Assembly (NCBI GenBank): GCA_045106555.1
Contig: JBGCET010000010.1
Span: forward strand, 21,773 to 85,772
Source of the DNA: Lysobacterales bacterium
GTDB taxonomy: Bacteria; Pseudomonadota; Gammaproteobacteria; Xanthomonadales; SZUA-38
Length of the DNA: 64,000 bases
Direction of reading: 5' to 3'
Shown: piece after piece, positions 1 to 64,000 of the stretch
Numbering within the stretch: position 1 is the stretch's first letter
How the letters are laid out: each line of letters opens with the position of its first letter
The notes under the pieces: generated by a model
What the model was told of the DNA's origin: nothing
Database searches by the model: none
The model's input: the letters and a program-made list of their open reading frames with translations, nothing else
Position numbers and translations under genes: made by a program

Positions 1-447
1 ATCGAACTGATGATCGTTGTCGCAATCATCGGTATTCTGGCGGCCATCGCCATTCCGGCTTACCGGGATTTCCAGGTTCGCTCCAAGTTCTCTGAAGTTC
101 TGGCCACCATGGGTGCCTGTAAGACCACCATGGGTGAGTTTTATGAGTCCAATAACGGCTGGGTTACACGCAACGGTGCCGGCGTAGCGATCGACCCAGA
201 GATTTGTGGTGCTGCAGCGGGCAACCTGTCTCAGTACGTAGACACACTGCTGGTTGCTAACCCTCCTCTGATGAGAGCGGTTTCCCAGAATACTGGTCGT
301 GTTGAAGGCGGCGATATCGTAGAAATGCGAGCAGCTGGCCCAGCCGGAGCTGCTCTTGCTGCGGGCGCAGCCATTCACCAGTGGGTTTGCGGCGGTGACG
401 GCACCGACGTTGCGGCAAAGTACCTGCCGGGTTCTTGCCAGGGTTAA
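1..447 (+). CDS. type IV major pilin (PilA-like), 5' end cut by window edge
   Basis: Frame 1 reads IELMIVVAIIGILAAIAIPAYRDF from nt 1, the conserved hydrophobic N-terminal helix of type IVa pilins. The prepilin cleavage site lies just left of the window. Four Cys, including a C-terminal WVCGG...GSCQG loop. Followed by a hairpin plus T-run. Confidence 0.85.
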   Translation: MELMIVVAIIGILAAIAIPAYRDFQVRSKFSEVLATMGACKTTMGEFYESNNGWVTRNGAGVAIDPEICGAAAGNLSQYVDTLLVANPPLMRAVSQNTGRVEGGDIVEMRAAGPAGAALAAGAAIHQWVCGGDGTDVAAKYLPGSCQG

Positions 448-477
448 TTTGGCAACCTTATGCCAGCATACTCGAGG

Positions 478-508
478 GGCCGTCTCTGATGACGGCCTTT
501 CGTTTTTT
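478..508 (+). terminator. rho-independent terminator after pilin 1
   Basis: Stem GGCCGTC (478-484), loop TCTGAT, stem GACGGCC (491-497), then TTTCGTTTTTT. Confidence 0.7.
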
Positions 509-568
509 CGGCATCAGAAAGACATTGAACAACAGAGAATCAACTTGGAAAGAGACGAGGAAGCAGCC

Positions 569-1036
569 ATGAAGCTTAGCCGTGAAAAAGGATTTACGTT
601 GATTGAGCTAATGATTGTTGTCGCCATCGTCGGAGTACTGGCCGCTATTGCCATTCCGTCCTACCGAGATTTCACCATAAGAGCTAGGTTGTCCGAAGTG
701 ATTGGCAGCATGAGCGCATGCAAGCTATCTGCAGTGGATTTTTATCTCACCAACAGTGGCTGGAATCAGGAAAACACGAACATACCAGTCTCCAACTTTG
801 GTCTTTGTGATAACGCTCAAGGATCCAGACAGGTTGCCCCCAACGGAATCACCATTAGCGCTGTCGGCGTTATTTCGGCCGTAACCCAAGATATGGGGAG
901 TGGCGTCGCAGACGGTACCGTACTCACCATGCGGCCGGTTCTACAGGGGGCAAACATCACAACATGGGTTTGTGGCGATGCAGCAGACGGGACCACGTTC
1001 CTGCCTCGATATCGACCGGGATCATGCCAAGGTTAA
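569..1036 (+). CDS. type IV major pilin paralog with complete prepilin leader
   Basis: ATG at 569 gives MKLSREKG|FTLIELMIVVAIVGVLAAIAIPSYRDF, a class III signal peptide with G-F cleavage and E at +5. Four Cys and the same C-terminal WVCG...GSCQG ending as pilin 1. The longer ORF-track start at 356 overlaps the terminator and is unlikely. Confidence 0.9.
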   Translation: MKLSREKGFTLIELMIVVAIVGVLAAIAIPSYRDFTIRARLSEVIGSMSACKLSAVDFYLTNSGWNQENTNIPVSNFGLCDNAQGSRQVAPNGITISAVGVISAVTQDMGSGVADGTVLTMRPVLQGANITTWVCGDAADGTTFLPRYRPGSCQG

Positions 1037-1172
1037 GATGCGGAAAGCCATCCAGGCTTGCGTTTTTTGAACACAAACTCACCACGCCAGTTGACGTCAC
1101 ACCTTACTTTCCACGCCATCTGATAGTAGTCTTAGGAACTTGACGGAATCTGTTGATTAAAAAGGGAGACTT

Positions 1173-2903
1173 ATGGCTGCCTCTGGAGCCTCAACCATAG
1201 CGCTGAGCGGACTCGCCAGAAGACTCGTGGCCGACGAGTTGATCTCAGGCAACGCTGCGGCGGAAGCTCAGGAAAACGCAGTTTCAAAAAAACTGCCGTT
1301 TGTCTCCTACCTGGTTGAAAATGCCCTCGTAAACTCCAGTGATGTGGCCAGAGTGGCGTCGGAGGAATTTGGCGTCCCCGTATTCGACATCATGAGCTTG
1401 GATCTGACTCAAGCGCCGATCAAGCTGGTGTCTGAAAACCTGATTAACAAACACCGCGCCCTGCCGCTGTTCAAACGCGGCAATCGGATGTATGTGGGCG
1501 TGTCCGACCCCACCAACTTGCGCGCACTGGACGAAATCAAATTTCACGCCAATCTGGCCGTCGAAGCCATCCTGGTTCGAGACGACGAGCTGGGTCTGGC
1601 CATCGACAACGCGCTGACCGCGGCCGACGATATGATGGACGGCCTCGGTGATGACGACGACGAAGGCCTGGACGATGTAGATTTTGCCGACACGGCAGAC
1701 ATGGAACATGACGATGGCGGCGGCGTAGAGGCCGGCGGTGCTGACGACACGCCAGTAGTTCGGTTTATTAACAAGGTCCTGCTGGACGCCATCAAACGCG
1801 GCGCATCGGATGTTCACTTCGAACCTTATGAAAAGCGTTATCGGGTGCGTTTCAGAATGGACGGTGTGCTAAAACAAATGGCATCCCCTCCGGTGAAAAT
1901 GACGCCGCGACTCGCGGCACGCCTGAAAGTCATGTCGAGCCTGGACATTGCCGAAAAACGCGTTCCCCAAGATGGCCGGATCAAACTCAACATTTCCAAG
2001 ACCCGTTCCATCGATTTCCGGGTCAGCACCTGCCCAACGCTTTTCGGCGAAAAGATTGTGTTACGAATCCTGGACGCGTCCGCTGCCAAAATGGGCATTG
2101 ATAAACTGGGGTACGAAGAGAAACAGAAAGAACTCTTTATTGATGCCATCCACAAGCCCTACGGCATGGTCTTGGTCACTGGCCCCACAGGCAGTGGAAA
2201 AACCGTATCACTCTACACAGCGCTAAACATTTTAAACACCGAAGGACGTAATATTTCAACCGCAGAAGACCCGGTGGAAATTCGCGTTTCCGGCATTAAT
2301 CAGGTGCAACAGAACACCAAGCAGGGCATGACCTTTGCCACCGCGCTGCGATCGTTTCTTCGCCAAGACCCGGACATCATCATGGTGGGAGAAATTCGTG
2401 ACCTGGAAACGGCGGAAATTGCCATCAAAGCGGCGCAAACCGGTCACATGGTGCTGTCCACGCTGCATACCAACGACGCCCCCCAAACCATTGCTCGCCT
2501 GATGAACATGGGCATCGCTCCGTTCAACATTACGTCCTCTGTTACTCTGGTGATTGCCCAGCGACTTGCCAGACGACTGCATGACTGTAAACAGCCGGCA
2601 GAAATCCCCGCTGAGGCCTTGTTGGCTGAGGGATTTACTCAGGAAGAATTAGAGGACTTGACCATCATGGAGCCTATCGGTTGCAACAGTTGCAACGAGG
2701 GTTACAAAGGCCGGGTAGGTCTTTACCAAGTGATGCCTGTAACGGACTCTATCCAACGCATCATTCTCGCTGGCGGAAATGCCATGCAAATTGCCGACCA
2801 GGCCCTGGAAGATGGCATCAACGACCTGCGCGCCTCAGCATTAAACAAAGTTCGCGAGGGCCTGACCGGACTCGTCGAAATCAACCGAGTCACTAAGGAC
2901 TAA
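1173..2903 (+). CDS. pilB: type IV pilus assembly ATPase PilB
   Basis: 576 aa with a GspE/PilB architecture. Walker A GPTGSGKT, the tetracysteine-like CNSC..GYKGR motif, and an acidic linker after the N-terminal GSPII-type domain. Sits directly upstream of pilC and pilD. Confidence 0.95.
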   Translation: MAASGASTIALSGLARRLVADELISGNAAAEAQENAVSKKLPFVSYLVENALVNSSDVARVASEEFGVPVFDIMSLDLTQAPIKLVSENLINKHRALPLFKRGNRMYVGVSDPTNLRALDEIKFHANLAVEAILVRDDELGLAIDNALTAADDMMDGLGDDDDEGLDDVDFADTADMEHDDGGGVEAGGADDTPVVRFINKVLLDAIKRGASDVHFEPYEKRYRVRFRMDGVLKQMASPPVKMTPRLAARLKVMSSLDIAEKRVPQDGRIKLNISKTRSIDFRVSTCPTLFGEKIVLRILDASAAKMGIDKLGYEEKQKELFIDAIHKPYGMVLVTGPTGSGKTVSLYTALNILNTEGRNISTAEDPVEIRVSGINQVQQNTKQGMTFATALRSFLRQDPDIIMVGEIRDLETAEIAIKAAQTGHMVLSTLHTNDAPQTIARLMNMGIAPFNITSSVTLVIAQRLARRLHDCKQPAEIPAEALLAEGFTQEELEDLTIMEPIGCNSCNEGYKGRVGLYQVMPVTDSIQRIILAGGNAMQIADQALEDGINDLRASALNKVREGLTGLVEINRVTKD

Positions 2904-2906
2904 ACC

Positions 2907-4127
2907 ATGGCCACGAAAGCAGCCGATTTACCCATCTTTAACTGGGAAGGTACCGACAAACGCGGTGCCAAAATTAAGGGCGAGCAGTCTGCCAAGAACG
3001 TAAACTTGGTGAAAGCCGATCTCAGGCGGCAAGGGATAAACCCCACTAAGGTCCGAAAGAAATCCAAACCGCTTTTGGGTGGTGCCGGGTCACCCATCAA
3101 ACCGCAGGAAATCGCCATATTTTCCCGCCAATTGGCAACCATGATGCAAGCAGGCGTTCCGCTGGTACAAGGTTTCGATATCGTAGCGGGCGGGCAGTCA
3201 AATCCACGCATGCGCGATATGCTTGTTGATATCAAGAACAATATTGAGGCGGGCTCTACGCTCAGTGAGTCACTGGGTAAACACCCCGTCCAGTTTGATG
3301 AGCTATATGTCAATCTGGTTGCCGCGGGCGAACAGGCAGGTGTACTCGATACCCTTCTGGACGAAATCGCCACCTACAAAGAACGCACCGAGGAAATTAA
3401 GGCAAAGATCAAAAAAGCGATGTTTTACCCAACAGCCGTCATCGGTGTTGCCATGATTGTTACCCTGATCCTTCTGGTATTCGTTGTGCCGCAATTTCAG
3501 GGGATTTTTGAAGATGCCGGAGCGGACTTACCCGCATTCACGCAGATGATTATCAACATCTCCAACTGGCTGCAGGAAAGCGGATGGATATTAGGCGTGG
3601 GGTTCGCGGTGACGGTCGGAACGATAATTTTCTTCAAGAAACGCTCTCGGCCGTTCAATCACTTCCTCGACCGCCTGGTATTAAAATTACCGGTCATCGG
3701 AAGCATCATGCACAACTCGGCCATTGCCCGGTTTGCCCGAACCCTGGCCACCACTTTCGCGGCCGGTGTGCCCTTGGTTGATGCGCTGGAAACCGTCTCT
3801 GGCGCAACCGGTAACTCTGTCTATGGGAACGCCGTAAAACGCATCAAGGACGACGTATCTGTAGGCCATCAGTTACAGCTGGCGATGCGTCAGGTCGACC
3901 TCTTCCCGCACATGGTCATTCAAATGACGGCCATTGGCGAAGAGTCTGGCGCCCTGGACCAAATGCTGTCCAAAGTGGCGGATTTCTATGAGGCAGAGGT
4001 GAGCAACGCGGTTGATGCTCTCAGCAGCCTGCTGGAACCTCTGATTATGGTCATCATTGGCGGCTTGGTGGGTAGCCTGGTTGTGGGCATGTATCTGCCG
4101 ATCTTCAAACTGGCGGCAACCGTCTGA
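2907..4127 (+). CDS. pilC: type IV pilus platform protein PilC (GspF family)
   Basis: 406 aa with a duplicated GspF-type domain, polytopic membrane segments and a C-terminal GMYLPIF motif. Position is between pilB and pilD. Confidence 0.95.
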   Translation: MATKAADLPIFNWEGTDKRGAKIKGEQSAKNVNLVKADLRRQGINPTKVRKKSKPLLGGAGSPIKPQEIAIFSRQLATMMQAGVPLVQGFDIVAGGQSNPRMRDMLVDIKNNIEAGSTLSESLGKHPVQFDELYVNLVAAGEQAGVLDTLLDEIATYKERTEEIKAKIKKAMFYPTAVIGVAMIVTLILLVFVVPQFQGIFEDAGADLPAFTQMIINISNWLQESGWILGVGFAVTVGTIIFFKKRSRPFNHFLDRLVLKLPVIGSIMHNSAIARFARTLATTFAAGVPLVDALETVSGATGNSVYGNAVKRIKDDVSVGHQLQLAMRQVDLFPHMVIQMTAIGEESGALDQMLSKVADFYEAEVSNAVDALSSLLEPLIMVIIGGLVGSLVVGMYLPIFKLAATV

Positions 4128-4169
4128 TCAACCACAGCGACTCCCTGGGGGGTCGCTCGGAAACCGCCG

Positions 4170-5036
4170 ATGATTGAATTGCTTCAATCCAGCCCAGCGC
4201 TTTGGACAGGAGTCGTTTTTGTTTACTCTCTGCTCATAGGAAGCTTTCTAAACGTGGTCATACTCCGCCTGCCGGCAAAGATGGAGCATGAATGGAAGGC
4301 ACAGGCCCGCGAGCTGCTAGAGGTAGCGCCGACTGATCAGGCGCAACCTGGTGGCCTGGTGTTGGACCGCTCCGCCTGTCCGAAATGTGGCACACAGTTG
4401 CGCTGGTTCCATAACATTCCGGTGGTTAGCTACCTGGTGTTGCGTGGCAAATGTTCCCAATGCGATAAAAAGATCTCACTCCAGTATCCAGCGGTGGAAC
4501 TGCTAACCGCAGCGGCGAGCGCCATCGTTGCACTGAAGTTCGGGATGGACTGGGCGGTGTTGCCTGCACTGGTACTGACCTGGACGCTGATCGCCTTAAG
4601 CGGCATCGATATTCGCCATCAGCTGTTGCCGGACAGCATGACCTATCCGCTGCTTTGGCTGGGACTGTTGCTCAGCACGAAATCCGTTTTCGTCTCCCCG
4701 GTGGACGCCATTATTGGCGCGTCGGTGGGATATTTAAGCCTGTGGACCGTCTACCATCTGTTTCGCCTGATTACCGGCAAAGAAGGCATGGGTTACGGCG
4801 ACTTCAAGCTTCTAGCGGTGTTCGGTGCATGGCTTGGATGGCAATCCATTCCGCTGGTGATCATTTTATCCTCGCTGGTCGGCGCGATCGTCGGAATCGC
4901 AATGATTGTCGTAGCCGGGCGCGATAAGAGCCTGCCGATGCCGTTCGGCCCATTTATCGCCGCCGCCGGCTGGATCGCTTTACTGTGGGGCAATCAGTTG
5001 ACTGACATGTACCTGACGTTTAGTGGATTGAACTGA
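4170..5036 (+). CDS. pilD: prepilin peptidase / N-methyltransferase PilD
   Basis: 288 aa. Zinc-binding CPKC...CSQC pairs in the cytoplasmic methyltransferase loop, the A24 peptidase motif GMGYGDFKL, and multiple TM helices. Confidence 0.95.
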   Translation: MIELLQSSPALWTGVVFVYSLLIGSFLNVVILRLPAKMEHEWKAQARELLEVAPTDQAQPGGLVLDRSACPKCGTQLRWFHNIPVVSYLVLRGKCSQCDKKISLQYPAVELLTAAASAIVALKFGMDWAVLPALVLTWTLIALSGIDIRHQLLPDSMTYPLLWLGLLLSTKSVFVSPVDAIIGASVGYLSLWTVYHLFRLITGKEGMGYGDFKLLAVFGAWLGWQSIPLVIILSSLVGAIVGIAMIVVAGRDKSLPMPFGPFIAAAGWIALLWGNQLTDMYLTFSGLN

Positions 5037-5113
5037 TCTGTGGCTTCACACCAACAACAGTTTTGAGATAATTTCCAGGGAACCTAATCAAGGACAATAG
5101 GAGCTTTAGTGAC

Positions 5114-5857
5114 ATGACTCGGTGGAAGGCAGCAGGTATACATCTGGTTATCAGTATTATCGTCGCGATTGGCGCAATGATTTTGATGGTCGGCGTCATG
5201 TATCCGTGGGAGTTCTTTACTGTCAGCGGTGGACACAAACTCCTGGCCATTATGTTGTTTGTGGATATTGTCATCGGCCCCTTACTCACGCTTGTGGTGT
5301 TTAAGACCGGAAAGAAGAGCTTGAAAATGGATCTGACGGTCATCGCTTTGCTCCAGGTGGCCGCATTGGTTTATGGGATGTGGAACGTCGTTCAGGCAAG
5401 GCCCGTGTTCTTGGTCCATGTTGGAGATCGTTTTTATCTTGTTAGAGCCACCGAAATAACGCCGGAGGAGTTGGCTAAAGGTAAAGAACCTCGCTTTCGA
5501 CGACTGTCTTGGACCGGCCCGACACTGGCGGTAGCCCTGCAGCCCAAAAATGTCGACCGTCAGGGCGACCTGATTGCTTCTGCCCTGGGAGGCAGAGACT
5601 TTGACCAGTACCCGGAAACCTATGCTGATTACAAAGAGAATGCCGCCACGGTGTTGGACCGCGTTCTGAACACCGAAGAGGTGCTGGCGAAACTGCCGGA
5701 GGAAACCCAGGCGATCAAACGATACCTGGAAAGTAATAACCTTGAGAGCTCACAGACACGCATCATTCCACTCAAGGTGGGCGTCACTTACCTTAGCGCG
5801 TTGGTAGACGCCCAATCTGCCGAAATACTCAAGATCTTTCCCGTTGATCCCTGGTAA
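5114..5857 (+). CDS. membrane protein resembling the TfpX/TfpZ (FimB-like) type IV pilin accessory family
   Basis: 247 aa. N-terminus MTRWKAAGIHLVISIIVA plus a second TM with IGPLLTLVVFKTGKKSLKMDL, then a soluble domain ending in VDPW. This pattern matches my memory of pilin accessory proteins encoded next to pilA in Pseudomonas and Dichelobacter. Not verified by search. Confidence 0.5.
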   Translation: MTRWKAAGIHLVISIIVAIGAMILMVGVMYPWEFFTVSGGHKLLAIMLFVDIVIGPLLTLVVFKTGKKSLKMDLTVIALLQVAALVYGMWNVVQARPVFLVHVGDRFYLVRATEITPEELAKGKEPRFRRLSWTGPTLAVALQPKNVDRQGDLIASALGGRDFDQYPETYADYKENAATVLDRVLNTEEVLAKLPEETQAIKRYLESNNLESSQTRIIPLKVGVTYLSALVDAQSAEILKIFPVDPW

Positions 5858-6473
5858 CGAACACCAAGGTGCCGGTTATACCGTTGGCTTGACCGGCGGC
5901 ATCGCCTCGGGCAAAAGTACCGCCGCGGAGTTTTTCGCCCAGTTGGGCATCAACGTGATTGATACCGATCAAATCGCGCGTCAGGTTGTTGGATTGGGGA
6001 CCAGCGGCCTATCGAGCATCCGCAAGGAATTTGGCTCGACGGTGATCAATGAGAACGGAGAACTTGACCGAAAAGCCATGGGTGCAGTGGTTTTCGCAGA
6101 TGCCAACGCACGCCAGGCTCTGGAGTCCATTGTTCACCCCCTGATCTGGCAAGAGGTAACGCGACTGCAAGCCATCAGCAATAGCGTTTACTGCGTCATC
6201 GATGTTCCACTGCTGGTGGAGTCTGGCCGCCTCCAGCAGTACGATCGAATCGTTGTTGTTGATATATCTCCCGCGGTTCAGCGCTCTCGCCTGCAGGCGC
6301 GGGATGATCGCAGTGATCAGGAAATTGACCAAATCCTTGCCGCGCAGGCGAGCCGCGAGCAACGACTGGCCGTGGCTGACGATGTACTGGACAATAACCT
6401 TACAAAAGCAAACCTCCTCAGTCAGGTTGAGGCACTGGATAAAAAACTGCGTACATTAGCCACCCAACGGTAG
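5844..6473 (+). CDS. coaE: dephospho-CoA kinase
   Basis: P-loop GLTGGIASGKST near the N-terminus, about 200 aa, in the conserved pilD-coaE position. The track start is a TTG that overlaps the upstream gene by 14 nt, so the exact start is uncertain. Confidence 0.9.
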   Translation: MIPGNEHQGAGYTVGLTGGIASGKSTAAEFFAQLGINVIDTDQIARQVVGLGTSGLSSIRKEFGSTVINENGELDRKAMGAVVFADANARQALESIVHPLIWQEVTRLQAISNSVYCVIDVPLLVESGRLQQYDRIVVVDISPAVQRSRLQARDDRSDQEIDQILAAQASREQRLAVADDVLDNNLTKANLLSQVEALDKKLRTLATQR

Positions 6474-6687
6474 TATGTGGCGTACACGCAGCACTAAAGC
6501 CTAAACCTCCACTGCACGCCATACCGGGCGGCGCCAGAAAACCTGTATTGGCCCGTTATTTCTGTTATTGTCGCGCCCCTGATTGACCCGCAATCAACGC
6601 AATTTCGCATCCGACACAGGCTGATCGGTTACTGCGCTTGCTTTAACAGCCAGCCTGAACCCCAAAGTGACCGCAGGACAAACCACC

Positions 6688-7962
6688 ATGCAATTTGATC
6701 AACTTGGTCTCGCGCCAGAACTGCTGCGAGCCGTCAGCGACCAGGGCTATACCACAGCAACCCCGGTCCAGAGCCAAGCCATCCCGGCGATTTTGCAGGG
6801 CAGCGACATGCTCGCGGCGGCCCAAACGGGTACCGGAAAAACGGCCGGCTTTACGCTTCCCATGCTGCAAAGGTTGGTTTGCGATCGCAACGCCAATGGT
6901 AAGGTGTCCGGGCTCATCTTGACCCCAACTCGCGAACTTGCGGCTCAAGTTCATCAATCGGTTAAAGACTACGGCCAGCACCTGAATTTTCGTTCAGTGG
7001 AAATTTTCGGCGGCGTCAGCATTCGGCCTCAACAGACCCAAATGCGCCGAGGAATGGACATAGTGGTAGCCACCCCCGGTCGCCTGCTTGATCACATGCA
7101 GCAGCGCACAATCAACTTGGCCGATTTAAAAATGTTGGTGTTGGACGAAGCCGACCGCATGCTGGATATGGGTTTTATCCATGATATTCGGCGCATCGTA
7201 AAAGCGGCGCCGGCCAAACGGCAGACGCTGATGTTCTCGGCCACATTTTCCAAAGATATTCGCAAGCTGGCCAAAGATTTTCTGGTCAACCCGGTTGAGG
7301 TTCAGGTCGCGGCAAGCAATTCCACCGCCGAACGTGTAACTCAACGTGTGTATCCGGTAGACAAGGGTCGGAAGCGCGAGCTGCTGTCGGAACTCATCGG
7401 CCAGGGAAACTGGCAACAAGTTCTGGTCTTTACTCGCACCAAACACGGTGCCAATCGGCTCGCAAAACAGCTGGGCATTGATGGCATTGAAGCCATGGCG
7501 ATTCACGGCAACAAGAGCCAAGGCGCCCGAACCCGAGCTCTGGCTGACTTTAAGTCAGGCGCTGTCCGGGTGCTGGTAGCCACCGATATTGCCGCTCGGG
7601 GGCTGGATATTGAAAAGCTGCCCCATGTCGTGAACTATGAATTACCCATGGCGGCCGAGGACTATGTCCACAGGATCGGCCGAACCGCACGCGCGGGTCA
7701 GCAGGGCGAAGCTATATCGCTTTATTGCATCGACGAAGAACGCCATCTGCGAGATATTGAAAGGCTGCTGAAATCCCCACTGGACCGGGTTATCAGACCA
7801 GGGTTTGAAGTGGACCCGTCCATAAAGGCTCAACCGCCGGCCAAGCCTGGTCAGGGTCGGAGAAAATCATCCTCAGGCCCATCACGAGGGCGCGGAAAAG
7901 CCAAGCACCGCGGGCCCTCAGGCCGAGGGTCAAACCAACGAACACGAAGAAAACAGGCATAA
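6688..7962 (+). CDS. rhlE: ATP-dependent DEAD-box RNA helicase (RhlE-like)
   Basis: Q-motif region FDQLGL...GYTTATPVQ, motif I AQTGTGKT, motif II DEAD (VLDEADRM), [11 protein letters not shown], and a basic R/G/K-rich C-terminal tail. The ATG at 6688 is preferred over the GTG at 6667. Confidence 0.9.
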
Positions 7963-7964
7963 AT

Positions 7965-7983
7965 CTGCGGCGGGAAACCGCAG
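7965..7983 (+). terminator. weak hairpin after rhlE
   Basis: CTGCGG-cgggaaa-CCGCAG lies 3 nt after the stop codon, with no U-tract. Confidence 0.3.
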
Positions 7984-8052
7984 TCGTCAGGATGATCAAT
8001 GCGATGGCGTCGAGTGAAATGCTGGGCTCAACTGAGATAGGTTCCAAGGTGG

Positions 8053-8091
8053 GTCAATCGACTTTGACACCATTGTCAATCTGGATTGACA
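8053..8091. promoter_or_regulatory. two adjacent palindromic operator-like sites in an AT-rich intergenic region
   Basis: TGTCAAT-ctgg-ATTGACA (8074-8091) is a perfect 7-4-7 palindrome. GTCAA-tcgact-TTGAC (8053-8068) is a 5-6-5 palindrome with the same half-site. Both sit about 200 bp upstream of the B12-domain gene. Confidence 0.35.
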
Positions 8092-8292
8092 GATAAAAAT
8101 GTAAGTTCGGGGATTTTTTATGAAGGCTTTATCTGAAAGGCCCCAATAAACCCTAAGAAACTGCTGTAGTTGTTGGACCTAACGGAAATTGGGTCACAGC
8201 CGGCTCAAATAATCGCCTTTTTTCCCTATTTTTTATTAGATATGAGCGTCACGTTTTCTCGAGGCATTGCGAAGAAAAAAGCTTAGGTGTAA

Positions 8293-9267
8293 ATGTTGAC
8301 TGACACCGGTCATTTAGCCATGATGCTAGTCAGAGGGGACAACAACAAGCAACGTCAGGGATTAGGACTGGCCTGCAGCGCTAGTAAGTTGCGCAAGTCG
8401 GACCTCTCTCGGGGAAACATTTTGCCGCTAGACACTTCAACGGTCCATGAGCCACTCGATCGAGACGCTTTCGCCCGAGCGCTCACCGTAAACGTTTCCC
8501 AGCAACAAAAGCTTTCTTCGGATGCACTCAGCACCCTTGCCCAAGAAGTCATAGAACGGCTATCCAGCAGGCTTGTGGCCGAAACGCCGCTGGAAGGTCA
8601 GCCCGATCCCGCGGAGCTGAATCGATTTTGTGATGCACTGATTGGCGAGGACGATACGGCTGCCGCCGACGTCGTGATGCAGGCCAGAATCGATGGAACG
8701 CCCATGGACGTCATCTACCTGGGTTATCTCGCAGGGGCCGCACGCCAGCTGGGCGAGCGCTGGGAATACGACCAAACCACTTTCATGGACATGACTCTGG
8801 CCGCCGGCAGAATTTACGCGATCATGCGCGGTCTGCGCAGAGTTTTTACGCTGCCTGCGCCGAATACTCGTCGCCATGCTCTCTTTGCGGGTTTGCCGGG
8901 GGACGATCACACGTTGGGCGTGGCCATGGCGGCAGACATGTTTCGTCAGAAAGGCTGGGATATTCAGCATGAAGCCCACCAGACCCACGATGAACTGGTA
9001 GAGTCGATCAAGAACAGCGATCACGCCATCATCGGGCTATCCGCCAGCCGACCCGATTTACTGGTGCCCTTGGCACGACTGGTAGTGGCGGTTCGCATCG
9101 CAAAGCCTCACGGTTTTGTGATGATTAGCGGACACATCACCGAAATGGAGCCCGATGTGGTCAATCTGGTCGATGGCGACAGTTTTGCCACCAGTGTTCC
9201 TGCCGCCTTGGCCCAGCTGGAACAGCTGATTGCCGATCAGCAACAGTTCGCAAAGAGTGTCTCCTAA
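8293..9267 (+). CDS. cobalamin (B12)-binding domain protein without a recognisable DNA-binding domain
   Basis: The C-terminal half has the B12-binding Rossmann signature LPGDDHTLG (DxHxxG), then IIGLSAS (SxL-like) and a downstream G. It is preceded by a helical cap-like region (LIGEDDTAAADVV...LGERWEYDQTTFMDMTLAAGRIY). The N-terminal ~70 aa are unassigned and the start codon is uncertain. Confidence 0.65.
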   Translation: MLTDTGHLAMMLVRGDNNKQRQGLGLACSASKLRKSDLSRGNILPLDTSTVHEPLDRDAFARALTVNVSQQQKLSSDALSTLAQEVIERLSSRLVAETPLEGQPDPAELNRFCDALIGEDDTAAADVVMQARIDGTPMDVIYLGYLAGAARQLGERWEYDQTTFMDMTLAAGRIYAIMRGLRRVFTLPAPNTRRHALFAGLPGDDHTLGVAMAADMFRQKGWDIQHEAHQTHDELVESIKNSDHAIIGLSASRPDLLVPLARLVVAVRIAKPHGFVMISGHITEMEPDVVNLVDGDSFATSVPAALAQLEQLIADQQQFAKSVS

Positions 9268-9362
9268 ACCACGCTGAGTTGAGTGACTTTGGACGGTTGC
9301 ATGTTCGTGTATATAACCCCGCCCGTGGGTTAAACTTCGGTTGCATGTTTCGGAGTAATGCC

Positions 9363-10502
9363 ATGAAATCCTTCCACCTGCCGCATCACCGCCTGGTCAT
9401 TTTTCGGTGTTTTATACTGGCACCGCTGATCGCTGGTACTCAACTGGCTAACGCCCAGACCACCATCAGCCTCTCGCCGACGCTGGACAACTCGGTGTTT
9501 GAAGAACTGTCGGACAATTCGGCCGGCGCGGAAGAAAACCTGTTTGTCGGCATCACCAACAATGGCGATGAACGTCGCGCGCTGATTGCTTTTCAGGATT
9601 TCAGTGCCATTGCGGCCAATTCAACCATTACCGGTGTTGAGCTCACGGTCGCGGTTACTCGGGGGGTAGGACCAAGTATCGATGTTGCGCTTTTTGCCAC
9701 AACCACCGCTTGGGGAGAGGGCTCGTCGAACCCTACTAACGCCGGCGGCCAGGGCGCCCCAGCGCAAGCCGGAGACGCCACCTGGGATGTGGCCATGTTT
9801 CCGCGTTCTGCCGCGACCTCCTGGCAAACCCCTGGGGGCGATTTTGACCCCAATGAACTGTCACGGGCCAGCGTAGGTAGCAGTGGCACCGTCACATTCC
9901 CCAGCACAGCCCCATTGGTTGCACAGGTCCAGAATTGGCTGGATGGCGGCACAAACAGCGGATTGATATTGATCTCCCAGCTCAATCAGAATCGATCGGC
10001 CAAGCGACTGGGTTCTAGGGAAAATGGCAGCCCCGCTAACCGACCAACGCTTGAGGTCACGTATACTACTGCTGCAGCGACCCAGCCCCTTAGCGCCTCC
10101 GGACTATGGTTTGATGCCAGCGTTCCTGGTGACGGCTTCAATGTGATTGAGTCGCCGCAATCGCCAGGACAAAAGGGCGGAAGTGTTGGCCCCAATAACA
10201 TTACTGTTTTCTATTTTGGTTACGACGCCTCCGGCGCAAGACTATGGCTCGTGTCCGACACCATCCCGGGCCCCTTCCGACAAAATGAAGCACTATCGTT
10301 TCCCATGCTGGTCGGAGGCACATCTGGCAATTTTCAAACACCGGCGCCGGGATCAGAGTTAACTAACTGGGGGACGCTGGAGGTAACACTGAGCGACTGC
10401 GTGAGCGGCACTTTTCAGCTAAATGGCGCCGACGGTAACAAACGGTTTGAAGCCAGTCAGTTGACAGCTGTCGACGGACTGAACTGTTCAATTACCCGCT
10501 AA
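9363..10502 (+). CDS. secreted two-domain protein with an N-terminal DNRLRE/CBM96-like domain
   Basis: The ATG at 9363 gives a signal peptide, MKSFHLPHHRLVIFRCFILAPLIAGTQLANA|QT. The N-terminal domain reads TLDNSVFE...GDERRALIAFQDFS...TITGVELTV, as in DNRLRE-type domains (from memory). The C-terminal ~130 aa have a GLWFD..PGDGF....FYFGYDASG..LW...SDC.SGTF pattern. Confidence 0.5.
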   Translation: MKSFHLPHHRLVIFRCFILAPLIAGTQLANAQTTISLSPTLDNSVFEELSDNSAGAEENLFVGITNNGDERRALIAFQDFSAIAANSTITGVELTVAVTRGVGPSIDVALFATTTAWGEGSSNPTNAGGQGAPAQAGDATWDVAMFPRSAATSWQTPGGDFDPNELSRASVGSSGTVTFPSTAPLVAQVQNWLDGGTNSGLILISQLNQNRSAKRLGSRENGSPANRPTLEVTYTTAAATQPLSASGLWFDASVPGDGFNVIESPQSPGQKGGSVGPNNITVFYFGYDASGARLWLVSDTIPGPFRQNEALSFPMLVGGTSGNFQTPAPGSELTNWGTLEVTLSDCVSGTFQLNGADGNKRFEASQLTAVDGLNCSITR

Positions 10503-10517
10503 TTCGAGAAATCATTC

Positions 10518-11765
10518 ATGGAATCCGACCTGCTGATTAAGGTTCTGTTGTCGACCGTTCTGGGATTCCTGGGCGGTTGGCTGGTAAAAACGGTGTTTGC
10601 CAATGGCAGGCTTAGGTCTGCTGAGCGAGACTGGGAGTTACAGCTGAAAAATGCCACCGAGGCACGAGATGTTGCAGCCCTAACGGTACGTCAGCTGCGG
10701 TCTCAGGTTGGCGAAATGGAGTCATCTTTTGCTGCCGTTGAGAAAGACATGACTCGCATTCGCGACTCCATGCAGGAAAGAGAGCGCTCTATCCATGGAT
10801 TGCGAGAAGAAATGCTCCAGGCCAAGAGCAAAATCCAGGAGACCGATCGGCTGCGAGCAGCGCTGGCTGATCGCGACGAGAAACTGAAAAAGCTGGCATC
10901 GGTGCGTGCTGAACTGTTGAAGCGCACAGCCCAAAGCAGCGAACTGGAAGCGGCCCGGCTGGAAGTTGCCACCATGGCCCAAAGAGCCACCCAGCTTGAA
11001 TCGGAGAATGCCGGTCTCAACGACATTTGTCAGCAGCTCAAGGTTCAGATAGAACAACTCAATGCCCAGCAGGCGGCCTTGATTGAAGCGGCAAGCGAAG
11101 CACAATCGGGGCAGCCGCCTCAGCCTAGCCAGGCCGAACACGACAGCCAGGCCGCAAAAATTGGCCAGCTGGAAAGCCAACTGAAAACGCGAGATCAAGC
11201 GCTGGCCCGACTGCAACAGGACTTCAGCGACTTTAAGGTGGTTGCTGAGCAGTCTCCTCACACCACCACCAGCGACAAGGAGCTTAGCCGTCGCTTGGAG
11301 GCACGAGATCAAACCATCAAAAAGCTTTACGAGGAGCTTGAGAGCAGTCGGTTGCTACTGTCGAAATTTCAGCAGCGTATGAATGATATGGAGCAGGAGC
11401 ACCGACGAACTAGCACCGGTCAATCGGCGCAAACCCCGCAACACAAACAGTCCACCGCTTCCCAGACACCGACGGACGCTGGACTCAAGCCTTCGCTTCA
11501 GGAGCGGCCTTCATCTCGCCAAGACATACCGCTGTTCTACGACAAGCCTCCAACACTCATTGATGACTTAACCAACATCAAGGGGATTGGCCCAGTTTTG
11601 GCAAAAACGCTGAACGCCATGGGGATTTATCAATTCGATCAGCTGGCGAATCTGAGCGAAGACGACGTGGTGACTGTCACGCACAAACTGCGGGGCTTCA
11701 AAGACCGTATCCATCGAGACGACTGGATCAACCAGGCCAGGGAGCTCACTGGCAACAAGCGTTAG
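10518..11765 (+). CDS. membrane-anchored coiled-coil protein with a C-terminal helix-hairpin-helix-like motif
   Basis: N-terminal TM LLIKVLLSTVLGFLGGWLVKTVF, about 270 aa of heptad-rich E/Q/L/R sequence, a Q/S/T/P low-complexity linker, and C-terminal LTNIKGIGPVLAKTLNAMGIYQFDQLANL. Confidence 0.5.
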   Translation: MESDLLIKVLLSTVLGFLGGWLVKTVFANGRLRSAERDWELQLKNATEARDVAALTVRQLRSQVGEMESSFAAVEKDMTRIRDSMQERERSIHGLREEMLQAKSKIQETDRLRAALADRDEKLKKLASVRAELLKRTAQSSELEAARLEVATMAQRATQLESENAGLNDICQQLKVQIEQLNAQQAALIEAASEAQSGQPPQPSQAEHDSQAAKIGQLESQLKTRDQALARLQQDFSDFKVVAEQSPHTTTSDKELSRRLEARDQTIKKLYEELESSRLLLSKFQQRMNDMEQEHRRTSTGQSAQTPQHKQSTASQTPTDAGLKPSLQERPSSRQDIPLFYDKPPTLIDDLTNIKGIGPVLAKTLNAMGIYQFDQLANLSEDDVVTVTHKLRGFKDRIHRDDWINQARELTGNKR

Positions 11766-11777
11766 GAACCGGCCGAT

Positions 11778-14522
11778 TTAGCCGATTCGGCCATGACAAT
11801 GTTTGTATTTTTTTTCTGAGCCGCAGGGACAAGGGTCGTTTCTGCCCACTTTTTCCCCATCGCGAACCACCTGTTGCACCGGCGGGGCTCCACCCTGTTG
11901 AGAAGGCATGGCCGACCCGCCTGGGGTAGCGTCTGGAGGCGGAGTCCCAGCGGTTGCAGCCTGGGCCTGAGCATGTTGATACTCCACCGGTGCCTGGCTG
12001 CGGCGCTGTTCATCTAGCGCATCTACATCTTCCGGCGCCTGAATTTTCACCCGCGCCAGAATCTTGACCACTTCTCGCTTAATTCGGTCCAGAAGCTCAG
12101 CAAACAGCTGGAAAGACTCCCGTTTGTATTCCTGTTTAGGCTGTTTTTGGGCGTAGCCACGCAGATGAATCCCCTGGCGCAGATAGTCCATGTTTGCCAG
12201 GTGGTCCTTCCACAACTGGTCCAGTACGTGAAGCATTACGGCCTTCTCGAAATTTCGCATAACCTCAACACCGGTCTGCTGCTCTTTTTCCGAAAAGTAG
12301 TTTTGTAACCCTTCAAGGACCTTTTCTTTCAGACCTGCTTCGTCCAAAGAATCGTCTTCTTCCAGCCATTGCGCCACCGGTAGATCGGCTCCAAACTCGC
12401 CGACCAGTGCTTTCTCCAGTCCCGAGACATCCCATTGCTCATCCACACTGCCCGGGGGCACGAACTGGTGAAACTCTTCGGCAAACACGTCGTGTTTGAT
12501 GTCGGCGATGGCCGCTTCGATTTCCTCGGCATCCATCAGGTCATTACGTTGCTCATAAATGACCTTGCGCTGATCATTGGCCACGTCGTCGAAATCCAGC
12601 AAATGCTTCCGGGTATCGAAATTATGGGCCTCGACCTTGCGTTGTGCGTTTTCGATAGCCCGAGTGACCCATTTGTGTTCGATCGCCTCGTCTTCGGTCA
12701 TCCCAAACCGCTGCATCATGGCAGTGACCCGATCTGAGGCGAAGATACGCATCAAATTGTCTTGCAGCGAGAGATAGAAGCGACTGGACCCTGGATCACC
12801 CTGTCGGCCCGAACGCCCTCTCAGCTGATTATCGATTCTGCGAGATTCGTGTCGCTCGGTACCGATAATGTGCAGTCCGCCGGCATCCAGAACCTGCTGG
12901 TGACGAGACTCCCAGTCTGACTGCAACTCGTCCAGCTTTGAGTCACCGGCATCCTCACCCAACGCTTCGCGCTCCGCCCCAAGGTTTCCACCCAACACGA
13001 TATCGGTGCCTCGCCCCGCCATGTTGGTAGCAATGGTCACGGCCCCGGGCCTGCCGGCCTGAGCAACAATCAATGCCTCCCGTTCGTGCTGCTTGGCATT
13101 GAGAACTTCGTGAGAAATACTGTTCTGTTTCAGTAGGTTAGATAGCAGCTCAGACGTTTCAATGGACGTTGTTCCGACCAGTACTGGCTGGCCGCGCTTT
13201 TGACAATCAGCGACGTCTTCCATGATCGCCTGATACTTGCCGTCAGGATTCAGAAAAACCAGATCGCCCCGATCGTCTCGGACCATCGGTTTGTGGGTAG
13301 GAATGACAATTACTTCCAGCCCATAAATCTGCTGGAATTCGTAGGCTTCGGTATCCGCCGTACCGGTCATACCGGACAGCTTGCTGTACAGACGGAAGTA
13401 GTTTTGAAATGTGATGGACGCCAGGGTCTGGTTATCCCGCTGGATGGGCACACCCTCTTTGGCCTCAACCGCTTGGTGTAGCCCATCGGACCAACGGCGA
13501 CCGGAAAGCGTACGACCGGTAAATTCGTCAACAATCACCACTTCGCCTTCGCGCACGATGTAATCGACGTCTTTTTGGTAAAGCGAGTGCGCTCGGATGG
13601 CCGCATTCATGTGATGAACCAAGGCCAGATGCTGCGGGTCGTATAACGATTCACCCTCTTTCAGCAGGCCATGCTTGAAGCAAATGGCCTCAACGTTTTC
13701 CATCCCGCTCTCAGTCAAATAAATCTGGCGGGATTTTTCATCAACGCTGTAGTCGCCCTCGCCGTCGTCTTCCTGCTGGCGAGTCAATTCCGGCACCAGC
13801 CGATTAACCTGCACGTAAAGCTGGGGGGAGTCTTCCGTCGGCCCTGAGATAATCAGAGGTGTCCGTGCTTCGTCAATCAAAATGGAATCCACTTCGTCGA
13901 CAATAGCGAAATGCTGCCCGCGCTGGACCCGGTCTTCTTTTGAGAAGGCCATGTTGTCTCGCAGGTAGTCAAATCCGAATTCGTTGTTAGTCCCGTAGGT
14001 AATGTCGCAGGCATAAGCGGCGCGCTTGGCCGCCGGCACCATGCCAGGTACCGAAACGCCTACCGTCATACCCAGCGCCTCAAAAACCGGCCGCATCCAA
14101 TCTGCGTCACGCCGCGCCAAGTAGTCGTTGACCGTGACGACATGTACGCCTTTGCCAGTCAACGCGTTGAGGTAAGCGGGAAGCGTTGCCACCAGGGTTT
14201 TACCTTCACCAGTGCGCATTTCGGCAATTTTGCCGTCATTCAGCACCATACCGCCGATCATTTGCACGTCGTAATGGCGCAACCCAAGGGCCCGGGTAGC
14301 CGCCTCTCGGACTGTGGCAAACGCTTCTGGAAGCACGGCGGACAGCGCTTCTCCACCGGCAAGGCGTTGGCGGAAGTCGTCAGTACGGGCCTTCAGCGCC
14401 TCATCGTCCAGATCTTTGAGCGCTGGCTCATGGACGTTGATTTGAGCGACGATTTTGGACAGTTTTTTCACCAGCCGGTCGTTCCGACTGCCAAAGATCT
14501 GTGTGGTGATTTTATTGAGCAT
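11778..14522 (-). CDS. secA: preprotein translocase ATPase SecA
   Basis: 914 aa. N-terminus [16 protein letters not shown], Walker [13 protein letters not shown] box, and C-terminal zinc finger [14 protein letters not shown]. Confidence 0.98.
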
Positions 14523-14627
14523 TTTTGGGGTCTCGCGTGAAGCTCAAGACATTGGGTTTCAAGGCCTCGGAATCAAGCCCGAAAAAAGACCTCGTGGAGC
14601 CGGCGAACTGTCCCGGAAGTGGTTGCG

Positions 14628-15557
14628 TTAACGCATACCGTAGATGACGTCTGCGGGATTAATGCGGCGACCTTCCAGAAACACTTCGAAGTGAACGTGG
14701 GAGCCGGTTGCCCGCCCGGTCGACCCCATAATGCCAAGAACATCACCCGCTTTAACGCGTTGACCCACAGTGACCCGATTTTCCGCATTATGGGCGTATC
14801 GGGTCATATACCCATTACCATGATCAACCTCTACCGTATAGCCGTATTGGGGGCGCGTTCCGGACCAGGTCACTACGCCATCGGCGACAGCTAGGATTTC
14901 CGCATTCAGCGGCCCGGCAAAGTCCACTCCCGTGTGCACTGCCATGTCTCCAGTAAAGGGATCGACTCGCTTGCCATAGTTGGAAGATTGCCATCCATCG
15001 GCAATGGGTTTGCCGGATGGCGTCAACGTGTTGTCCAGTTCGCGCCCGGCGATCAGGCTTTCCAAAATACGAAGTTGACTTGCCTGATCGTCGAATCGCG
15101 CCTGAAATTGGTCGATTTCGGCCGCCAAATCGATGGAACCCAAATCCGCCAGAATAGGTGCCTCTTCCGGTCCTCCCACGGGTGGAGGCGCCAGGAAATT
15201 GAATTCCCCATCGGTGAGTTGGCCCACTTGGGTCAGTCGTGCACCCAGCGACTCCATGCGTACGCTCCGCGCCTGCAGCTCGCCTAGCTGCAACGCCAGG
15301 GCATTAAGGTGATTTTCGTGACGTTCGCGCATCGCCACCAATTCAGCACGGCTCTGGCTCAAATCCAGCTGATAACCTTGAAGCTGGGAGATGGCATTTC
15401 GGTCAGTGACGCTGAATGCGCTTCCGGTAAACGCACCCGCGGACACAACCAAGAGCAACAGGCCTGCGACCATGAAAATGGCTGTGCGAATTTCCCGCCG
15501 GCCCAGCGATATTTTCAAAGGCGTTGTTCCGTCGCCTCGAAAGATTATGATGTTCAT
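14628..15557 (-). CDS. M23 family metallopeptidase (murein DD-endopeptidase-like) with an N-terminal TM and coiled coil
   Basis: C-terminal LytM motifs HTGVDF, VDHGNGY.TRYAH and GSTGRATGSHVHFEV. N-terminus MNIIIFRGDG...TAIFMVAGLLLLVV taken from the ATG at 15557. The track's TTG start at 15677 would overlap the divergent gene. Confidence 0.85.
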   Translation of the reverse strand: MNIIIFRGDGTTPLKISLGRREIRTAIFMVAGLLLLVVSAGAFTGSAFSVTDRNAISQLQGYQLDLSQSRAELVAMRERHENHLNALALQLGELQARSVRMESLGARLTQVGQLTDGEFNFLAPPPVGGPEEAPILADLGSIDLAAEIDQFQARFDDQASQLRILESLIAGRELDNTLTPSGKPIADGWQSSNYGKRVDPFTGDMAVHTGVDFAGPLNAEILAVADGVVTWSGTRPQYGYTVEVDHGNGYMTRYAHNAENRVTVGQRVKAGDVLGIMGSTGRATGSHVHFEVFLEGRRINPADVIYGMR

Positions 15558-16031
15558 ATGTCTGGATATCGTTCTAAGTCGGCCCGCCGGGATGCTAGCC
15601 CAACCAACCTTAAAAATTTGTTGGCGGGCAACACCTCTCTTCACGCGCTTCACAGGCACGCCGCGGAGGTTTCTCAACTACAAAATGCGCTGTGGCCCTT
15701 TCTGCCGCCCAGTCTCAGGCCCCATTGCAAGCTGGCGAATTACCGGGATTCCACGCTGTTTTTGCATGCCGATTCCCCTGTTTGGGCGGCAAAAGCCCGA
15801 CATGCAAGCCCACAGATTCTACACACAGCCCGAGTTCGCTGCAAAATTAGCGCCCGCAAGCTGGTGGTAAGGGTGCGGTGGACTCCCAATCCGGCCGCTT
15901 CAACAAAGCCAGTAAACGCCCTGGGAAAAGCGGCATCCATTCACCTGGAACAGGCTGCAGAGCACTGCCCTGACCCAGATATTGCTGCCACGCTGCAAAG
16001 AATCGCTCGCAGAAGATCTACTAAGTCCTGA
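15558..16031 (+). CDS. DUF721 / DciA-like protein
   Basis: 157 aa from the ATG at 15558. The pattern NLKNLL...LHALHRHAAEVSQLQNALWPFLPPSLRPHCKLANYRDSTLFLHADSPVWAAKARH matches the DUF721 family found divergent from the M23 peptidase between lpxC and secA in pseudomonads (from memory). Confidence 0.6.
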   Translation: MSGYRSKSARRDASPTNLKNLLAGNTSLHALHRHAAEVSQLQNALWPFLPPSLRPHCKLANYRDSTLFLHADSPVWAAKARHASPQILHTARVRCKISARKLVVRVRWTPNPAASTKPVNALGKAASIHLEQAAEHCPDPDIAATLQRIARRRSTKS

Positions 16032-16145
16032 CCAGCAGCCATTGCCCGTCAAGGAAAAGGGTTGTCCAAGTTTTGCCTTATTCCCAAGCGCGTAAAAGGT
16101 CAGGTAGGCAGGCAGCCAGCAGCTGCCAGAAAAACGATTTGGCCT

Positions 16146-17057
16146 TCAGAAAGCCTGTGCGGGATGCGCGTAGGAAATGGGCGCGGTACCTTCATCATTG
16201 AAGGTGACCTCTTCCCAGGCGTCTTTTTGGTCCAGCAGCGTCCTGAGCAGCATATTGTTTAGGGCATGACCGGATTTGTGGCCATAAAAAGACCCAATCA
16301 AGCTGTGGCCTAACAGGTACAGATCGCCAATGGCGTCAAGAATCTTGTGTTTGACGAACTCGTCTTCGTACCGTAATCCGTCTTCGTTGAGAATTCGGTA
16401 GTCATCCAAAACCACCGCATTGTCCATGCTGCCACCTAACACCAGATTACGCTCACGCAACATCTCAATGTCGCGCATAAAACCAAAGGTTCGGGCACGG
16501 GCGACCTCTTTCACAAAAGACGTGGTGGAAAAGTCGATTTCCGCTTGATGAGAGTGGTTACGAAACACCGGATGATCAAAATCGATAGAGAACCGAACTT
16601 TAAAGCCGTCGTAAGGCTCAAACCGCGCAATTTTGTCTTCCGAAACCACTTCTACCCGCTTTTTGATTCGGATAAATTTTTTCGGAGCACTTTGTTCTTC
16701 GATGCCTGCCGACTGAATCAGAAACACAAATGGCCCAGCGCTGCCGTCCATAATAGGCACCTCTGGCGCGCTGAGGTCCACAAACGCGTTGTCGATACCC
16801 AGACCCGCCATGGCGGACAACAGGTGCTCGACGGTAGAAATGCTGTGTTCTTCGGTGCCAAGAGAAGTGGACATGCTGGTGTCACCCACATTTTTGGGGT
16901 TAGCAGCAATCTCAACAACCGGATTTACGTCAACGCGACGGAACACAATGCCGGAGTCCACGGGCGCTGGACGCAATGTCAGATATACCTTGCGACCGGT
17001 ATGGATACCCACGCCAGTGGCTCGAATGACGTTCTTTAACGTGCGCTGTCTAATCAT
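16146..17057 (-). CDS. lpxC: UDP-3-O-acyl-N-acetylglucosamine deacetylase
   Basis: 303 aa. [21 protein letters not shown], HxxxD-type zinc motif region [19 protein letters not shown]. Conserved position downstream of ftsZ. Confidence 0.97.
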
Positions 17058-17211
17058 TGGATTCTTAGCCCCCCCGAGGGTCTACGGCTTTCATACAGTC
17101 GTTTTATAAACCGCGGCGATACTAGCATACGATCGGCGCCTATCAAACCATTGTTTCGCGTTAAAAACAACACTTGTTGCAGATTTACCACAAAACCCAG
17201 AGAGATGTGGC

Positions 17212-17259
17212 AAAAAAACGACCGCGAGCGGGCGAGAAGCCAGCAAACCCGCTCACGGT
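17212..17259 (-). terminator. intrinsic terminator/attenuator between ftsZ and lpxC
   Basis: Minus strand reads ACCG-t-GAGCGGG, a 15-nt loop, CCCGCTC-g-CGGT, then CG and a T7 run. Confidence 0.6.
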
Positions 17260-17340
17260 CAGGGCACAATCGTGGACCCTTCACACTGACTGAAGCCTGA
17301 ATCAGCACATTCACCAGTGGTAGTACGATCAACGGTTTTG

Positions 17341-18507
17341 CTAGTCAGCCTGACGTCGCAAAAACGCCGGAATGTCCAGATAATCCAGCTGACTTTCGGT
17401 CCCGGCAGCGGGTTCCGCTGGCGGGGCCTCAGGGGCCGGAGCGTTCAGGCTGGGAGCCGAGCTTTCGATCTCCTCGCTGGCTGCATATTCGACGCCACCG
17501 GTGGTCGCGTTACGAACCAGCTGCACCGGTTGCTCCTGGGCGTCGGCAATATCCCGACTCAGGCCCGTGGCCACCACGGTCACTCGGAGCTCATCCTGCA
17601 GATTCGGGTCAATCACCGTGCCCACCACAACCGTGGCATCGTCCGAAGCAAATTCGCTGACCGTGCGACCCACTTCCTCGAACTCGCTCATGGTCAAGTC
17701 CAGACCCGCGGTGACGTTAACTAAAATGCCACAGGCACCCGAAAGGTTGACGTCTTCCAGTAAAGGGCTGCCAATGGCTGCTTCTGCCGCCACAATGGCG
17801 CGATCGTCGCCTTTGGCCGACCCGGTTCCCATCATGGCCATACCCATCTCTGACATCACCGTGCGCACATCGGCGAAGTCAACGTTAATCAGGCCCGGCC
17901 GGGTAATCAGCTCGGCAATACCTTGAACCGCCCCAAGCAATACATCGTTAGCCGCCTTAAAGGCGTTCAACAGCGACACGTCGCCGCCCAGCACCGTCAA
18001 CAGCTTCTCGTTGGGAATGGTAATGAGCGAGTCGACGTGGCGAGCCAACTCGTCGATGCCCTGGCAGGCAACGTTCATGCGACGACGCCCTTCAAACGGA
18101 AAGGGCTTGGTCACAACGGCAACCGTAAGGATGCCCATTTCCTTAGCCAGTTGCGCCACCACCGGCGCAGCGCCGGTTCCGGTGCCGCCACCCATACCCG
18201 CGGTAATAAACACCATATCGGCGCCATCCAGCACTTCGGTGATGCGCTCGCGATCTTCCAGCGCAGACTGACGTCCAATTTCTGGATTGGCGCCCGCCCC
18301 CAGCCCTTTGGTCACGTTGGCACCTAGCTGCAGCGCGGTGGTGACGTTACAGCTTTTTAAGGCCTGGGAATCGGTGTTGCCGACAATAAAGTCGACGCCC
18401 TCGATATCCGCCTCGACCATTTGGCGCACCGCGTTACCGCCGCCGCCGCCTACACCCACCACCTTGATGATGGCGCTCTGGTTATAACTTTCCATAAGTT
18501 CAAACAT
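17341..18507 (-). CDS. ftsZ: cell division GTPase FtsZ
   Basis: GVGGGGGNA tubulin signature and NTDSQAL. The ATG at 18507 (MFELMESY) is preceded by GAGGAGA. C-terminal [14 protein letters not shown] peptide. Confidence 0.98.
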
Positions 18508-18591
18508 GGCTTCTCTCCTCAAGAACAACTCGCTGGCTTAAACACAAAAAAAAGACAAAAAAACGTTTGTTCTGTGGCTTCGGATAACCCA

Positions 18592-19824
18592 TCAAAACTC
18601 TCCCCGAAACCAACTTTTAACTTTTTCCCACGGTGACTCACCACCACTGGTGCCGTAACCACCGGTAGGGACGTGATCGCTGCGTGCGCCGTAAAGCAAA
18701 AGCCCAACGCCCGTCGCATGAATTTGATTGTTGACCACGTCAGACAGGCCGCTGACATACTGTGGCGTGCCGATCCGCACCGGCATGTGGAAAACCTCCT
18801 CGGCCAGGTCCGCTACACCTTCCATCTTTGACGCGCCACCGGTCAGAACAATGCCAGCGGGAATCATCTCGGCAAAGCCGCTGCGTCGAATCTCGTTGTT
18901 CACCAGACTGAACAATTCCTCGTAGCGAGGCTCCACCACTTCAGCCAAGGTCTGTCGCGCGAGACGGCGCGACGGCCTGTCGCCAACGCTGGGCACCTGG
19001 ATCGTCTCGTCAGCACTGGCCAGCTGGCGCAATGCGCAGGCATAGCGAATTTTGATCTCTTCCGCGTGCTGCGTGGGCGTGCGTAATGCCACCGCAATAT
19101 CGTTAGTCACCTGATCGCCCGCCACGGGCAGCACGGTGGTGTGTCGAATAGCGCCCTGAGTAAAGATGGCAACGTCGGTCGTGCCGGCACCGATGTCCAC
19201 CAGGCAGGTGCCCAAGTCCAACTCATCTTCGGTCAATACCGCGTAGCTGGAGGCCAGCTGCTGCAAAATCAGATCGTCTACCTGCAACCCGCACCGGGCG
19301 ACACATTTGCTGATGTTTTGAGCCGCAGTTGCAGAACCTGTAACGACGTGCACCCGTGCCTCCAGGCGCACACCGGACATACTAACGGGGTGGCGAATGC
19401 CTTCCTGGCCATCAATGATGTAATCCTGGGGCAGCACATGGATGATTCGCTGATCCGCCGGAACCGCCACCGCCCTGGCTGCGTCCAGCACACGCTCAAC
19501 GTCTCCCTCGGTCACCTCCTGGTCGCGAATCGCCACAATGCCATGGGAATTCAGGCTGGCAATGTGGCTGCCAGAGATACCGGCAAACACCGAGCGAATT
19601 TCACAGCCCGCCATTAGCTCAGCTTCCTCCACCGCGCGCTGGATCGACTGCACGGTAGACTCGATGTCCACCACGACGCCGCGTTTAAGGCCGCGTGACT
19701 CGTGACTCCCCAAGCCCACCACCTCCACTTCGCCGTCAGGCGCAACCTCTCCGACGATGGCGACAATTTTGGAGGTGCCAATGTCCAGCCCAACCACCAG
19801 AGACTTGTCTGATCTGGCACCCAT
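18592..19824 (-). CDS. ftsA: cell division protein FtsA
   Basis: 410 aa actin-like ATPase (VGLDIGTSKI, DIGAGTTD) between ftsQ and ftsZ. Confidence 0.97.
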   Translation of the reverse strand: MGARSDKSLVVGLDIGTSKIVAIVGEVAPDGEVEVVGLGSHESRGLKRGVVVDIESTVQSIQRAVEEAELMAGCEIRSVFAGISGSHIASLNSHGIVAIRDQEVTEGDVERVLDAARAVAVPADQRIIHVLPQDYIIDGQEGIRHPVSMSGVRLEARVHVVTGSATAAQNISKCVARCGLQVDDLILQQLASSYAVLTEDELDLGTCLVDIGAGTTDVAIFTQGAIRHTTVLPVAGDQVTNDIAVALRTPTQHAEEIKIRYACALRQLASADETIQVPSVGDRPSRRLARQTLAEVVEPRYEELFSLVNNEIRRSGFAEMIPAGIVLTGGASKMEGVADLAEEVFHMPVRIGTPQYVSGLSDVVNNQIHATGVGLLLYGARSDHVPTGGYGTSGGESPWEKVKSWFRGEF

Positions 19825-20564
19825 CAGCGATCACTGACCAAACTGACAGAGGGTTCGTCGGCCCAGCGAGCAGCCAGCCCGTTTGGATAACGTAGATCAA
19901 CGCTCAACAGATTGCGTGGGTCGGTTTCAGGCAAACGCTGCAGCGCCACCACCAAGCGACTCATGCGAGCTTCGATATCACTGCTACCGAACTGCACCTC
20001 AAGGCCACTGGTAAGCAGCGCGTTCCAGGCACCGCGATCACTTAGGTGCAGCGCCACAACATCTTCGCCAGTACCACTGATGGACTGACGCAGGGCGGCC
20101 AGAAATCGCACCACCTGAAGCGCCGAGGAGTCTGGCCCGCGGAGCCTCACCATCCCGCCAATATTGGTGACGCCATCCACCTTAAAAACCTCACCCTCCA
20201 AGCTAACCAGCCGATCATCGCCCCAGTGGGCCAGCGGCTCGTGCTCCAACACCCGAATACTGATGGTGTCGGGCCACCGTTTACGAACCCCAGCACTGCG
20301 AATCCAAGGCATGTCTTCGATGCTGGTCCGTACCCGCTCGAGGTCCACCGCAAAAAAACCGCCCTCCACCAGCGCGGCAGCAGCGCTGCGGATTTGCTCA
20401 GCGCTGACTCGCTCAAAAGGACCGGACGCCTCAACCCAGCGAATGGGCAAATGCTGAGATGCCAGCATGCTGCGGGCACCCAACGCGGCGAGCCCTGCGA
20501 CAACGCAAAAGACCAGCACCAGGCCAAGCCCCATCATGTCTGACTTTTTGAACCGGGTATTCAT
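19824..20564 (-). CDS. ftsQ: cell division protein FtsQ
   Basis: 246 aa with a single N-terminal TM followed by a POTRA-like region (IRWVEASGPFERVS). Stop and start codons overlap with both ddl and ftsA. Confidence 0.9.
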   Translation of the reverse strand: MNTRFKKSDMMGLGLVLVFCVVAGLAALGARSMLASQHLPIRWVEASGPFERVSAEQIRSAAAALVEGGFFAVDLERVRTSIEDMPWIRSAGVRKRWPDTISIRVLEHEPLAHWGDDRLVSLEGEVFKVDGVTNIGGMVRLRGPDSSALQVVRFLAALRQSISGTGEDVVALHLSDRGAWNALLTSGLEVQFGSSDIEARMSRLVVALQRLPETDPRNLLSVDLRYPNGLAARWADEPSVSLVSDR

Positions 20565-21496
20565 TGAGGCACCTCATCGAAACTGGTTTCCAGAATTTGC
20601 CAGACCAGTTGATCAAAATTGATCCCGGCGACGGCGGCGGCCTTGGGCAGCAGACTGTGGCTCGTCATACCCGGCGTGGTGTTAGCTTCCAGCAGGCGAT
20701 GGGTGCCATCGGTATCCCGCATGAAATCCACTCGCCCCCAGCCACCGCCACCGACAACGGCAAAGGCCCGGCGCGCGGTTTCTCTCAAGGTCAGCTCATC
20801 GGCCTCGCTCAAGCTGCAGGGACACACGTACTCAGTGTCTTCTGATTGGTATTTGGCTTGGTAGTCGTAAAAACGTCCGGCGGGGACAATTTCAATGGCC
20901 GGCAGCGGCTCGCCCTTGAGCAGGCCAACCGTGAGTTCAGGCCCATCGATGAAGGACTCAAGCATTACCCGGCGATCGTGCCTTCTGGCATCAGTCACCG
21001 CGCCATCCAGTTGGGCTTCGTCGACCGCGACGCTGACCCCAACACTGGACCCCTCGGAAACAGGCTTCACTACAACGGGATAGCCCAACGCCTCAGCACA
21101 AGACCGTGGATCCTCCGAAGGATCAAGCTCCTCGCCCCGGATCACCTGCAGGCCGCTGTGGGCCCACAGCGCTTTGCTGCGAACCTTATCCATCGTAATG
21201 GCACATCCGGTCAGCGCGCTGCCTGTCACGGGTGTTCCAACGCACGCCAGAGCACCCTGCAGCGCTCCGTCTTCACCGCCACGCCCATGCAAAAGGTTAA
21301 ACACACGATCCACCTTCCCTTCGCTGATCAAGCTAAGCAGTCCGGCAATGCCATCCACCGCAAAGGCGTTCACTTCTCGACGCAACAGCGCTTCCAATAC
21401 ATCGCGCCCCCCATCCAGTGAAACCTCGCGCTCCGATCCCGCACCGCCCATCACCACCGCAACACGACCAAAGTCTGTGGCATTGTCAATGCGCAT
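20561..21496 (-). CDS. ddlB: D-alanine--D-alanine ligase
   Basis: ATP-grasp protein: GRVAVVMGGAGSEREVSL, HGRGGEDG, VVKPVSEGSSVG, EANTTPGMT. The internal ATG at 21496 is preferred and overlaps the murC stop by 11 nt. Confidence 0.95.
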   Translation of the reverse strand: MRIDNATDFGRVAVVMGGAGSEREVSLDGGRDVLEALLRREVNAFAVDGIAGLLSLISEGKVDRVFNLLHGRGGEDGALQGALACVGTPVTGSALTGCAITMDKVRSKALWAHSGLQVIRGEELDPSEDPRSCAEALGYPVVVKPVSEGSSVGVSVAVDEAQLDGAVTDARRHDRRVMLESFIDGPELTVGLLKGEPLPAIEIVPAGRFYDYQAKYQSEDTEYVCPCSLSEADELTLRETARRAFAVVGGGGWGRVDFMRDTDGTHRLLEANTTPGMTSHSLLPKAAAVAGINFDQLVWQILETSFDEVPQ

Positions 21497-22925
21497 TGGT
21501 CGCCTCCGGAAAGCCATCGCGGTAGATATCTGCTGCCGCCGAACCGATGTCACCAGCTCCTAGCAGCAGAACAAGATCATCATCAGCAACCAATGAAGGC
21601 AAAATTTGGCGACAGTCGCTGGGGTGATCCACCAGCACCGGGTCCACCTTGCCCCGGGCTCGAATGGCTCGAGCCAGAGCACGGGAATCGGCCCCAGCGA
21701 TAGGAACCTCTCCGGCGGCGTAAACGTCAGCCAGAATGAGTAAATCCACCTGGGACAACACGCGGGCAAAGTCGTCCAGCAAATCTCGCGTGCGGGTATA
21801 TCGATGGGGTTGAAAAACGGCCACCAGACGACGTTCAGGCCAACCTGAACGGGCTGCCTCCAGGGTTGCGTCCAGCTCGGTGGGATGATGGCCGTAGTCA
21901 TCAACAAACAGAGCCTTGACCTGCCCTACGGCAATCTCGCCGTGTACATTAAAGCGCCGACCAATACCGGCGAATCCCGACAATGCCTGCTGCATCGCGC
22001 GGTCTTCAATGCCTAACTCCCAACCAATGGCCAACGCCGCCAACGCGTTACGTACATTGTGAACCCCGGGTAAATTTAGCTTCACTGGCATCAATTCATT
22101 GCGTCCAGGCAGCTGTACATCAAACGCCATAGTGGCCGCAGTTTGCTCAACATTGAGGGCGCGAATATCGGCCTGTTCGCTAAGCCCGTAGGTCACCACC
22201 GTGCGGGAAATACGGGCGGCCAGTTCAGCCGTGCTGGGGTCGTCCACACACATCACTGCAAGACCGTAGAAAGGCAGATGGTGGAGAAATTCGTCGAAAG
22301 CGCGTTTTAACCTGGCGAAATCGTTGCGGTAAGTGGACAGGTGGTCATTGTCGATGTTGGTGACCACAGCCATCGTGGGCTGCAGCAACAGGAATGATCC
22401 ATCACTTTCGTCAGCTTCGGCCACAATAAACTGCCCGCTGCCCAGGCGCGCATTGGTACCCAGCGAGTTGAGCAAACCGCCAATGACAAACGTGGGATCC
22501 ATCTTGCCCTCAAATAGGATCGCCGCCACCAATGAGGTGGTGGTGGTCTTGCCGTGGGTTCCGGCGACCGCAATGCCGTCGCGAAAACGCATCAGCTCAC
22601 CAAGCATTTCAGCCCTGGGCACAATGGGTATTCGGCGGGCTTTGGCTGCTTTCACTTCGGGGTTATTGCGCCCGATGGCGCTGGAAATCACCACAACCTT
22701 GGCATCACCTAAATGATCTGCGTGATGACCGATATGGATTCGCGCACCCAGTTGTTCCAGTCGCTCTGTTACCGGTGAAGCATTTTGGTCTGACCCAGAA
22801 ATCTGATGACCCAGATTCAACATGACTTCCGCTATACCGCACATACCAGTGCCACCAATACCCACAAAGTGCACCTGCCGAAAGCGGCGCTTTGGATCAA
22901 CCCCGATACGGGTCAGCGAACTCAT
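21486..22925 (-). CDS. murC: UDP-N-acetylmuramate--L-alanine ligase
   Basis: VHFVGIGGTGMCGIAEV, AGTHGKTTTTS. The ATG at 22925 forms an ATGA overlap with the murG stop. Confidence 0.96.
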   Translation of the reverse strand: MSSLTRIGVDPKRRFRQVHFVGIGGTGMCGIAEVMLNLGHQISGSDQNASPVTERLEQLGARIHIGHHADHLGDAKVVVISSAIGRNNPEVKAAKARRIPIVPRAEMLGELMRFRDGIAVAGTHGKTTTTSLVAAILFEGKMDPTFVIGGLLNSLGTNARLGSGQFIVAEADESDGSFLLLQPTMAVVTNIDNDHLSTYRNDFARLKRAFDEFLHHLPFYGLAVMCVDDPSTAELAARISRTVVTYGLSEQADIRALNVEQTAATMAFDVQLPGRNELMPVKLNLPGVHNVRNALAALAIGWELGIEDRAMQQALSGFAGIGRRFNVHGEIAVGQVKALFVDDYGHHPTELDATLEAARSGWPERRLVAVFQPHRYTRTRDLLDDFARVLSQVDLLILADVYAAGEVPIAGADSRALARAIRARGKVDPVLVDHPSDCRQILPSLVADDDLVLLLGAGDIGSAAADIYRDGFPEATNAH

Positions 22926-24028
22926 TGAGCCACCTCCAGACAAGCGGCGGCTACAGTGGCGGCGGCATGGGGCCTGGCGGCGGAACGGGCTCTGATGGCC
23001 ATGTCTTTCAGTTCCTGGCGATCGCTCAGTAGCGTCGTTAGTTCAGCGGCGAGCGCTTCCGGCGTAAGCTGGGCCTCTTGGCAGACGCGAGCTGCACCGA
23101 GCTCAACCAAAAATTGAGCGTTGCTGGTTTGGTGATCATCCACCGCAAAAGGAAACGGCACCAGCACGGCACCCACACCGGCGGCAGCCAGCTCTGCCAC
23201 GGTTAAGGCGCCCGATCGGCACACAATTAAATCGGCCCACCCGTACGCGCCGGCCATGTCGGTCAGGAAGGGATCAACCTGAGCGTCTACACCGACGTTT
23301 GCGTACGCGCTGCGGGTTTGCTGCTCATTATTTTTGCCGCACTGATGAACAATCTTGATCGGCAACTCGGCGGGTAGCAGAGACAGCGCCTGTGGGAGCG
23401 TCTTGTTCAGCGAGGCGGCGCCCTGGCTTCCCCCCAACACCAGCAGCCGCAGAGCCCCAACACGCTGAGCCCAGCGCTCGGCGGGTTCAGGTAGTTCGGC
23501 TATCTCTCGGCGCACGGGGTTCCCGGCATCAATGCAAGCCCCCTCAAACGCGTCCGGAAATCCCGTCAACACCCGCCTGGCCAGCTTTGCCAGGACTCGA
23601 TTGGTGAACCCGGGCACACTATTTTGCTCATGCACCACCACCGGGCGACGCAATAACCAGGCAGCAATCCCACCGGGCCCGGCAGCAAATCCCCCCATAC
23701 TCAAGACGCATCGCGGCTGGTAACGCCGCAGCAATTTCTGGGCCTGATGGACAGCTCTGAACAAGACAAACGGCGCCGCCAGCAGAGTTTTCAGCCCGCG
23801 GCCTCTCAGCCCCGCTATGGTAATGTTTTCAATGGCGTAGCCATGCTGTGGAACCAGCGTGTTTTCCATCCCGTGGCTGGAACCCAGCCACAACACATCA
23901 ACGTTTCGCTGTCGAAGTTCGCCAGCCACTGCCAGACCGGGAAAAATATGCCCACCGGTGCCGCCGGCCATGATCATGACAGGCCGGCGAAGCTGGCTGT
24001 GCAGGGAATGTCTCACTGCGTCCGTCAT
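22922..24028 (-). CDS. murG: undecaprenyldiphospho-muramoylpentapeptide beta-N-acetylglucosaminyltransferase
   Basis: MIMAGGTGGHIFPGLAV G-loop. GT28 architecture of 368 aa. Confidence 0.96.
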   Translation of the reverse strand: MTDAVRHSLHSQLRRPVMIMAGGTGGHIFPGLAVAGELRQRNVDVLWLGSSHGMENTLVPQHGYAIENITIAGLRGRGLKTLLAAPFVLFRAVHQAQKLLRRYQPRCVLSMGGFAAGPGGIAAWLLRRPVVVHEQNSVPGFTNRVLAKLARRVLTGFPDAFEGACIDAGNPVRREIAELPEPAERWAQRVGALRLLVLGGSQGAASLNKTLPQALSLLPAELPIKIVHQCGKNNEQQTRSAYANVGVDAQVDPFLTDMAGAYGWADLIVCRSGALTVAELAAAGVGAVLVPFPFAVDDHQTSNAQFLVELGAARVCQEAQLTPEALAAELTTLLSDRQELKDMAIRARSAARPHAAATVAAACLEVAQ

Positions 24029-25248
24029 GCCCGTGCCCGCTTTGATCGCGCTGGTTCGGCCTTCGCGCGCTTCTTACGATCCGAGCCTTTCGCCTGGGGT
24101 AACTCTGCCTGGCGATGAACCTCGTGGGCGACTCTTAACAGCAGAGCGATGACCACGCAGGTCATCATCGCACTACTTCCGCCAGAACTGATCAACGGCA
24201 GGGTTAAGCCTTTGGTAGGCAACACCCCCAGGTTGACGCCAATATTCACAATGGCCTGCAGTCCCAGCAAAAAACTCAGGCCGTAGGCCAGGTAGCCAGC
24301 GAAGTACTGGCCTTGCTGCAGGGCCTGCATGGCGATCAACAGTCCTCGCCCCACAAGCAACCCAAACAACGTCATCATGCCGACCAACCCAAACAGGCCT
24401 AGTTCTTCGGCCAACACCGCAAGAATAAAATCGGTATGGGCTTCAGGCAGATAAAAAAGCTTTTGCACGCTGCCGCCAAGCCCAACACCCAACCACTCGC
24501 CGCGGCCGACGGCAATCAGCGCCTGGGTCAGTTGAAAGCCGTTGTTAAACGGATCGGCCCATGGGTCCATGAAGCTCTTCAGCCGACTGACTCGATACCC
24601 TTCGGAAAATGCCAGCCAGATGGCAGGAGGCAGTGTTAATAAAGCCAGCGCCGCAAGATCGCGCAGGCGCGCTCCGGCCTGCCAGATCACCGCGCCGGTC
24701 ATGCCCATCACCAACACTGCGCCGCCAAAATCTGGTTGCGCCAGGAGCAACGTGGCAATCAGGCAGGCTACTACCAGCGGCTTGAAGCTGCCGATAAAGC
24801 GGCTTCGAATTGCCTGGGCATGGCGCACGGCATACCCGGCCAGATATATCGCCAGGAGAATTTTGACCGCTTCAACAACCTGGAAATTCAACAGCCCCGT
24901 TCGGACCCAGCGGGTCGCACCGTTAACGGTGACGCCAAATCCCGGCACGAACACCAGCATCAGCAAGGGAAAAATCAGCAACATCAGCAGCGCGCTGGCT
25001 TTTTCCAGATTGCGCAGCGGTATCTTCAGACAGACCGCGCCCATCAGGCATCCCAGGGTCAGGGCCACTGAGTGTTTGAAGGCATAATAAAGCGGATGAA
25101 GCCCAGCGTTTTCGGCTATGGCCAGGGATGCTGAGGCAATCATCACCAACCCCAGCGCAGCAAGACTAATAGCCGACCAACAAAGCCAGCTGTCGACAAT
25201 CAGCGCCTGTGATTCGTCAGCCCGGACTTTTCGCTTAGCCTGGGCCAT
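24025..25248 (-). CDS. ftsW: peptidoglycan glycosyltransferase FtsW (SEDS family)
   Basis: Polytopic SEDS protein (PDFG, LPEAHTDFI, LPLISSGGSS). The ATG at 25248 (MAQAKRK) overlaps the mraY stop by 1 nt (TGATG). Confidence 0.93.
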   Translation of the reverse strand: MAQAKRKVRADESQALIVDSWLCWSAISLAALGLVMIASASLAIAENAGLHPLYYAFKHSVALTLGCLMGAVCLKIPLRNLEKASALLMLLIFPLLMLVFVPGFGVTVNGATRWVRTGLLNFQVVEAVKILLAIYLAGYAVRHAQAIRSRFIGSFKPLVVACLIATLLLAQPDFGGAVLVMGMTGAVIWQAGARLRDLAALALLTLPPAIWLAFSEGYRVSRLKSFMDPWADPFNNGFQLTQALIAVGRGEWLGVGLGGSVQKLFYLPEAHTDFILAVLAEELGLFGLVGMMTLFGLLVGRGLLIAMQALQQGQYFAGYLAYGLSFLLGLQAIVNIGVNLGVLPTKGLTLPLISSGGSSAMMTCVVIALLLRVAHEVHRQAELPQAKGSDRKKRAKAEPARSKRARA

Positions 25249-26330
25249 CAGCGCACCTTCAACGTAGCCAGGCCGATCAGCACCAAGATGACCGAGATAA
25301 TCCAGAAGCGCACAATCACCCGCGGCTCTGGCCACCCCTTCAATTCAAAGTGATGATGGATCGGGGCCATTCTGAAAATGCGTTTTCCCGTGAGCTTGAA
25401 CGAGGCCACCTGCAAAATGACGGACGCCGTCTCCATAACAAAGATACCGCCCATGATCATGAAGGCCAGCTCTTGTCGGATGATCACCGCGATCACCGCC
25501 AGCGCAGCACCCATAGCCAAGGCGCCGATGTCGCCCATGAAAACCTGCGCCGGATAGGTGTTGAACCAGAGAAACCCCAGGCCAGATCCAGCCAGTGCGC
25601 CGCAAAAAATGGACAGCTCACCGGAACCTGGAACGTAGGGAACCGCCAGATAATCAGAAAACACCGAGTGGCCGGAGACATACGCGAAAACGCCCAGCGC
25701 CGAGGCCACCAGCACCGTGGGCATGATGGCCAAGCCATCCAGTCCGTCGGTGAGGTTCACCGCATTGCTGAAGCCCACAATCATCAGGTAACTCATCAGA
25801 ACAAACGCGATACCCAGTGGAATTGCCACATCCTTGAAAAATGGCAGGATGAGCTCGGTGGCTGCGGGAATATCAGCGCTTTGGTAAAGATAAACTGCGG
25901 CGGCGAGGCCGCAGATGGACTGCAGCAGGTATTTCCAACGGGCCGCCAGTCCGGCGGAATCTTTCAGCACCAGTTTGCGGTAATCGTCCAGCCATCCGAT
26001 AGCCCCAAATGCGGCGGTAACCGCTATGGTTAACCATACGTATCGGTTACTCAGATCTGCCCACAGTAGGGTGGAAACGAGCACCGCCGTCAGAATCAAC
26101 GCGCCACCCATGGTTGGCGTTCCGGCTTTGGCCAGATGGGTAGCCGGGCCGTCTTCGCGGATAGGTTGACCAATTTGATAAAACGACAGGCGCCGGATCA
26201 TCCACGGCCCCACCAGCAACGACACCGCCAGCGCGGTGAGTGCACTCAAAATTGTGCGAAACGTCAGGTACTGAAACACGCTGAAGCCACTGTCCAGCGT
26301 TTCCAGGGTTTGGGTTAACCAAAGCAACAT
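25248..26330 (-). CDS. mraY: phospho-N-acetylmuramoyl-pentapeptide transferase
   Basis: 360 aa. MLLWL...[29 protein letters not shown]. Confidence 0.97.
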
Positions 26331-27700
26331 CAGGCAACCCCTCGCCGCTTAAGACCTTCGAGCACCCGTTCCATCTGCATGCCCCGAGAGCCTTTCAACA
26401 GACAGGTGAGATTGGAATCCATTGCCGTAGCGTCGGTCATGGCTGCGGCCAGCGCATCAATCAGAGAATCGACGGACAAAAAATGCTGACCCCGGTCGGC
26501 GTTAAAACCGGCCACTGCGTGAGCACTCAGCTCGCCCAAAGCAAATACCCGTTCAATTCCCAGCCGATGGGCTTCGCTGCCCACCTGGAAATGCAGCGCT
26601 GCAGCGTCGTCGCCCAACTCCCGCATGTCACCCATGATCAACCATCGCTCACCCGACTGAGCAGCAAGTACTTTGAGCCCGGCACTCATGGATGCCGGGT
26701 TGGCGTTGTATGCGTCTTGCAATAGCTGCCAGCCGCCGCGCATGGGGCGGACGTTGAGTCGACCGTCTACCGGCTCATAAGCCGCGAGGCCGACGGTGAT
26801 CTGCTCGTCGGAGATGCCCAGCACCGTAGCGGCTGCAACAGCTGCCGCCGCGTTGGCCACGTTATGCTCACCCCGACAATGCAGGGTCGCCGTCAGTTCG
26901 CCAACTGCGCGTCGAAAGGTGACTTCAATGCCGGCACTCGTGGGTCGCCCACTGGCCTGTACATCGGCGCCGGCATTGAGGCCAAAGCTCACAATGCGCC
27001 TGCCCTGTGCGCGCTGAACCCAGACGTCGAAATACGGATCATCAGCGTTCAAAACTGCGGTACCCTCCGGCGGCAGGCCATCCAGCATTTCGCCTTTGGT
27101 TTTCGCTACGCCATCCAGGCTTCCCATCCGCTCCAGGTGGGCCGGACCCGCATTGTTTATCAACGCCACATCGGGGCATGCCAACGCGGCCAGGTAGGCA
27201 ATGTCGCCAGGCTGGCCTGCGCCCATCTCGATCACGGCCACGTCATGATCTTTGGACAAACGACACAGGGTTAGCGGCACTCCCAGTTCGTTATTCAGGT
27301 TGCCTTCGGTCACCAGCGCTCGCTTTCCCTGGGTGACGATGGCGGCCAGCATGGTTTTGACACTGGTTTTTCCATTGCTGCCGGTGATTCCGACAACTGG
27401 CAGGTCAAACTGGCGCCGCCAATGGGCCGCCAGTCGAGCAAACGCTGCTGCAGCGTTGTCACACTTCAGCTGAGTAATATCACTGTCAATAAATCGCTCA
27501 ACGAGGGCTGCACTGGCACCACGGTTGTGTGCCGCCTGGACGTAATCGTGGCCGTCCACCCTGTCACCGGGCAAGGCAACGAAAAGCGCCTCTGGCGGAA
27601 GCGTTCGGGTATCAATTCCCACTCCGTGAAAGCGGGTTTGACGACCGCGAACCTCAGCCCCGATAGCGCCGCTGACGTCCTGAGTGCTGGCGTCAATCAT
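26330..27700 (-). CDS. murF: UDP-N-acetylmuramoyl-tripeptide--D-alanyl-D-alanine ligase
   Basis: Mur ligase [17 protein letters not shown]-terminal domain typical of MurF. Positioned between murE and mraY. Confidence 0.95.
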
Positions 27701-29160
27701 GCGCAGGCCCTAAACAGCTCGGTGACAACCAGAACGTCGTCGAAAGGCAGCTTCTGATTACCAATCTCCTGCCACTGCTCGTGACCCTTACCCGCAACCA
27801 GCACTGCGTCACTGACCCCTGCCCGACTAACGGCATCAGCAATGGCCGCCCGACGGTCGGCGATGGCCACGACATTAGTCGCCGATTCATTGCCCGCCAG
27901 GATGTCGGAAATGATCTGCTCAGGCGGTTCATCACGAGGATTGTCGCTGGTGACGATCACCTGGTCGGCGTAAGTTGCTGCAACGGCGGCCATCATTGGC
28001 CGCTTACCGCGATCTCGATTGCCGCCACAACCAAAAATGCAGTAGAGCTCTCCTGCACAGTGCTCACGCATTGCCGTTAACGCCTTTTCCAGCGCGTCCG
28101 GCGTGTGGGCGTAATCCACGACCACCAGAGGCTGGCCCTTTTGGGAGACTCGCTGCATGCGGCCGGCCGGCGGCTTCAAGCCAGCCAACAAATTGGCCAC
28201 CACCGACAGATTGTTTGCGCAATCCAATGCCAGCATGACACCGGCCACCGCCAGTAGATTTGACACATTGAATGCGCCGATCAGCTCGCTACGAACCGTC
28301 GCTTTATCTAAGCCCAACTGCAGCTGAAACTGACAGCCCTGGGCCTGGAAATTCACGCTGTTTGCCTGCAGGTCCCCATGACTGAGACCAAAACTGATTT
28401 GACGGCTGGATTCCATCACGCACTGCCTCAGATTGACAAACGTCTCATCGTCAGCGTTCAAAATAACCGCGGCAGGGCGAAAATCAGTCAGCAATCTGGC
28501 CTTGGCGGCGATGTAGTGCTGCATGCTACCGTGATAATCCAGATGATCGCGGCTGATATTGGTCACCACCGCCACGGCAAAATCCACCGCGGCTACACGC
28601 CCCTGGTCTAGCGCGTGGGAAGACACCTCCATCGCCACGTGAGTGCATCCGGCGTCACGCAGACGGGCCAACTCACGCTGCACCGTGATGGCGTCCGGCG
28701 TGGTCAACCCCAAAGGCGTGCGCCTATGGTTCAGCACACCACTGCCAAGAGTGCCGATGGTTCCAGCGCGGTGTCCGCTGGCGGCCAACGCCTGAGCGAC
28801 AAACTCAACACAAGACGACTTGCCGTTAGTTCCGGTAACACCAACAACAGTGAGCGCTGCTGATGGGCGATCATAAAAATGGCCAGCCAATGCACTGAGC
28901 TTTCTGCCCAGCTGCGCGACACCCATCGCCGGCACCGCAAGATCAGGGCAATCAACCCCTTCAGCAGTTTCCCAAAGTACGGCAACACAGCCTCGCGCAA
29001 TGGCTTCAGCGGTAAATGCCAGCCCGTGCTTATTGGCACCGCAAAGCGCCACAAACACATCGCCGGATTTGACCTGGCGAGAGTCTAGGGTCATGCCGCT
29101 GACCGCTATTTTCGGCGCGCCATCAACAAGATCACTTAACTGCACGGTGCGCACGTTCAT
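27697..29160 (-). CDS. murE: UDP-N-acetylmuramoyl-L-alanyl-D-glutamate--2,6-diaminopimelate ligase
   Basis: GVTGTNGKSS, and the DNPR motif (TSDNPRDE) characteristic of mDAP-adding MurE. Confidence 0.95.
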   Translation of the reverse strand: MNVRTVQLSDLVDGAPKIAVSGMTLDSRQVKSGDVFVALCGANKHGLAFTAEAIARGCVAVLWETAEGVDCPDLAVPAMGVAQLGRKLSALAGHFYDRPSAALTVVGVTGTNGKSSCVEFVAQALAASGHRAGTIGTLGSGVLNHRRTPLGLTTPDAITVQRELARLRDAGCTHVAMEVSSHALDQGRVAAVDFAVAVVTNISRDHLDYHGSMQHYIAAKARLLTDFRPAAVILNADDETFVNLRQCVMESSRQISFGLSHGDLQANSVNFQAQGCQFQLQLGLDKATVRSELIGAFNVSNLLAVAGVMLALDCANNLSVVANLLAGLKPPAGRMQRVSQKGQPLVVVDYAHTPDALEKALTAMREHCAGELYCIFGCGGNRDRGKRPMMAAVAATYADQVIVTSDNPRDEPPEQIISDILAGNESATNVVAIADRRAAIADAVSRAGVSDAVLVAGKGHEQWQEIGNQKLPFDDVLVVTELFRACA

Positions 29161-30884
29161 GGCGACCCCGCAGCCAGCTGGGCTGCATCTTTGGTGGCGT
29201 CCAGCGGAGCGTGGGGTAGCAAATCATCCGGCGGAACATCCAACAACCTCAAAGCCCCTTCCATGACGGTGCGGAAGGTGGGCGCGGCAATCTGCCCACC
29301 ATAATATTGCTCACTGGACGGATCATTCACCGACACCACTACCACCACCCGGGGGCTGCTGGCCGGCGCAAACCCGGCAAAGGTAGCCACGTACCGATCG
29401 TTGTAGCCCTGGGCAGAAGCTTTTCTTGAGGTACCGGTTTTCCCCGCCACGCGGTAATGGGGCACCGCCGCGCGCGTGCCGGTGCCGCCGCCGGTGGTGA
29501 CCGTTTCCATCATCGCTTTGAGCTGAGCAGCAATGGTGGGGTCAACCACCGCCCGATCAGGATTCACCGAGCCTTTGATAAAACTGGGCGCGCGAATCCG
29601 ACCGTTGTTGGCAATTGCCGCGTAAGCCTGGGCAATTTGCAGCGGGGTAGTGGACAGCCCGTAGCCGTAGGATACCGCCGCCTTTTCCACGTCTCGCCAG
29701 CGGGTGTGCTCTGGCAACATGCCTGGCGATTCGCCGGGGAAGCCTGAACCGGTAATTTCACCGAACCCGAAGCGGTGGTAAACATCCCACAGGTGCCGTG
29801 CATCCAAGGTCAGCGCGAGCCTGCTGATACCAACGTTACTGGACTTCGTAATAATGCCGGTGAGGTCAAGCGTACCGTAGTTGACCGCATCCCTGACCGT
29901 ATAGGCCCCCAACTGCTGGTAGCCTGGCGCAGTTTCCACCGCTGTTCCTGGCGCATATTGACCGCTCTCCAGCGCAGCGGCGATAGAAAACGGCTTGATC
30001 ACCGAACCGGGCTCAAAGAAATCAGTAATCGCTCGGTTTCGCATCCGCTCATAACGACCTGAGCGTTGATTAGGGTTGTACGATGGCTGATTGACCATCG
30101 CCAGAACTTCCCCCGACGACACCTCCAGCACGACGGCTGAACCGGAGCGGGCGCCGAACTCCAGCACCGCCGATTTCAGCGATCGATAGGCCAGGTACTG
30201 TAATCGTCGATCAATGGAGGTGGTAAGGGTTCTGCCCGGCGTGGCAGCGTTGACCAACTCAACATTTTCGATCGTCTGACCCAAACGATTTTTGATGACA
30301 CGTTTCGCCCCGGGCGAACCGCGCAGCCATTCATCAAAACTCAGCTCCAAACCTTCCTGGCCCTGATCGTCAACATCAGTGAACCCCAGCACGTGGGCAG
30401 CCACTTCTCCCGCTGGATAAAAGCGCTGATATTCCCGCTCCATTTGGACACCCGGCAGGTCAAGCGCCGCTACCGCATCGGCCAACGCCGGCGTGACCCG
30501 CCGTTTGACATACACAAAGGATTTTTCGCTGCGTTGACTCAAGCGACGAGTCAGCTCGTCCTCGTCAATTTTCAGCACCGCCGCGAGGCGCCCTACGCCG
30601 TCCGGCTCGGCCAATAGCTCACGGGGCTTGGTCCAGATGGATTGGACCGGCGTCGAAATAGCCAGAGCCTCACCATTGCGGTCCAAAATCATGCCTCGAC
30701 TGGCCGCAATTTCCACCTGACGCACATGCCTCGCGTCGCCTTCATTTTGGTAGAAGTCCTGGCGCAGTACCTGCAGATCAATGGCCCGCGCCAGCAGGGC
30801 CACGGCACACAACCCCAGGGTCAACAGCAGAGCGTAAAAACGCCCGGGCAACACATCAATATGTTCGCCGCCGCGCCGGTTCAT
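29157..30884 (-). CDS. ftsI: peptidoglycan D,D-transpeptidase FtsI (PBP3)
   Basis: 575 aa. N-terminal TM, transpeptidase motifs SVIKP (SxxK), SSN and KTGT. Confidence 0.95.
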   Translation of the reverse strand: MNRRGGEHIDVLPGRFYALLLTLGLCAVALLARAIDLQVLRQDFYQNEGDARHVRQVEIAASRGMILDRNGEALAISTPVQSIWTKPRELLAEPDGVGRLAAVLKIDEDELTRRLSQRSEKSFVYVKRRVTPALADAVAALDLPGVQMEREYQRFYPAGEVAAHVLGFTDVDDQGQEGLELSFDEWLRGSPGAKRVIKNRLGQTIENVELVNAATPGRTLTTSIDRRLQYLAYRSLKSAVLEFGARSGSAVVLEVSSGEVLAMVNQPSYNPNQRSGRYERMRNRAITDFFEPGSVIKPFSIAAALESGQYAPGTAVETAPGYQQLGAYTVRDAVNYGTLDLTGIITKSSNVGISRLALTLDARHLWDVYHRFGFGEITGSGFPGESPGMLPEHTRWRDVEKAAVSYGYGLSTTPLQIAQAYAAIANNGRIRAPSFIKGSVNPDRAVVDPTIAAQLKAMMETVTTGGGTGTRAAVPHYRVAGKTGTSRKASAQGYNDRYVATFAGFAPASSPRVVVVVSVNDPSSEQYYGGQIAAPTFRTVMEGALRLLDVPPDDLLPHAPLDATKDAAQLAAGSP

Positions 30885-31135
30885 GGCATGATCACCACAA
30901 CATCTTCCGGATTTTTGCTGACCAGACCAAGCTGGCCCCTGGCCTGCTGCTCAATCCGATGGCCCTCAGCCCAGGTGGCTTGCTCCAACTGCAAACGGCC
31001 CCACTCCACGCTAAGCTCATCGCTTTGCTGCTGCAGTTCCTGCAGTTGGGAAAAGTGACTGCGACTGTCATGACGGGTAGCCACGACCGCCAGGGCACTC
31101 AGCACCAATACCGCCAACCAAAAAAACCGCTTCAT
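30881..31135 (-). CDS. ftsL: cell division protein FtsL
   Basis: 84 aa bitopic protein with a TM followed by a leucine-zipper-like helix. Positioned between rsmH and ftsI. Confidence 0.85.
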   Translation of the reverse strand: MKRFFWLAVLVLSALAVVATRHDSRSHFSQLQELQQQSDELSVEWGRLQLEQATWAEGHRIEQQARGQLGLVSKNPEDVVVIMP

Positions 31136-32064
31136 GAGCCCACCCGTTCGGCAACCCGCATAACGGCGCTGCGGGCGCGCGGATTGTCATCACATTCCGC
31201 GTCACTGGCTTTGACCGCCTTACCTACCGGCCGCAGCGACTCAACCTGCAAATCTGCCCCAGGAGGTAATCGCCGATTGCCCTGAGACGCACCGTGGCGA
31301 CGAATAAACTGTTTGACGATCCGGTCTTCCAGCGAGTGAAAACTAATGACCACCAGGCGCCCACCGGGTGCCAGTACCTGATAGGCGCCGTTCAACGCCT
31401 GCTCAAGCTGTTCTAATTCCTGGTTCACCGCAATACGCAGAGCCTGGAAGGTTCGAGTGGCAGGGTGCTTTCCCGGTTTGCCACGAGGCACACAAGACTG
31501 CACCAGCTCCGCCAGCTGCGCTGTTCGAGTCAGCGGCGTTGGATGCTGCTTGATTGCCCTGGCAATACGCTTGGCGTGACGTTCTTCGCCCAGGGTTTTT
31601 AAGGTCGTAGCAATTTGCTGCTCGCTGGCCGATACCAGCCACTGGGCGACCGGGACACCGCTGTCGGGATCCATGCGCATATCCAGCGGACCATCAGCCA
31701 TAAAGCTAAAGCCACGCTCCGCATCATCCAGCTGTGGCGACGACACGCCAATATCCAGCAACACGCCTGTTAGTGGAGCGAACTCCTGACTTTGCTCTGC
31801 CAAGCCGGCAAATGCCGCACGGCGCAAAACCAGGCGCTCATCACGACTCGCCAAATCAGCACCCGCAGCTAAGGCTTCCGGGTCGCGATCCAGCGCCAAT
31901 AGCCGACCACCGGGCCCTAAACGATGCAAAACTTCCTGACTGTGCCCACCGCGCCCGAAGGTACCGTCGAGATAGGTGCCATTGGGATCGATGACCAAGG
32001 CATCCACTGCAGGCTTCAGCAGCACGGGGATATGGCTGGAGGATTGTTGTTCGGCTTCGCTCAT
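31132..32064 (-). CDS. rsmH: 16S rRNA (cytosine1402-N4)-methyltransferase
   Basis: HIPVLL, DGTFGRGGHS, DLGVSS-like DIGVSSPQLD, SFHSLEDR. The ATG at 32064 is preferred over the 31-aa extension that starts at 32157. Confidence 0.93.
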   Translation of the reverse strand: MSEAEQQSSSHIPVLLKPAVDALVIDPNGTYLDGTFGRGGHSQEVLHRLGPGGRLLALDRDPEALAAGADLASRDERLVLRRAAFAGLAEQSQEFAPLTGVLLDIGVSSPQLDDAERGFSFMADGPLDMRMDPDSGVPVAQWLVSASEQQIATTLKTLGEERHAKRIARAIKQHPTPLTRTAQLAELVQSCVPRGKPGKHPATRTFQALRIAVNQELEQLEQALNGAYQVLAPGGRLVVISFHSLEDRIVKQFIRRHGASQGNRRLPPGADLQVESLRPVGKAVKASDAECDDNPRARSAVMRVAERVGS

Positions 32065-32160
32065 ATTCCAACGACCGCCGCGGAGACGAATCCGCCCGTA
32101 ACCCTGTGGCCTGGCCACATGGCGGGTGAAACTCCAAAGCTGTCCGGTGTTTTCCATATC

Positions 32161-32205
32161 AAAAAAAAGCCCCGCCCCACCGATTGCGGTGACGCCATGG
32201 GCTTT
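32161..32205 (-). terminator. terminator-like imperfect hairpin plus T8 in the mraZ-rsmH spacer
   Basis: Minus strand reads GCCCatggcgtCACCGcaatCGGTGgggcGGGC followed by TTTTTTTT. It lies in a 250-nt gap between the mraZ stop (32315) and the preferred rsmH start (32064). Confidence 0.4.
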
Positions 32206-32314
32206 CTTGTTATTGTTATTCCCAACTGCACGTTCCCCTCTGGGGGACTTATTGGTCGTCGCTGAACTCTGCGGTCAGCTTGGACGACTTATCAGCGGCA
32301 CAGGCGGGCGGCCT

Positions 32315-32782
32315 TCACACGTCGATCTGCAGCATCTCCTCCGAAGGTGCCTGCACCGGCGCATCGAAGCGGGTGCGGTTCAACACTTCTTCATTCCAGA
32401 TCTCGAATTTCCGCCCCATACCCATGAACGTGACTTTTTTCTCCAACCCCGCGACTTCCCGCAGCGTGACCGGCAACAGCAAACGACTCGAACCATCCGG
32501 CTCCATCGGTGCTGCGCTGCCCACCAAACGGCGTTGCAGCGTGCGGTGCCGCTCGTCAAAAGCATTAAGCGCCATCACCTGATCGCGCATTTCCGCCCAG
32601 ACATCCATGGGGTATAACCACAGGGAGTTGTTATCGTGTGCGTTATAGGTGAGCACCAGCTGGTTGCCACACTCTGTAGCAATCTGTTCCCGGAACCGCG
32701 TTGGGATGGCGATACGTCCCTTTGCGTCCAGGTTGACTGACACTTCACCGTAAAACACGACTGTTTTGCCACTTGTTACCAC
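32315..32782 (-). CDS. mraZ: transcriptional regulator MraZ
   Basis: Two SpoVT/AbrB-like halves with DxxxR motifs (NLDAKGRIAIPTRFRE and EPDGSSRLLLPVTLRE). An alternative GTG start at 32758 gives the canonical short N-terminus. Confidence 0.93.
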   Translation of the reverse strand: MVTSGKTVVFYGEVSVNLDAKGRIAIPTRFREQIATECGNQLVLTYNAHDNNSLWLYPMDVWAEMRDQVMALNAFDERHRTLQRRLVGSAAPMEPDGSSRLLLPVTLREVAGLEKKVTFMGMGRKFEIWNEEVLNRTRFDAPVQAPSEEMLQIDV

Positions 32783-32800
32783 TAATCTCCACTACAGGGC

Positions 32801-32845
32801 AGGTTATGCCCCTCTATGGGGTGTGTCAACCCAACGCAACCCAAA
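32801..32845 (-). promoter_or_regulatory. candidate Pmra sigma70 promoter with MraZ-box direct repeats
   Basis: Minus strand reads TGGGT-tgcgt-TGGGT (32829-32843), overlapping TTGACA (32824-32829), then a 17-nt spacer and TAACCT (32801-32806). MraZ is known to bind TGGGN repeats with 5-nt spacers. Confidence 0.5.
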
Positions 32846-32962
32846 GCCTGCAACGATTCACACAATTGGCCGAAACGGGTCCTCCCGACGCCCTTTCAAC
32901 AGATATTTTCATAATTGGGGATTATTCCCCCCCAAATGATTCGTGTTTTCTGCCAGTAGCCC

Positions 32963-33049
32963 GGTGCGGGCGGTGATTTAGGCCTCAAAAGGAGGTTAAG
33001 CGGACCGCAGGGAGCCATTCCTTTAGAGGCCTAAATCACCGCCCGCACC
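32963..33049. repeat. 87-nt long-stem hairpin element A with a conserved 25-nt loop
   Basis: 24-bp perfect stem 32963-32986 / 33026-33049, one A:A mismatch, then a 6-bp stem AAAGGA/TCCTTT. Loop is GGTTAAGCGGACCGCAGGGAGCCAT (32994-33018). Confidence 0.9.
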
Positions 33050-33130
33050 TCACACCGACGCTCGCCCGTGCTGGGGTCAGCTCACAGCATTGAAGGAGGT
33101 CAAAGCCCAAGAGCGGAGCCGCATGAGGGA

Positions 33131-33217
33131 GAGGCTGCGGTGGCATTAGGTCTTTCGTTGGAGTTAAGCGGACCGCAGGGAGCCATCCAACGAAAGACCT
33201 AATGCCGGCGCAGCCTC
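33131..33217. repeat. 87-nt long-stem hairpin element B with the same 25-nt loop
   Basis: 9-bp stem 33131-33139 / 33209-33217, a 2-nt internal loop, then a 20-bp perfect stem 33142-33161 / 33187-33206. Loop is AGTTAAGCGGACCGCAGGGAGCCAT (33162-33186). Confidence 0.9.
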
Positions 33218-33282
33218 GGCGCAGTGCCCTATAGCCAACCACCAGGGAACGAAGAGAACCATCGAGACCAACCGGAGACAAC

Positions 33283-33318
33283 AAAAAAGCCCCTGAGACT
33301 TTCGTCCCAGGGGCTTTC
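33283..33318 (-). terminator. rho-independent terminator of rnpB
   Basis: Minus strand reads GAAAGCCCCTGGGAC-gaaa-GTCTCAGGGGCTTTTTTGT. Confidence 0.8.
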
Positions 33319-33345
33319 AACAGGCACCAGGCCTGGTTTCGCGAA

Positions 33346-33686
33346 ATAACGAGTCTGTCGATAAGCCGGGTTCTGTCGCGGACAGTCATTCATCTGGGAC
33401 GTCCGTCGCCGAACGCCTCAAGCAACCAACCCGGAAGCAGCGCGGGCCACGCCATAGCTTCCCTATTTGGTCTTGCTCCAGGTGGGGTTTACCCTGCCAT
33501 TGCTGTTGCCAGCAATGCGGTGCGCTCTTACCGCACCATTTCACCCTTACCCGATAAACCGGGCGGTATTTTTTCTGTGGCACTTTCCGTAGGCTCTCGC
33601 CCCCCAGGCGTTACCTGGCACCTTGCCCTGCGGAGCCCGGACTTTCCTCCCGCATTGCTGCGAGCGACTGCCTGACAGGCTCGGCG
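33346..33686 (-). ncRNA. rnpB: RNase P RNA, bacterial type A
   Basis: The minus strand contains universally conserved blocks: GGAGGAAAGTCCGGGCTCC, GGTGCCAGGTAACGCCTGGG, ACGGAAAGTGCCACAGAAA, GGTAAGGGTGAAA, GGTAAACCCCACC and ACAGAACCCGGCTTATCG. 5'/3' P1 pairing is CGAGCCTGTC / GACAGACTCG. Ends are approximate to within about 5 nt. Confidence 0.95.
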
Positions 33687-33691
33687 GCACA

Positions 33692-34531
33692 TTACCCCTT
33701 TTCCTGGCTGGCCGCCATGGCCAATGCGTAACAATGTTTGCGCCCAAGACCTGTGAGTTTGGCTGCAATTCGTGCCGCCTGACTGGCGGGCAACTCCTCC
33801 AGCAACATTGATACGACCTGCGCAGCCTGCGCCTCTGAGGCACTCAACTGCGCGTTGCCGGCGACAATCAGCACAAACTCACCCTTGGCAGGGATCTCAC
33901 CATTGGCTAGCCGCTCGCACAGCGAACCGAGTGTGCCATGGCAATACTGCTCGAATCGTTTAGTCATCTCACGAGCGATAAAGGCCTCACGATCTGCGCC
34001 CAATTGATCCAATGCCTCGCCGATACACGCACCGATGCGGTGGCTGGACTCAAACAGCACTTGAGTTTCCGGTCGACGACCCAGCTCAGCGAGCTGGCGC
34101 TGGCGTTCAGCGCGACGACTGGATAAAAAGCCATGAAATGTGAACCGGTCGGTGGCCAGACCGGCCACGCTGAGCGCCGCCGTAATTGCGCTGGGGCCCG
34201 GCACTGGCACCACCGAAAACCCGGCCTGCCTGGCCGCCCTTACGGCCCGATAGCCAGGGTCGGAGATTAGCGGCGTGCCGGCATCGCTGATCATCACAAG
34301 CTGATGGCCCGCCGCAAGCCAATTTTGCACCTGCTGGGCCATGCGGTCTTCGTTGTGTTCGTGGAGGCTAGTCATTTCCACTCGCACGTTTAAGGAGGCC
34401 AACAGCCGACTGCTGACCCGGGTATCTTCTGCCAACACCCTGTCAGCGGACGCTAACACCTCGCGCAGCCGTTCACTGACATCGGAAAGGTTGCCAATCG
34501 GCGTTGCTGCTACGAACAATTGCCCAGTCAT
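33692..34531 (-). CDS. rsmI: 16S rRNA (cytidine1402-2'-O)-methyltransferase
   Basis: LFVAATPIGNLSDVSERL...AEDTR N-terminus of the tetrapyrrole-methylase-fold RsmI. 279 aa, divergent from lpoA as in other gammaproteobacteria. Confidence 0.93.
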   Translation of the reverse strand: MTGQLFVAATPIGNLSDVSERLREVLASADRVLAEDTRVSSRLLASLNVRVEMTSLHEHNEDRMAQQVQNWLAAGHQLVMISDAGTPLISDPGYRAVRAARQAGFSVVPVPGPSAITAALSVAGLATDRFTFHGFLSSRRAERQRQLAELGRRPETQVLFESSHRIGACIGEALDQLGADREAFIAREMTKRFEQYCHGTLGSLCERLANGEIPAKGEFVLIVAGNAQLSASEAQAAQVVSMLLEELPASQAARIAAKLTGLGRKHCYALAMAASQEKG

Positions 34532-34640
34532 GGGGGACTCGCTTGCGTTAAACTTAGCGTCACTTTACGGGTTTTGTCGCCTGGCGCCAGCAACGCGGTC
34601 GCCGGGCCTGATACCCCTTCACTGCACAAGTGTTCATGTC

Positions 34641-36584
34641 ATGAATATAGCCCTAAGTCAGAAATACCCGGCGCGAGCAAACCGGCTCATTGCATTCGGT
34701 TCGATCATATTAATAGCCGCCATTGTCGGCGGCTGTGCCACCAGCGGTGGGCCGGCGCAACCCAGACCCAGCGCCTCTCAGAGCGCTCAGCAAGCCTATG
34801 AACTGCAGCAATACGATCTGGCCATGGACGAATTTCTGGCGATGGCACAGCGCCAACCCGAGCAGGCGAGTCGCTGGTGGCTGCGCGCCGCCGACAGCGC
34901 CTGGCTGATGGGCGATGACGCGGCCACGGTAGAGTTACTCCGGCGCATCGACCTCAACCAGATATCCCCCAGCGATCGGCGTTTTGCCAATCTGTTGTCG
35001 CTGCTCAGCGGGGAAATAAACCCTCCTTCCATTGGTGTGAGATTAGCCATGCTGGGGCAACCTGAGCAATGGACAGCGCCCTATCAGCCCGCTGTGCAGC
35101 GCCTGCGGGGCCGGGCTCTGGCCAAAAACGGCCAGCCCTATCGAGCGGCCCAGGCGTTAATCGCTTACGGCCAATCGCTGACTGACATCGATCTGGCGGC
35201 AGATAATCGAGCGGAGATATTTCGAGTATTGACGCCCTTAAGCTCACGCCGGGCGCTGGACCTGTTGGACCAGCATCAACCTGACGATGAAATGTACGGC
35301 TGGCTGGCGCTGGTGGCTGACATTAAACGGGGACTGTTTTCAGGCCAACGAAGCGATCGCAATCCAGGCCAGGCTGGCAGTACCATCGGCCAGGCCGATC
35401 TGGCAGAAACTCTGGCAGCCTGGCGACTGCGTTTTCCCACTCACCCGGCTGCTAGGGACTCGCTGGAAAATCTGATGGGCGGCACCCAGGTGCAGTCAGC
35501 CAGCCCTGACCGCATCGCCGTATTGCTGCCGTTTACCGGGCGTTTTCCGGCCGCCGCCAGGGCCGTCCGTGACGGTGTGCTCAGCGCTTTTTTTGACGAT
35601 GCCAGACGTCGTGCTCAGGTGCATTTCTACGATACCGGCAGCACGCCGGAAATGGCTGTCAGCATGTATCGCCGGGCCATTGATGATGGCGCTGACCAGA
35701 TCATCGGTCCGCTGGAGCGGGACGCCGTTACCGCCGTCCTTTTGGAAGCCGACGGCAGCACGCCAGTGCTGGCACTAAATCACCAGGCCAGCGCGGCGCC
35801 GCCTGCACCCGGCAACCTGCAGTTCGGTCTCCTGCCTGAAGATGAGGCACGGTCCATTGCCAGGCACATGATGAATGAGGGCTTGCTGCGAGTCGCCGTG
35901 ATGACGGCGTCTGACGCCTGGGGTCAACGGGTTAGCAACGCATTTATTGAACATTTTGAACAACTGGGCGGGGTCATTTTGGAAGTACAGCAGTTTCAGC
36001 CGCTGGCCCAGGATTTCAGTAACCAGGTATCGCAGTTGGTCGGGACAACCCAGGCAGAATTGCGGCGACGCCAGATTGCTCGGTCGTTTCGATTCCAGGT
36101 GGGTTTTGAGGCTCAGCCGCGGCACGACCTGGACGCCGTGTTTTTGGCCGCCAAAGCCCAACCTGCCCGACTGATCAAACCACAGCTGGCGTTTTACAAT
36201 GCGGGCCAGGTGCCGGTGTACGCCACTTCCCACGTGTTTAACGGCAGTCGTGATCGCAATCGCAACCGGGATTTAAACGGCATTGTGTTTTGCGACGCCC
36301 CGTTTATGCTGGACGAATCGGGATTTACGCCCAGCGTGACTCAGGCTGAATCAAACTTCAGCGAACTGGGTGGCATTGCCAGCCGCCTGTTTGCCCTGGG
36401 CTTGGACGCCTACCGTGTGCTGCCCTACCTGAACCTACTGCGTTCCATGGGAACCCAGGCGTTTCCTGGCGCAACCGGACAGCTCAGTCTGGATGCCGGC
36501 GGATACCTGTATCGCAACCTGGCCTGCGCAGAATTTACCGGCGGTTCGGTGGTATTGCGTCAGGCCCCTGATACGCGCTCCTGA
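34641..36584 (+). CDS. lpoA: penicillin-binding protein activator LpoA (lipoprotein)
   Basis: The ATG at 34641 gives a lipobox, IAAIVGG|C. A TPR-like N-terminal domain and a periplasmic-binding-protein-like C-terminal domain. Conserved rsmI/lpoA/yraN synteny. The upstream 100 codons of the track ORF are antisense to rsmI. Confidence 0.8.
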   Translation: MNIALSQKYPARANRLIAFGSIILIAAIVGGCATSGGPAQPRPSASQSAQQAYELQQYDLAMDEFLAMAQRQPEQASRWWLRAADSAWLMGDDAATVELLRRIDLNQISPSDRRFANLLSLLSGEINPPSIGVRLAMLGQPEQWTAPYQPAVQRLRGRALAKNGQPYRAAQALIAYGQSLTDIDLAADNRAEIFRVLTPLSSRRALDLLDQHQPDDEMYGWLALVADIKRGLFSGQRSDRNPGQAGSTIGQADLAETLAAWRLRFPTHPAARDSLENLMGGTQVQSASPDRIAVLLPFTGRFPAAARAVRDGVLSAFFDDARRRAQVHFYDTGSTPEMAVSMYRRAIDDGADQIIGPLERDAVTAVLLEADGSTPVLALNHQASAAPPAPGNLQFGLLPEDEARSIARHMMNEGLLRVAVMTASDAWGQRVSNAFIEHFEQLGGVILEVQQFQPLAQDFSNQVSQLVGTTQAELRRRQIARSFRFQVGFEAQPRHDLDAVFLAAKAQPARLIKPQLAFYNAGQVPVYATSHVFNGSRDRNRNRDLNGIVFCDAPFMLDESGFTPSVTQAESNFSELGGIASRLFALGLDAYRVLPYLNLLRSMGTQAFPGATGQLSLDAGGYLYRNLACAEFTGGSVVLRQAPDTRS

Positions 36585-36614
36585 GCGCTCGGCACTCTGG
36601 CCAGGGTCCGGGAC

Positions 36615-37000
36615 ATGGGGCTAGGCAACACCGGGGTCAACACCCAGGGGGCGCGCGCTGGGAAGCCATTGCATTAGGGCATCTGAAAAAGCGCGGTCTG
36701 AAACTCCAGCAACAGAACTACCGTTGCCCGATGGGCGAAATTGACCTCATCATGATGCATGGCCACACCTTGGTTTTTGTTGAAGTGCGATACCGGCGCA
36801 GCGGAACTTTTGGCGGTGGCATCCAGTCGGTAGATGCAAAAAAGCAATTTCGCCTGGCCAAGGTAGCCAGCCACTTTCTCCAACGTCATTCGGCATTTGC
36901 AAGGGCGCCCTGCCGGTTTGACGTGGTGGCGGTGTCCGGCACAGCCCAAGATCCAAACATTGACTGGATCGCCCACGCGTTCGAAGATCCCCGTGCTTAA
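36615..37000 (+). CDS. yraN: YraN (UPF0102) family endonuclease-like protein, reading frame interrupted at a G5 run
   Basis: Frame from 36731: MGEIDLIMMHGHTLVFVEVRYRRS...CRFDVVAV. Homology continues upstream in the same frame (GGARWEAIALGHLKKRGLKLQQQNYRCP), but no ATG, GTG or TTG is present there. The ATG at 36615 is in the -1 frame, and the two frames join if the G run at 36647-36651 had one more G. Confidence 0.75.
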
Positions 37001-37026
37001 GTGCAGACAGGAAGGAGCAAGTTCCC

Positions 37027-37605
37027 ATGAGTCGTTTACTGCTGATATTGATCATCATTACCCTGCAAGGGTGCGCCGCAGCGGTGGTGGGCGGCGTGGC
37101 CGTCGGCGCTGGCGCCATCCATGACCGCCGGTCTGCCGAACAGGTACTGTCCGACCAAGGCACCAATATCAAAGTGGTGGACGCCATCCACCGGGACGAT
37201 GGCCCGGGTCGCGGCAGCCACATCAAGACCACTACGTACAACGGCATTGTGCTGCTGACCGGTGAGGCATTAACTCAACAAATTCGTTCCGAAGCCGCCG
37301 AAATTGCCGCTGGCGTCCAAGGCGTCAAAGAAGTGGTGAATGAGCTGGCCGTAGGCGAACCCAGCTCCGCTTTTGCCCGCTCCCGGGATTCCCTGTTGAC
37401 CGCCCAGGTAAAATCCTCGCTCTTGGGCATTCGAGGTCTGGAAAACTTCGACCCGACTCGAGTCAAGGTGGTCAGCGTGCGCCACGAAGTCTATCTGATG
37501 GGATTGGTTACTGAGGAAGAAGGCACCGCCGCAGCCCAACGCGCAGCAAGAGTGTCCGGCGTCGACAAAGTCGTCAAGGTGTTCGAGTACATTCCCGACC
37601 CTTAA
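37027..37605 (+). CDS. dolP: BON-domain outer-membrane lipoprotein DolP (YraP)
   Basis: Lipobox IIITLQG|C and two BON domains (..VLLTGEALTQ..GVKEVVNEL and ..EVYLMGLVTEEE..GVDKVVKVFEYI). Confidence 0.85.
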   Translation: MSRLLLILIIITLQGCAAAVVGGVAVGAGAIHDRRSAEQVLSDQGTNIKVVDAIHRDDGPGRGSHIKTTTYNGIVLLTGEALTQQIRSEAAEIAAGVQGVKEVVNELAVGEPSSAFARSRDSLLTAQVKSSLLGIRGLENFDPTRVKVVSVRHEVYLMGLVTEEEGTAAAQRAARVSGVDKVVKVFEYIPDP

Positions 37606-37664
37606 CAAGAACACCCAGCCGCCCCCAACACCCCTATCCAATCGGGGACGCGACTCTGGGCCCG

Positions 37665-38153
37665 CTATCTCAGGACGAGCGCTGCGGTCAGCTGGACAAT
37701 GGCCAGAGCGTAGAGGCCGGCGAGTACGTCGTCGACCATGATGCCGAAGCCGCCGCTGACGCGGCGATCCAACCAACCGATGGGGGGCGGCTTGAGGATG
37801 TCGAAGAATCGGAACGCCAACCATCCCAGCACAACCAGCCACCAGATTCTGGGACAACCGGCCAGAGCGATATACACGCCAACAAATTCGTCGATGACGA
37901 TGCCGCCGTGATCGTGCACTTTCAGGTCGTCGGACAGTCTCTGCGATGCCCAGACTCCCAGCAGGAAAACGCCGGCCACAACCAACCAATACAGCAGCGG
38001 CGGCAAAGGCCATAAAAACCAGAACATCGGCATGGCCGCCAACGACCCTACGGTACCCGGAGCCCATGGCGATAATCCGCTGCCGAAGCCGGTGGCCAGC
38101 AAGCCTTGTGGAGTGCTAAGAACAGCGACGGGAATTGGCGCAGGTTTAGCCAC
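37665..38153 (-). CDS. pgpA: phosphatidylglycerophosphatase A
   Basis: GFGSGLSPWAPGTVGSLAA, GVYIALAG, ILKPPPIGWLD. The GTG at 38153 overlaps the thiL stop. The longer track ORF runs into thiL. Confidence 0.9.
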   Translation of the reverse strand: MAKPAPIPVAVLSTPQGLLATGFGSGLSPWAPGTVGSLAAMPMFWFLWPLPPLLYWLVVAGVFLLGVWASQRLSDDLKVHDHGGIVIDEFVGVYIALAGCPRIWWLVVLGWLAFRFFDILKPPPIGWLDRRVSGGFGIMVDDVLAGLYALAIVQLTAALVLR

Positions 38154-39099
38154 GAAAATGTCCGTAACCCTGGGCAATGCTGAGTGCTCCCTGCCCCTTC
38201 CATTTGAGCACCGGCTCAGACTCAATGGTTCCGATGACGCTGAATGGCTGGCGTGCCTGCTGCATGAGTTCGGCAATCATATCGTGGCATTTGGGGCGGT
38301 AAGTAAAACACAGTTCATAGTCATCTCCACCGGCCAGCACCAGATTCAGTGAGTCTTGCGCCGGTAGCGCCTCCAGCGATGGGTGATAGGGTAATGCCGC
38401 CAGATCAACTTCCGCGCCGACACCAGAATCTGAAAGGATATGGGGTAAATCTGCGGCCAGCCCGTCAGACAAATCGATACAGGCAGACGCCAGCGGCAAC
38501 AGCGCGGCACCGGCAGCTACTCTGGGCTGCGGTCGATCCAGGCAGTTGCGTAACATCGGCGATGGGTCTTCGTTGTTTTTCAGGAGCTGCAGGGCCAACG
38601 CGGCACCGCCCAAGTGACCTGTAACAGCGAGTTTGTCGCCGGGCTTGGCACCATTTCGCGTCAGTGCCTGCCCTGGGGGTAACTCACCTATCAGTTGCAC
38701 GGTCGCGGTGATGGGGCCGGGAGTGCGGGTGGTATCGCCGCCCACCAGTGATACCTGATGACGCTCCGCCAAGGTTCGCCAGCCTGCAGCAAATCCATCA
38801 ACCCAATGCTCATCGGAAGTTGTCAGAGACAATGCCAAGGTGGCCCAACGGGGCCTCGCGCCCATTGCGGCAAGGTCGCTCAGGTTGACCGCCAGACACT
38901 TATGGCCAATGGCCTGCGCTGCCGTGTCCTTGGGAAAGTGGACACCCTCTATGAGCGTATCAACACAGGTCACCAGATGATTGCCTTCGGTGGGGGCCAA
39001 AACAGCGGCATCGTCACCGATACCTGTAATCACACCAGGGTCGGTGCCTGACAACGCCCTCAGATGCTCGACGATTTGAAATTCCGGCGATGGTTTCAT
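38146..39099 (-). CDS. thiL: thiamine-monophosphate kinase
   Basis: AIR-synthase-like fold: GIGDDAAVL, DTLIEGVHF, NLSDLAAMGA, GGDTT. Follows nusB. Confidence 0.93.
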   Translation of the reverse strand: MKPSPEFQIVEHLRALSGTDPGVITGIGDDAAVLAPTEGNHLVTCVDTLIEGVHFPKDTAAQAIGHKCLAVNLSDLAAMGARPRWATLALSLTTSDEHWVDGFAAGWRTLAERHQVSLVGGDTTRTPGPITATVQLIGELPPGQALTRNGAKPGDKLAVTGHLGGAALALQLLKNNEDPSPMLRNCLDRPQPRVAAGAALLPLASACIDLSDGLAADLPHILSDSGVGAEVDLAALPYHPSLEALPAQDSLNLVLAGGDDYELCFTYRPKCHDMIAELMQQARQPFSVIGTIESEPVLKWKGQGALSIAQGYGHFRG

Positions 39100-39201
39100 G
39101 GCTGGAGCCGACGCGGAATCAGACGGTGGATTGGGCCAACTTGCGGACGCGCATCAGGCGCCCCTGGATTTTCGTCGGGGACTTGGCTGAGCGGCGAACC
39201 A

Positions 39202-39633
39202 TCACGCCCCAGCGTTATGCTCATGGGAACGCCAGGACTTTGCGCATTTGTCCAACACACCGTTGACGAAGCCGGGCGTTTGATCGCTGCCAAACTGGCG
39301 TGCCAGATCCACCGCTTCATTGATCACAACCCGGAATGGCACCTCGATATGCTGCAGCAGCTCATGGGCGGCCAATCGCAGCACGCTCAGCTCCATGGCG
39401 TCCAGATTTTCCACCGGCCGACTCACGTGCTCAGCCAGTTTCAGGTCAATGTCTTTGACGTCTCGGATGGTGTTTCGAACCATTCGCCGAAAGGCATCCT
39501 CATCCACTTTGGACAGATCCTGCTCTTGGCTGAATTGCTCAAGAATTTCGCTGGCTGGAGCAGGATTAATTGCCCACTGATATAAGGCCTGCAGCGCTCG
39601 CCTGCGGGCCCGGGTCATCGCGGAATGAGCCAT
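39202..39633 (-). CDS. nusB: transcription antitermination factor NusB
   Basis: 143 aa. RRRALQALYQW..., in the conserved ribH-nusB-thiL order. Confidence 0.92.
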   Translation of the reverse strand: MAHSAMTRARRRALQALYQWAINPAPASEILEQFSQEQDLSKVDEDAFRRMVRNTIRDVKDIDLKLAEHVSRPVENLDAMELSVLRLAAHELLQHIEVPFRVVINEAVDLARQFGSDQTPGFVNGVLDKCAKSWRSHEHNAGA

Positions 39634-39635
39634 CG

Positions 39636-40157
39636 TCAGGCGCCCTTCAAGTTGGCCAGCACGGCGGCCAACTGCAGAGCTGATCGGGCCGCTTCCCGGC
39701 CCTTGTTGTGATTGTCATCGCTACTACGGGCCTGGGCCTGCTCCAACGTGTCAGCCGTTAGCACTCCCAGCGTAACTGGCACGGACTGGTGGCGGGCTAT
39801 GTCGGCCACCCCGTCAGCACAGGTTTGGCAGACATACTCGAAATGTGGGGTCTCGCCTCGGATCACGCAGCCCAGCGTTACCACCGCGCCACACTGAGGC
39901 AGCGCCTGCAGCACGCCATTAACCGCCTGGGGAATCTCAAAGGCGCCGGGTACACGCAGCAGGTGAATTCCACTGGACGGCACGCCTGCGTTGACAAGCT
40001 CATCAATCGCCCCGCCAATGAGGCTTTCCAAGATCTCTGCGTTGTAGCGGCTGGCAACAATCGCCACACAGGCCGGTGCGGGCGCAGTTTCAGCCACGTT
40101 CACCACCTGGGAGGACAGCGGGTGTGGCGCAACCGCCGCGACCGCATCAATTTTCAT
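39636..40157 (-). CDS. ribH: 6,7-dimethyl-8-ribityllumazine synthase
   Basis: VAIVASRYN, VPGAFEIP, GCVIRGETPHFEYV. Confidence 0.93.
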   Translation of the reverse strand: MKIDAVAAVAPHPLSSQVVNVAETAPAPACVAIVASRYNAEILESLIGGAIDELVNAGVPSSGIHLLRVPGAFEIPQAVNGVLQALPQCGAVVTLGCVIRGETPHFEYVCQTCADGVADIARHQSVPVTLGVLTADTLEQAQARSSDDNHNKGREAARSALQLAAVLANLKGA

Positions 40158-41272
40158 GCCGATTCCTCGCTACGAGGTTGGGGTTCGACGTACTCAATCA
40201 CCTCCAGACCAAACCCGGCCAGGCCATGAAATCGTTTGGGTGCACTGAGAACTCGCATTTTTCCAACCCCCAGCGCCACGAGAATTTGGGCGCCGATACC
40301 GTAGTAGCGAAGCTCATCGCTATTGCCTTCACCATCATCGTTCTGGGCACAATTTTCTGGGTCAACGCGCTCCAGAATCTGGTCCGGCGTTTCGTCATCG
40401 CCCAACACCACCAGCACGCCCGCCTCAGCTTCAGCAAGTTCCGCCAAAGCGACGCGAATTGGCAAACCCATTTCTGGCTCATCCACGCCCAAAACGTCGC
40501 CCAGGGTATTTCGAACGTGAACCCGCACCAGGGTTGCGCGGTTCTGTTCCGGTTGACCTTTGACCAACGCCAGATGCACGCGCTGCTTTATTCGGTCGCG
40601 AAAGGCCACCAGCCTGAGTTCGCCGACAACCGTGCTGACCTGGCGTTCACCCACCTGATGCACGCTTTGCTCGGTTTGCATCCGGTATTGGATCAGATCG
40701 GCAATCGTGCCAATTTTCAGCCCCTCGGCTTTCGCAAATGCCTCCAGTTCGGGTCGTCGAGCCATTGACCCATCTTCCGACAGCAGTTCTACCAACACTC
40801 CCGCAGGCTCAAGACCTGCCAACAGCGCCAGATCCACGGCAGCTTCCGTGTGACCGGCCCGGGTCAACACGCCGCCGGGTTGGGCCATCAGTGGAAATAC
40901 ATGTCCAGGCTGAGTGAGATGTTCGGGTTGTGCGTCAGGACGGACGGCCGTGCGGATGGTGTGGGCTCGGTCGTACGCTGAGATGCCGGTGGTGACGCCT
41001 TCTGCCGCTTCCACCGACACGGTGAAATTGGTGGAATAACGGGCCTGGTTGGCATTGACCATCAGCGGCAGTCGTAGCTGTTCACAGCGCTCGCGGGTCA
41101 ACGACAAGCAAATTAGGCCGCGAGCCTTGGATGCCATGTAGTTGATGTCTTCCGGCCGCGTCAGGGAAGCGGCCATAATCAGGTCACCTTCATTTTCCCG
41201 GTCTTCATCGTCCACCACCACAACCATGCGGCCCTGGCGGATTTCCTCCAGTAATTCTGGAATGGTATTCAT
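40154..41272 (-). CDS. ribBA: bifunctional 3,4-dihydroxy-2-butanone-4-phosphate synthase / GTP cyclohydrolase II-like protein
   Basis: DDEDRENEGDLI and TVSVEA in the DHBP synthase half, followed by a RibA-like C-terminal half. The ATG at 41272 overlaps the ribE stop by 1 nt. Confidence 0.9.
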   Translation of the reverse strand: MNTIPELLEEIRQGRMVVVVDDEDRENEGDLIMAASLTRPEDINYMASKARGLICLSLTRERCEQLRLPLMVNANQARYSTNFTVSVEAAEGVTTGISAYDRAHTIRTAVRPDAQPEHLTQPGHVFPLMAQPGGVLTRAGHTEAAVDLALLAGLEPAGVLVELLSEDGSMARRPELEAFAKAEGLKIGTIADLIQYRMQTEQSVHQVGERQVSTVVGELRLVAFRDRIKQRVHLALVKGQPEQNRATLVRVHVRNTLGDVLGVDEPEMGLPIRVALAELAEAEAGVLVVLGDDETPDQILERVDPENCAQNDDGEGNSDELRYYGIGAQILVALGVGKMRVLSAPKRFHGLAGFGLEVIEYVEPQPRSEESA

Positions 41273-41871
41273 TACTTGGGTTCCGTTTGGCGCCAACGCA
41301 CCACGTAGCGGGCAAGGATATCAGCTTCAACGTTCACCGGGTCGCCGGCATTGAGATGACCTAGGGTGGTGTTGGCCAGAGTGTGAGGTATCAACGCCAC
41401 GTCGAAGTGCTGATCGGTGACGCCATTAACCGTCAGACTGACGCCGTCCACGGTGATTGAGCCTTTCTCGGCAACCAGTCGACCGAGGTCTTTGGGGATC
41501 TCGAACCACAGCCGCTCACAGTCACCCTCGGCCAGTCGTTTCACCATCCGACCACAGGCGTCCACGTGCCCCGTCACAATGTGACCACCCAGGCGATCGC
41601 TAGGCCGCATGGCCAGTTCCAGATTGACCTCACTGTCAACGGCCAATCTTCCAAGGCTGGTTCGGTTCAGAGTTTCAGGCGACAGATCTGCACTGAAACG
41701 ATGGTCGTCTAACTCCACCGCAGTCAAACAGGCGCCGGAGACACAAATGCTGTCGCCCAAGGCCGTATCGGCCAGGGCAAGATCAGCGGTATTGAAAGTA
41801 AGACGGGTCAGCTCAGCACCTGGCTTGATGTCGACAACCCGCCCCACGGCCTGGATTATTCCGGTGAACAT
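41272..41871 (-). CDS. ribE: riboflavin synthase alpha chain
   Basis: MFTGIIQAVG start. Duplicated lumazine-binding repeats (GDSICVSGACLTA and GSITVDGVSLTV). Confidence 0.93.
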   Translation of the reverse strand: MFTGIIQAVGRVVDIKPGAELTRLTFNTADLALADTALGDSICVSGACLTAVELDDHRFSADLSPETLNRTSLGRLAVDSEVNLELAMRPSDRLGGHIVTGHVDACGRMVKRLAEGDCERLWFEIPKDLGRLVAEKGSITVDGVSLTVNGVTDQHFDVALIPHTLANTTLGHLNAGDPVNVEADILARYVVRWRQTEPK

Positions 41872-43037
41872 GGCAGGTCCTCTGAGGTGTTTGAGGCGGA
41901 GCGATGATTGGCGTTGGCTGGCGCTGGATCGGGCGTCAAAGGCTTGAGAATCAGACGCAAATCCGTCCCAACCTGCCTGACCTGCTCGAACGACAGGGCA
42001 ATGCGATCAGCCATGGACTCCAAACCGGGCACCTCAAACAGCCCTTTGCTGGCACGTCCCATCACCGTTGGTGCCAGATAGACCAGCAGTTCGTCGACCA
42101 GGCCCGCGTCCAGCAGCGCCCCGCTGAGCACTGAACCACACTCTACATGCAATTCGTTAATGTCCATCTGCGCTAATTGTTGCAGGGTGATCGACAGATC
42201 AACGCGTCCGGCAAGGGGTGGAACTTCCAGCACCTCCAAACCCTCAACGTCATCCGCCCAGAACGGCCTGGGTAACGACTGGCAGCCGACCCAGATCACC
42301 CGTGAATTGGCCGTCAGCAGGCGCGCTGTTGGCGGCATTCGCCACTGGCTGTCCAACACAATCGCCGTGCTGGAGCGCGACAGTCCGGGCACTCGCGGGT
42401 TTAACGACGGATCGTCCATCAAAACGGTTCCGATGCCTGTGAGCACCGCACTGGCCCGTGCCCGCCAACGATGGCCGTCAGCGCGGGCGTCTTCACCAGT
42501 AATCCACTGACTGATGCCGTCAGCCATTGCTGTCGCACCATCAATGGAGGCCGCCAATTTCACTCGCACGAAAGGTCGTGACCTGTGCAGACGCGACAGG
42601 TAACCAGGGTTTAACGCCTCAGCCTGGGACTGCATCAACCCACATTCCACCGTAACCCCAGCATCACGCAAACGACCAAAGCCGGCACCTGATACTCGTG
42701 GATCAGGATCGGCCATGGCCGCCACCACTCGGCTGACGCCTGCGTCAATCAGCGCTGAGGTACACGGTGGCGTGCGTCCTTGATGGGCGCAGGGCTCCAA
42801 CGTGACATAGGCGGTGCAACCTTTCGTTGGGGACTGAGCATTCGCCAGCGCTCGCGCCTCAGCGTGCCCCTGACCGGTTTTTTCATGCCAGCCCTCACCG
42901 ATAACCGCGTCCTGTTTGACCAGTACACAACCGACAGCCGGATTGGGATGACAGGTCAGCTGACCACGACGGGCAAGGACGATCGCCCTGGCCATGTGCC
43001 TGGCGTCGCTTTCAGCGTTGGCCGTTGTGGAAGTCAT
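41856..43037 (-). CDS. ribD: bifunctional diaminohydroxyphosphoribosylaminopyrimidine deaminase / 5-amino-6-(5-phosphoribosylamino)uracil reductase
   Basis: CMP/dCMP deaminase zinc motifs HAE...TLEPCAHQGRTPPC, followed by a RibD_C reductase domain. Confidence 0.93.
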   Translation of the reverse strand: MTSTTANAESDARHMARAIVLARRGQLTCHPNPAVGCVLVKQDAVIGEGWHEKTGQGHAEARALANAQSPTKGCTAYVTLEPCAHQGRTPPCTSALIDAGVSRVVAAMADPDPRVSGAGFGRLRDAGVTVECGLMQSQAEALNPGYLSRLHRSRPFVRVKLAASIDGATAMADGISQWITGEDARADGHRWRARASAVLTGIGTVLMDDPSLNPRVPGLSRSSTAIVLDSQWRMPPTARLLTANSRVIWVGCQSLPRPFWADDVEGLEVLEVPPLAGRVDLSITLQQLAQMDINELHVECGSVLSGALLDAGLVDELLVYLAPTVMGRASKGLFEVPGLESMADRIALSFEQVRQVGTDLRLILKPLTPDPAPANANHRSASNTSEDLPCSPE

Positions 43038-43060
43038 GTCCGGTGCGCAAATATCGAGGT

Positions 43061-43588
43061 TTAGTCTTCACTTTCGGCGTCAGCTGCTTCGCCAGCCCCA
43101 AGCAGTGACAGCTGGCGTGCGTCCAGCCCTCCGGGGGAAGTGCGCTCAAGGCGCTCTATGACTTCCCTGAATGCCTGCACGTCCTCAAAGCGTCGATAAA
43201 CCGAGGCAAACCGCACGTAGGCCACCTGATCGAGCTGGGACAACTCCTGCATCACGTGCTCACCAATGGCCATTGAAGGCACTTCATCGGCATCAAGGTT
43301 TCGCAACGCCCGCAAAATTCTGGAAATGGCCTCTTCCACTTCATCCGTTCTCACCGGCCGTTTTTGCAGTGCACGCACCATCCCGGCACGCAGCTTGTCT
43401 GGATCAAACGCCTCACGAATACCATCACTCTTGACGACGTTGGGTAACTTCAGTTCAGGCGTTTCGAAGGTGTTAAAGCGACCATTGCATTCCATACACT
43501 CGCGGCGGCGGCGCACGGAGAATCCCTCACCTTTCAGGCGCGAGTCTATGACCCGAGTATCGGTCGCCTGGCAAAACGGGCAATACAT
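43061..43588 (-). CDS. nrdR: transcriptional repressor NrdR
   Basis: MYCPFC...DSR..CMEC zinc ribbon followed by an ATP-cone. Confidence 0.95.
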
Positions 43589-43594
43589 CGAAAA

Positions 43595-44863
43595 TCAGTT
43601 GCTGGCGACAGGCCGGTACACCGGCAGCTTTTGACACTGAGACGTTACCGCACCGCGGACCTTGGCAAGGACTGAGTCATCGTCGGGAGCATCCAACACG
43701 TCACAGATTAAATGGCCCAGTTCGCGTGTGTCGTCTTCCAGATAACCTCGGGTGGTGATCGCCGGCGTGCCCACCCGCAGCCCGCTGGTCACAAAAGGAG
43801 AGCGCGGATCGTTCGGCACCGCGTTTTTGTTGACCGTAATGTGGGCATCACCTAATCGGGCCTCGGCGTCTTTGCCGGTGAGGTCCCGCGTGCCCAGATC
43901 GATCAGGAAGAGGTGGTTTTCCGTGCCGCCGGAAATCACGTTGAAACCACGCGCCATGATCACCTCAGCCAACGCCTTAGCATTCTTGACAACCTGCTTT
44001 TGATAATCAACAAAGTCTGGCTGCAGGGCCTCCTTGAACGCCACCGCCTTAGCCGCAATGACGTGCATCAGCGGGCCGCCCTGAGTACCCGGGAAAACCA
44101 GCGAATTGAGCTTTTTTTCAATGGCTTCATTGGATTTGGCCAAGATAATGCCGCCGCGGGGTCCGCGCAAAGTCTTGTGGGTGGTGCTGGTTACCACGTC
44201 GGCGTGAGGAATCGGGCTTGGATACACCCCAGCAGCCACCAGACCGGCCACATGGGCCATATCGACCACAAATACCGCGCCGACGCTGTCCGCAATTTCC
44301 CGCATTTTCGCCCAATCCGCGATTTGGGAATACGCCGAAAAACCGCCGATGATCATCTTCGGCTGATGCTTGCTGGCCAGCTCTGCCATGGCGTCATAGT
44401 CAATCAACCCCGTTGCTTCATCCAGGCCATACTGCACGGCGTTGAAAATCTTGCCGGAGAAATTCACTTTGGCGCCATGGGTCAGATGGCCGCCGTGGGC
44501 CAGACTCATGCCCAATATGGTGTCACCCGGCTTTACTAACGCCAGAAACACCGCCGCGTTGGCTTGCGAACCCGAGTGGGGCTGTACGTTGGCATAATCT
44601 GCACCGAACAGCTGTTTGGCGCGGGCAATGGCAAGACGCTCAGCAACATCAACATGCTCACAGCCGCCATAGTAGCGGCGTCCAGGGTAACCCTCAGCGT
44701 ATTTATTGGTTAATACTGAACCTTGAGCTTCCAACACTCTGGGGCTGGCGTAATTTTCCGACGCGATCAGCTCAACATGATCTTCCTGACGCTGCTGTTC
44801 TGCCGCGATGGAAGCGGCCAGTTCGTCATCATAGCCGGCGATGGTCATTGCCTGATCAAACAT
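43595..44863 (-). CDS. glyA: serine hydroxymethyltransferase
   Basis: [31 protein letters not shown] (PLP lysine). Confidence 0.97.
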
Positions 44864-44916
44864 GGGCGGTCTCTACTTCTGGGCAGTTCATTGAAGCCGA
44901 CTATTGTACCTCGGAA

Positions 44917-46542
44917 TTATCCCGCTGAGTCAGTCTGCTGCTGTTCAAACTCGCTGTAATTGCCCTCAAAGAAGGCCACCTTGCCATCCCCTTCAAAGGA
45001 CAGCATGTGGGTAGCAATACGATCCAAAAACCAGCGATCGTGAGAAATGACCAGTGCGCAGCCAGGAAAGGCCAACAAGGCTTCTTCAAGAGCCCTCAAG
45101 GTTTCAACGTCCAAATCGTTGGTCGGTTCGTCCAGCAGCAACGTGTTACCGCCGCTGCGCAACAGTTTGGCCAGGTGCAAGCGATTGCGCTCTCCTCCGG
45201 ACAAAACCTTCACCAGTTTTTGCTGATCGGCGCCTTTAAAGTTAAAGCGTCCGGCGTAGGCTCGGGATGGCGTTTCGTAACGGCCAATCTGAATGATGTC
45301 CTGACCGTCAGAAATCTCGTGCCACACCGTGTTATCGCCATTCAACGAATCTCGACTCTGATCCACGTAAGCCAAATTCACCGTGGGCCCCAAAGTCACC
45401 GTGCCACTATCGGGCTGCTCTTGCCCTGCCAACATGCGGAACAGCGTGGATTTGCCCGCACCGTTAGGCCCGACAATTCCAACGATGGCTCCCCGCGGCA
45501 CTTTGAAACTCAGATTATCGATGAGGGTCCGGTCACCGAAGGCTTTGGTCACCCCATCCAGCTCTATGACCTGATCACCCAGTCGCTCACCGGGCGGAAT
45601 ATAAATCTCCCGGGTTTCGTTGCGAGTCTGAAACTCCTGCGAGCACAGCTCCTCATAACGCGCCAGACGTGCCTTGCTCTTGGCCCGTCGGCCTTTCGGG
45701 TTACTGCGCACCCACTCCAGCTCAGCCTTGATCGCCCGCTCTCGTGACTTTTGCCCCGAGTCTTCCTGAGCCAAACGCTGATCTTTTTGCTCCAACCAAG
45801 AGGAGTAATTGCCCTTCCAAGGGATACCGCGCCCGCGATCGAGCTCCAAAATCCACTCCGCAACGTTATCCAGAAAATAACGATCGTGAGTAATCGCCAC
45901 AACGGTGCCCTTAAACTCCGCGAGAAAACGCTCCAGCCACGCGACGGACTCCGCATCCAGGTGGTTTGTTGGTTCGTCAAGAAGCAACATGTCCGGGCTG
46001 GACAGCAACAGGCGACACAGGGCAACCCGGCGTCGTTCGCCGCCGGACAGCACCTTGACGTCCGCATCCCAGGGCGGCAAATTCAGCGCGCTGGCTGCCA
46101 TCTCAAGACGCCGATCCAGCTCCCAACCCTCGGCGGTTTCAATGGCATCTTGCAGGCTGGCTTGCTGCTCCAGCAGGGCAGTCATTTCGTCGTCGCTCAT
46201 GGGCTCAGCGAATTTCTCACTGACCTGGTCAAACTCGGTCAACAGGGCTTTAATTTCCGCCACCCCCTCCTCGACATTGCCCCGCACATCTTTGCTGTCA
46301 TCCAGCTGTGGCTCCTGCTCCAGGTATCCCACCCGGATATCCGGCTGGGGCCGGGCCTCGCCGTCAAACTCGGTATCCACGCCGGCCATAATTCGAAGTA
46401 CAGTGGATTTGCCCGCGCCGTTGAGTCCCAACACGCCGATCTTGGCGCCAGGAAAGAACGACAGAGAAATGTCTTCGATAATTTTTCGTTTCGGCGGCAC
46501 CGTCTTGCTGACGCCGATCATGGTGTAGATGTACTGAGCCAT
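44917..46542 (-). CDS. ettA: energy-dependent translational throttle ABC-F protein EttA
   Basis: MAQYIYTM start. Two ABC cassettes (GLNGAGKST and [17 protein letters not shown] and LSGGERNR). The ATG at 46542 overlaps the upstream stop by 1 nt. Confidence 0.93.
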
Positions 46543-47435
46543 CAGAGTCCTTTTTGCTGATCCAGCGGCAGCCAGGTGGAAGCCTGCGGCATGAATGGGC
46601 GAGGTTCGTAACCAAAATCCCGCACTGCGGGGGTGTAATCGTAAACCAGATGTTGATTCATGCGGTCCAACATCGCCAGATTCAAGTCTCGCCAACGCCG
46701 GGTGCGGTTCATCAGCGGCAGGACCGATCGCACCAACGGCGTCGGTACCGAAATAAATCGGGGCGAAATTTGCAGAGATTCGAACACTTTCCTGACCATC
46801 TCGCGGTAGCTCAGAATGGACCCGCCGGGTAAATCGTAGGTTCCCTCAACCGGCCGGGGACCTTGCACCAGTTGCAGCGCCGTTTGCGCCAGGTCCTCCG
46901 CGTGAACCGGTTGCCGCTTACCACTGGCAGCCCCCAACAGCGGCATCATCCGCCAGCGAGCCAGAAAACGGGCGAGACGGGTCAGATTTTGATCTAGGCC
47001 CGCACCGTATATCAGCGTCGGACGGAGTATCGCCAGAGTCGCATTGGCGCCGCGAGTCTGCTCCGATATCTGCCGCTCTCCCTGTTCCAGCGCCGATGCC
47101 AGCGCGCGTTCTCCGAGGTCGCCGCTATCCAGCTTGGACGTGGCGCTGGTGGACGAAAACACCACCACCCGTGATGCAGCACAAAGGGCCCCAGACAACT
47201 TCGAAAATTGGTCCAGTGGCGCAAGATAAACCAGAGCGTCCACAGCGCTATCCCGGGATCTGCCCAGGCCACGCGGCCCTTCCATCCACTGCATGTTCGC
47301 AGTGGGTGGCAACCAAATGGGCGGCGATCGCCGGGAATATACTTCAACTCGATGACCCGCCAGTAAAAGCGCCGGAATTAGATAGGCCGAAATCTGGTTG
47401 CTGCCGCCTACCACCCGCACCGTCAAAGCTGTCAT
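46542..47435 (-). CDS. atypical NAD(P)-dependent epimerase/dehydratase-family (SDR) protein
   Basis: N-terminal beta-alpha-beta [27 protein letters not shown] (degenerate GxxGxxG), [20 protein letters not shown] overlap with the upstream GT2 gene. Confidence 0.6.
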
Positions 47436-48307
47436 CGGCGCCTGCCAGCAAGCCACCAAATGGGCGCACGTAAAAGAAAGTGAGCCCAAATAAGCGCGCT
47501 CCAGCCGACAGCGCCAACGGGACCCAACGAGGCGGAAAAGTACCGGATCAACGACCGGTGTTTGTGCGCCTGTGCTCGCAGCGGCGCACTCGCGTGGCTA
47601 ATGCCCTTGGCGTGATCTGCCCTGGCCGTATAACAAAGGCGGGTCTGCCAGCCCGCCTGGCCGGCGCGACGCATGAGATCCAGGTCCTCACAGTGCAGAA
47701 AATATGCCTCATCAAAACCACCAATGGCGTGCAAACACCTGGCCGACACCATCATCAGAGCCCCTGAAACCGCCTCTACCTGGGCGCTGTCCCCGCTGTT
47801 GCGACGCGTATCGCTGAGGGTGTCGGATGACCGCTTAAACAGACTTCTGAGTGTTCGACGGACGGTAGGCAGGCGACGCAATGTGGCGCCCTGAACGCTT
47901 CCGTCAGGGTTCATGACCCACGCACCCACAATGCCAATGTCTGGCGCGGTCGACAATTCCCGCTCCATGATGGCAAGGCAATCGACCTCAACGACGCAAT
48001 CAGGGTTCACAAAAACCACCGAATCGTCCGTTCCCAACCCCAGGGCGCCCTGATTACAGGCCGCACCGAAACCCCGATTCGTTGAGTTTTTCAACAGTTC
48101 GATCGGTTGATCTGCAATCGCTGCCAGGCTTTGATCTGTTGATCCGTTGTCGACGACGACAACGTGTAGATTAGCGCTGGATTTGAGCAGCGCATCTATA
48201 CAGCGGGCCAGCCAGGGGCCGGCGTTGTAGTTAACGACGACCGCGTGCAGCCGTCCTGAGTTCACGCTTGAAGCAGCGATTCCCGGATACCTTTGCTGTG
48301 TTGCCAA
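47432..48307 (-). CDS. glycosyltransferase family 2
   Basis: AVVVNYNAGPWLARCIDAL...VVVVDNGSTD, NRGFGAACN, DLDLMRR (the ED/DxD region of rhamnosyltransferase-like GT2). A possible GTG start at 48265 forms a GTGA overlap with the upstream stop. Confidence 0.85.
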   Translation of the reverse strand: MATQQRYPGIAASSVNSGRLHAVVVNYNAGPWLARCIDALLKSSANLHVVVVDNGSTDQSLAAIADQPIELLKNSTNRGFGAACNQGALGLGTDDSVVFVNPDCVVEVDCLAIMERELSTAPDIGIVGAWVMNPDGSVQGATLRRLPTVRRTLRSLFKRSSDTLSDTRRNSGDSAQVEAVSGALMMVSARCLHAIGGFDEAYFLHCEDLDLMRRAGQAGWQTRLCYTARADHAKGISHASAPLRAQAHKHRSLIRYFSASLGPVGAVGWSALIWAHFLLRAPIWWLAGRRR

Positions 48308-50100
48308 AGGACTTCCCAGTGCTCCAGATGATCCGCGTATTCACGCAAACCCTGGCTCAGCAAATTGGCACATTGCTCATCGGTTACTGATGCGGGCCAG
48401 TCGCGCATTCTCGGGGCCCCTGCGTCGGTCAATTTTCGGCCATTTTCAGTGATCCATTCTTTGGCGTCTGTCACCCAAAAATTGGGCGCGGGGTTCATGC
48501 CGGTCATGGCGATCTGCGCCTGCTCAACAATTTGCGACCGGATCATGGTCAGGAACTGGCTCATGATTACCTGACGTTTTTCCACGCTGGCCTCAGCCAG
48601 GTCTCGGAAAATTCTCACCAGCATGCTCAGTCGTTCGGCGGGCGCCTCGGCTGCGCAATCGCCCAATCGGGACACCGAATACTCGGCAGCAAAACGCGAT
48701 AGCCAGGGCACATAAGCTTCCGGCATTGGACTTTCCCGTGTACTGGTCGGCCGCTGATGCTTAAGCAATGTGGGAAAATGCAGACAAAGGGATTCGGGAT
48801 ACAAAAAGCGCAGCCAAGCAGCAAACGTGAAGTCTTCCCCGCGCCCGGTTGCTACGGTACAGGGCAGCAGCTGCCGGTTATCAAAAGCCAATGGCGTGAA
48901 GTTTGACATCTGGGTCAGTTGAGGCGCTACAAACCCGTGGGCCATAACAGGCTGATAGGACAGTGCTCGGTAACTCGCTTCACTGCGTCTCATGCCTTCG
49001 GTATGTGCCGGCGGCGCCAGATACAACCAAAGATTGGTGTCCATCCGCCAGTCTCCCCAGGCACCGGCTGCGGTTGTCTTGATTGCCTCTCCACTGAGCA
49101 AGCTGTTGATCTGGGGAAACGTCGCACCCTGCAGTGTTTGCGGCGACACTTCCATGGCGAAGGCGCTGTTAAAAAGCACAGCGGGAGATTGGCCGCAGGC
49201 CGCCAGATGTTCGTGCAGTGGGTCAAAGCCGGCTCCGGCCTTATCCCCAGCGGCGGCGGGCAAAGCGGCCGCAAGCTCTTCCATGTTGGTGGCGGGGAAC
49301 TGCATAGGCAGATGCGGCCCTTCTCGCACGCTCAATTGCCGACTGCCGCCGCCGATCGGCGACCGGGGATCCATGACAAAATCGTCGTCCAGCATCAAAA
49401 ACCGTTCACCGGCAGTGAGTAAAAGCGCCGTATTCCATGCGCCACCGCAGGTAATGGAATCGGTCTCCCCAAGACCCAGAATCTCTTGACTGACGGAGGC
49501 ATTGGGCAAGGTTTTGCACATCCGCTGACGCCATGCTCGGTCCAAGTGATGAACCTCTAGCCCCGCATCCTTAAGGGGCGCCAGGACCCTGTGGTTTTCG
49601 TCACTGCTATGACGCGAGTCATCCACCACCAGATATCGCAGCCCGCGCCCAGTAACAGCCTCATTGGCGGCCAACGATTTGGCAAGTTTTTCTAGCTCAG
49701 CGGGGCGATCGCAAGTACGTATCACCATGCCAGCAGGCTCGGTCAGATCCTGACTGGGGGCGGACCGAAGTTTGTCCAGCATTTGGTCGGCATCGACAAC
49801 CAGTGACCGGCTACGGAGAAACTCAAATACCTTTTCTACCGCGTGGGACTTACCCTTTAGGGCGGGAATGCGTTGAGTGATGGCCTCAACATGTCGGCCC
49901 ATGGGTTGGAACTGACGACTGGCATCCATTGCGGCCAGTACGTCCATGGTCATTACGTGGTTTTCGCCGCTGCGCGGATCGTGAAACACAATCTCTTCGG
50001 CAGAAAGTCTGGCCACCTGACCGTCAACGCTGGCCACCAAGGGGCCATCAGACTTCACCGAGGTGGGACTGACTGTCCCAAAATCCATATCAAACTCCAT
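48262..50100 (-). CDS. large GT-A-like protein with unassigned N- and C-terminal extensions
   Basis: 612 aa. The central region reads MVIRTCDRPAELEKLAKSL...YLVVDDSRHS...FLMLDDDF, a GT-A Rossmann fold plus DxD-like motif. About 120 aa N-terminal and about 330 aa C-terminal carry no motif I recognise. Confidence 0.45.
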   Translation of the reverse strand: MEFDMDFGTVSPTSVKSDGPLVASVDGQVARLSAEEIVFHDPRSGENHVMTMDVLAAMDASRQFQPMGRHVEAITQRIPALKGKSHAVEKVFEFLRSRSLVVDADQMLDKLRSAPSQDLTEPAGMVIRTCDRPAELEKLAKSLAANEAVTGRGLRYLVVDDSRHSSDENHRVLAPLKDAGLEVHHLDRAWRQRMCKTLPNASVSQEILGLGETDSITCGGAWNTALLLTAGERFLMLDDDFVMDPRSPIGGGSRQLSVREGPHLPMQFPATNMEELAAALPAAAGDKAGAGFDPLHEHLAACGQSPAVLFNSAFAMEVSPQTLQGATFPQINSLLSGEAIKTTAAGAWGDWRMDTNLWLYLAPPAHTEGMRRSEASYRALSYQPVMAHGFVAPQLTQMSNFTPLAFDNRQLLPCTVATGRGEDFTFAAWLRFLYPESLCLHFPTLLKHQRPTSTRESPMPEAYVPWLSRFAAEYSVSRLGDCAAEAPAERLSMLVRIFRDLAEASVEKRQVIMSQFLTMIRSQIVEQAQIAMTGMNPAPNFWVTDAKEWITENGRKLTDAGAPRMRDWPASVTDEQCANLLSQGLREYADHLEHWEVLWQHSKGIRESLLQA

Positions 50101-50986
50101 GGTCTTCTCGCAAATCCCCTCGCTGCGCTAGTGCAGCTTTCAGCCGCCGAATTTCTTCATCTCTGTCGGCCAACAATTGCCCTGCCGCCATGTTTTTGCG
50201 AATTTCGTGTTGGTAATGCGCATAGACCGATTGCTCCTGATCCATGAAGCTTGAGACCAACGGCATATCCGGCAAATACTCAGATCGAGCAGCACACACA
50301 GCAACAAAATACAGCGGAACCAATTTGGGTAGCGGCCCGGCTTCCAGTTGATCCCCATGGTGCACCAACGCTTGGTGTGCATCACCTTTGGGTGATTCGT
50401 CGTCTACTGGCCAAAGCAGCGACTGGAAGGCCATCGCCTGGCCCATCAGACGAACCGCCGGAAAATGTGCCTTGAGCAGGGTCATCAGCTCATCGCGGTA
50501 GAGTTCCTTGACGTGGTATTCGTTGGTGTAGCCAGAGGCGTCACTATAGGTTGCTCGGTCTGGTGAAGAAATCATCAAAAATCCACGGCTGTCCAGAACC
50601 CGAGAAAATTCCGTTAGCATTTGCGACTGCTGGGACAAGTGCTCCAACGTCTCGAAAGAGACAATGGCATCAAAACTGTTATCGCGGACAGGAATCCGGG
50701 TCACACTGGCCGTTAGAAACCGTAAATTGTCTGCGACGTAGCGCTTCCTGGCATGTTCAATCGCCTGAGAACTCAGATCGACGCCGTCAACGGTCGTTGC
50801 ACCACTCGCCAGCAGGGCGCTGCCATATCCTTCGCCGCACGCTGCGTCCAGCACTCGCCGCCCTTTTACCAATTCGGATGCCAGGGCGTATCGGTGCCAG
50901 TGCTCGTAGGCCATTTCCCGCACGCACTCAGGAGTAAATCTTTCGCCAGAAAAAGGGAGCTCCGGCGGGCTATCCGATGAAGTCAT
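50090..50986 (-). CDS. class I SAM-dependent methyltransferase with a short C-terminal coiled coil
   Basis: Motif I VLDAACGEGYGS, then DAIVSFETLEHL. The C-terminus LADRDEEIRRLKAALAQ is predicted helical. Confidence 0.85.
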   Translation of the reverse strand: MTSSDSPPELPFSGERFTPECVREMAYEHWHRYALASELVKGRRVLDAACGEGYGSALLASGATTVDGVDLSSQAIEHARKRYVADNLRFLTASVTRIPVRDNSFDAIVSFETLEHLSQQSQMLTEFSRVLDSRGFLMISSPDRATYSDASGYTNEYHVKELYRDELMTLLKAHFPAVRLMGQAMAFQSLLWPVDDESPKGDAHQALVHHGDQLEAGPLPKLVPLYFVAVCAARSEYLPDMPLVSSFMDQEQSVYAHYQHEIRKNMAAGQLLADRDEEIRRLKAALAQRGDLREDHGV

Positions 50987-51027
50987 TGTTGTTTGGATCG
51001 CTTTTTGGTCTCAACAGCGAAACAAGG

Positions 51028-51837
51028 TTAAAGGGTTTGTTGGTAGTTGGCCACGATTGCTTCACGAATGGGCCTGATGGGGTCTTGAGCAATGAAATCG
51101 GCAACCAGACGTTCGTAGTCAGGGTGACGCTCAAGCAGAATCCTCAGGTTTTCTCCGTTGGGCGTAATGTTGACCGGGGCAAAAGACCTGCCGCCGGAGT
51201 GGGCGACAAAAGCGTTGTCACACAGAACGTTGCGCCAGCCGGCATTCGCCGCGCGCCGACAAAAGTCATTTTCTTCTCCATATCCACGCCCAAAACACGG
51301 GTCAAACAATCCGAGCTCGGTCAGCGCGCGACGCCGGATAAACAGACAAAACCCGACGCCTGTCGGCAATTCGGGATATTGCTGACTATTGCAGCGATTA
51401 ACAGCGTCAGACCAGTCTGCAGATCCATCGGGCATTGGATTGTTGACGCAAAATTCCGGCAATGAACAAATTTCGGCGTTATTGGAAAAGGGTGTGGCGG
51501 TGGCGATATTGGGGTCGCTTTCCGCGCAACGTTCAAGGGCCTGTAGCCAGCCGGCAGTAACCTCGGTATCACTGTTGAGTAATACAACGTCTTGATCGGT
51601 CAGATCCATTGCCCGATTTGTTGTGCCAACAAAGCCCAGGTTTTGATCGTTTCTCAGCATCCGGGCATGGGTTCGCCGCGCACAAAATTCTGCTAACAGC
51701 TCTGTGACGCGAGGATCAGTAGAGGCGTCATCAATCAACAAATAGCGCTGATGACTCTCGCTGTGTTCGAGTAAGGACTGCAGACAGCGCTGTAAATAGG
51801 GAGCGGCATTAAAAACCGGGACGATAACTTCACTCAT
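51028..51837 (-). CDS. glycosyltransferase family 2
   Basis: [20 protein letters not shown]...[20 protein letters not shown]. Confidence 0.88.
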
Positions 51838-52969
51838 GGTCTAACCACCGGTGAGGCAGTCGCACGATGCCAAATTCTCGACCACGTCCGCCAATGCGAA
51901 TCATCCGCCGCAACGACCGGCCACATCGTTGGCCGTCAGCATCAACGGGCCATACATCCAGGCGCAAATTCCCCGGCAACCAGCTGCCCGGCAACTGGAG
52001 CTTCAGGCAGATCATGGCGGCCAACGGAACGGACCCGGAGCTGATAACCGCACCATCCAGTCGACACAGCTGCCAAAAAAATCGCGCGCCATCCCAAATG
52101 TGGGTTTCACCGGGGATATCGACCTGCGCATTAACCTCAATCTGGGCATCCTCCCAGTGACCGTGACTTGGCAACTGAAGATCCAGTTGATTGATCACAA
52201 TCGACCCCAGTGAACGCTCCTCATCAATCCGGCCTAACTTTTGTTCATGAAAAGCCAGGTAGTCCTGAGACACAGCAAATACGTCGCCGCTGGACCGAAT
52301 GCTGCCCTTATGCAGCCAAAGCGCTTGGGAACAAAGACGTTGGACTTGATACAGGCTATGAGACACCAGAAGCAGGGTCCCGCCTTCAGCCAGGTAAGAC
52401 TCCAACCAGGCAATACACTTTTTCTGAAACGACTCATCACCGACAGCCAGCACCTCATCGCTGACCAACACGTCAGGGCAGGTGGCGCTCATCACCGCAA
52501 AACCCAGCCGGACCACCATCCCGGAAGAGTAATGACCGACCGGTTCCTCAAAGGCGTCACCCAAGTCAGCAAAAGATGCCACCGCGGGGAGTGACGCGGC
52601 TGCCTGGCTTGGAGAAAGCCCTGCCAGTTCGCAGGCCGCCAACGCGTTGGCTCGCCCTGAGAGTTGCTCATCAAAACCTGTGCCTAGCTCGAGCATGGCC
52701 CCTATGCTTCCAGACAGAATAACTTCGCCCCCATCGGGTTGGACGATGCCCGCAATAATTTTCAACAGTGTGGATTTGCCTGCGCCGTTTTCGCCAACGA
52801 TTGCCACGGCGTCTCCACGGGAGACGGTAAACGAAACGTCTTTGAGAACCTCACGACCGGGCGGCGCAGGTCTTCCGAACAAAGCGCTGGACCATGCAGC
52901 GGCTGCCGCGCCAGGAGAGTCGGAGAATTGTTTGCATACACCATTGGCCAAAATGACCGGGGCTTCCAC
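51830..52969 (-). CDS. wzt: polysaccharide/O-antigen ABC exporter ATP-binding protein (Wzt/TagH type) with a C-terminal extension
   Basis: [24 protein letters not shown] signature, SDEVLAVGD Walker B. About 140 extra C-terminal residues, as in Wzt carbohydrate-binding domains. Confidence 0.85.
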
Positions 52970-53748
52970 TAAAGGTACTCCTCCACCCGGGGGCGCAAAC
53001 GCTGAAAGTACTTAAGAGCCAGGATCAGAAGAAGCACAACCCCAATGAGCGCTATGCCATCACCGGCGACAGGTTGCCAACGATCTGTCAGTAACACTTC
53101 GCGCAATCGTTCAAACAGATAAGCCAGCGGGTTGAACCGATAAATAACCTGAAAACGATCTGGCACCATTTGTATGCTGTACAAAATAGGCGTCAGAAAA
53201 AACCCCAGCATGATAAACGCAGGCAATGCATGTCGCAGGTCCGGGAAATACACCTGGGTGATAGCCGCGATCAAACCCAGCGAAGCGGTAAAAAGAAATA
53301 TCAGCAGCACCGTCCCTATGGCGACCGGAAGCCCCAGCAAGCTAACCGGCGTGCCGGTTAACGCGAGCACCAGCAGAACCAAGACGTAGCCCAACATGGC
53401 CAACAAAAAGACTGCCGTTAACTTACTTAATACCACCACGTAGAGCGGCATCTGGACTTTGCCGATGAGATTGGCCGCATCCACAATAGAGCTGGTGGCT
53501 CGCATCAAACCATCAGCAAAGGCAGTCCAAGGCCACAGCGCTACCGCCAGATACGCTACAAACCCGGCACCAACCGCGTCGGGCAGCCGAACCTGGAGCA
53601 CCCGAGTAAACACGAAGGCGTAAATCGCCAGAACGGCCAGTGGCAGCAACAAAGCCCAGACAAAACCCAGCGTAGTATTGGCATAGGTTTCTTTCAGGTC
53701 TCTAATCAGCAGCAGGCGAAAGACCTGGTAATCCCGCCTAGTCGACAT
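52969..53748 (-). CDS. wzm: ABC-2 type polysaccharide exporter permease (Wzm)
   Basis: Six predicted TM helices. N-terminal [23 protein letters not shown] is typical of Wzm/TagG. The ATG at 53748 overlaps the upstream stop. Confidence 0.85.
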
Positions 53749-55240
53749 AAGCTTGTTGGCTGTATCGTGAGCGCAACGACGCCACCACATCAGGGTCTGC
53801 GTTAAAAGATAACTGGTGATATTCGTTCACGTGCAGGTTCCACAGCTTGTTTTCCTGAGACTGGCGAAACCGGGTTACCAAGGGTTTCTTAACCTCATTA
53901 AAAGACCGGGGAATGCCGCTGTGGCGGCTAATTAGGCAGACGAAAAAAAAGTTGCCGGCGAGGATTTCAATCTCGCTGCAATCGCCACTGCGTTTCAACG
54001 GAAAAGCCATTCTTGATTCCCGCACGGACGTCGGGTCGTTCTGTTCGTAGGTCACTTGCTCCGCGCTGACCGACGGCGGGGTGAAAGTGAGAACAAACTG
54101 AGCGCCGGTGGGCGTGCCGGCCATCTGACGGGTCCATTCAATATCCGCCAGGGCCGTGTGAGGTGGATCGGTTTCGGGTACCCGAAAGCGGGTAGCGACC
54201 AGCGCATCCGGACGTCGAAACTCCTGCTTGTTGGTCAGATAGTATTCCCGGGCCAGCGCCGCAAAGTCTCCCTGGCTATTCTTAGCCAGGTAGTAGGCTT
54301 TGTAAGCCCTCAACACGTTTTCTTCCAGTTCCAGCTGATAGCGGTGTAGGTACTCCGGAGAGTTTTCAACGGACCTTTTTTTGGCGATGGTCAACAACTG
54401 CTCATCCGGGTTGGCGCCCAGCGTTGCGACATACTTTTGTTCCCGCGTTCGTAGGTGTTCCTGAAAATAGTCGGCGCTTAGTCTGGGAATGGCGCTTTCC
54501 GGGGAGGCCATTTCCGGTGGATGACGCTCTTCCAGCAAGATAATGTGATACCCAAACTGGCTCTTCACCGGCCTGGACAGATCGCCTGGAGATTCAAGGG
54601 CGTACGCAGCGGACTCAAATTCCGGCACCGTGGCACCTGGTTCGACGCGGGGATAACGGCCTAGGTTTTGGTCTTTTGCGGGGTCTTCCGAGTAGCGGTT
54701 CACCGCTTCGTCGAAGTTAAGGTCTTTGCTGTTCAGGTCGGCCAATACTCTGTTGGCGATGAGCAGCGCCTCGGCGTCAGAGCGGCGATTGGTACTGATC
54801 AACACATGTCGAACTGACACCCGTGCTGACAGCATGAATTCACTCGGATTGGCCTCGTAGTAGGCCTGAGCGCGAGCGGCAAAATCGGGTAAGGGTTGGG
54901 CGTCCAACTCTTGCTGTAGCACCATGGTGACCAGTGATTTCTTGCGTGTTGCGGCTCTGATCTGTGGCAGATCCAGTGCGTCTGGCGGGCTATCGATGAT
55001 TGGCGTCACCATGGCTCGGCGCACCAGCATGGTCTCCAGGGTGTCGCCAATGCGTTTCGGGCTGTCAAACACCCCTGCTCTAACTTCCGTCGGCAGCTGC
55101 CCCGCCATGGCGTCCACATCGTCTAGAGTAATGATGGCGTCTCCCAGTTGGGCGACGACAGTGTCCGTGGGATAGGTTTCGGTCGTGAGAGGACTGATCG
55201 GCGCTATGGCAAGCGCGGCGGATAAAATGGCGAAGTTCAT
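53738..55240 (-). CDS. periplasmic SurA/PpiD-like peptidyl-prolyl isomerase (one parvulin domain plus a second degenerate one)
   Basis: Short signal-like N-terminus MNFAILSAALAIAP. Parvulin signature ...SEDP....GRY.....VPEFE.A...L..G..S.PV.SQFGYHIILLEE. A second parvulin-sized region lacks the catalytic pattern. Confidence 0.7.
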   Translation of the reverse strand: MNFAILSAALAIAPISPLTTETYPTDTVVAQLGDAIITLDDVDAMAGQLPTEVRAGVFDSPKRIGDTLETMLVRRAMVTPIIDSPPDALDLPQIRAATRKKSLVTMVLQQELDAQPLPDFAARAQAYYEANPSEFMLSARVSVRHVLISTNRRSDAEALLIANRVLADLNSKDLNFDEAVNRYSEDPAKDQNLGRYPRVEPGATVPEFESAAYALESPGDLSRPVKSQFGYHIILLEERHPPEMASPESAIPRLSADYFQEHLRTREQKYVATLGANPDEQLLTIAKKRSVENSPEYLHRYQLELEENVLRAYKAYYLAKNSQGDFAALAREYYLTNKQEFRRPDALVATRFRVPETDPPHTALADIEWTRQMAGTPTGAQFVLTFTPPSVSAEQVTYEQNDPTSVRESRMAFPLKRSGDCSEIEILAGNFFFVCLISRHSGIPRSFNEVKKPLVTRFRQSQENKLWNLHVNEYHQLSFNADPDVVASLRSRYSQQAYVD

Positions 55241-55276
55241 TGTTGGCCCGGCGGTGTTTCAATCAATGATATGACA

Positions 55277-55306
55277 ACGGCCCTGTGGATAGTTCCACAA
55301 GGCCGT
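55277..55306. terminator. hairpin between the 356-aa gene and the PPIase gene
   Basis: ACGGCCCTGTGGA-tagt-TCCACAAGGCCGT (one mismatch), 34 nt downstream of the 55340 stop on the minus strand. No clean U-tract on that strand. Confidence 0.35.
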
Positions 55307-55339
55307 GTCAGGTTTTGCGTGCGAGATGGAACCCGGCGC

Positions 55340-56362
55340 TTAGGGAATACCCAGGAACGCGCAGCTTGCGCCGTCGTTACACTGATTTTGCCCGGTGCTG
55401 TCTGTATGTCGAACGTTCAGATAATACTGTTGTGTGGGCCCACTTTCCAACGGGCAGGCGTTGCCGGATCCGATGATGGTGAGAATCTCTCCGCCTTCCG
55501 TGCCTGAATTGACTAAACACCGGAAGCTGTCATAGCCAACGCCGTTGAAATCCCCTGGGCAACGGCTGATGCTGACTTGCGTTGCACCACCGTTAGTGGG
55601 TCCGCCAACCCAGTTCATGTTTAACTCAGTGCCAATGGGCAAATCGGCGTAGAACGGCAGGGCCACATAGGTATTTCTTGGAATATTGACGGAGGTTGCG
55701 GTTTCTCCGGGATAGGGACCCCATACCTCGTCGAAATTACGCTTGGATTGGCCATTGGGCGGATTGGAAAACTGCGCTCTGAAGGTGTTAATTGGCAGAG
55801 TTCGGCCGGCGGGTTGAGTTCCACAGAATGATGGGGGTGGTGGGAATCCATCCGCGCCTCCTGTAGGAGGCCCTGTGCCTGTGACCGTTACCGCTACGTC
55901 GTCTGTGTCTGTGTTCTCGCATGTGATCGAGAAAGTTGTACTGGTATCTGGGGTGTACGTGCCTGAACCACCACTGGGGGAAGCAGCAAAGTCGGTTCGC
56001 CACGCTGCGGTTCCGCCTGTTGCCGTGCAGTTGGTCGCTTCAGAGATTCCCGTAGCACTCCAACTGGCTGTCACCGTGTCACCGTCGTCGACGGTGGTCG
56101 GGGTAACCGTCAGATCCACAACGATGGCGCCGCCTGGGCTGCCGAAACAGGTTGGGAGATCGTTGTCGTCGACGTCCAGGATTAAGTTGCCCGTTGCGGC
56201 ATCAACCGTGACGGAACTATCGACCTGAAGGGGGACTGCGCAAGGCCCATCATCCAGGGCCAGGATCACGCTTTGCCCAAATACCGGTTGGGCAACAACG
56301 AAAGCAGTGACTGTGCTGAGAAGCAACACGGGCCATCTACAGTTAAATTTTTGATTTTTCAT
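55340..56362 (-). CDS. secreted Cys-rich protein of unknown function
   Basis: The ATG at 56362 gives the signal peptide MKNQKFNCRWPVLLLSTVTAFVVAQPVFG|Q. An Ig-like T/D-rich segment (TVTPTTVDDGDTVTASWSATG...TFSITCENT), and about 14 Cys in total. Confidence 0.6.
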   Translation of the reverse strand: MKNQKFNCRWPVLLLSTVTAFVVAQPVFGQSVILALDDGPCAVPLQVDSSVTVDAATGNLILDVDDNDLPTCFGSPGGAIVVDLTVTPTTVDDGDTVTASWSATGISEATNCTATGGTAAWRTDFAASPSGGSGTYTPDTSTTFSITCENTDTDDVAVTVTGTGPPTGGADGFPPPPSFCGTQPAGRTLPINTFRAQFSNPPNGQSKRNFDEVWGPYPGETATSVNIPRNTYVALPFYADLPIGTELNMNWVGGPTNGGATQVSISRCPGDFNGVGYDSFRCLVNSGTEGGEILTIIGSGNACPLESGPTQQYYLNVRHTDSTGQNQCNDGASCAFLGIP

Positions 56363-56487
56363 GGTTCTATAGGCCATTGGCAATTCGTGTACAGCATACA
56401 GGCGATTCATTAACGTTTGGTAAAACGCCTGTTATGGGAGCATTAGCATTATGCAGTAGATAGACGAACAACAGCGTTATTTCACCC

Positions 56488-56516
56488 AAAAAAAGAGGGG
56501 GCCAAAAGGCCCCCTC
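56488..56516 (-). terminator. strong rho-independent terminator of the 548-aa gene
   Basis: Minus strand reads GAGGGGGCC-tttt-GGCCCCCTC followed by TTTTTTT, about 30 nt after the stop. Confidence 0.85.
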
Positions 56517-56546
56517 CTAAGACATTGCTGTCTTTCAGGTACTAAC

Positions 56547-58193
56547 TTAGCTGCCTGCGATAGACCGGCTGGCGCGATGGCCAAACAGTCCAGCGTAGTT
56601 TGACAGCACAGAGTTACCAGCTGAATCAGCCAGCGTACCGTTTTGTACTACGGTGATTTGGAAACCGGTCACCGGCAGACCCAGGTAGGTATCACCGTCG
56701 TCTGAAGTGTACGCGTGGTCTCCACGTCCCAGAGTATCGCTGGTGAAGTTAATCGTCGCCCAACCATTCTCATACGAGGTACCGGCTACGGTAGCTGTAG
56801 AGATGTTCTCAGAGTTGGGTGAACCCAGGATTGACGATGGGCCGGTGTTGTCTTCCTGACCGAAGGTAATAACCTGCGCTTCATAACACAGCTGCGGCGC
56901 TTGGGCACGAGCTGGGTCAAACGGCGAGAAGTTAACCTGACCAGGAGTCTGTCCCGGATCACCTTCCTCACGGTCGGTGAAGGAAATACCGATTTCCTCA
57001 CATGATGCGCCATCAGCAATCTGCTCATCGTTGTAGGTTACGGTGAACGGTGCCAACGCGGGGATTTGATCCACGTAGAAACGCTTGGTCGGGAACGTCA
57101 TAACCCATTCGGTTGCGCCGTTAAGCACAGAATCGATGGCGTATTCGTTATAAATGTTGTTGTGCATGTAGATCGCACTAACCGCATTAATTCGACCAGC
57201 ATTAGGCACCAGGGTGCCAGAGCCCGGAGGGCTTTCTACGAGAAGGTTCGCGTCCCAATCAGAGGTAACGATTCGACCGTTGTCAAACACGGTAGATTGA
57301 ACGATGAAGTTCGAACCAGAGGTTGCAGCAGTGTTTGCCTGTCTCAGGGTCGGCTCTTCAGATCCTGGCAGAGCGTGCAGCGTTAACGGTGCACCAATGT
57401 CGGCCGGGTTAGGATCATAGAACGCAGCAATAGCGTCAGCGTTGAAGCCAACCTGCGTACCGTTCAGCACGTTGATGATAGAGGCAGAACCGAACAGACC
57501 ACCTTCTGGGGTGCGAACGTCGGTGTCAGCTCCACGATCTCCGGTGGCGTTCCAGATTCCACCAGGAACCCAGGCAGCAACCAGCGCGGCACAGTCGAAA
57601 GGAATTCCGTCAACGCCGTGGATAGCAGCTGCTTCCAGATCGGTGTCTTGCAGATCAACGTCTTCGTCAACAATTCCCATCTCGATAACTTCGAAGTGAC
57701 CTTCGCGAGTACGCTCAGGAGACTGGTCGGTTACGTCAACGCCAGGAATGGTCTCGTCTTCGTCAAAACGGATAGTTTTGAAGTTAACGTAAGGAATCCC
57801 AGCACCCAGGGTGCCGTCATTCTGGGCGAAGAAAGATGGAACGGTGCACGACCGGTCAGCGGTAGCAACTGCGGCCAAGCCACTGTCGTCGCCTTGAGGA
57901 TCGGTAACAACACCGGTCCACACGTCGAACGGTGACAGGTACAAGTTAAAGTCAAGCACTTCGCGAGAGTTCTTAGAATCTACGAAGCGAACCTTGACAG
58001 CCTTCACGTCGTTCGTGGTGTTGACGACGGACAGCAGTGTGTCGTTGCCACCATTAACGGTGTAGAACGGGTAGATCAGTACTTCACCCAGCCCGTCAGG
58101 ATTCAGGTTTACAGCATTGGCGATACCAGCGAGACCGGCGACACCGCCGATTCCAGCCAGCACGGCATTAGTTAAGGTATTTCTCTTCATCAC
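56547..58193 (-). CDS. abundant-looking secreted protein of unknown function
   Basis: Signal peptide MMKRNTLTNAVLAGIGGVAGLAGIANA|V. AGGAG lies 8 nt upstream of the ATG. The gene has its own terminator. Visibly different codon choice (GGT, CGT, GTA, ACC, AAC rich) and lower GC than its neighbours. No catalytic motif recognised. Confidence 0.65.
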   Translation of the reverse strand: MMKRNTLTNAVLAGIGGVAGLAGIANAVNLNPDGLGEVLIYPFYTVNGGNDTLLSVVNTTNDVKAVKVRFVDSKNSREVLDFNLYLSPFDVWTGVVTDPQGDDSGLAAVATADRSCTVPSFFAQNDGTLGAGIPYVNFKTIRFDEDETIPGVDVTDQSPERTREGHFEVIEMGIVDEDVDLQDTDLEAAAIHGVDGIPFDCAALVAAWVPGGIWNATGDRGADTDVRTPEGGLFGSASIINVLNGTQVGFNADAIAAFYDPNPADIGAPLTLHALPGSEEPTLRQANTAATSGSNFIVQSTVFDNGRIVTSDWDANLLVESPPGSGTLVPNAGRINAVSAIYMHNNIYNEYAIDSVLNGATEWVMTFPTKRFYVDQIPALAPFTVTYNDEQIADGASCEEIGISFTDREEGDPGQTPGQVNFSPFDPARAQAPQLCYEAQVITFGQEDNTGPSSILGSPNSENISTATVAGTSYENGWATINFTSDTLGRGDHAYTSDDGDTYLGLPVTGFQITVVQNGTLADSAGNSVLSNYAGLFGHRASRSIAGS

Positions 58194-58347
58194 AACACTC
58201 CTAAAGCAAAGTACAGGGCGACTTTGATTTCAATTTACAGGCGTAACTTGCCGTTTATTAACTTACTGTAGGCAAGATTGACGCTATGGTACGACAAAGC
58301 ACCTGGTGGTGCAATCCCTAGCCAGGGGCCAGAGAAAGCGACGCAAA

Positions 58348-58746
58348 TTACTGTTTTGGTACGTAAAACCAGGTGTTATTTTGCTTGATCCAGTTTTCCG
58401 GAACAATTTTTGTGGACTCAAAAACCCGGGCTCCCGGCACTCTTGGCTGAACTCGGTAGTCGATCTCAACCTTGGCACTGCAGGTATCGGGTTCACAAGG
58501 GCCGATCTCGCCTACCCGGACGGCCAGCCAGGGTATCGTCCGGCTGGACATGGCGCGAACAAAGGTCGCCTCGCTATTGATGCTGCGGTAACCCGGCGAG
58601 TAGTACTGATAAGCCGCCGCGTATTCTCCGACAACCAGCAAGTCCCACTTGGCCGCAATCCGCTGCTCCAGTGTTTCGGGCTGCCCGGGCATTGAGGCGC
58701 AGGCCGCCAGGGTGGCAAGTAAAACGATGGTCAAAAACGATTTCAC
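58348..58746 (-). CDS. small lipoprotein (candidate secretin pilotin/accessory)
   Basis: Lipobox LLATLAA|C, 132 aa, starting 24 nt downstream of the secretin stop on the same strand. Confidence 0.6.
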   Translation of the reverse strand: MKSFLTIVLLATLAACASMPGQPETLEQRIAAKWDLLVVGEYAAAYQYYSPGYRSINSEATFVRAMSSRTIPWLAVRVGEIGPCEPDTCSAKVEIDYRVQPRVPGARVFESTKIVPENWIKQNNTWFYVPKQ

Positions 58747-58769
58747 GACTCTTTCCTTATTAATGTTGG

Positions 58770-60995
58770 TTATTGGCCAGTAATGTCAGCATCGAATTTC
58801 TTCATGCCTTTCATTTGACTGCGGTATTGCTCACTGACGTCCCGCGCTTCAGCCATGTTGGACACCACGGTGGGTTTGATCACGACCAGCAACTCCCGAT
58901 TGGTGACATCACGTTTTTTTCGACCAAACAACGGACCGACAACCGGTAACCTGTGCAGCACCGGCAATCCCGACTGGCTGGCAGTATCGGTAACCCGAAT
59001 GAGCCCGCCCAAAACAATAGAATCGCCGCTTTGCACCGCAATCTCTGTATCCAGCCGAGTTTGGTCCACAGGCACGTTGCCATTGTTCGCCGTCGTTGAT
59101 TCTGCCGCCGGCGTGCTGACTTCCTGGCGAATCTCCATGAACACCAGCCCGCCGGGGTTCACCCGGGGAACCACGTTCATGGTGACACCCGTATCCCTGA
59201 ACTGAACACGAGTTGTCGCCAGATCATTTCCGGCGCCGGTATTGAAAACGGGTGAGTTGACCGGAATCTGGGTGCCCACGGTGATGTTGGCTTCGCGGTT
59301 ATTGAGCACCAGCATGGAGGGTGCCGCCAGCGCGCTGACGTTGGTTTCCGTCTCTAAAATGTCGATCATGGCGCTGACGTCCAAACCGGTGATGCTGTAG
59401 TTAAACCCCGAACCGCTTAAGCTTCCCGCCCGATCCGGACTGGCAGAACCACCTGAATCGAAGATCCCCTTTGGGTCGGTGTTATCAACCGCTGGAGGAT
59501 TGGTCACGCTGTTTTCAAAAAACCACTGCACACCGTATTCCAGGCCATCGGTGAGCTGCACCTCGTAGACTTTCACCTCCACCAGCACCTGCAGGGGTTC
59601 GGTGTCCAGCTTCTTGATTGCGCTTAGCACCGCCTCGTACTGCCCAGGCGTTGCACGGACCAACAGAGAATTTTGCTCCTCCACTGCCGTAATACGAATA
59701 TCGTCCCCTTCAACCAGCGCCACGCCGCCATCCCGACCGCTGTTGGCAGCAGGCTGCGACGCGCCACTGCGTTGACTGTCCCTGCGATCGCGACGGGGGT
59801 CGTTAATGGAGGAAATTTCGCCGGTTTGCAGACCCGGAGCAAAGGGATCGTCCGTGCCTCGGCGCCCCTGGGACGACGAGGAGGAAGATCCGCCACCAAA
59901 CACATCATTCAGGGTATCGGACAGATCCGTTGCTTTGACGTTTTTCACTTTGTACACATACAACCGGGTGCCCGCCCCCTCAGCACCGCCGCGATCCAGT
60001 CGGTCTATCCACTCAGAGGCGGTTTCCAGATACTTCACCTGAGGGGTAATCACAACGATGGCGTTCAATCGCTCCACCGCGAGAAATCGAAACATTCCCG
60101 CCAGCGGCGTGCCGGCGCCTTCGCCAAACACACTTTCCAGCTCTGTGACAACGGTGGCCGCTTCCACTCGCTGGATGGTGTAGATACCCACCGACATGCC
60201 GGCAAGCCAGTCCACATCAAAAATATCGATGGTTTGCTGATAATTGGCAAGTTCCTGGCGGGTGCCGGCAAGCACCAGCAAGCCGCGAGGATTATCCACG
60301 GCGACAAACGCCGGGTCCCGTGCATAGGGCGCAAGCAGCTTTTGCATTTCCACTGGCGCGATGTACTCGAGCGGGAAAACCCTGACCTCATAACCCTTCT
60401 GACCGGCGGCAGACGCCGTAGTGGGTACCAACTGTCCTTTGATGACGTTGGCCAGCGGCATGACGTTATAACGACCGTCAAAATAGGCCAGTGCTGCGTT
60501 GTTCCAGCTGAGCAACATCTCCAGCACCGCCAACGCCTGCTCTTGTCGGATAGGCTTGGCGGTGGAGAACGTGACCGTACCGCTCACACCCGGAGCAATC
60601 ACGTAGTTTTCGGCCAGCAGGTCACCCAGGATAGCCTTCACCACTTCCTGCAACGGCTGACCTTCAAAATTGAAGACAACCTCGCCTTCCTCGTCGGACT
60701 CGCTGGGACGACGGGCGGCCGCTTTCTTGTCAAAAAATTCTCCGGTGCCGTGGAACAATTGAGGACCCGAAGCGCTGGCACCCTCTCCTTCATCGCCTGC
60801 CCCGGATTCCGGCGCAGCGGCACTTTCTCTCAGGTCAGTTTCAGCAGCGCTTACCTCAGCCTCCGTCATGACCGAGCGTGTCTGCTCCTGGATTTTGGTG
60901 TCCTGGGCGGCGCAGCCAGCTAGCAGCGTAAGCGCTGCCAACATTGGCGTCAGGGGCGAAAAAATGCGGGTGGCGTGATTATTCATCGTCTTCAT
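58770..60995 (-). CDS. gspD: type II secretion system secretin (GspD family) with its own lipobox
   Basis: The ATG at 60995 gives MKTMNNHATRIFSPLTPMLAALTLLAG|C. An ~85-aa acidic or disordered linker, then the N0 domain (VVFNFEGQPLQEVVKAILGDLL), N1-N3 repeats, a GGGSSSSSSQGRRG linker, and a C-terminal secretin domain (VLNNREA, GGLIR, PVLHRLPVVGPLFG). Confidence 0.9.
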   Translation of the reverse strand: MKTMNNHATRIFSPLTPMLAALTLLAGCAAQDTKIQEQTRSVMTEAEVSAAETDLRESAAAPESGAGDEGEGASASGPQLFHGTGEFFDKKAAARRPSESDEEGEVVFNFEGQPLQEVVKAILGDLLAENYVIAPGVSGTVTFSTAKPIRQEQALAVLEMLLSWNNAALAYFDGRYNVMPLANVIKGQLVPTTASAAGQKGYEVRVFPLEYIAPVEMQKLLAPYARDPAFVAVDNPRGLLVLAGTRQELANYQQTIDIFDVDWLAGMSVGIYTIQRVEAATVVTELESVFGEGAGTPLAGMFRFLAVERLNAIVVITPQVKYLETASEWIDRLDRGGAEGAGTRLYVYKVKNVKATDLSDTLNDVFGGGSSSSSSQGRRGTDDPFAPGLQTGEISSINDPRRDRRDSQRSGASQPAANSGRDGGVALVEGDDIRITAVEEQNSLLVRATPGQYEAVLSAIKKLDTEPLQVLVEVKVYEVQLTDGLEYGVQWFFENSVTNPPAVDNTDPKGIFDSGGSASPDRAGSLSGSGFNYSITGLDVSAMIDILETETNVSALAAPSMLVLNNREANITVGTQIPVNSPVFNTGAGNDLATTRVQFRDTGVTMNVVPRVNPGGLVFMEIRQEVSTPAAESTTANNGNVPVDQTRLDTEIAVQSGDSIVLGGLIRVTDTASQSGLPVLHRLPVVGPLFGRKKRDVTNRELLVVIKPTVVSNMAEARDVSEQYRSQMKGMKKFDADITGQ

Positions 60996-61722
60996 CCAAA
61001 TTGGCCTCGGCGCGACGCCGTTCGGCTTCTTCCCTGAGTTGTGCCCGTCGTTCGGCGACCCGGCGACGAATCTCTTCGGCCCGTGCAGCGCGATCTGAAT
61101 CGGTATCTGCGGCAGCGGGTGTGGTAGTTTCACCAGACTCGTCTTCCTTCTTCTTATTTTGCGTCACCACATTACGCCGAGGCGGCGGTGGCGCGCCCCC
61201 TTTCAGCGCTTGGGTAAACGTTTCCAGCTTGACCTCAGCAGTCCCCTGGGTACCGCCGTTGAACACCAGCCGTCGGGGCTCGATGTCGGTTAAGGTCCAG
61301 TTGGCCTGCTCCCCGTCCAGTGCCATCCCCACTTTCAATCGCAGCGACTCTTTGCTGACGTTATTTCTTACCATGGCCAACTGGGTTGTGGGAGTGATGA
61401 TGATGCCGGTCACCGCAACATTCAGTTCTGCAGTCGGCACCAAATCTTCGGGCGGCTTATCCACATCCACTTCATCATCGATGACCCGGGGCCGACGATC
61501 GTCGTTGAACAGCGGACGCTGAATAACTTCCGCGTACGATTCATAGGCTGGCAGCTGAAACTCCTCACTTTCGCCTCCCGCGGCCGCAGCCGGCGTGGCG
61601 GCGATCAGCGCCGGCGCCGGTCGAATCCCCTGGCCTAATCCCATCCACAGACTAACCATGCCTGCACCCAACAGGGCGCACACAGCAAGCAAGACAAGGA
61701 AAATGGCGTTGGCGGGTTTCAT
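60979..61722 (-). CDS. GspC/GspN-like (PilP-fold) inner-membrane T2SS protein with a charged helical tail
   Basis: N-terminal TM AIFLVLLAVCALLGAGMV, an RPLF motif, an HR-like beta domain (VTGIIITPTTQLAMV...LKVGMALDG..WTLTDIEPRRLVF), a PPPP stretch, then the tail RAARAEEIRRRVAERRAQLREEAERRRAEANLDEDDE. It lies between gspM and gspD, as XpsN does in Xanthomonas. Confidence 0.6.
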   Translation of the reverse strand: MKPANAIFLVLLAVCALLGAGMVSLWMGLGQGIRPAPALIAATPAAAAGGESEEFQLPAYESYAEVIQRPLFNDDRRPRVIDDEVDVDKPPEDLVPTAELNVAVTGIIITPTTQLAMVRNNVSKESLRLKVGMALDGEQANWTLTDIEPRRLVFNGGTQGTAEVKLETFTQALKGGAPPPPRRNVVTQNKKKEDESGETTTPAAADTDSDRAARAEEIRRRVAERRAQLREEAERRRAEANLDEDDE

Positions 61723-61723
61723 G

Positions 61724-62338
61724 TCAGGATCTCAAGTAGCCGGAGAGGTCGAATCGCACATCCAGAATCTGCTGTTGAACGGTCTCGCGACCCTGGCGGC
61801 GGCGGGTAATCTGGCGGTAAATGCTCACGTTGTCCAGAAAAACGTAAGGCGTACCGTTTTCCAGGTGGTAAATAATGTTGCTCAGGTCCTCCACCTCACA
61901 GCGCAGACGCACCTTGTTAGTGACCCGTTCGAACCGCTCCTCTTCCCGCACCCGCATATTTTGGTTGGAGATGACCTGGCACTCTTTCTCACTGCCGTGG
62001 GTACGAATCATCTCCTTTAACCGGTTGGTCAACTCGGCGGACCCCAGGCTGGTGTTCTGCGCCTGCAAGAAGAAGTCGGCCTCGTTTTGCAGCTCGCGCA
62101 CCTGGCTCAGCTCCCGCTGCAGGACCGGGCCCTGGTCGAGCAAGCCTTGGAAACGCGCCTGGGACGATTGCAGCTGTTCAATCTGGCCGTTCAGCTCACC
62201 TTGGCGATCAAAGTACCAGCGAAAACCCACCCAGTAGATCAGGATCAACGTCACCACCAACAGCATCCAGGCCAACGGCTTTTGACGAGACTCATCCGGC
62301 AGCAGCTGGGCCATTGTCGCCTCCGTTACATTCAACAA
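61724..62338 (-). CDS. gspM: type II secretion system protein M (subtype-b-like)
   Basis: About 200 aa bitopic protein (TM LAWMLLVVTLILIYWVGF), a coiled-coil region, then a ferredoxin-like C-terminal domain. Follows gspL with overlap. The start could be 62314 or 62338. Confidence 0.65.
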   Translation of the reverse strand: MLNVTEATMAQLLPDESRQKPLAWMLLVVTLILIYWVGFRWYFDRQGELNGQIEQLQSSQARFQGLLDQGPVLQRELSQVRELQNEADFFLQAQNTSLGSAELTNRLKEMIRTHGSEKECQVISNQNMRVREEERFERVTNKVRLRCEVEDLSNIIYHLENGTPYVFLDNVSIYRQITRRRQGRETVQQQILDVRFDLSGYLRS

Positions 62339-63443
62339 ATACTTCGATGGTGAAACGCTCTTTGCCCGACTTGGCGTCCGGCGTAAACGCGCCTTTGGGT
62401 GCCGGCTCTTTCAAACACGGGTCTTCTCCCAGCAAGCTGATCAGCGCGGAAGCCTCGGTGGCCTGGCCGGTCAGCTGAATCTTGCCCTGAGTAATCTGCA
62501 TGCGCTGAATCCACACGTCATCGGGCATCGACCGAGTAATCGACTGCAGGACATTCATCACCACTGGATTGGTGGCTTTTCGCTCACCCAGGAAAGACGC
62601 CGCTTCCCTGGCCTCAGACAGTTCCGAGCGAAGCTCAGCCACCGCCTGGGCTTCCACCCGGGCCTCGTTCGTGCGCGCCTGAAAAGACTCAATGGATCGT
62701 TGTTTGGTCACCAGGGACTGCCACATCAGACCGTACAGCAGGGCAATCATCAGCGCCGCCAAGCCCAAATTGATTTTCAGCTGACGACGATCCACCTGGG
62801 CTCGATGCTCCCGGGGCAACAGGTTGACGCCCATCAGTGCGAGCCCGTCATCGTCAGTTGTTTCAAGCGCTACATCCACCGCGTGTAACGCAACTCCGCG
62901 CTCTGCCAGACCTTTCTGCGTTCGCTCCAGCGTCGCCCGAGGTACCGCAACTAACTCCACCCGCAGCTGTGCGCCCTGACGCTGTACTATCCGATAATCG
63001 AAATACACCTGATCGGCTGAGAACGGCGTATTTTTGTCCATCTCATAGGCCAACACCTGACGCAGGTTTTCCTCCGCGGCTGCGGGGACATTAATCTGAT
63101 GGACCAGCACCTCTGCCTCATTAACTAGGTAGCAGGCCTGGGGAGACTCGCCGTCAAAATCGGCCTCCGCGGCTTGCACTGCCTGGCGGGCTACGTCGAA
63201 ATCATCCTCCAGCCGGAACCGACCAAGCTCACGAGGCTGACTTGCGTCTGCCGACCCTTCACGCCACAACACCACTTCGTCTTCCACCAGTTTGGTCAGC
63301 AGACGGCTGGATCGGGTGTCGAAAAAGCTGCGCAAACGCGGCGGTAAACTGGCGATCAGTTGCGCCCTCCACCAGTTCAGGAAAGCACCAAGCTGGCGAA
63401 ACCAGGGTTGACTGCGCAGATTGTGAATGATTTTTCCCAGCAT
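62292..63443 (-). CDS. gspL: GspL-like protein built as a PilM-like cytoplasmic domain plus a PilN-like segment
   Basis: 383 aa. The central GVNLLPRE motif (PilN INLLP signature) lies immediately before the TM INLGLAALMIALLYGLMW, followed by a periplasmic coiled coil and ferredoxin-like domain. Positioned between gspK and gspM. Confidence 0.65.
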   Translation of the reverse strand: MLGKIIHNLRSQPWFRQLGAFLNWWRAQLIASLPPRLRSFFDTRSSRLLTKLVEDEVVLWREGSADASQPRELGRFRLEDDFDVARQAVQAAEADFDGESPQACYLVNEAEVLVHQINVPAAAEENLRQVLAYEMDKNTPFSADQVYFDYRIVQRQGAQLRVELVAVPRATLERTQKGLAERGVALHAVDVALETTDDDGLALMGVNLLPREHRAQVDRRQLKINLGLAALMIALLYGLMWQSLVTKQRSIESFQARTNEARVEAQAVAELRSELSEAREAASFLGERKATNPVVMNVLQSITRSMPDDVWIQRMQITQGKIQLTGQATEASALISLLGEDPCLKEPAPKGAFTPDAKSGKERFTIEVFVECNGGDNGPAAAG

Positions 63444-63452
63444 TGATGCTGC

Positions 63453-64000
63453 CTATGAATCCTTCCAGCGTACAATTCGAAACGGCCTGCCCTGCACGGC
63501 GCCACCGGGGCGAACAGTCGCCTCAAGTTCAGCCCAGGCGTCATTTTCCAAGGTGGCTTTTACCCGAATACTGTAGGTATAGCTACCGGCTCGTGCCATC
63601 GCCTCGGTGCCATCGGGCAGTACCGGCAGTGGGACCCCAAATTCTTCGATCTGTTCCCGCTGATCGATAAAATCCGTCGCCAGCTCCTCAGTCATACCCT
63701 CTATGGTCATCAGCACTTCCCGCGGCGCGAAGGCTGGATCAGGACGCGCGCGACCGGTAAAGACCGTAATGGCCGGCTCTAGCTTGAGGTAGAGCTCGTA
63801 ACTAAACCCCATCACTTGCTGTAGCTCTGTCACGCTGGAAAACGGCCCGTCTTTAGCGCCATAGGGGTAATCGGCCGCCTCATAGTCGTCATCTTCAGCC
63901 CCATTGAGCCGCACCAGGTCGTCTGGGTCACGCCAGTCCAGCACCGCATCAACCAACAACTCAGATTCGTCGACTTCCAGTCCGGCAGACTCGAAAAGCG
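63453..64000 (-). CDS. gspK: type II secretion minor pseudopilin GspK, 5' part beyond the window
   Basis: DWRDPDDLVRLNGAEDDDYEAADYPYGAKDGPFSSVTELQQVMG is the GspK signature region. The reading frame stays open to the window edge at 64000. Confidence 0.8.
   Translation of the reverse strand, partial: LFESAGLEVDESELLVDAVLDWRDPDDLVRLNGAEDDDYEAADYPYGAKDGPFSSVTELQQVMGFSYELYLKLEPAITVFTGRARPDPAFAPREVLMTIEGMTEELATDFIDQREQIEEFGVPLPVLPDGTEAMARAGSYTYSIRVKATLENDAWAELEATVRPGGAVQGRPFRIVRWKDS

Follow-up and report, generated by a model that had tools for sequence, protein, structure and literature searches.

Dispersed bacterial palindromes such as REPs, REPINs, BIMEs and MITEs are normally defined by conserved arms. 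In the REP/REPIN systems (RAYT, Y1 HUH) conservation resides in the arm, a REP of 20-35 nt that starts with GTAG at its 5' end and forms an imperfect palindrome of 20-40 nt, while the loop is free, and RAYT genes are typically flanked by their REPs as an opposed pair. The arms of E. coli BIMEs (REPs) are likewise conserved palindromes, and the linker of the RIP/RIB type, the L motif, is a dsDNA IHF site. Another kind of likeness is offered by the ssoA sites of rolling-circle plasmids, the ssiA and ssiB sites of RSF1010 and PriA sites, which work solely as a single strand folded in one polarity and have a long imperfect hairpin, a short conserved stretch within the loop or close to it, and paired sites on opposite strands. 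The repeats described here invert the rule of conserved arms, since their loop is fixed and their arms are free.

These repeats nonetheless share much with REPs and REPINs. They are short, non-coding, intergenic palindromes with compensated arms and a hairpin unit of about 90-100 nt, numbering tens to hundreds of copies, many of them within a single genome and most next to a gene's 3' end; they persist for long at orthologous sites, follow a strand-specific single-strand logic and can stand as solitary units with neither TIR nor target duplication. However, GTAG is absent and no RAYT was found near any copy, and the genomes concerned also harbour classical GTAG-type REPs, which form a family of their own. 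As in BIMEs, mosaic arm types, some of them chimeric, are joined at a conserved central motif and paired units alternate in orientation at fixed spacing, but the arms are diverse and not palindromic alone, and the central motif has no IHF consensus. The crisp TIRs, 6-7-bp duplications, lengths of 245-450 bp and deletion derivatives of the composites recall the Correia/NEMIS, ERIC/IRU and RUP MITEs, whereas most copies, including those in the window, lack TIRs and target duplications. The ssoA, ssi and PriA sites reside in plasmid or phage replicons, whereas these repeats occur as dozens of chromosomal copies, and the likeness is a functional analogy and not membership. Integron attC sites carry R''/R' core sites (RYYYAAC...GTTRRRY) at the stem base with an integrase nearby; here the GTTAAGC that fits GTTRRRY sits in the loop, most members read ATAAAGC and the stem bases are GG...CC, and this candidate was rejected.

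Two such hairpins, A and B, lie between rnpB and mraZ in the window, by which we mean the whole 64-kb stretch of DNA analysed (Table 1). Both are 87 nt long and share one strand, and 168 nt separate their starts. The arms of A are 97% complementary, with one A:A mismatch and 25 nt in between; those of B are 94% complementary, with one 2-nt internal loop and 23 nt in between. The plus strand folds at -65.4 kcal/mol for A (z = -12.0) and -63.3 kcal/mol for B (z = -11.1), against about -27 kcal/mol for shuffles. Although the two stems are only about 47% alike, the loop is identical, and the original prediction of twin hairpins with a common loop and differing stems is thereby confirmed. The 24-nt core common to both, GTTAAGCGGACCGCAGGGAGCCAT, has exactly two sites in the window, where no further site with up to three mismatches was found, and it appeared in 0 of 100 shuffles of the window. 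A covariance model of 43 family members, run over the window, scored A at 83.6 bits and B at 85.5 bits and detected nothing else; on the minus strand A scored 43.5 bits. The spacer between A and B resembles neither the flanks of family members nor MITE ends nor the outer motif seen in Woeseiaceae, and the stems, considered as possible guides, have no other match in the window, in plasmids or in phages.

Table 1. Features of the rnpB-mraZ spacer and its neighbours, in window coordinates.
Feature	Position	Strand	Basis
mraZ	32315-32782	-	
Hairpin A, complete family unit, 87 nt	32963-33049	+	inverted repeat, folding, covariance model
Hairpin A left arm, 31 nt	32963-32993	+	inverted repeat
Hairpin A loop, GGTTAAGCGGACCGCAGGGAGCCAT	32994-33018	+	core comparison across family
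Invariant family core AAGCGGACCGCAGGGAGCCA inside loop of A	32998-33017	+	
Hairpin A right arm, 31 nt	33019-33049	+	inverted repeat
A-B spacer, 81 nt	33050-33130	none	
Hairpin B, complete family unit, 87 nt	33131-33217	+	inverted repeat, folding, covariance model, relative L026/L027
Hairpin B left arm, 32 nt	33131-33162	+	inverted repeat
Hairpin B loop, GTTAAGCGGACCGCAGGGAGCCA, 23 nt (modal family length)	33163-33185	+	
Family core inside loop of B	33166-33185	+	
Hairpin B right arm, 32 nt	33186-33217	+	inverted repeat
rnpB intrinsic terminator, 68 nt from B	33285-33318	-	inverted repeat and terminator prediction
rnpB (RNase P RNA gene)	33346-33683	-	Rfam scan, 347 bits

The loop-sense strand of both hairpins is the plus strand, antisense to rnpB and mraZ. 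As had been predicted, the hairpins are not ordinary intrinsic terminators: their loops span 23-25 nt, no T/U tract follows A or B on either strand, and the sole terminator-like site around them is that of rnpB, which thus has its own. No promoter is predicted near A or B. A conserved stretch upstream of mraZ (about 32790-32850), presumably its promoter/operator, lies more than 110 nt from A and is conserved separately from the hairpins. We found no evidence that A or B regulates rnpB or mraZ, and the best reading is that they simply sit where insertions are tolerated, past the rnpB terminator and short of the mraZ promoter. This location is incidental, as family members adjoin many unrelated genes.

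A and B belong to an uncatalogued family of palindromic repeats, about 87 bases long, of marine-sediment Gammaproteobacteria. Searching with the core AAGCGGACCGCAGGGAGCC(A) yielded 192 copies over 148 sequences (826 kb), drawn from Woeseiaceae MAGs, sediment metagenomes and the window. At least 120 metagenome stretches bear the core. Four Woeseiaceae or Gammaproteobacteria MAGs contain 25 loci, many of them at contig ends, and the exact 21-mer was located on 17 contigs in one Woeseiaceae MAG and on 7 in a second. The core is therefore dispersed and multi-copy, present at many unrelated loci, which agrees with the REP/MITE-like family that had been listed among the candidates and answers the proposal to look for the core in relatives. 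The family unit measures about 87-91 nt and consists of 5'-(C)A, GG..., a free arm of 30-33 nt, the loop, and a complementary arm ending ...CC, followed by G(R)-3'; the boundary consensus thus reads CA, then GG...CC, then G, and the arms otherwise have only a weak consensus. Stems are mostly 30-33 bp long and their arms form 47 clusters at 80% identity, with the loop as the conserved part, which sets the family apart from RAYT-type REPs as defined by a conserved arm and GTAG.

The loop of the family is 23 nt long (R-T-W-AAGCGGACCGCAGGGAGCCA), purine-rich, and occurs chiefly as ATAAAGCGGACCGCAGGGAGCCA (111 copies), ATTAAGC... (31) and GTAAAGC... (16). It contains an interrupted palindrome, CGGACCG, that lies off-centre and whose outer pair is dispensable; in a second loop class this becomes CGCAGCG, with the dyad symmetry kept. 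The 20-nt loop sequence does not differ even between lineages in which RsmI protein identity has dropped to about 50%, although its invariance is overstated because most loci were collected by exact core match. Copies are mostly outside ORFs, favouring the 3' ends of genes and avoiding divergent promoter regions. Based on crude gene calls, neighbouring genes do not bias the orientation of the copies (in co-directional contexts, 14 are sense and 17 antisense), and GC skew indicates no replication-strand bias (32 vs 38).

Among 43 distinct stems, 96.0% of cells are paired, compared with 54.1% when shuffled and 38-45% when the partners are slid, both sides have changed in 29 of the 30 stem pairs, and the covariation score is 1.056 vs 0.215. 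Stems covary massively while the loop stays fixed, which supports the predicted selection on a structure whose loop is read sequence-specifically: because the loop is almost invariant and the stem can be any pairing sequence, some putative factor would have to read the loop. Full compensation alone is not proof of selection on RNA, and the better evidence for a folded single strand is the asymmetry of the mismatches. On the loop-sense strand, after de-duplication, there are 69 G·T vs 10 A·C mismatches and 61 purine·purine vs 14 pyrimidine·pyrimidine, and G·T pairs have been inherited through many copies of one subfamily. In 29 of 40 clusters the loop-sense strand gives the more stable fold, by 4-5 kcal/mol over its complement (p = 3e-5), whereas the strands of perfect stems differ by just 0.2 kcal/mol. 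This asymmetry indicates that only the loop-sense strand is selected to fold. In addition, the stems of L045, L059 and L108 are all perfect because substitutions and indels in one arm are mirrored in the other. Such indels, together with outer stems that are always perfect, indicate that each arm also serves as a DNA template for its partner.

Copies occur alone, in pairs, inside MITEs, as arm chimeras and with flipped loops. Members of one stem subfamily are found at unrelated loci where similarity stops at or within a few nucleotides of the stem base, a signature of mobility. About 36 copies are embedded in TGT...ACA composites of 245-450 bp with TIRs (TGTGAAAACTCAGATCT... and ...AAGTCTGAGTTATTACA), 6-7-bp target duplications and deletion derivatives. 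In every TIR-bounded composite the order is TIR> core+ ... core- <TIR, so that the sense hairpin points inward from each end, and the distance is constant at 108 or 118 nt. Given their TIRs and target duplications, these carrier MITEs move by a double-strand mechanism, for which the hairpin is not needed. The hairpin module is common to MITE subfamilies with diverged TIRs and its loop is better conserved than the TIRs. A conserved factor of the host explains this better than a transposase specific to the element. TIR-like pairs 0.8-1.5 kb apart in L036 and L100, considered as a parent IS, proved to be false matches in tRNA/tufA and ordinary genes, and A and B are themselves not MITEs, as the TIR motif is absent nearby and no direct repeat borders them. 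Arm exchange is seen as L1-core-R2 and L2-core-R1 chimeras and also in L112, although it needs no more than recombination within about 30 nt of common sequence. The loop has been inverted at an otherwise identical locus (L063 vs L137). A site-specific breakpoint in the loop was rejected, since few copies are partial and the junctions of these resemble the products of deletion or duplication at microhomologies.

Relatives of the source genome, found without using the core, differ in whether the orthologous spacer holds a hairpin, which is a further sign of mobility. In L026/L027 hairpin B is kept in place: between L026 and the window rnpB is 97.4% identical and the flanks 48-63%, while the arms of B are 78-81% identical with five fully compensated changes and none broken, and the loop matches at 21 of 23 positions and the core at 20 of 20. 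One relative has a family hairpin in the opposite orientation, and L150 and L152 have the same rnpB-mraZ arrangement with the hairpins absent. At a second site, the prs-rplY spacer, the hairpin is present in L134, L156, L084, L073/L121 and L013. Such long residence with an intact loop is more than is predicted for a purely selfish, decaying repeat, and an RNA or DNA site of use to the host would account for it no less well.

We give a probability of roughly 45% to the reading that A and B are resident copies of a dispersed REP/REPIN-like element acting as a single-stranded hairpin, with the loop as its putative recognition site. The active form would be the hairpin of the loop-sense strand, more likely as ssDNA than as RNA, with the stem as a mere scaffold and the purine-rich loop, including CGGACCG, recognised by a conserved trans-acting protein. 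The most plausible candidate for this reader is an enzyme that binds hairpins strand-specifically, like those by which REPs and the ends of IS200/IS605 elements are mobilised. On this reading units spread to new intergenic sites, mostly 3' gene ends, and become incorporated into pairs and into MITEs with TIRs and target duplications; arms recombine at the common loop to give chimeras, and loops can flip. Stems stay paired through selection on the loop-sense strand to fold and through arm-on-arm correction by quasipalindrome template switching. Some observations sit uneasily with this reading. All-against-all comparison of flanking ORFs returned only housekeeping orthologs and translations of the repeat, with no recurrent transposase-like ORF, and the contig L023, bounded by two copies, holds ordinary genes; tblastn with RAYT and IS608 TnpA against about 0.9 Mb of flanks gave no match, a weak test given approximate queries; no opposed hairpins surround a single gene among the copies; and a selfish repeat would not be expected to persist so long while its loop stays intact. 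The broader statement, that the hairpin is a functional loop-read module needed by the host or mobile elements, either as a structured RNA or ssDNA motif of a new class, perhaps forming dimers via the palindromic loop and bound by a conserved Woeseiales protein, or as the cis site of a new REPIN-like system whose enzyme recognises the loop and not the arms, we regard as possible but on the unlikely side.

The same asymmetry could arise if the loop-sense strand were transcribed and its 30-bp hairpin, with the loop bound by a conserved RNA-binding protein or pairing with another RNA, were a domesticated repeat with a role in RNA stability or processing or in sequestering protein. In variants of this idea identical loops could pair through the self-complementary CGGACCG, or the sense and antisense loops of convergent pairs, fully complementary, would meet on one transcript. 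Tolerance of G·U-type wobbles, inherited on the loop-sense strand only, fits RNA equally well, the covariation is very strong, and the loop is conserved in place at orthologous sites and outlasts the TIRs of its carrier MITEs, suggesting a host factor. The class-2 loop keeps its interrupted palindrome, as a loop-loop dimer would require, and the CAGGGAG stretch of the loop may resemble CsrA/RsmA GGA sites. On the other hand, the lack of orientation bias relative to genes or GC skew argues against an RNA role linked to host mRNAs, similarity among solitary units stops at the base of the stem and so leaves no room for a conserved promoter, there is no promoter-like site near A or B, and both genes next to the hairpins in the window run antisense to the loop-sense strand. 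Stems that are about 92% Watson-Crick and mirrored indels indicate templating on DNA, no Rfam family matches, and the loop flips at a fixed locus without loss of the element. We consider a structured RNA rather unlikely.

More improbable, in our judgement, is a host DNA site, whether an ssDNA initiation or primosome-type signal on the lagging-strand template, of the sort that sustains synthesis of the complementary strand by primosome or primase in one orientation, or a dsDNA site for a dimeric CGGACCG binder, which in MITEs would help element replication during copy-out transposition. Whichever end of a TIR-bounded composite a fork entered, the inward-facing hairpin there would be on its lagging-strand template. 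Folding of one strand only is consistent with ssDNA, and dyad symmetry is retained in the class-2 loop. Mismatches rank G·T > G·A > G·G, far above C-containing ones, which is the published order of DNA mismatch stability, and the loop hexamer AAGCGG may be that of early descriptions of PriA (n') sites. However, the 23-nt spacer makes cruciform extrusion from dsDNA unlikely, the palindrome is off-centre with a dispensable outer pair, and solitary chromosomal copies lack the replication-strand bias that a chromosomal priming signal should have. A priming role is further weakened by the current view that PriA reads a fork-like structure and not a sequence (PMC5778457). A functionless local duplication, chance palindromes, or an extra terminator or attenuator of rnpB or mraZ, is very improbable. 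Two copies do share one spacer as neighbours and follow closely on the rnpB terminator, but 190 more copies lie at unrelated loci in other genomes and the loop is identical despite dissimilar stems, with no U-tract on either strand; L150 and L152 keep the rnpB-mraZ order without hairpins, and the mraZ promoter block is conserved apart from them. As a full explanation, this reading is refuted by the family copies and the covariation of 43 stems.

The original prediction matched the core to no known RNA or repeat family, and our searches agree. At gathering thresholds Rfam recognised only RNase P in the window and only a tRNA in 15 family loci, and an E-value scan of the window added only generic miRNA-hairpin models (at most 33 bits vs thresholds of 51-142). 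Full-text literature searches with the core on both strands, and for palindromic repeats in Woeseia, returned nothing relevant; plasmid and phage collections held no match for the twin hairpins or a MITE end, and no viral contigs with the core were found. By eye, the loop fits none of the sigma-54, IHF, Chi, KOPS, boxA, DnaA-box or CRP consensus sequences.

The family provides a clean natural case of a scaffold free to vary around a loop that is read, with more than 40 unrelated stems at 96% pairing. Loop conservation implies a sequence-specific partner in abundant, little-studied marine-sediment bacteria, Woeseiaceae and their relatives, and the family is also material for studying how palindromes are maintained through template-switch correction, loop flipping and arm chimeras. 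The covariance model can be used to annotate Woeseiaceae-related genomes. The element also breaks MAG assemblies and yields fold-back artefacts.

Hairpins A and B belong to a dispersed, turnover-prone family of repeats in which the stem scaffold is free to vary, the loop is strongly constrained and only one strand folds. The original prediction described the sequence of these twins correctly. Within the 64-kb window the 24-mer GTTAAGCGGACCGCAGGGAGCCAT has exactly two occurrences, against none in shuffled sequence, and no further window site was found with up to three mismatches allowed. Fold energies are -65.4 kcal/mol for A and -63.3 kcal/mol for B (z = -12 and -11 against shuffles). A covariance model of 43 members matches nothing in the window except A and B, whose + strand scores exceed their minus-strand scores by ~45 bits, a measure of the information in the loop. 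The two lie in direct orientation 168 nt apart, and their loops are of a GTTAAGC... form seen in five copies family-wide.

Features of the rnpB-mraZ region, in window coordinates
Feature	Position	Strand	Description
Hairpin A	arms 32963-32993 and 33019-33049	+	31 nt each, one A:A mismatch, 25-nt loop
Hairpin B	arms 33131-33162 and 33186-33217	+	32 nt each, one 2-nt internal loop, 23-nt loop
rnpB	33346-33683	minus	
rnpB terminator	33285-33318		
mraZ	32315-32782	minus	

A search for further copies and relatives revealed a multi-copy family. With one genome per GTDB species, TTAAGCGGACCGCAGGGAGCC was found at 25 loci, often at contig ends, in three Woeseiaceae MAGs and one unclassified Gammaproteobacteria MAG, and scanning metagenomes for the 19-mer AAGCGGACCGCAGGGAGCC gave at least 120 stretches. 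The 826 kb collected, MAG or metagenome assemblies throughout, hold 192 copies (181 exact, nine with one mismatch and two with two or three), although most loci were gathered by exact core match, which inflates the invariance of the loop. When mismatches were tolerated across the first 204 kb, the yield was 31 exact copies and one copy with a single mismatch, and none with two to five. Free of core-based selection are loci L026/L027, L148, L156 and L162 and second copies within loci. Three collected loci (L064, L088 and L135) look unrelated to the family; in L088, from a sloth gut metagenome, the 19-mer core sits in a different structure at 9305-9345, where CCGCAGGGAGCC pairs with a downstream GGCTCCCTGCGG, and membership was ruled out.

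The modal loop is 23 nt long (ATAAAGCGGACCGCAGGGAGCCA, 111 copies), with ATTAAGC... (31 copies) and GTAAAGC... (16) as other forms. Stem length is most often 30-33 bp, and grouping the stems at 80% identity gives 47 clusters. Among 43 distinct stems, 96.0% of 1,289 cells are standard pairs, against 54% when shuffled and 38-45% with slid partners; 29 of 30 pairs show both-sided changes, and the covariation score is 1.056 vs 0.215. All that the stems have in common is the loose consensus G....G...GCGGG....CCTTTGG.GGGA, so they are homologs that have diverged and not palindromes captured from unrelated sources. The border consensus, (C)A|GG...CC|G(R), is asymmetric and alike in solitary and embedded copies. 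A second loop class, AAAGCGCAGCG(A/T)AGCGAGCCA or near variants (L053, L070, L082, L124, L084 at 649-732, L162), differs from class 1 (AAAGCGGACCGCAGGGAGCCA) at four positions. Two of these differences turn the G..C that flanks the central A into C..G (CGGACCG to CGCAGCG) and so keep the interrupted palindrome; counted as one evolutionary event, with a chance estimate of ~4%, this retention is only suggestive. Such pairing is impossible inside one loop, and the retention points tentatively to pairing between loops or to duplex DNA bound by a dimeric protein. Variants of the class-1 loop show its C before AGGG to be dispensable.

The strongest sign that the element matters as a folded single strand, always of one polarity, comes from mismatches and stability, which RNA and ssDNA fit equally. 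On the loop-sense strand (+ for A and B), mismatches de-duplicated by stem cluster comprise 69 of G·T type and 10 of A·C type, with 61 purine·purine and 14 pyrimidine·pyrimidine; the asymmetry is not explained by base composition, since the arms hold nearly equal numbers of C and G. These frequencies follow the stability order of DNA mismatches. The complement is less stable by 4-5 kcal/mol in 29 of 40 clusters (p = 3e-5); perfect stems differ between strands by only 0.2 kcal/mol, and the loop is therefore not the cause. One subfamily (...GGGCGGGATGTTTGTTGCCGGTA) has inherited three G·T pairs and one G·G mismatch across at least 10 loci. Full compensation is itself partly a DNA-level by-product. 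Three loci (L045, L059, L108) have the inner 20 bp in common. Several substitutions and an indel distinguish their outer stems, each mirrored in both arms, and every stem of the three is perfect. Intermediates would be expected from independent compensatory mutation but not from arm-to-arm correction, which favors the latter, for which quasipalindrome template switching is the known mechanism.

Most copies are solitary units, within whose subfamilies similarity stops at or a few nt from the stem base. Pairs are convergent at 142-148 nt (21), divergent at 141-338 nt (12) or direct (six). The convergent pairs sit within MITE composites of 395-450 bp with crisp ends (TGTGAAAACTCAGATCT... and ...AAGTCTGAGTTATTACA) and target duplications of 6-7 bp (GCTAAT, TTAAGG, GCTAGC, ATTAAC, CCTGAGA, GCTTACC, CTTACG), and internal deletion accounts for one-hairpin forms of ~245-290 bp. 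From TIR to core the distance is invariably 108 or 118 nt, with the core reading inward, and in a second MITE subfamily (TGTGATGGKCGAGACTCGATC...) the TIRs have diverged but the loop is unchanged. The TGT...ACA ends and CTAG-like targets resemble those of IS481; a search for the parent IS found none. The small palindrome AATAATGGGGACAGTCCCCATTATT, which recurs beside or inside MITE ends (L133 ~8105-8130; also L044, L047, L096), is another short repeat family. In Woeseiaceae MAGs, units lie inside ~150-nt imperfect palindromes with the outer motif AAATAAACCCGGCACCTTTTT, which flanks many hairpins in L003-L025 (e.g., L020 ~2790-2815), on both sides and inverted in L006, and is absent from the window.

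Rearranged copies were also observed. Different MAGs carry the arm chimeras L1-core-R2 and L2-core-R1, with a further chimera in L112, and L063 and L137 represent one locus downstream of dcd with identical flanks, between which one hairpin's loop is inverted; read from MAG or metagenome assemblies, chimeras and flipped loop alike are putative. Tandem copies of a half hairpin are found in L026/L027, L035 and L126. In L026 (~7750-7960), and likewise L027, the complete hairpin B is preceded by two tandem repeats of a ~100-nt unit, made up of one hairpin-B arm, the 8 nt that open the antisense loop, and a spacer. Palindromes running 40-94 bp to a contig end (L024 ~2640-2893, L112 1-222, L119 1-115) are probably assembler fold-back artefacts at the hairpin, a warning for MAGs of these organisms.

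Orthologous spacers were fetched through RsmI or Prs relatives without using the core. In L026/L027 (87% RsmI identity) hairpin B is kept in place between rnpB and mraZ, and hairpin A is absent. Here rnpB is 97.4% identical to the window, the flanks 48-63% and the arms 78-81%; the arms carry five double changes, all of them fully compensated and none broken, the internal loop of B is closed by pairing, and the loop matches at 21/23 positions and the core at 20/20. In L148 (77% RsmI) the rnpB terminator is followed after 47 nt by a hairpin of the family, with its core exact and in opposite orientation and its inner stem resembling that of A; the contig ends within this hairpin. No hairpin occurs at this spacer in L150 and L152 (~70% RsmI). 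In L150, adjacent ~98-nt palindromes (1685-1783, 1791-1888; 23-bp arms 52-53 nt apart, no core) between the UPF0102 and lpoA genes look like a different long-hairpin repeat family. At the prs-rplY spacer, core-collected loci L134, L084 and L073/L121 have a full hairpin and L013 an arm chimera. Hairpin and core are intact in L156 (96% Prs identity to L134), and L162 (89%) has a hairpin whose loop is altered and expanded; L157-159 (95%) and L160/161 (91%) have no family hairpin there, with classical GTAG-type REP or REPIN-like sequences in its stead. At some sites, then, the element is old; it is usually intact or gone, and turns over between close relatives. The GTAG-type sequences (GTAGGAGCGCCCCATGGGCGCGA...TCGCGGGCATGGCCCGCTCCTAC; L157 ~2455-2505, L160 ~2455-2520, also L134 and L030) imply that RAYT-type systems probably exist alongside the hairpin family.

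Our best inference, with a probability of about 0.45, is a REP/REPIN-like element whose loop-sense strand would act as an ssDNA hairpin, its loop being the recognition site of a putative strand-specific protein. The signatures of mobility, the solitary unit lacking TIRs or target duplication, and the absence of any transcription-linked orientation argue for this; against it count a search for the cognate enzyme that found none, a loop that outlasts MITE TIRs, and persistence at orthologous sites. That conservation in place, together with G·U tolerance, would be accounted for if the loop-sense hairpin acted as a structured RNA, which we consider less likely, as neither a promoter nor any orientation signal accompanies it. 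Gene 3' ends are favored (upstream gene co-oriented in 76 cases vs opposed in 28; downstream gene convergent in 79 vs co-oriented in 32), and co-directional contexts showed no sense/antisense preference (14 vs 17, from crude ORF calls).

Less probable still is a host DNA site, for which the inward-facing MITE arrangement and dyad symmetry speak, but which is weakened by the lack of replication-strand bias (32 vs 38 relative to GC skew). The AAGCGG hexamer in the loop may be that of primosome sites, and a possible likeness of the loop to CsrA sites would bear on the RNA reading.

Known identities were rejected. As originally argued, these are not ordinary terminators: they lack a U-tract, and rnpB is served by a terminator of its own. 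Nor does any Rfam family match. The hairpin is no attC site either, its GTTRRRY-like GTTAAGC being located in the loop and poorly kept family-wide, and classical REPs have GTAG and conserved arms whereas this family has neither and co-exists separately with true GTAG REPs. The family was found neither in phage and plasmid sequences nor described in the searchable literature. Regulation of rnpB or mraZ is unsupported, relatives with the same gene order being without hairpins, and for mraZ it is further disfavored by the >110 nt separating the hairpins from the conserved promoter block. That block, identical in L026/L027 and separate from the hairpins, has TGGGT repeats 10 nt apart (GCTTTGGGTTGCGTTGGGTTG; window ~32822-32850, minus strand) with TTGACA directly downstream, which we take to be the expected MraZ operator and Pmra. 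Between A and this promoter lies a small inverted repeat, GGGGATTATTCCCC (window 32917-32930), only loosely conserved in L026.
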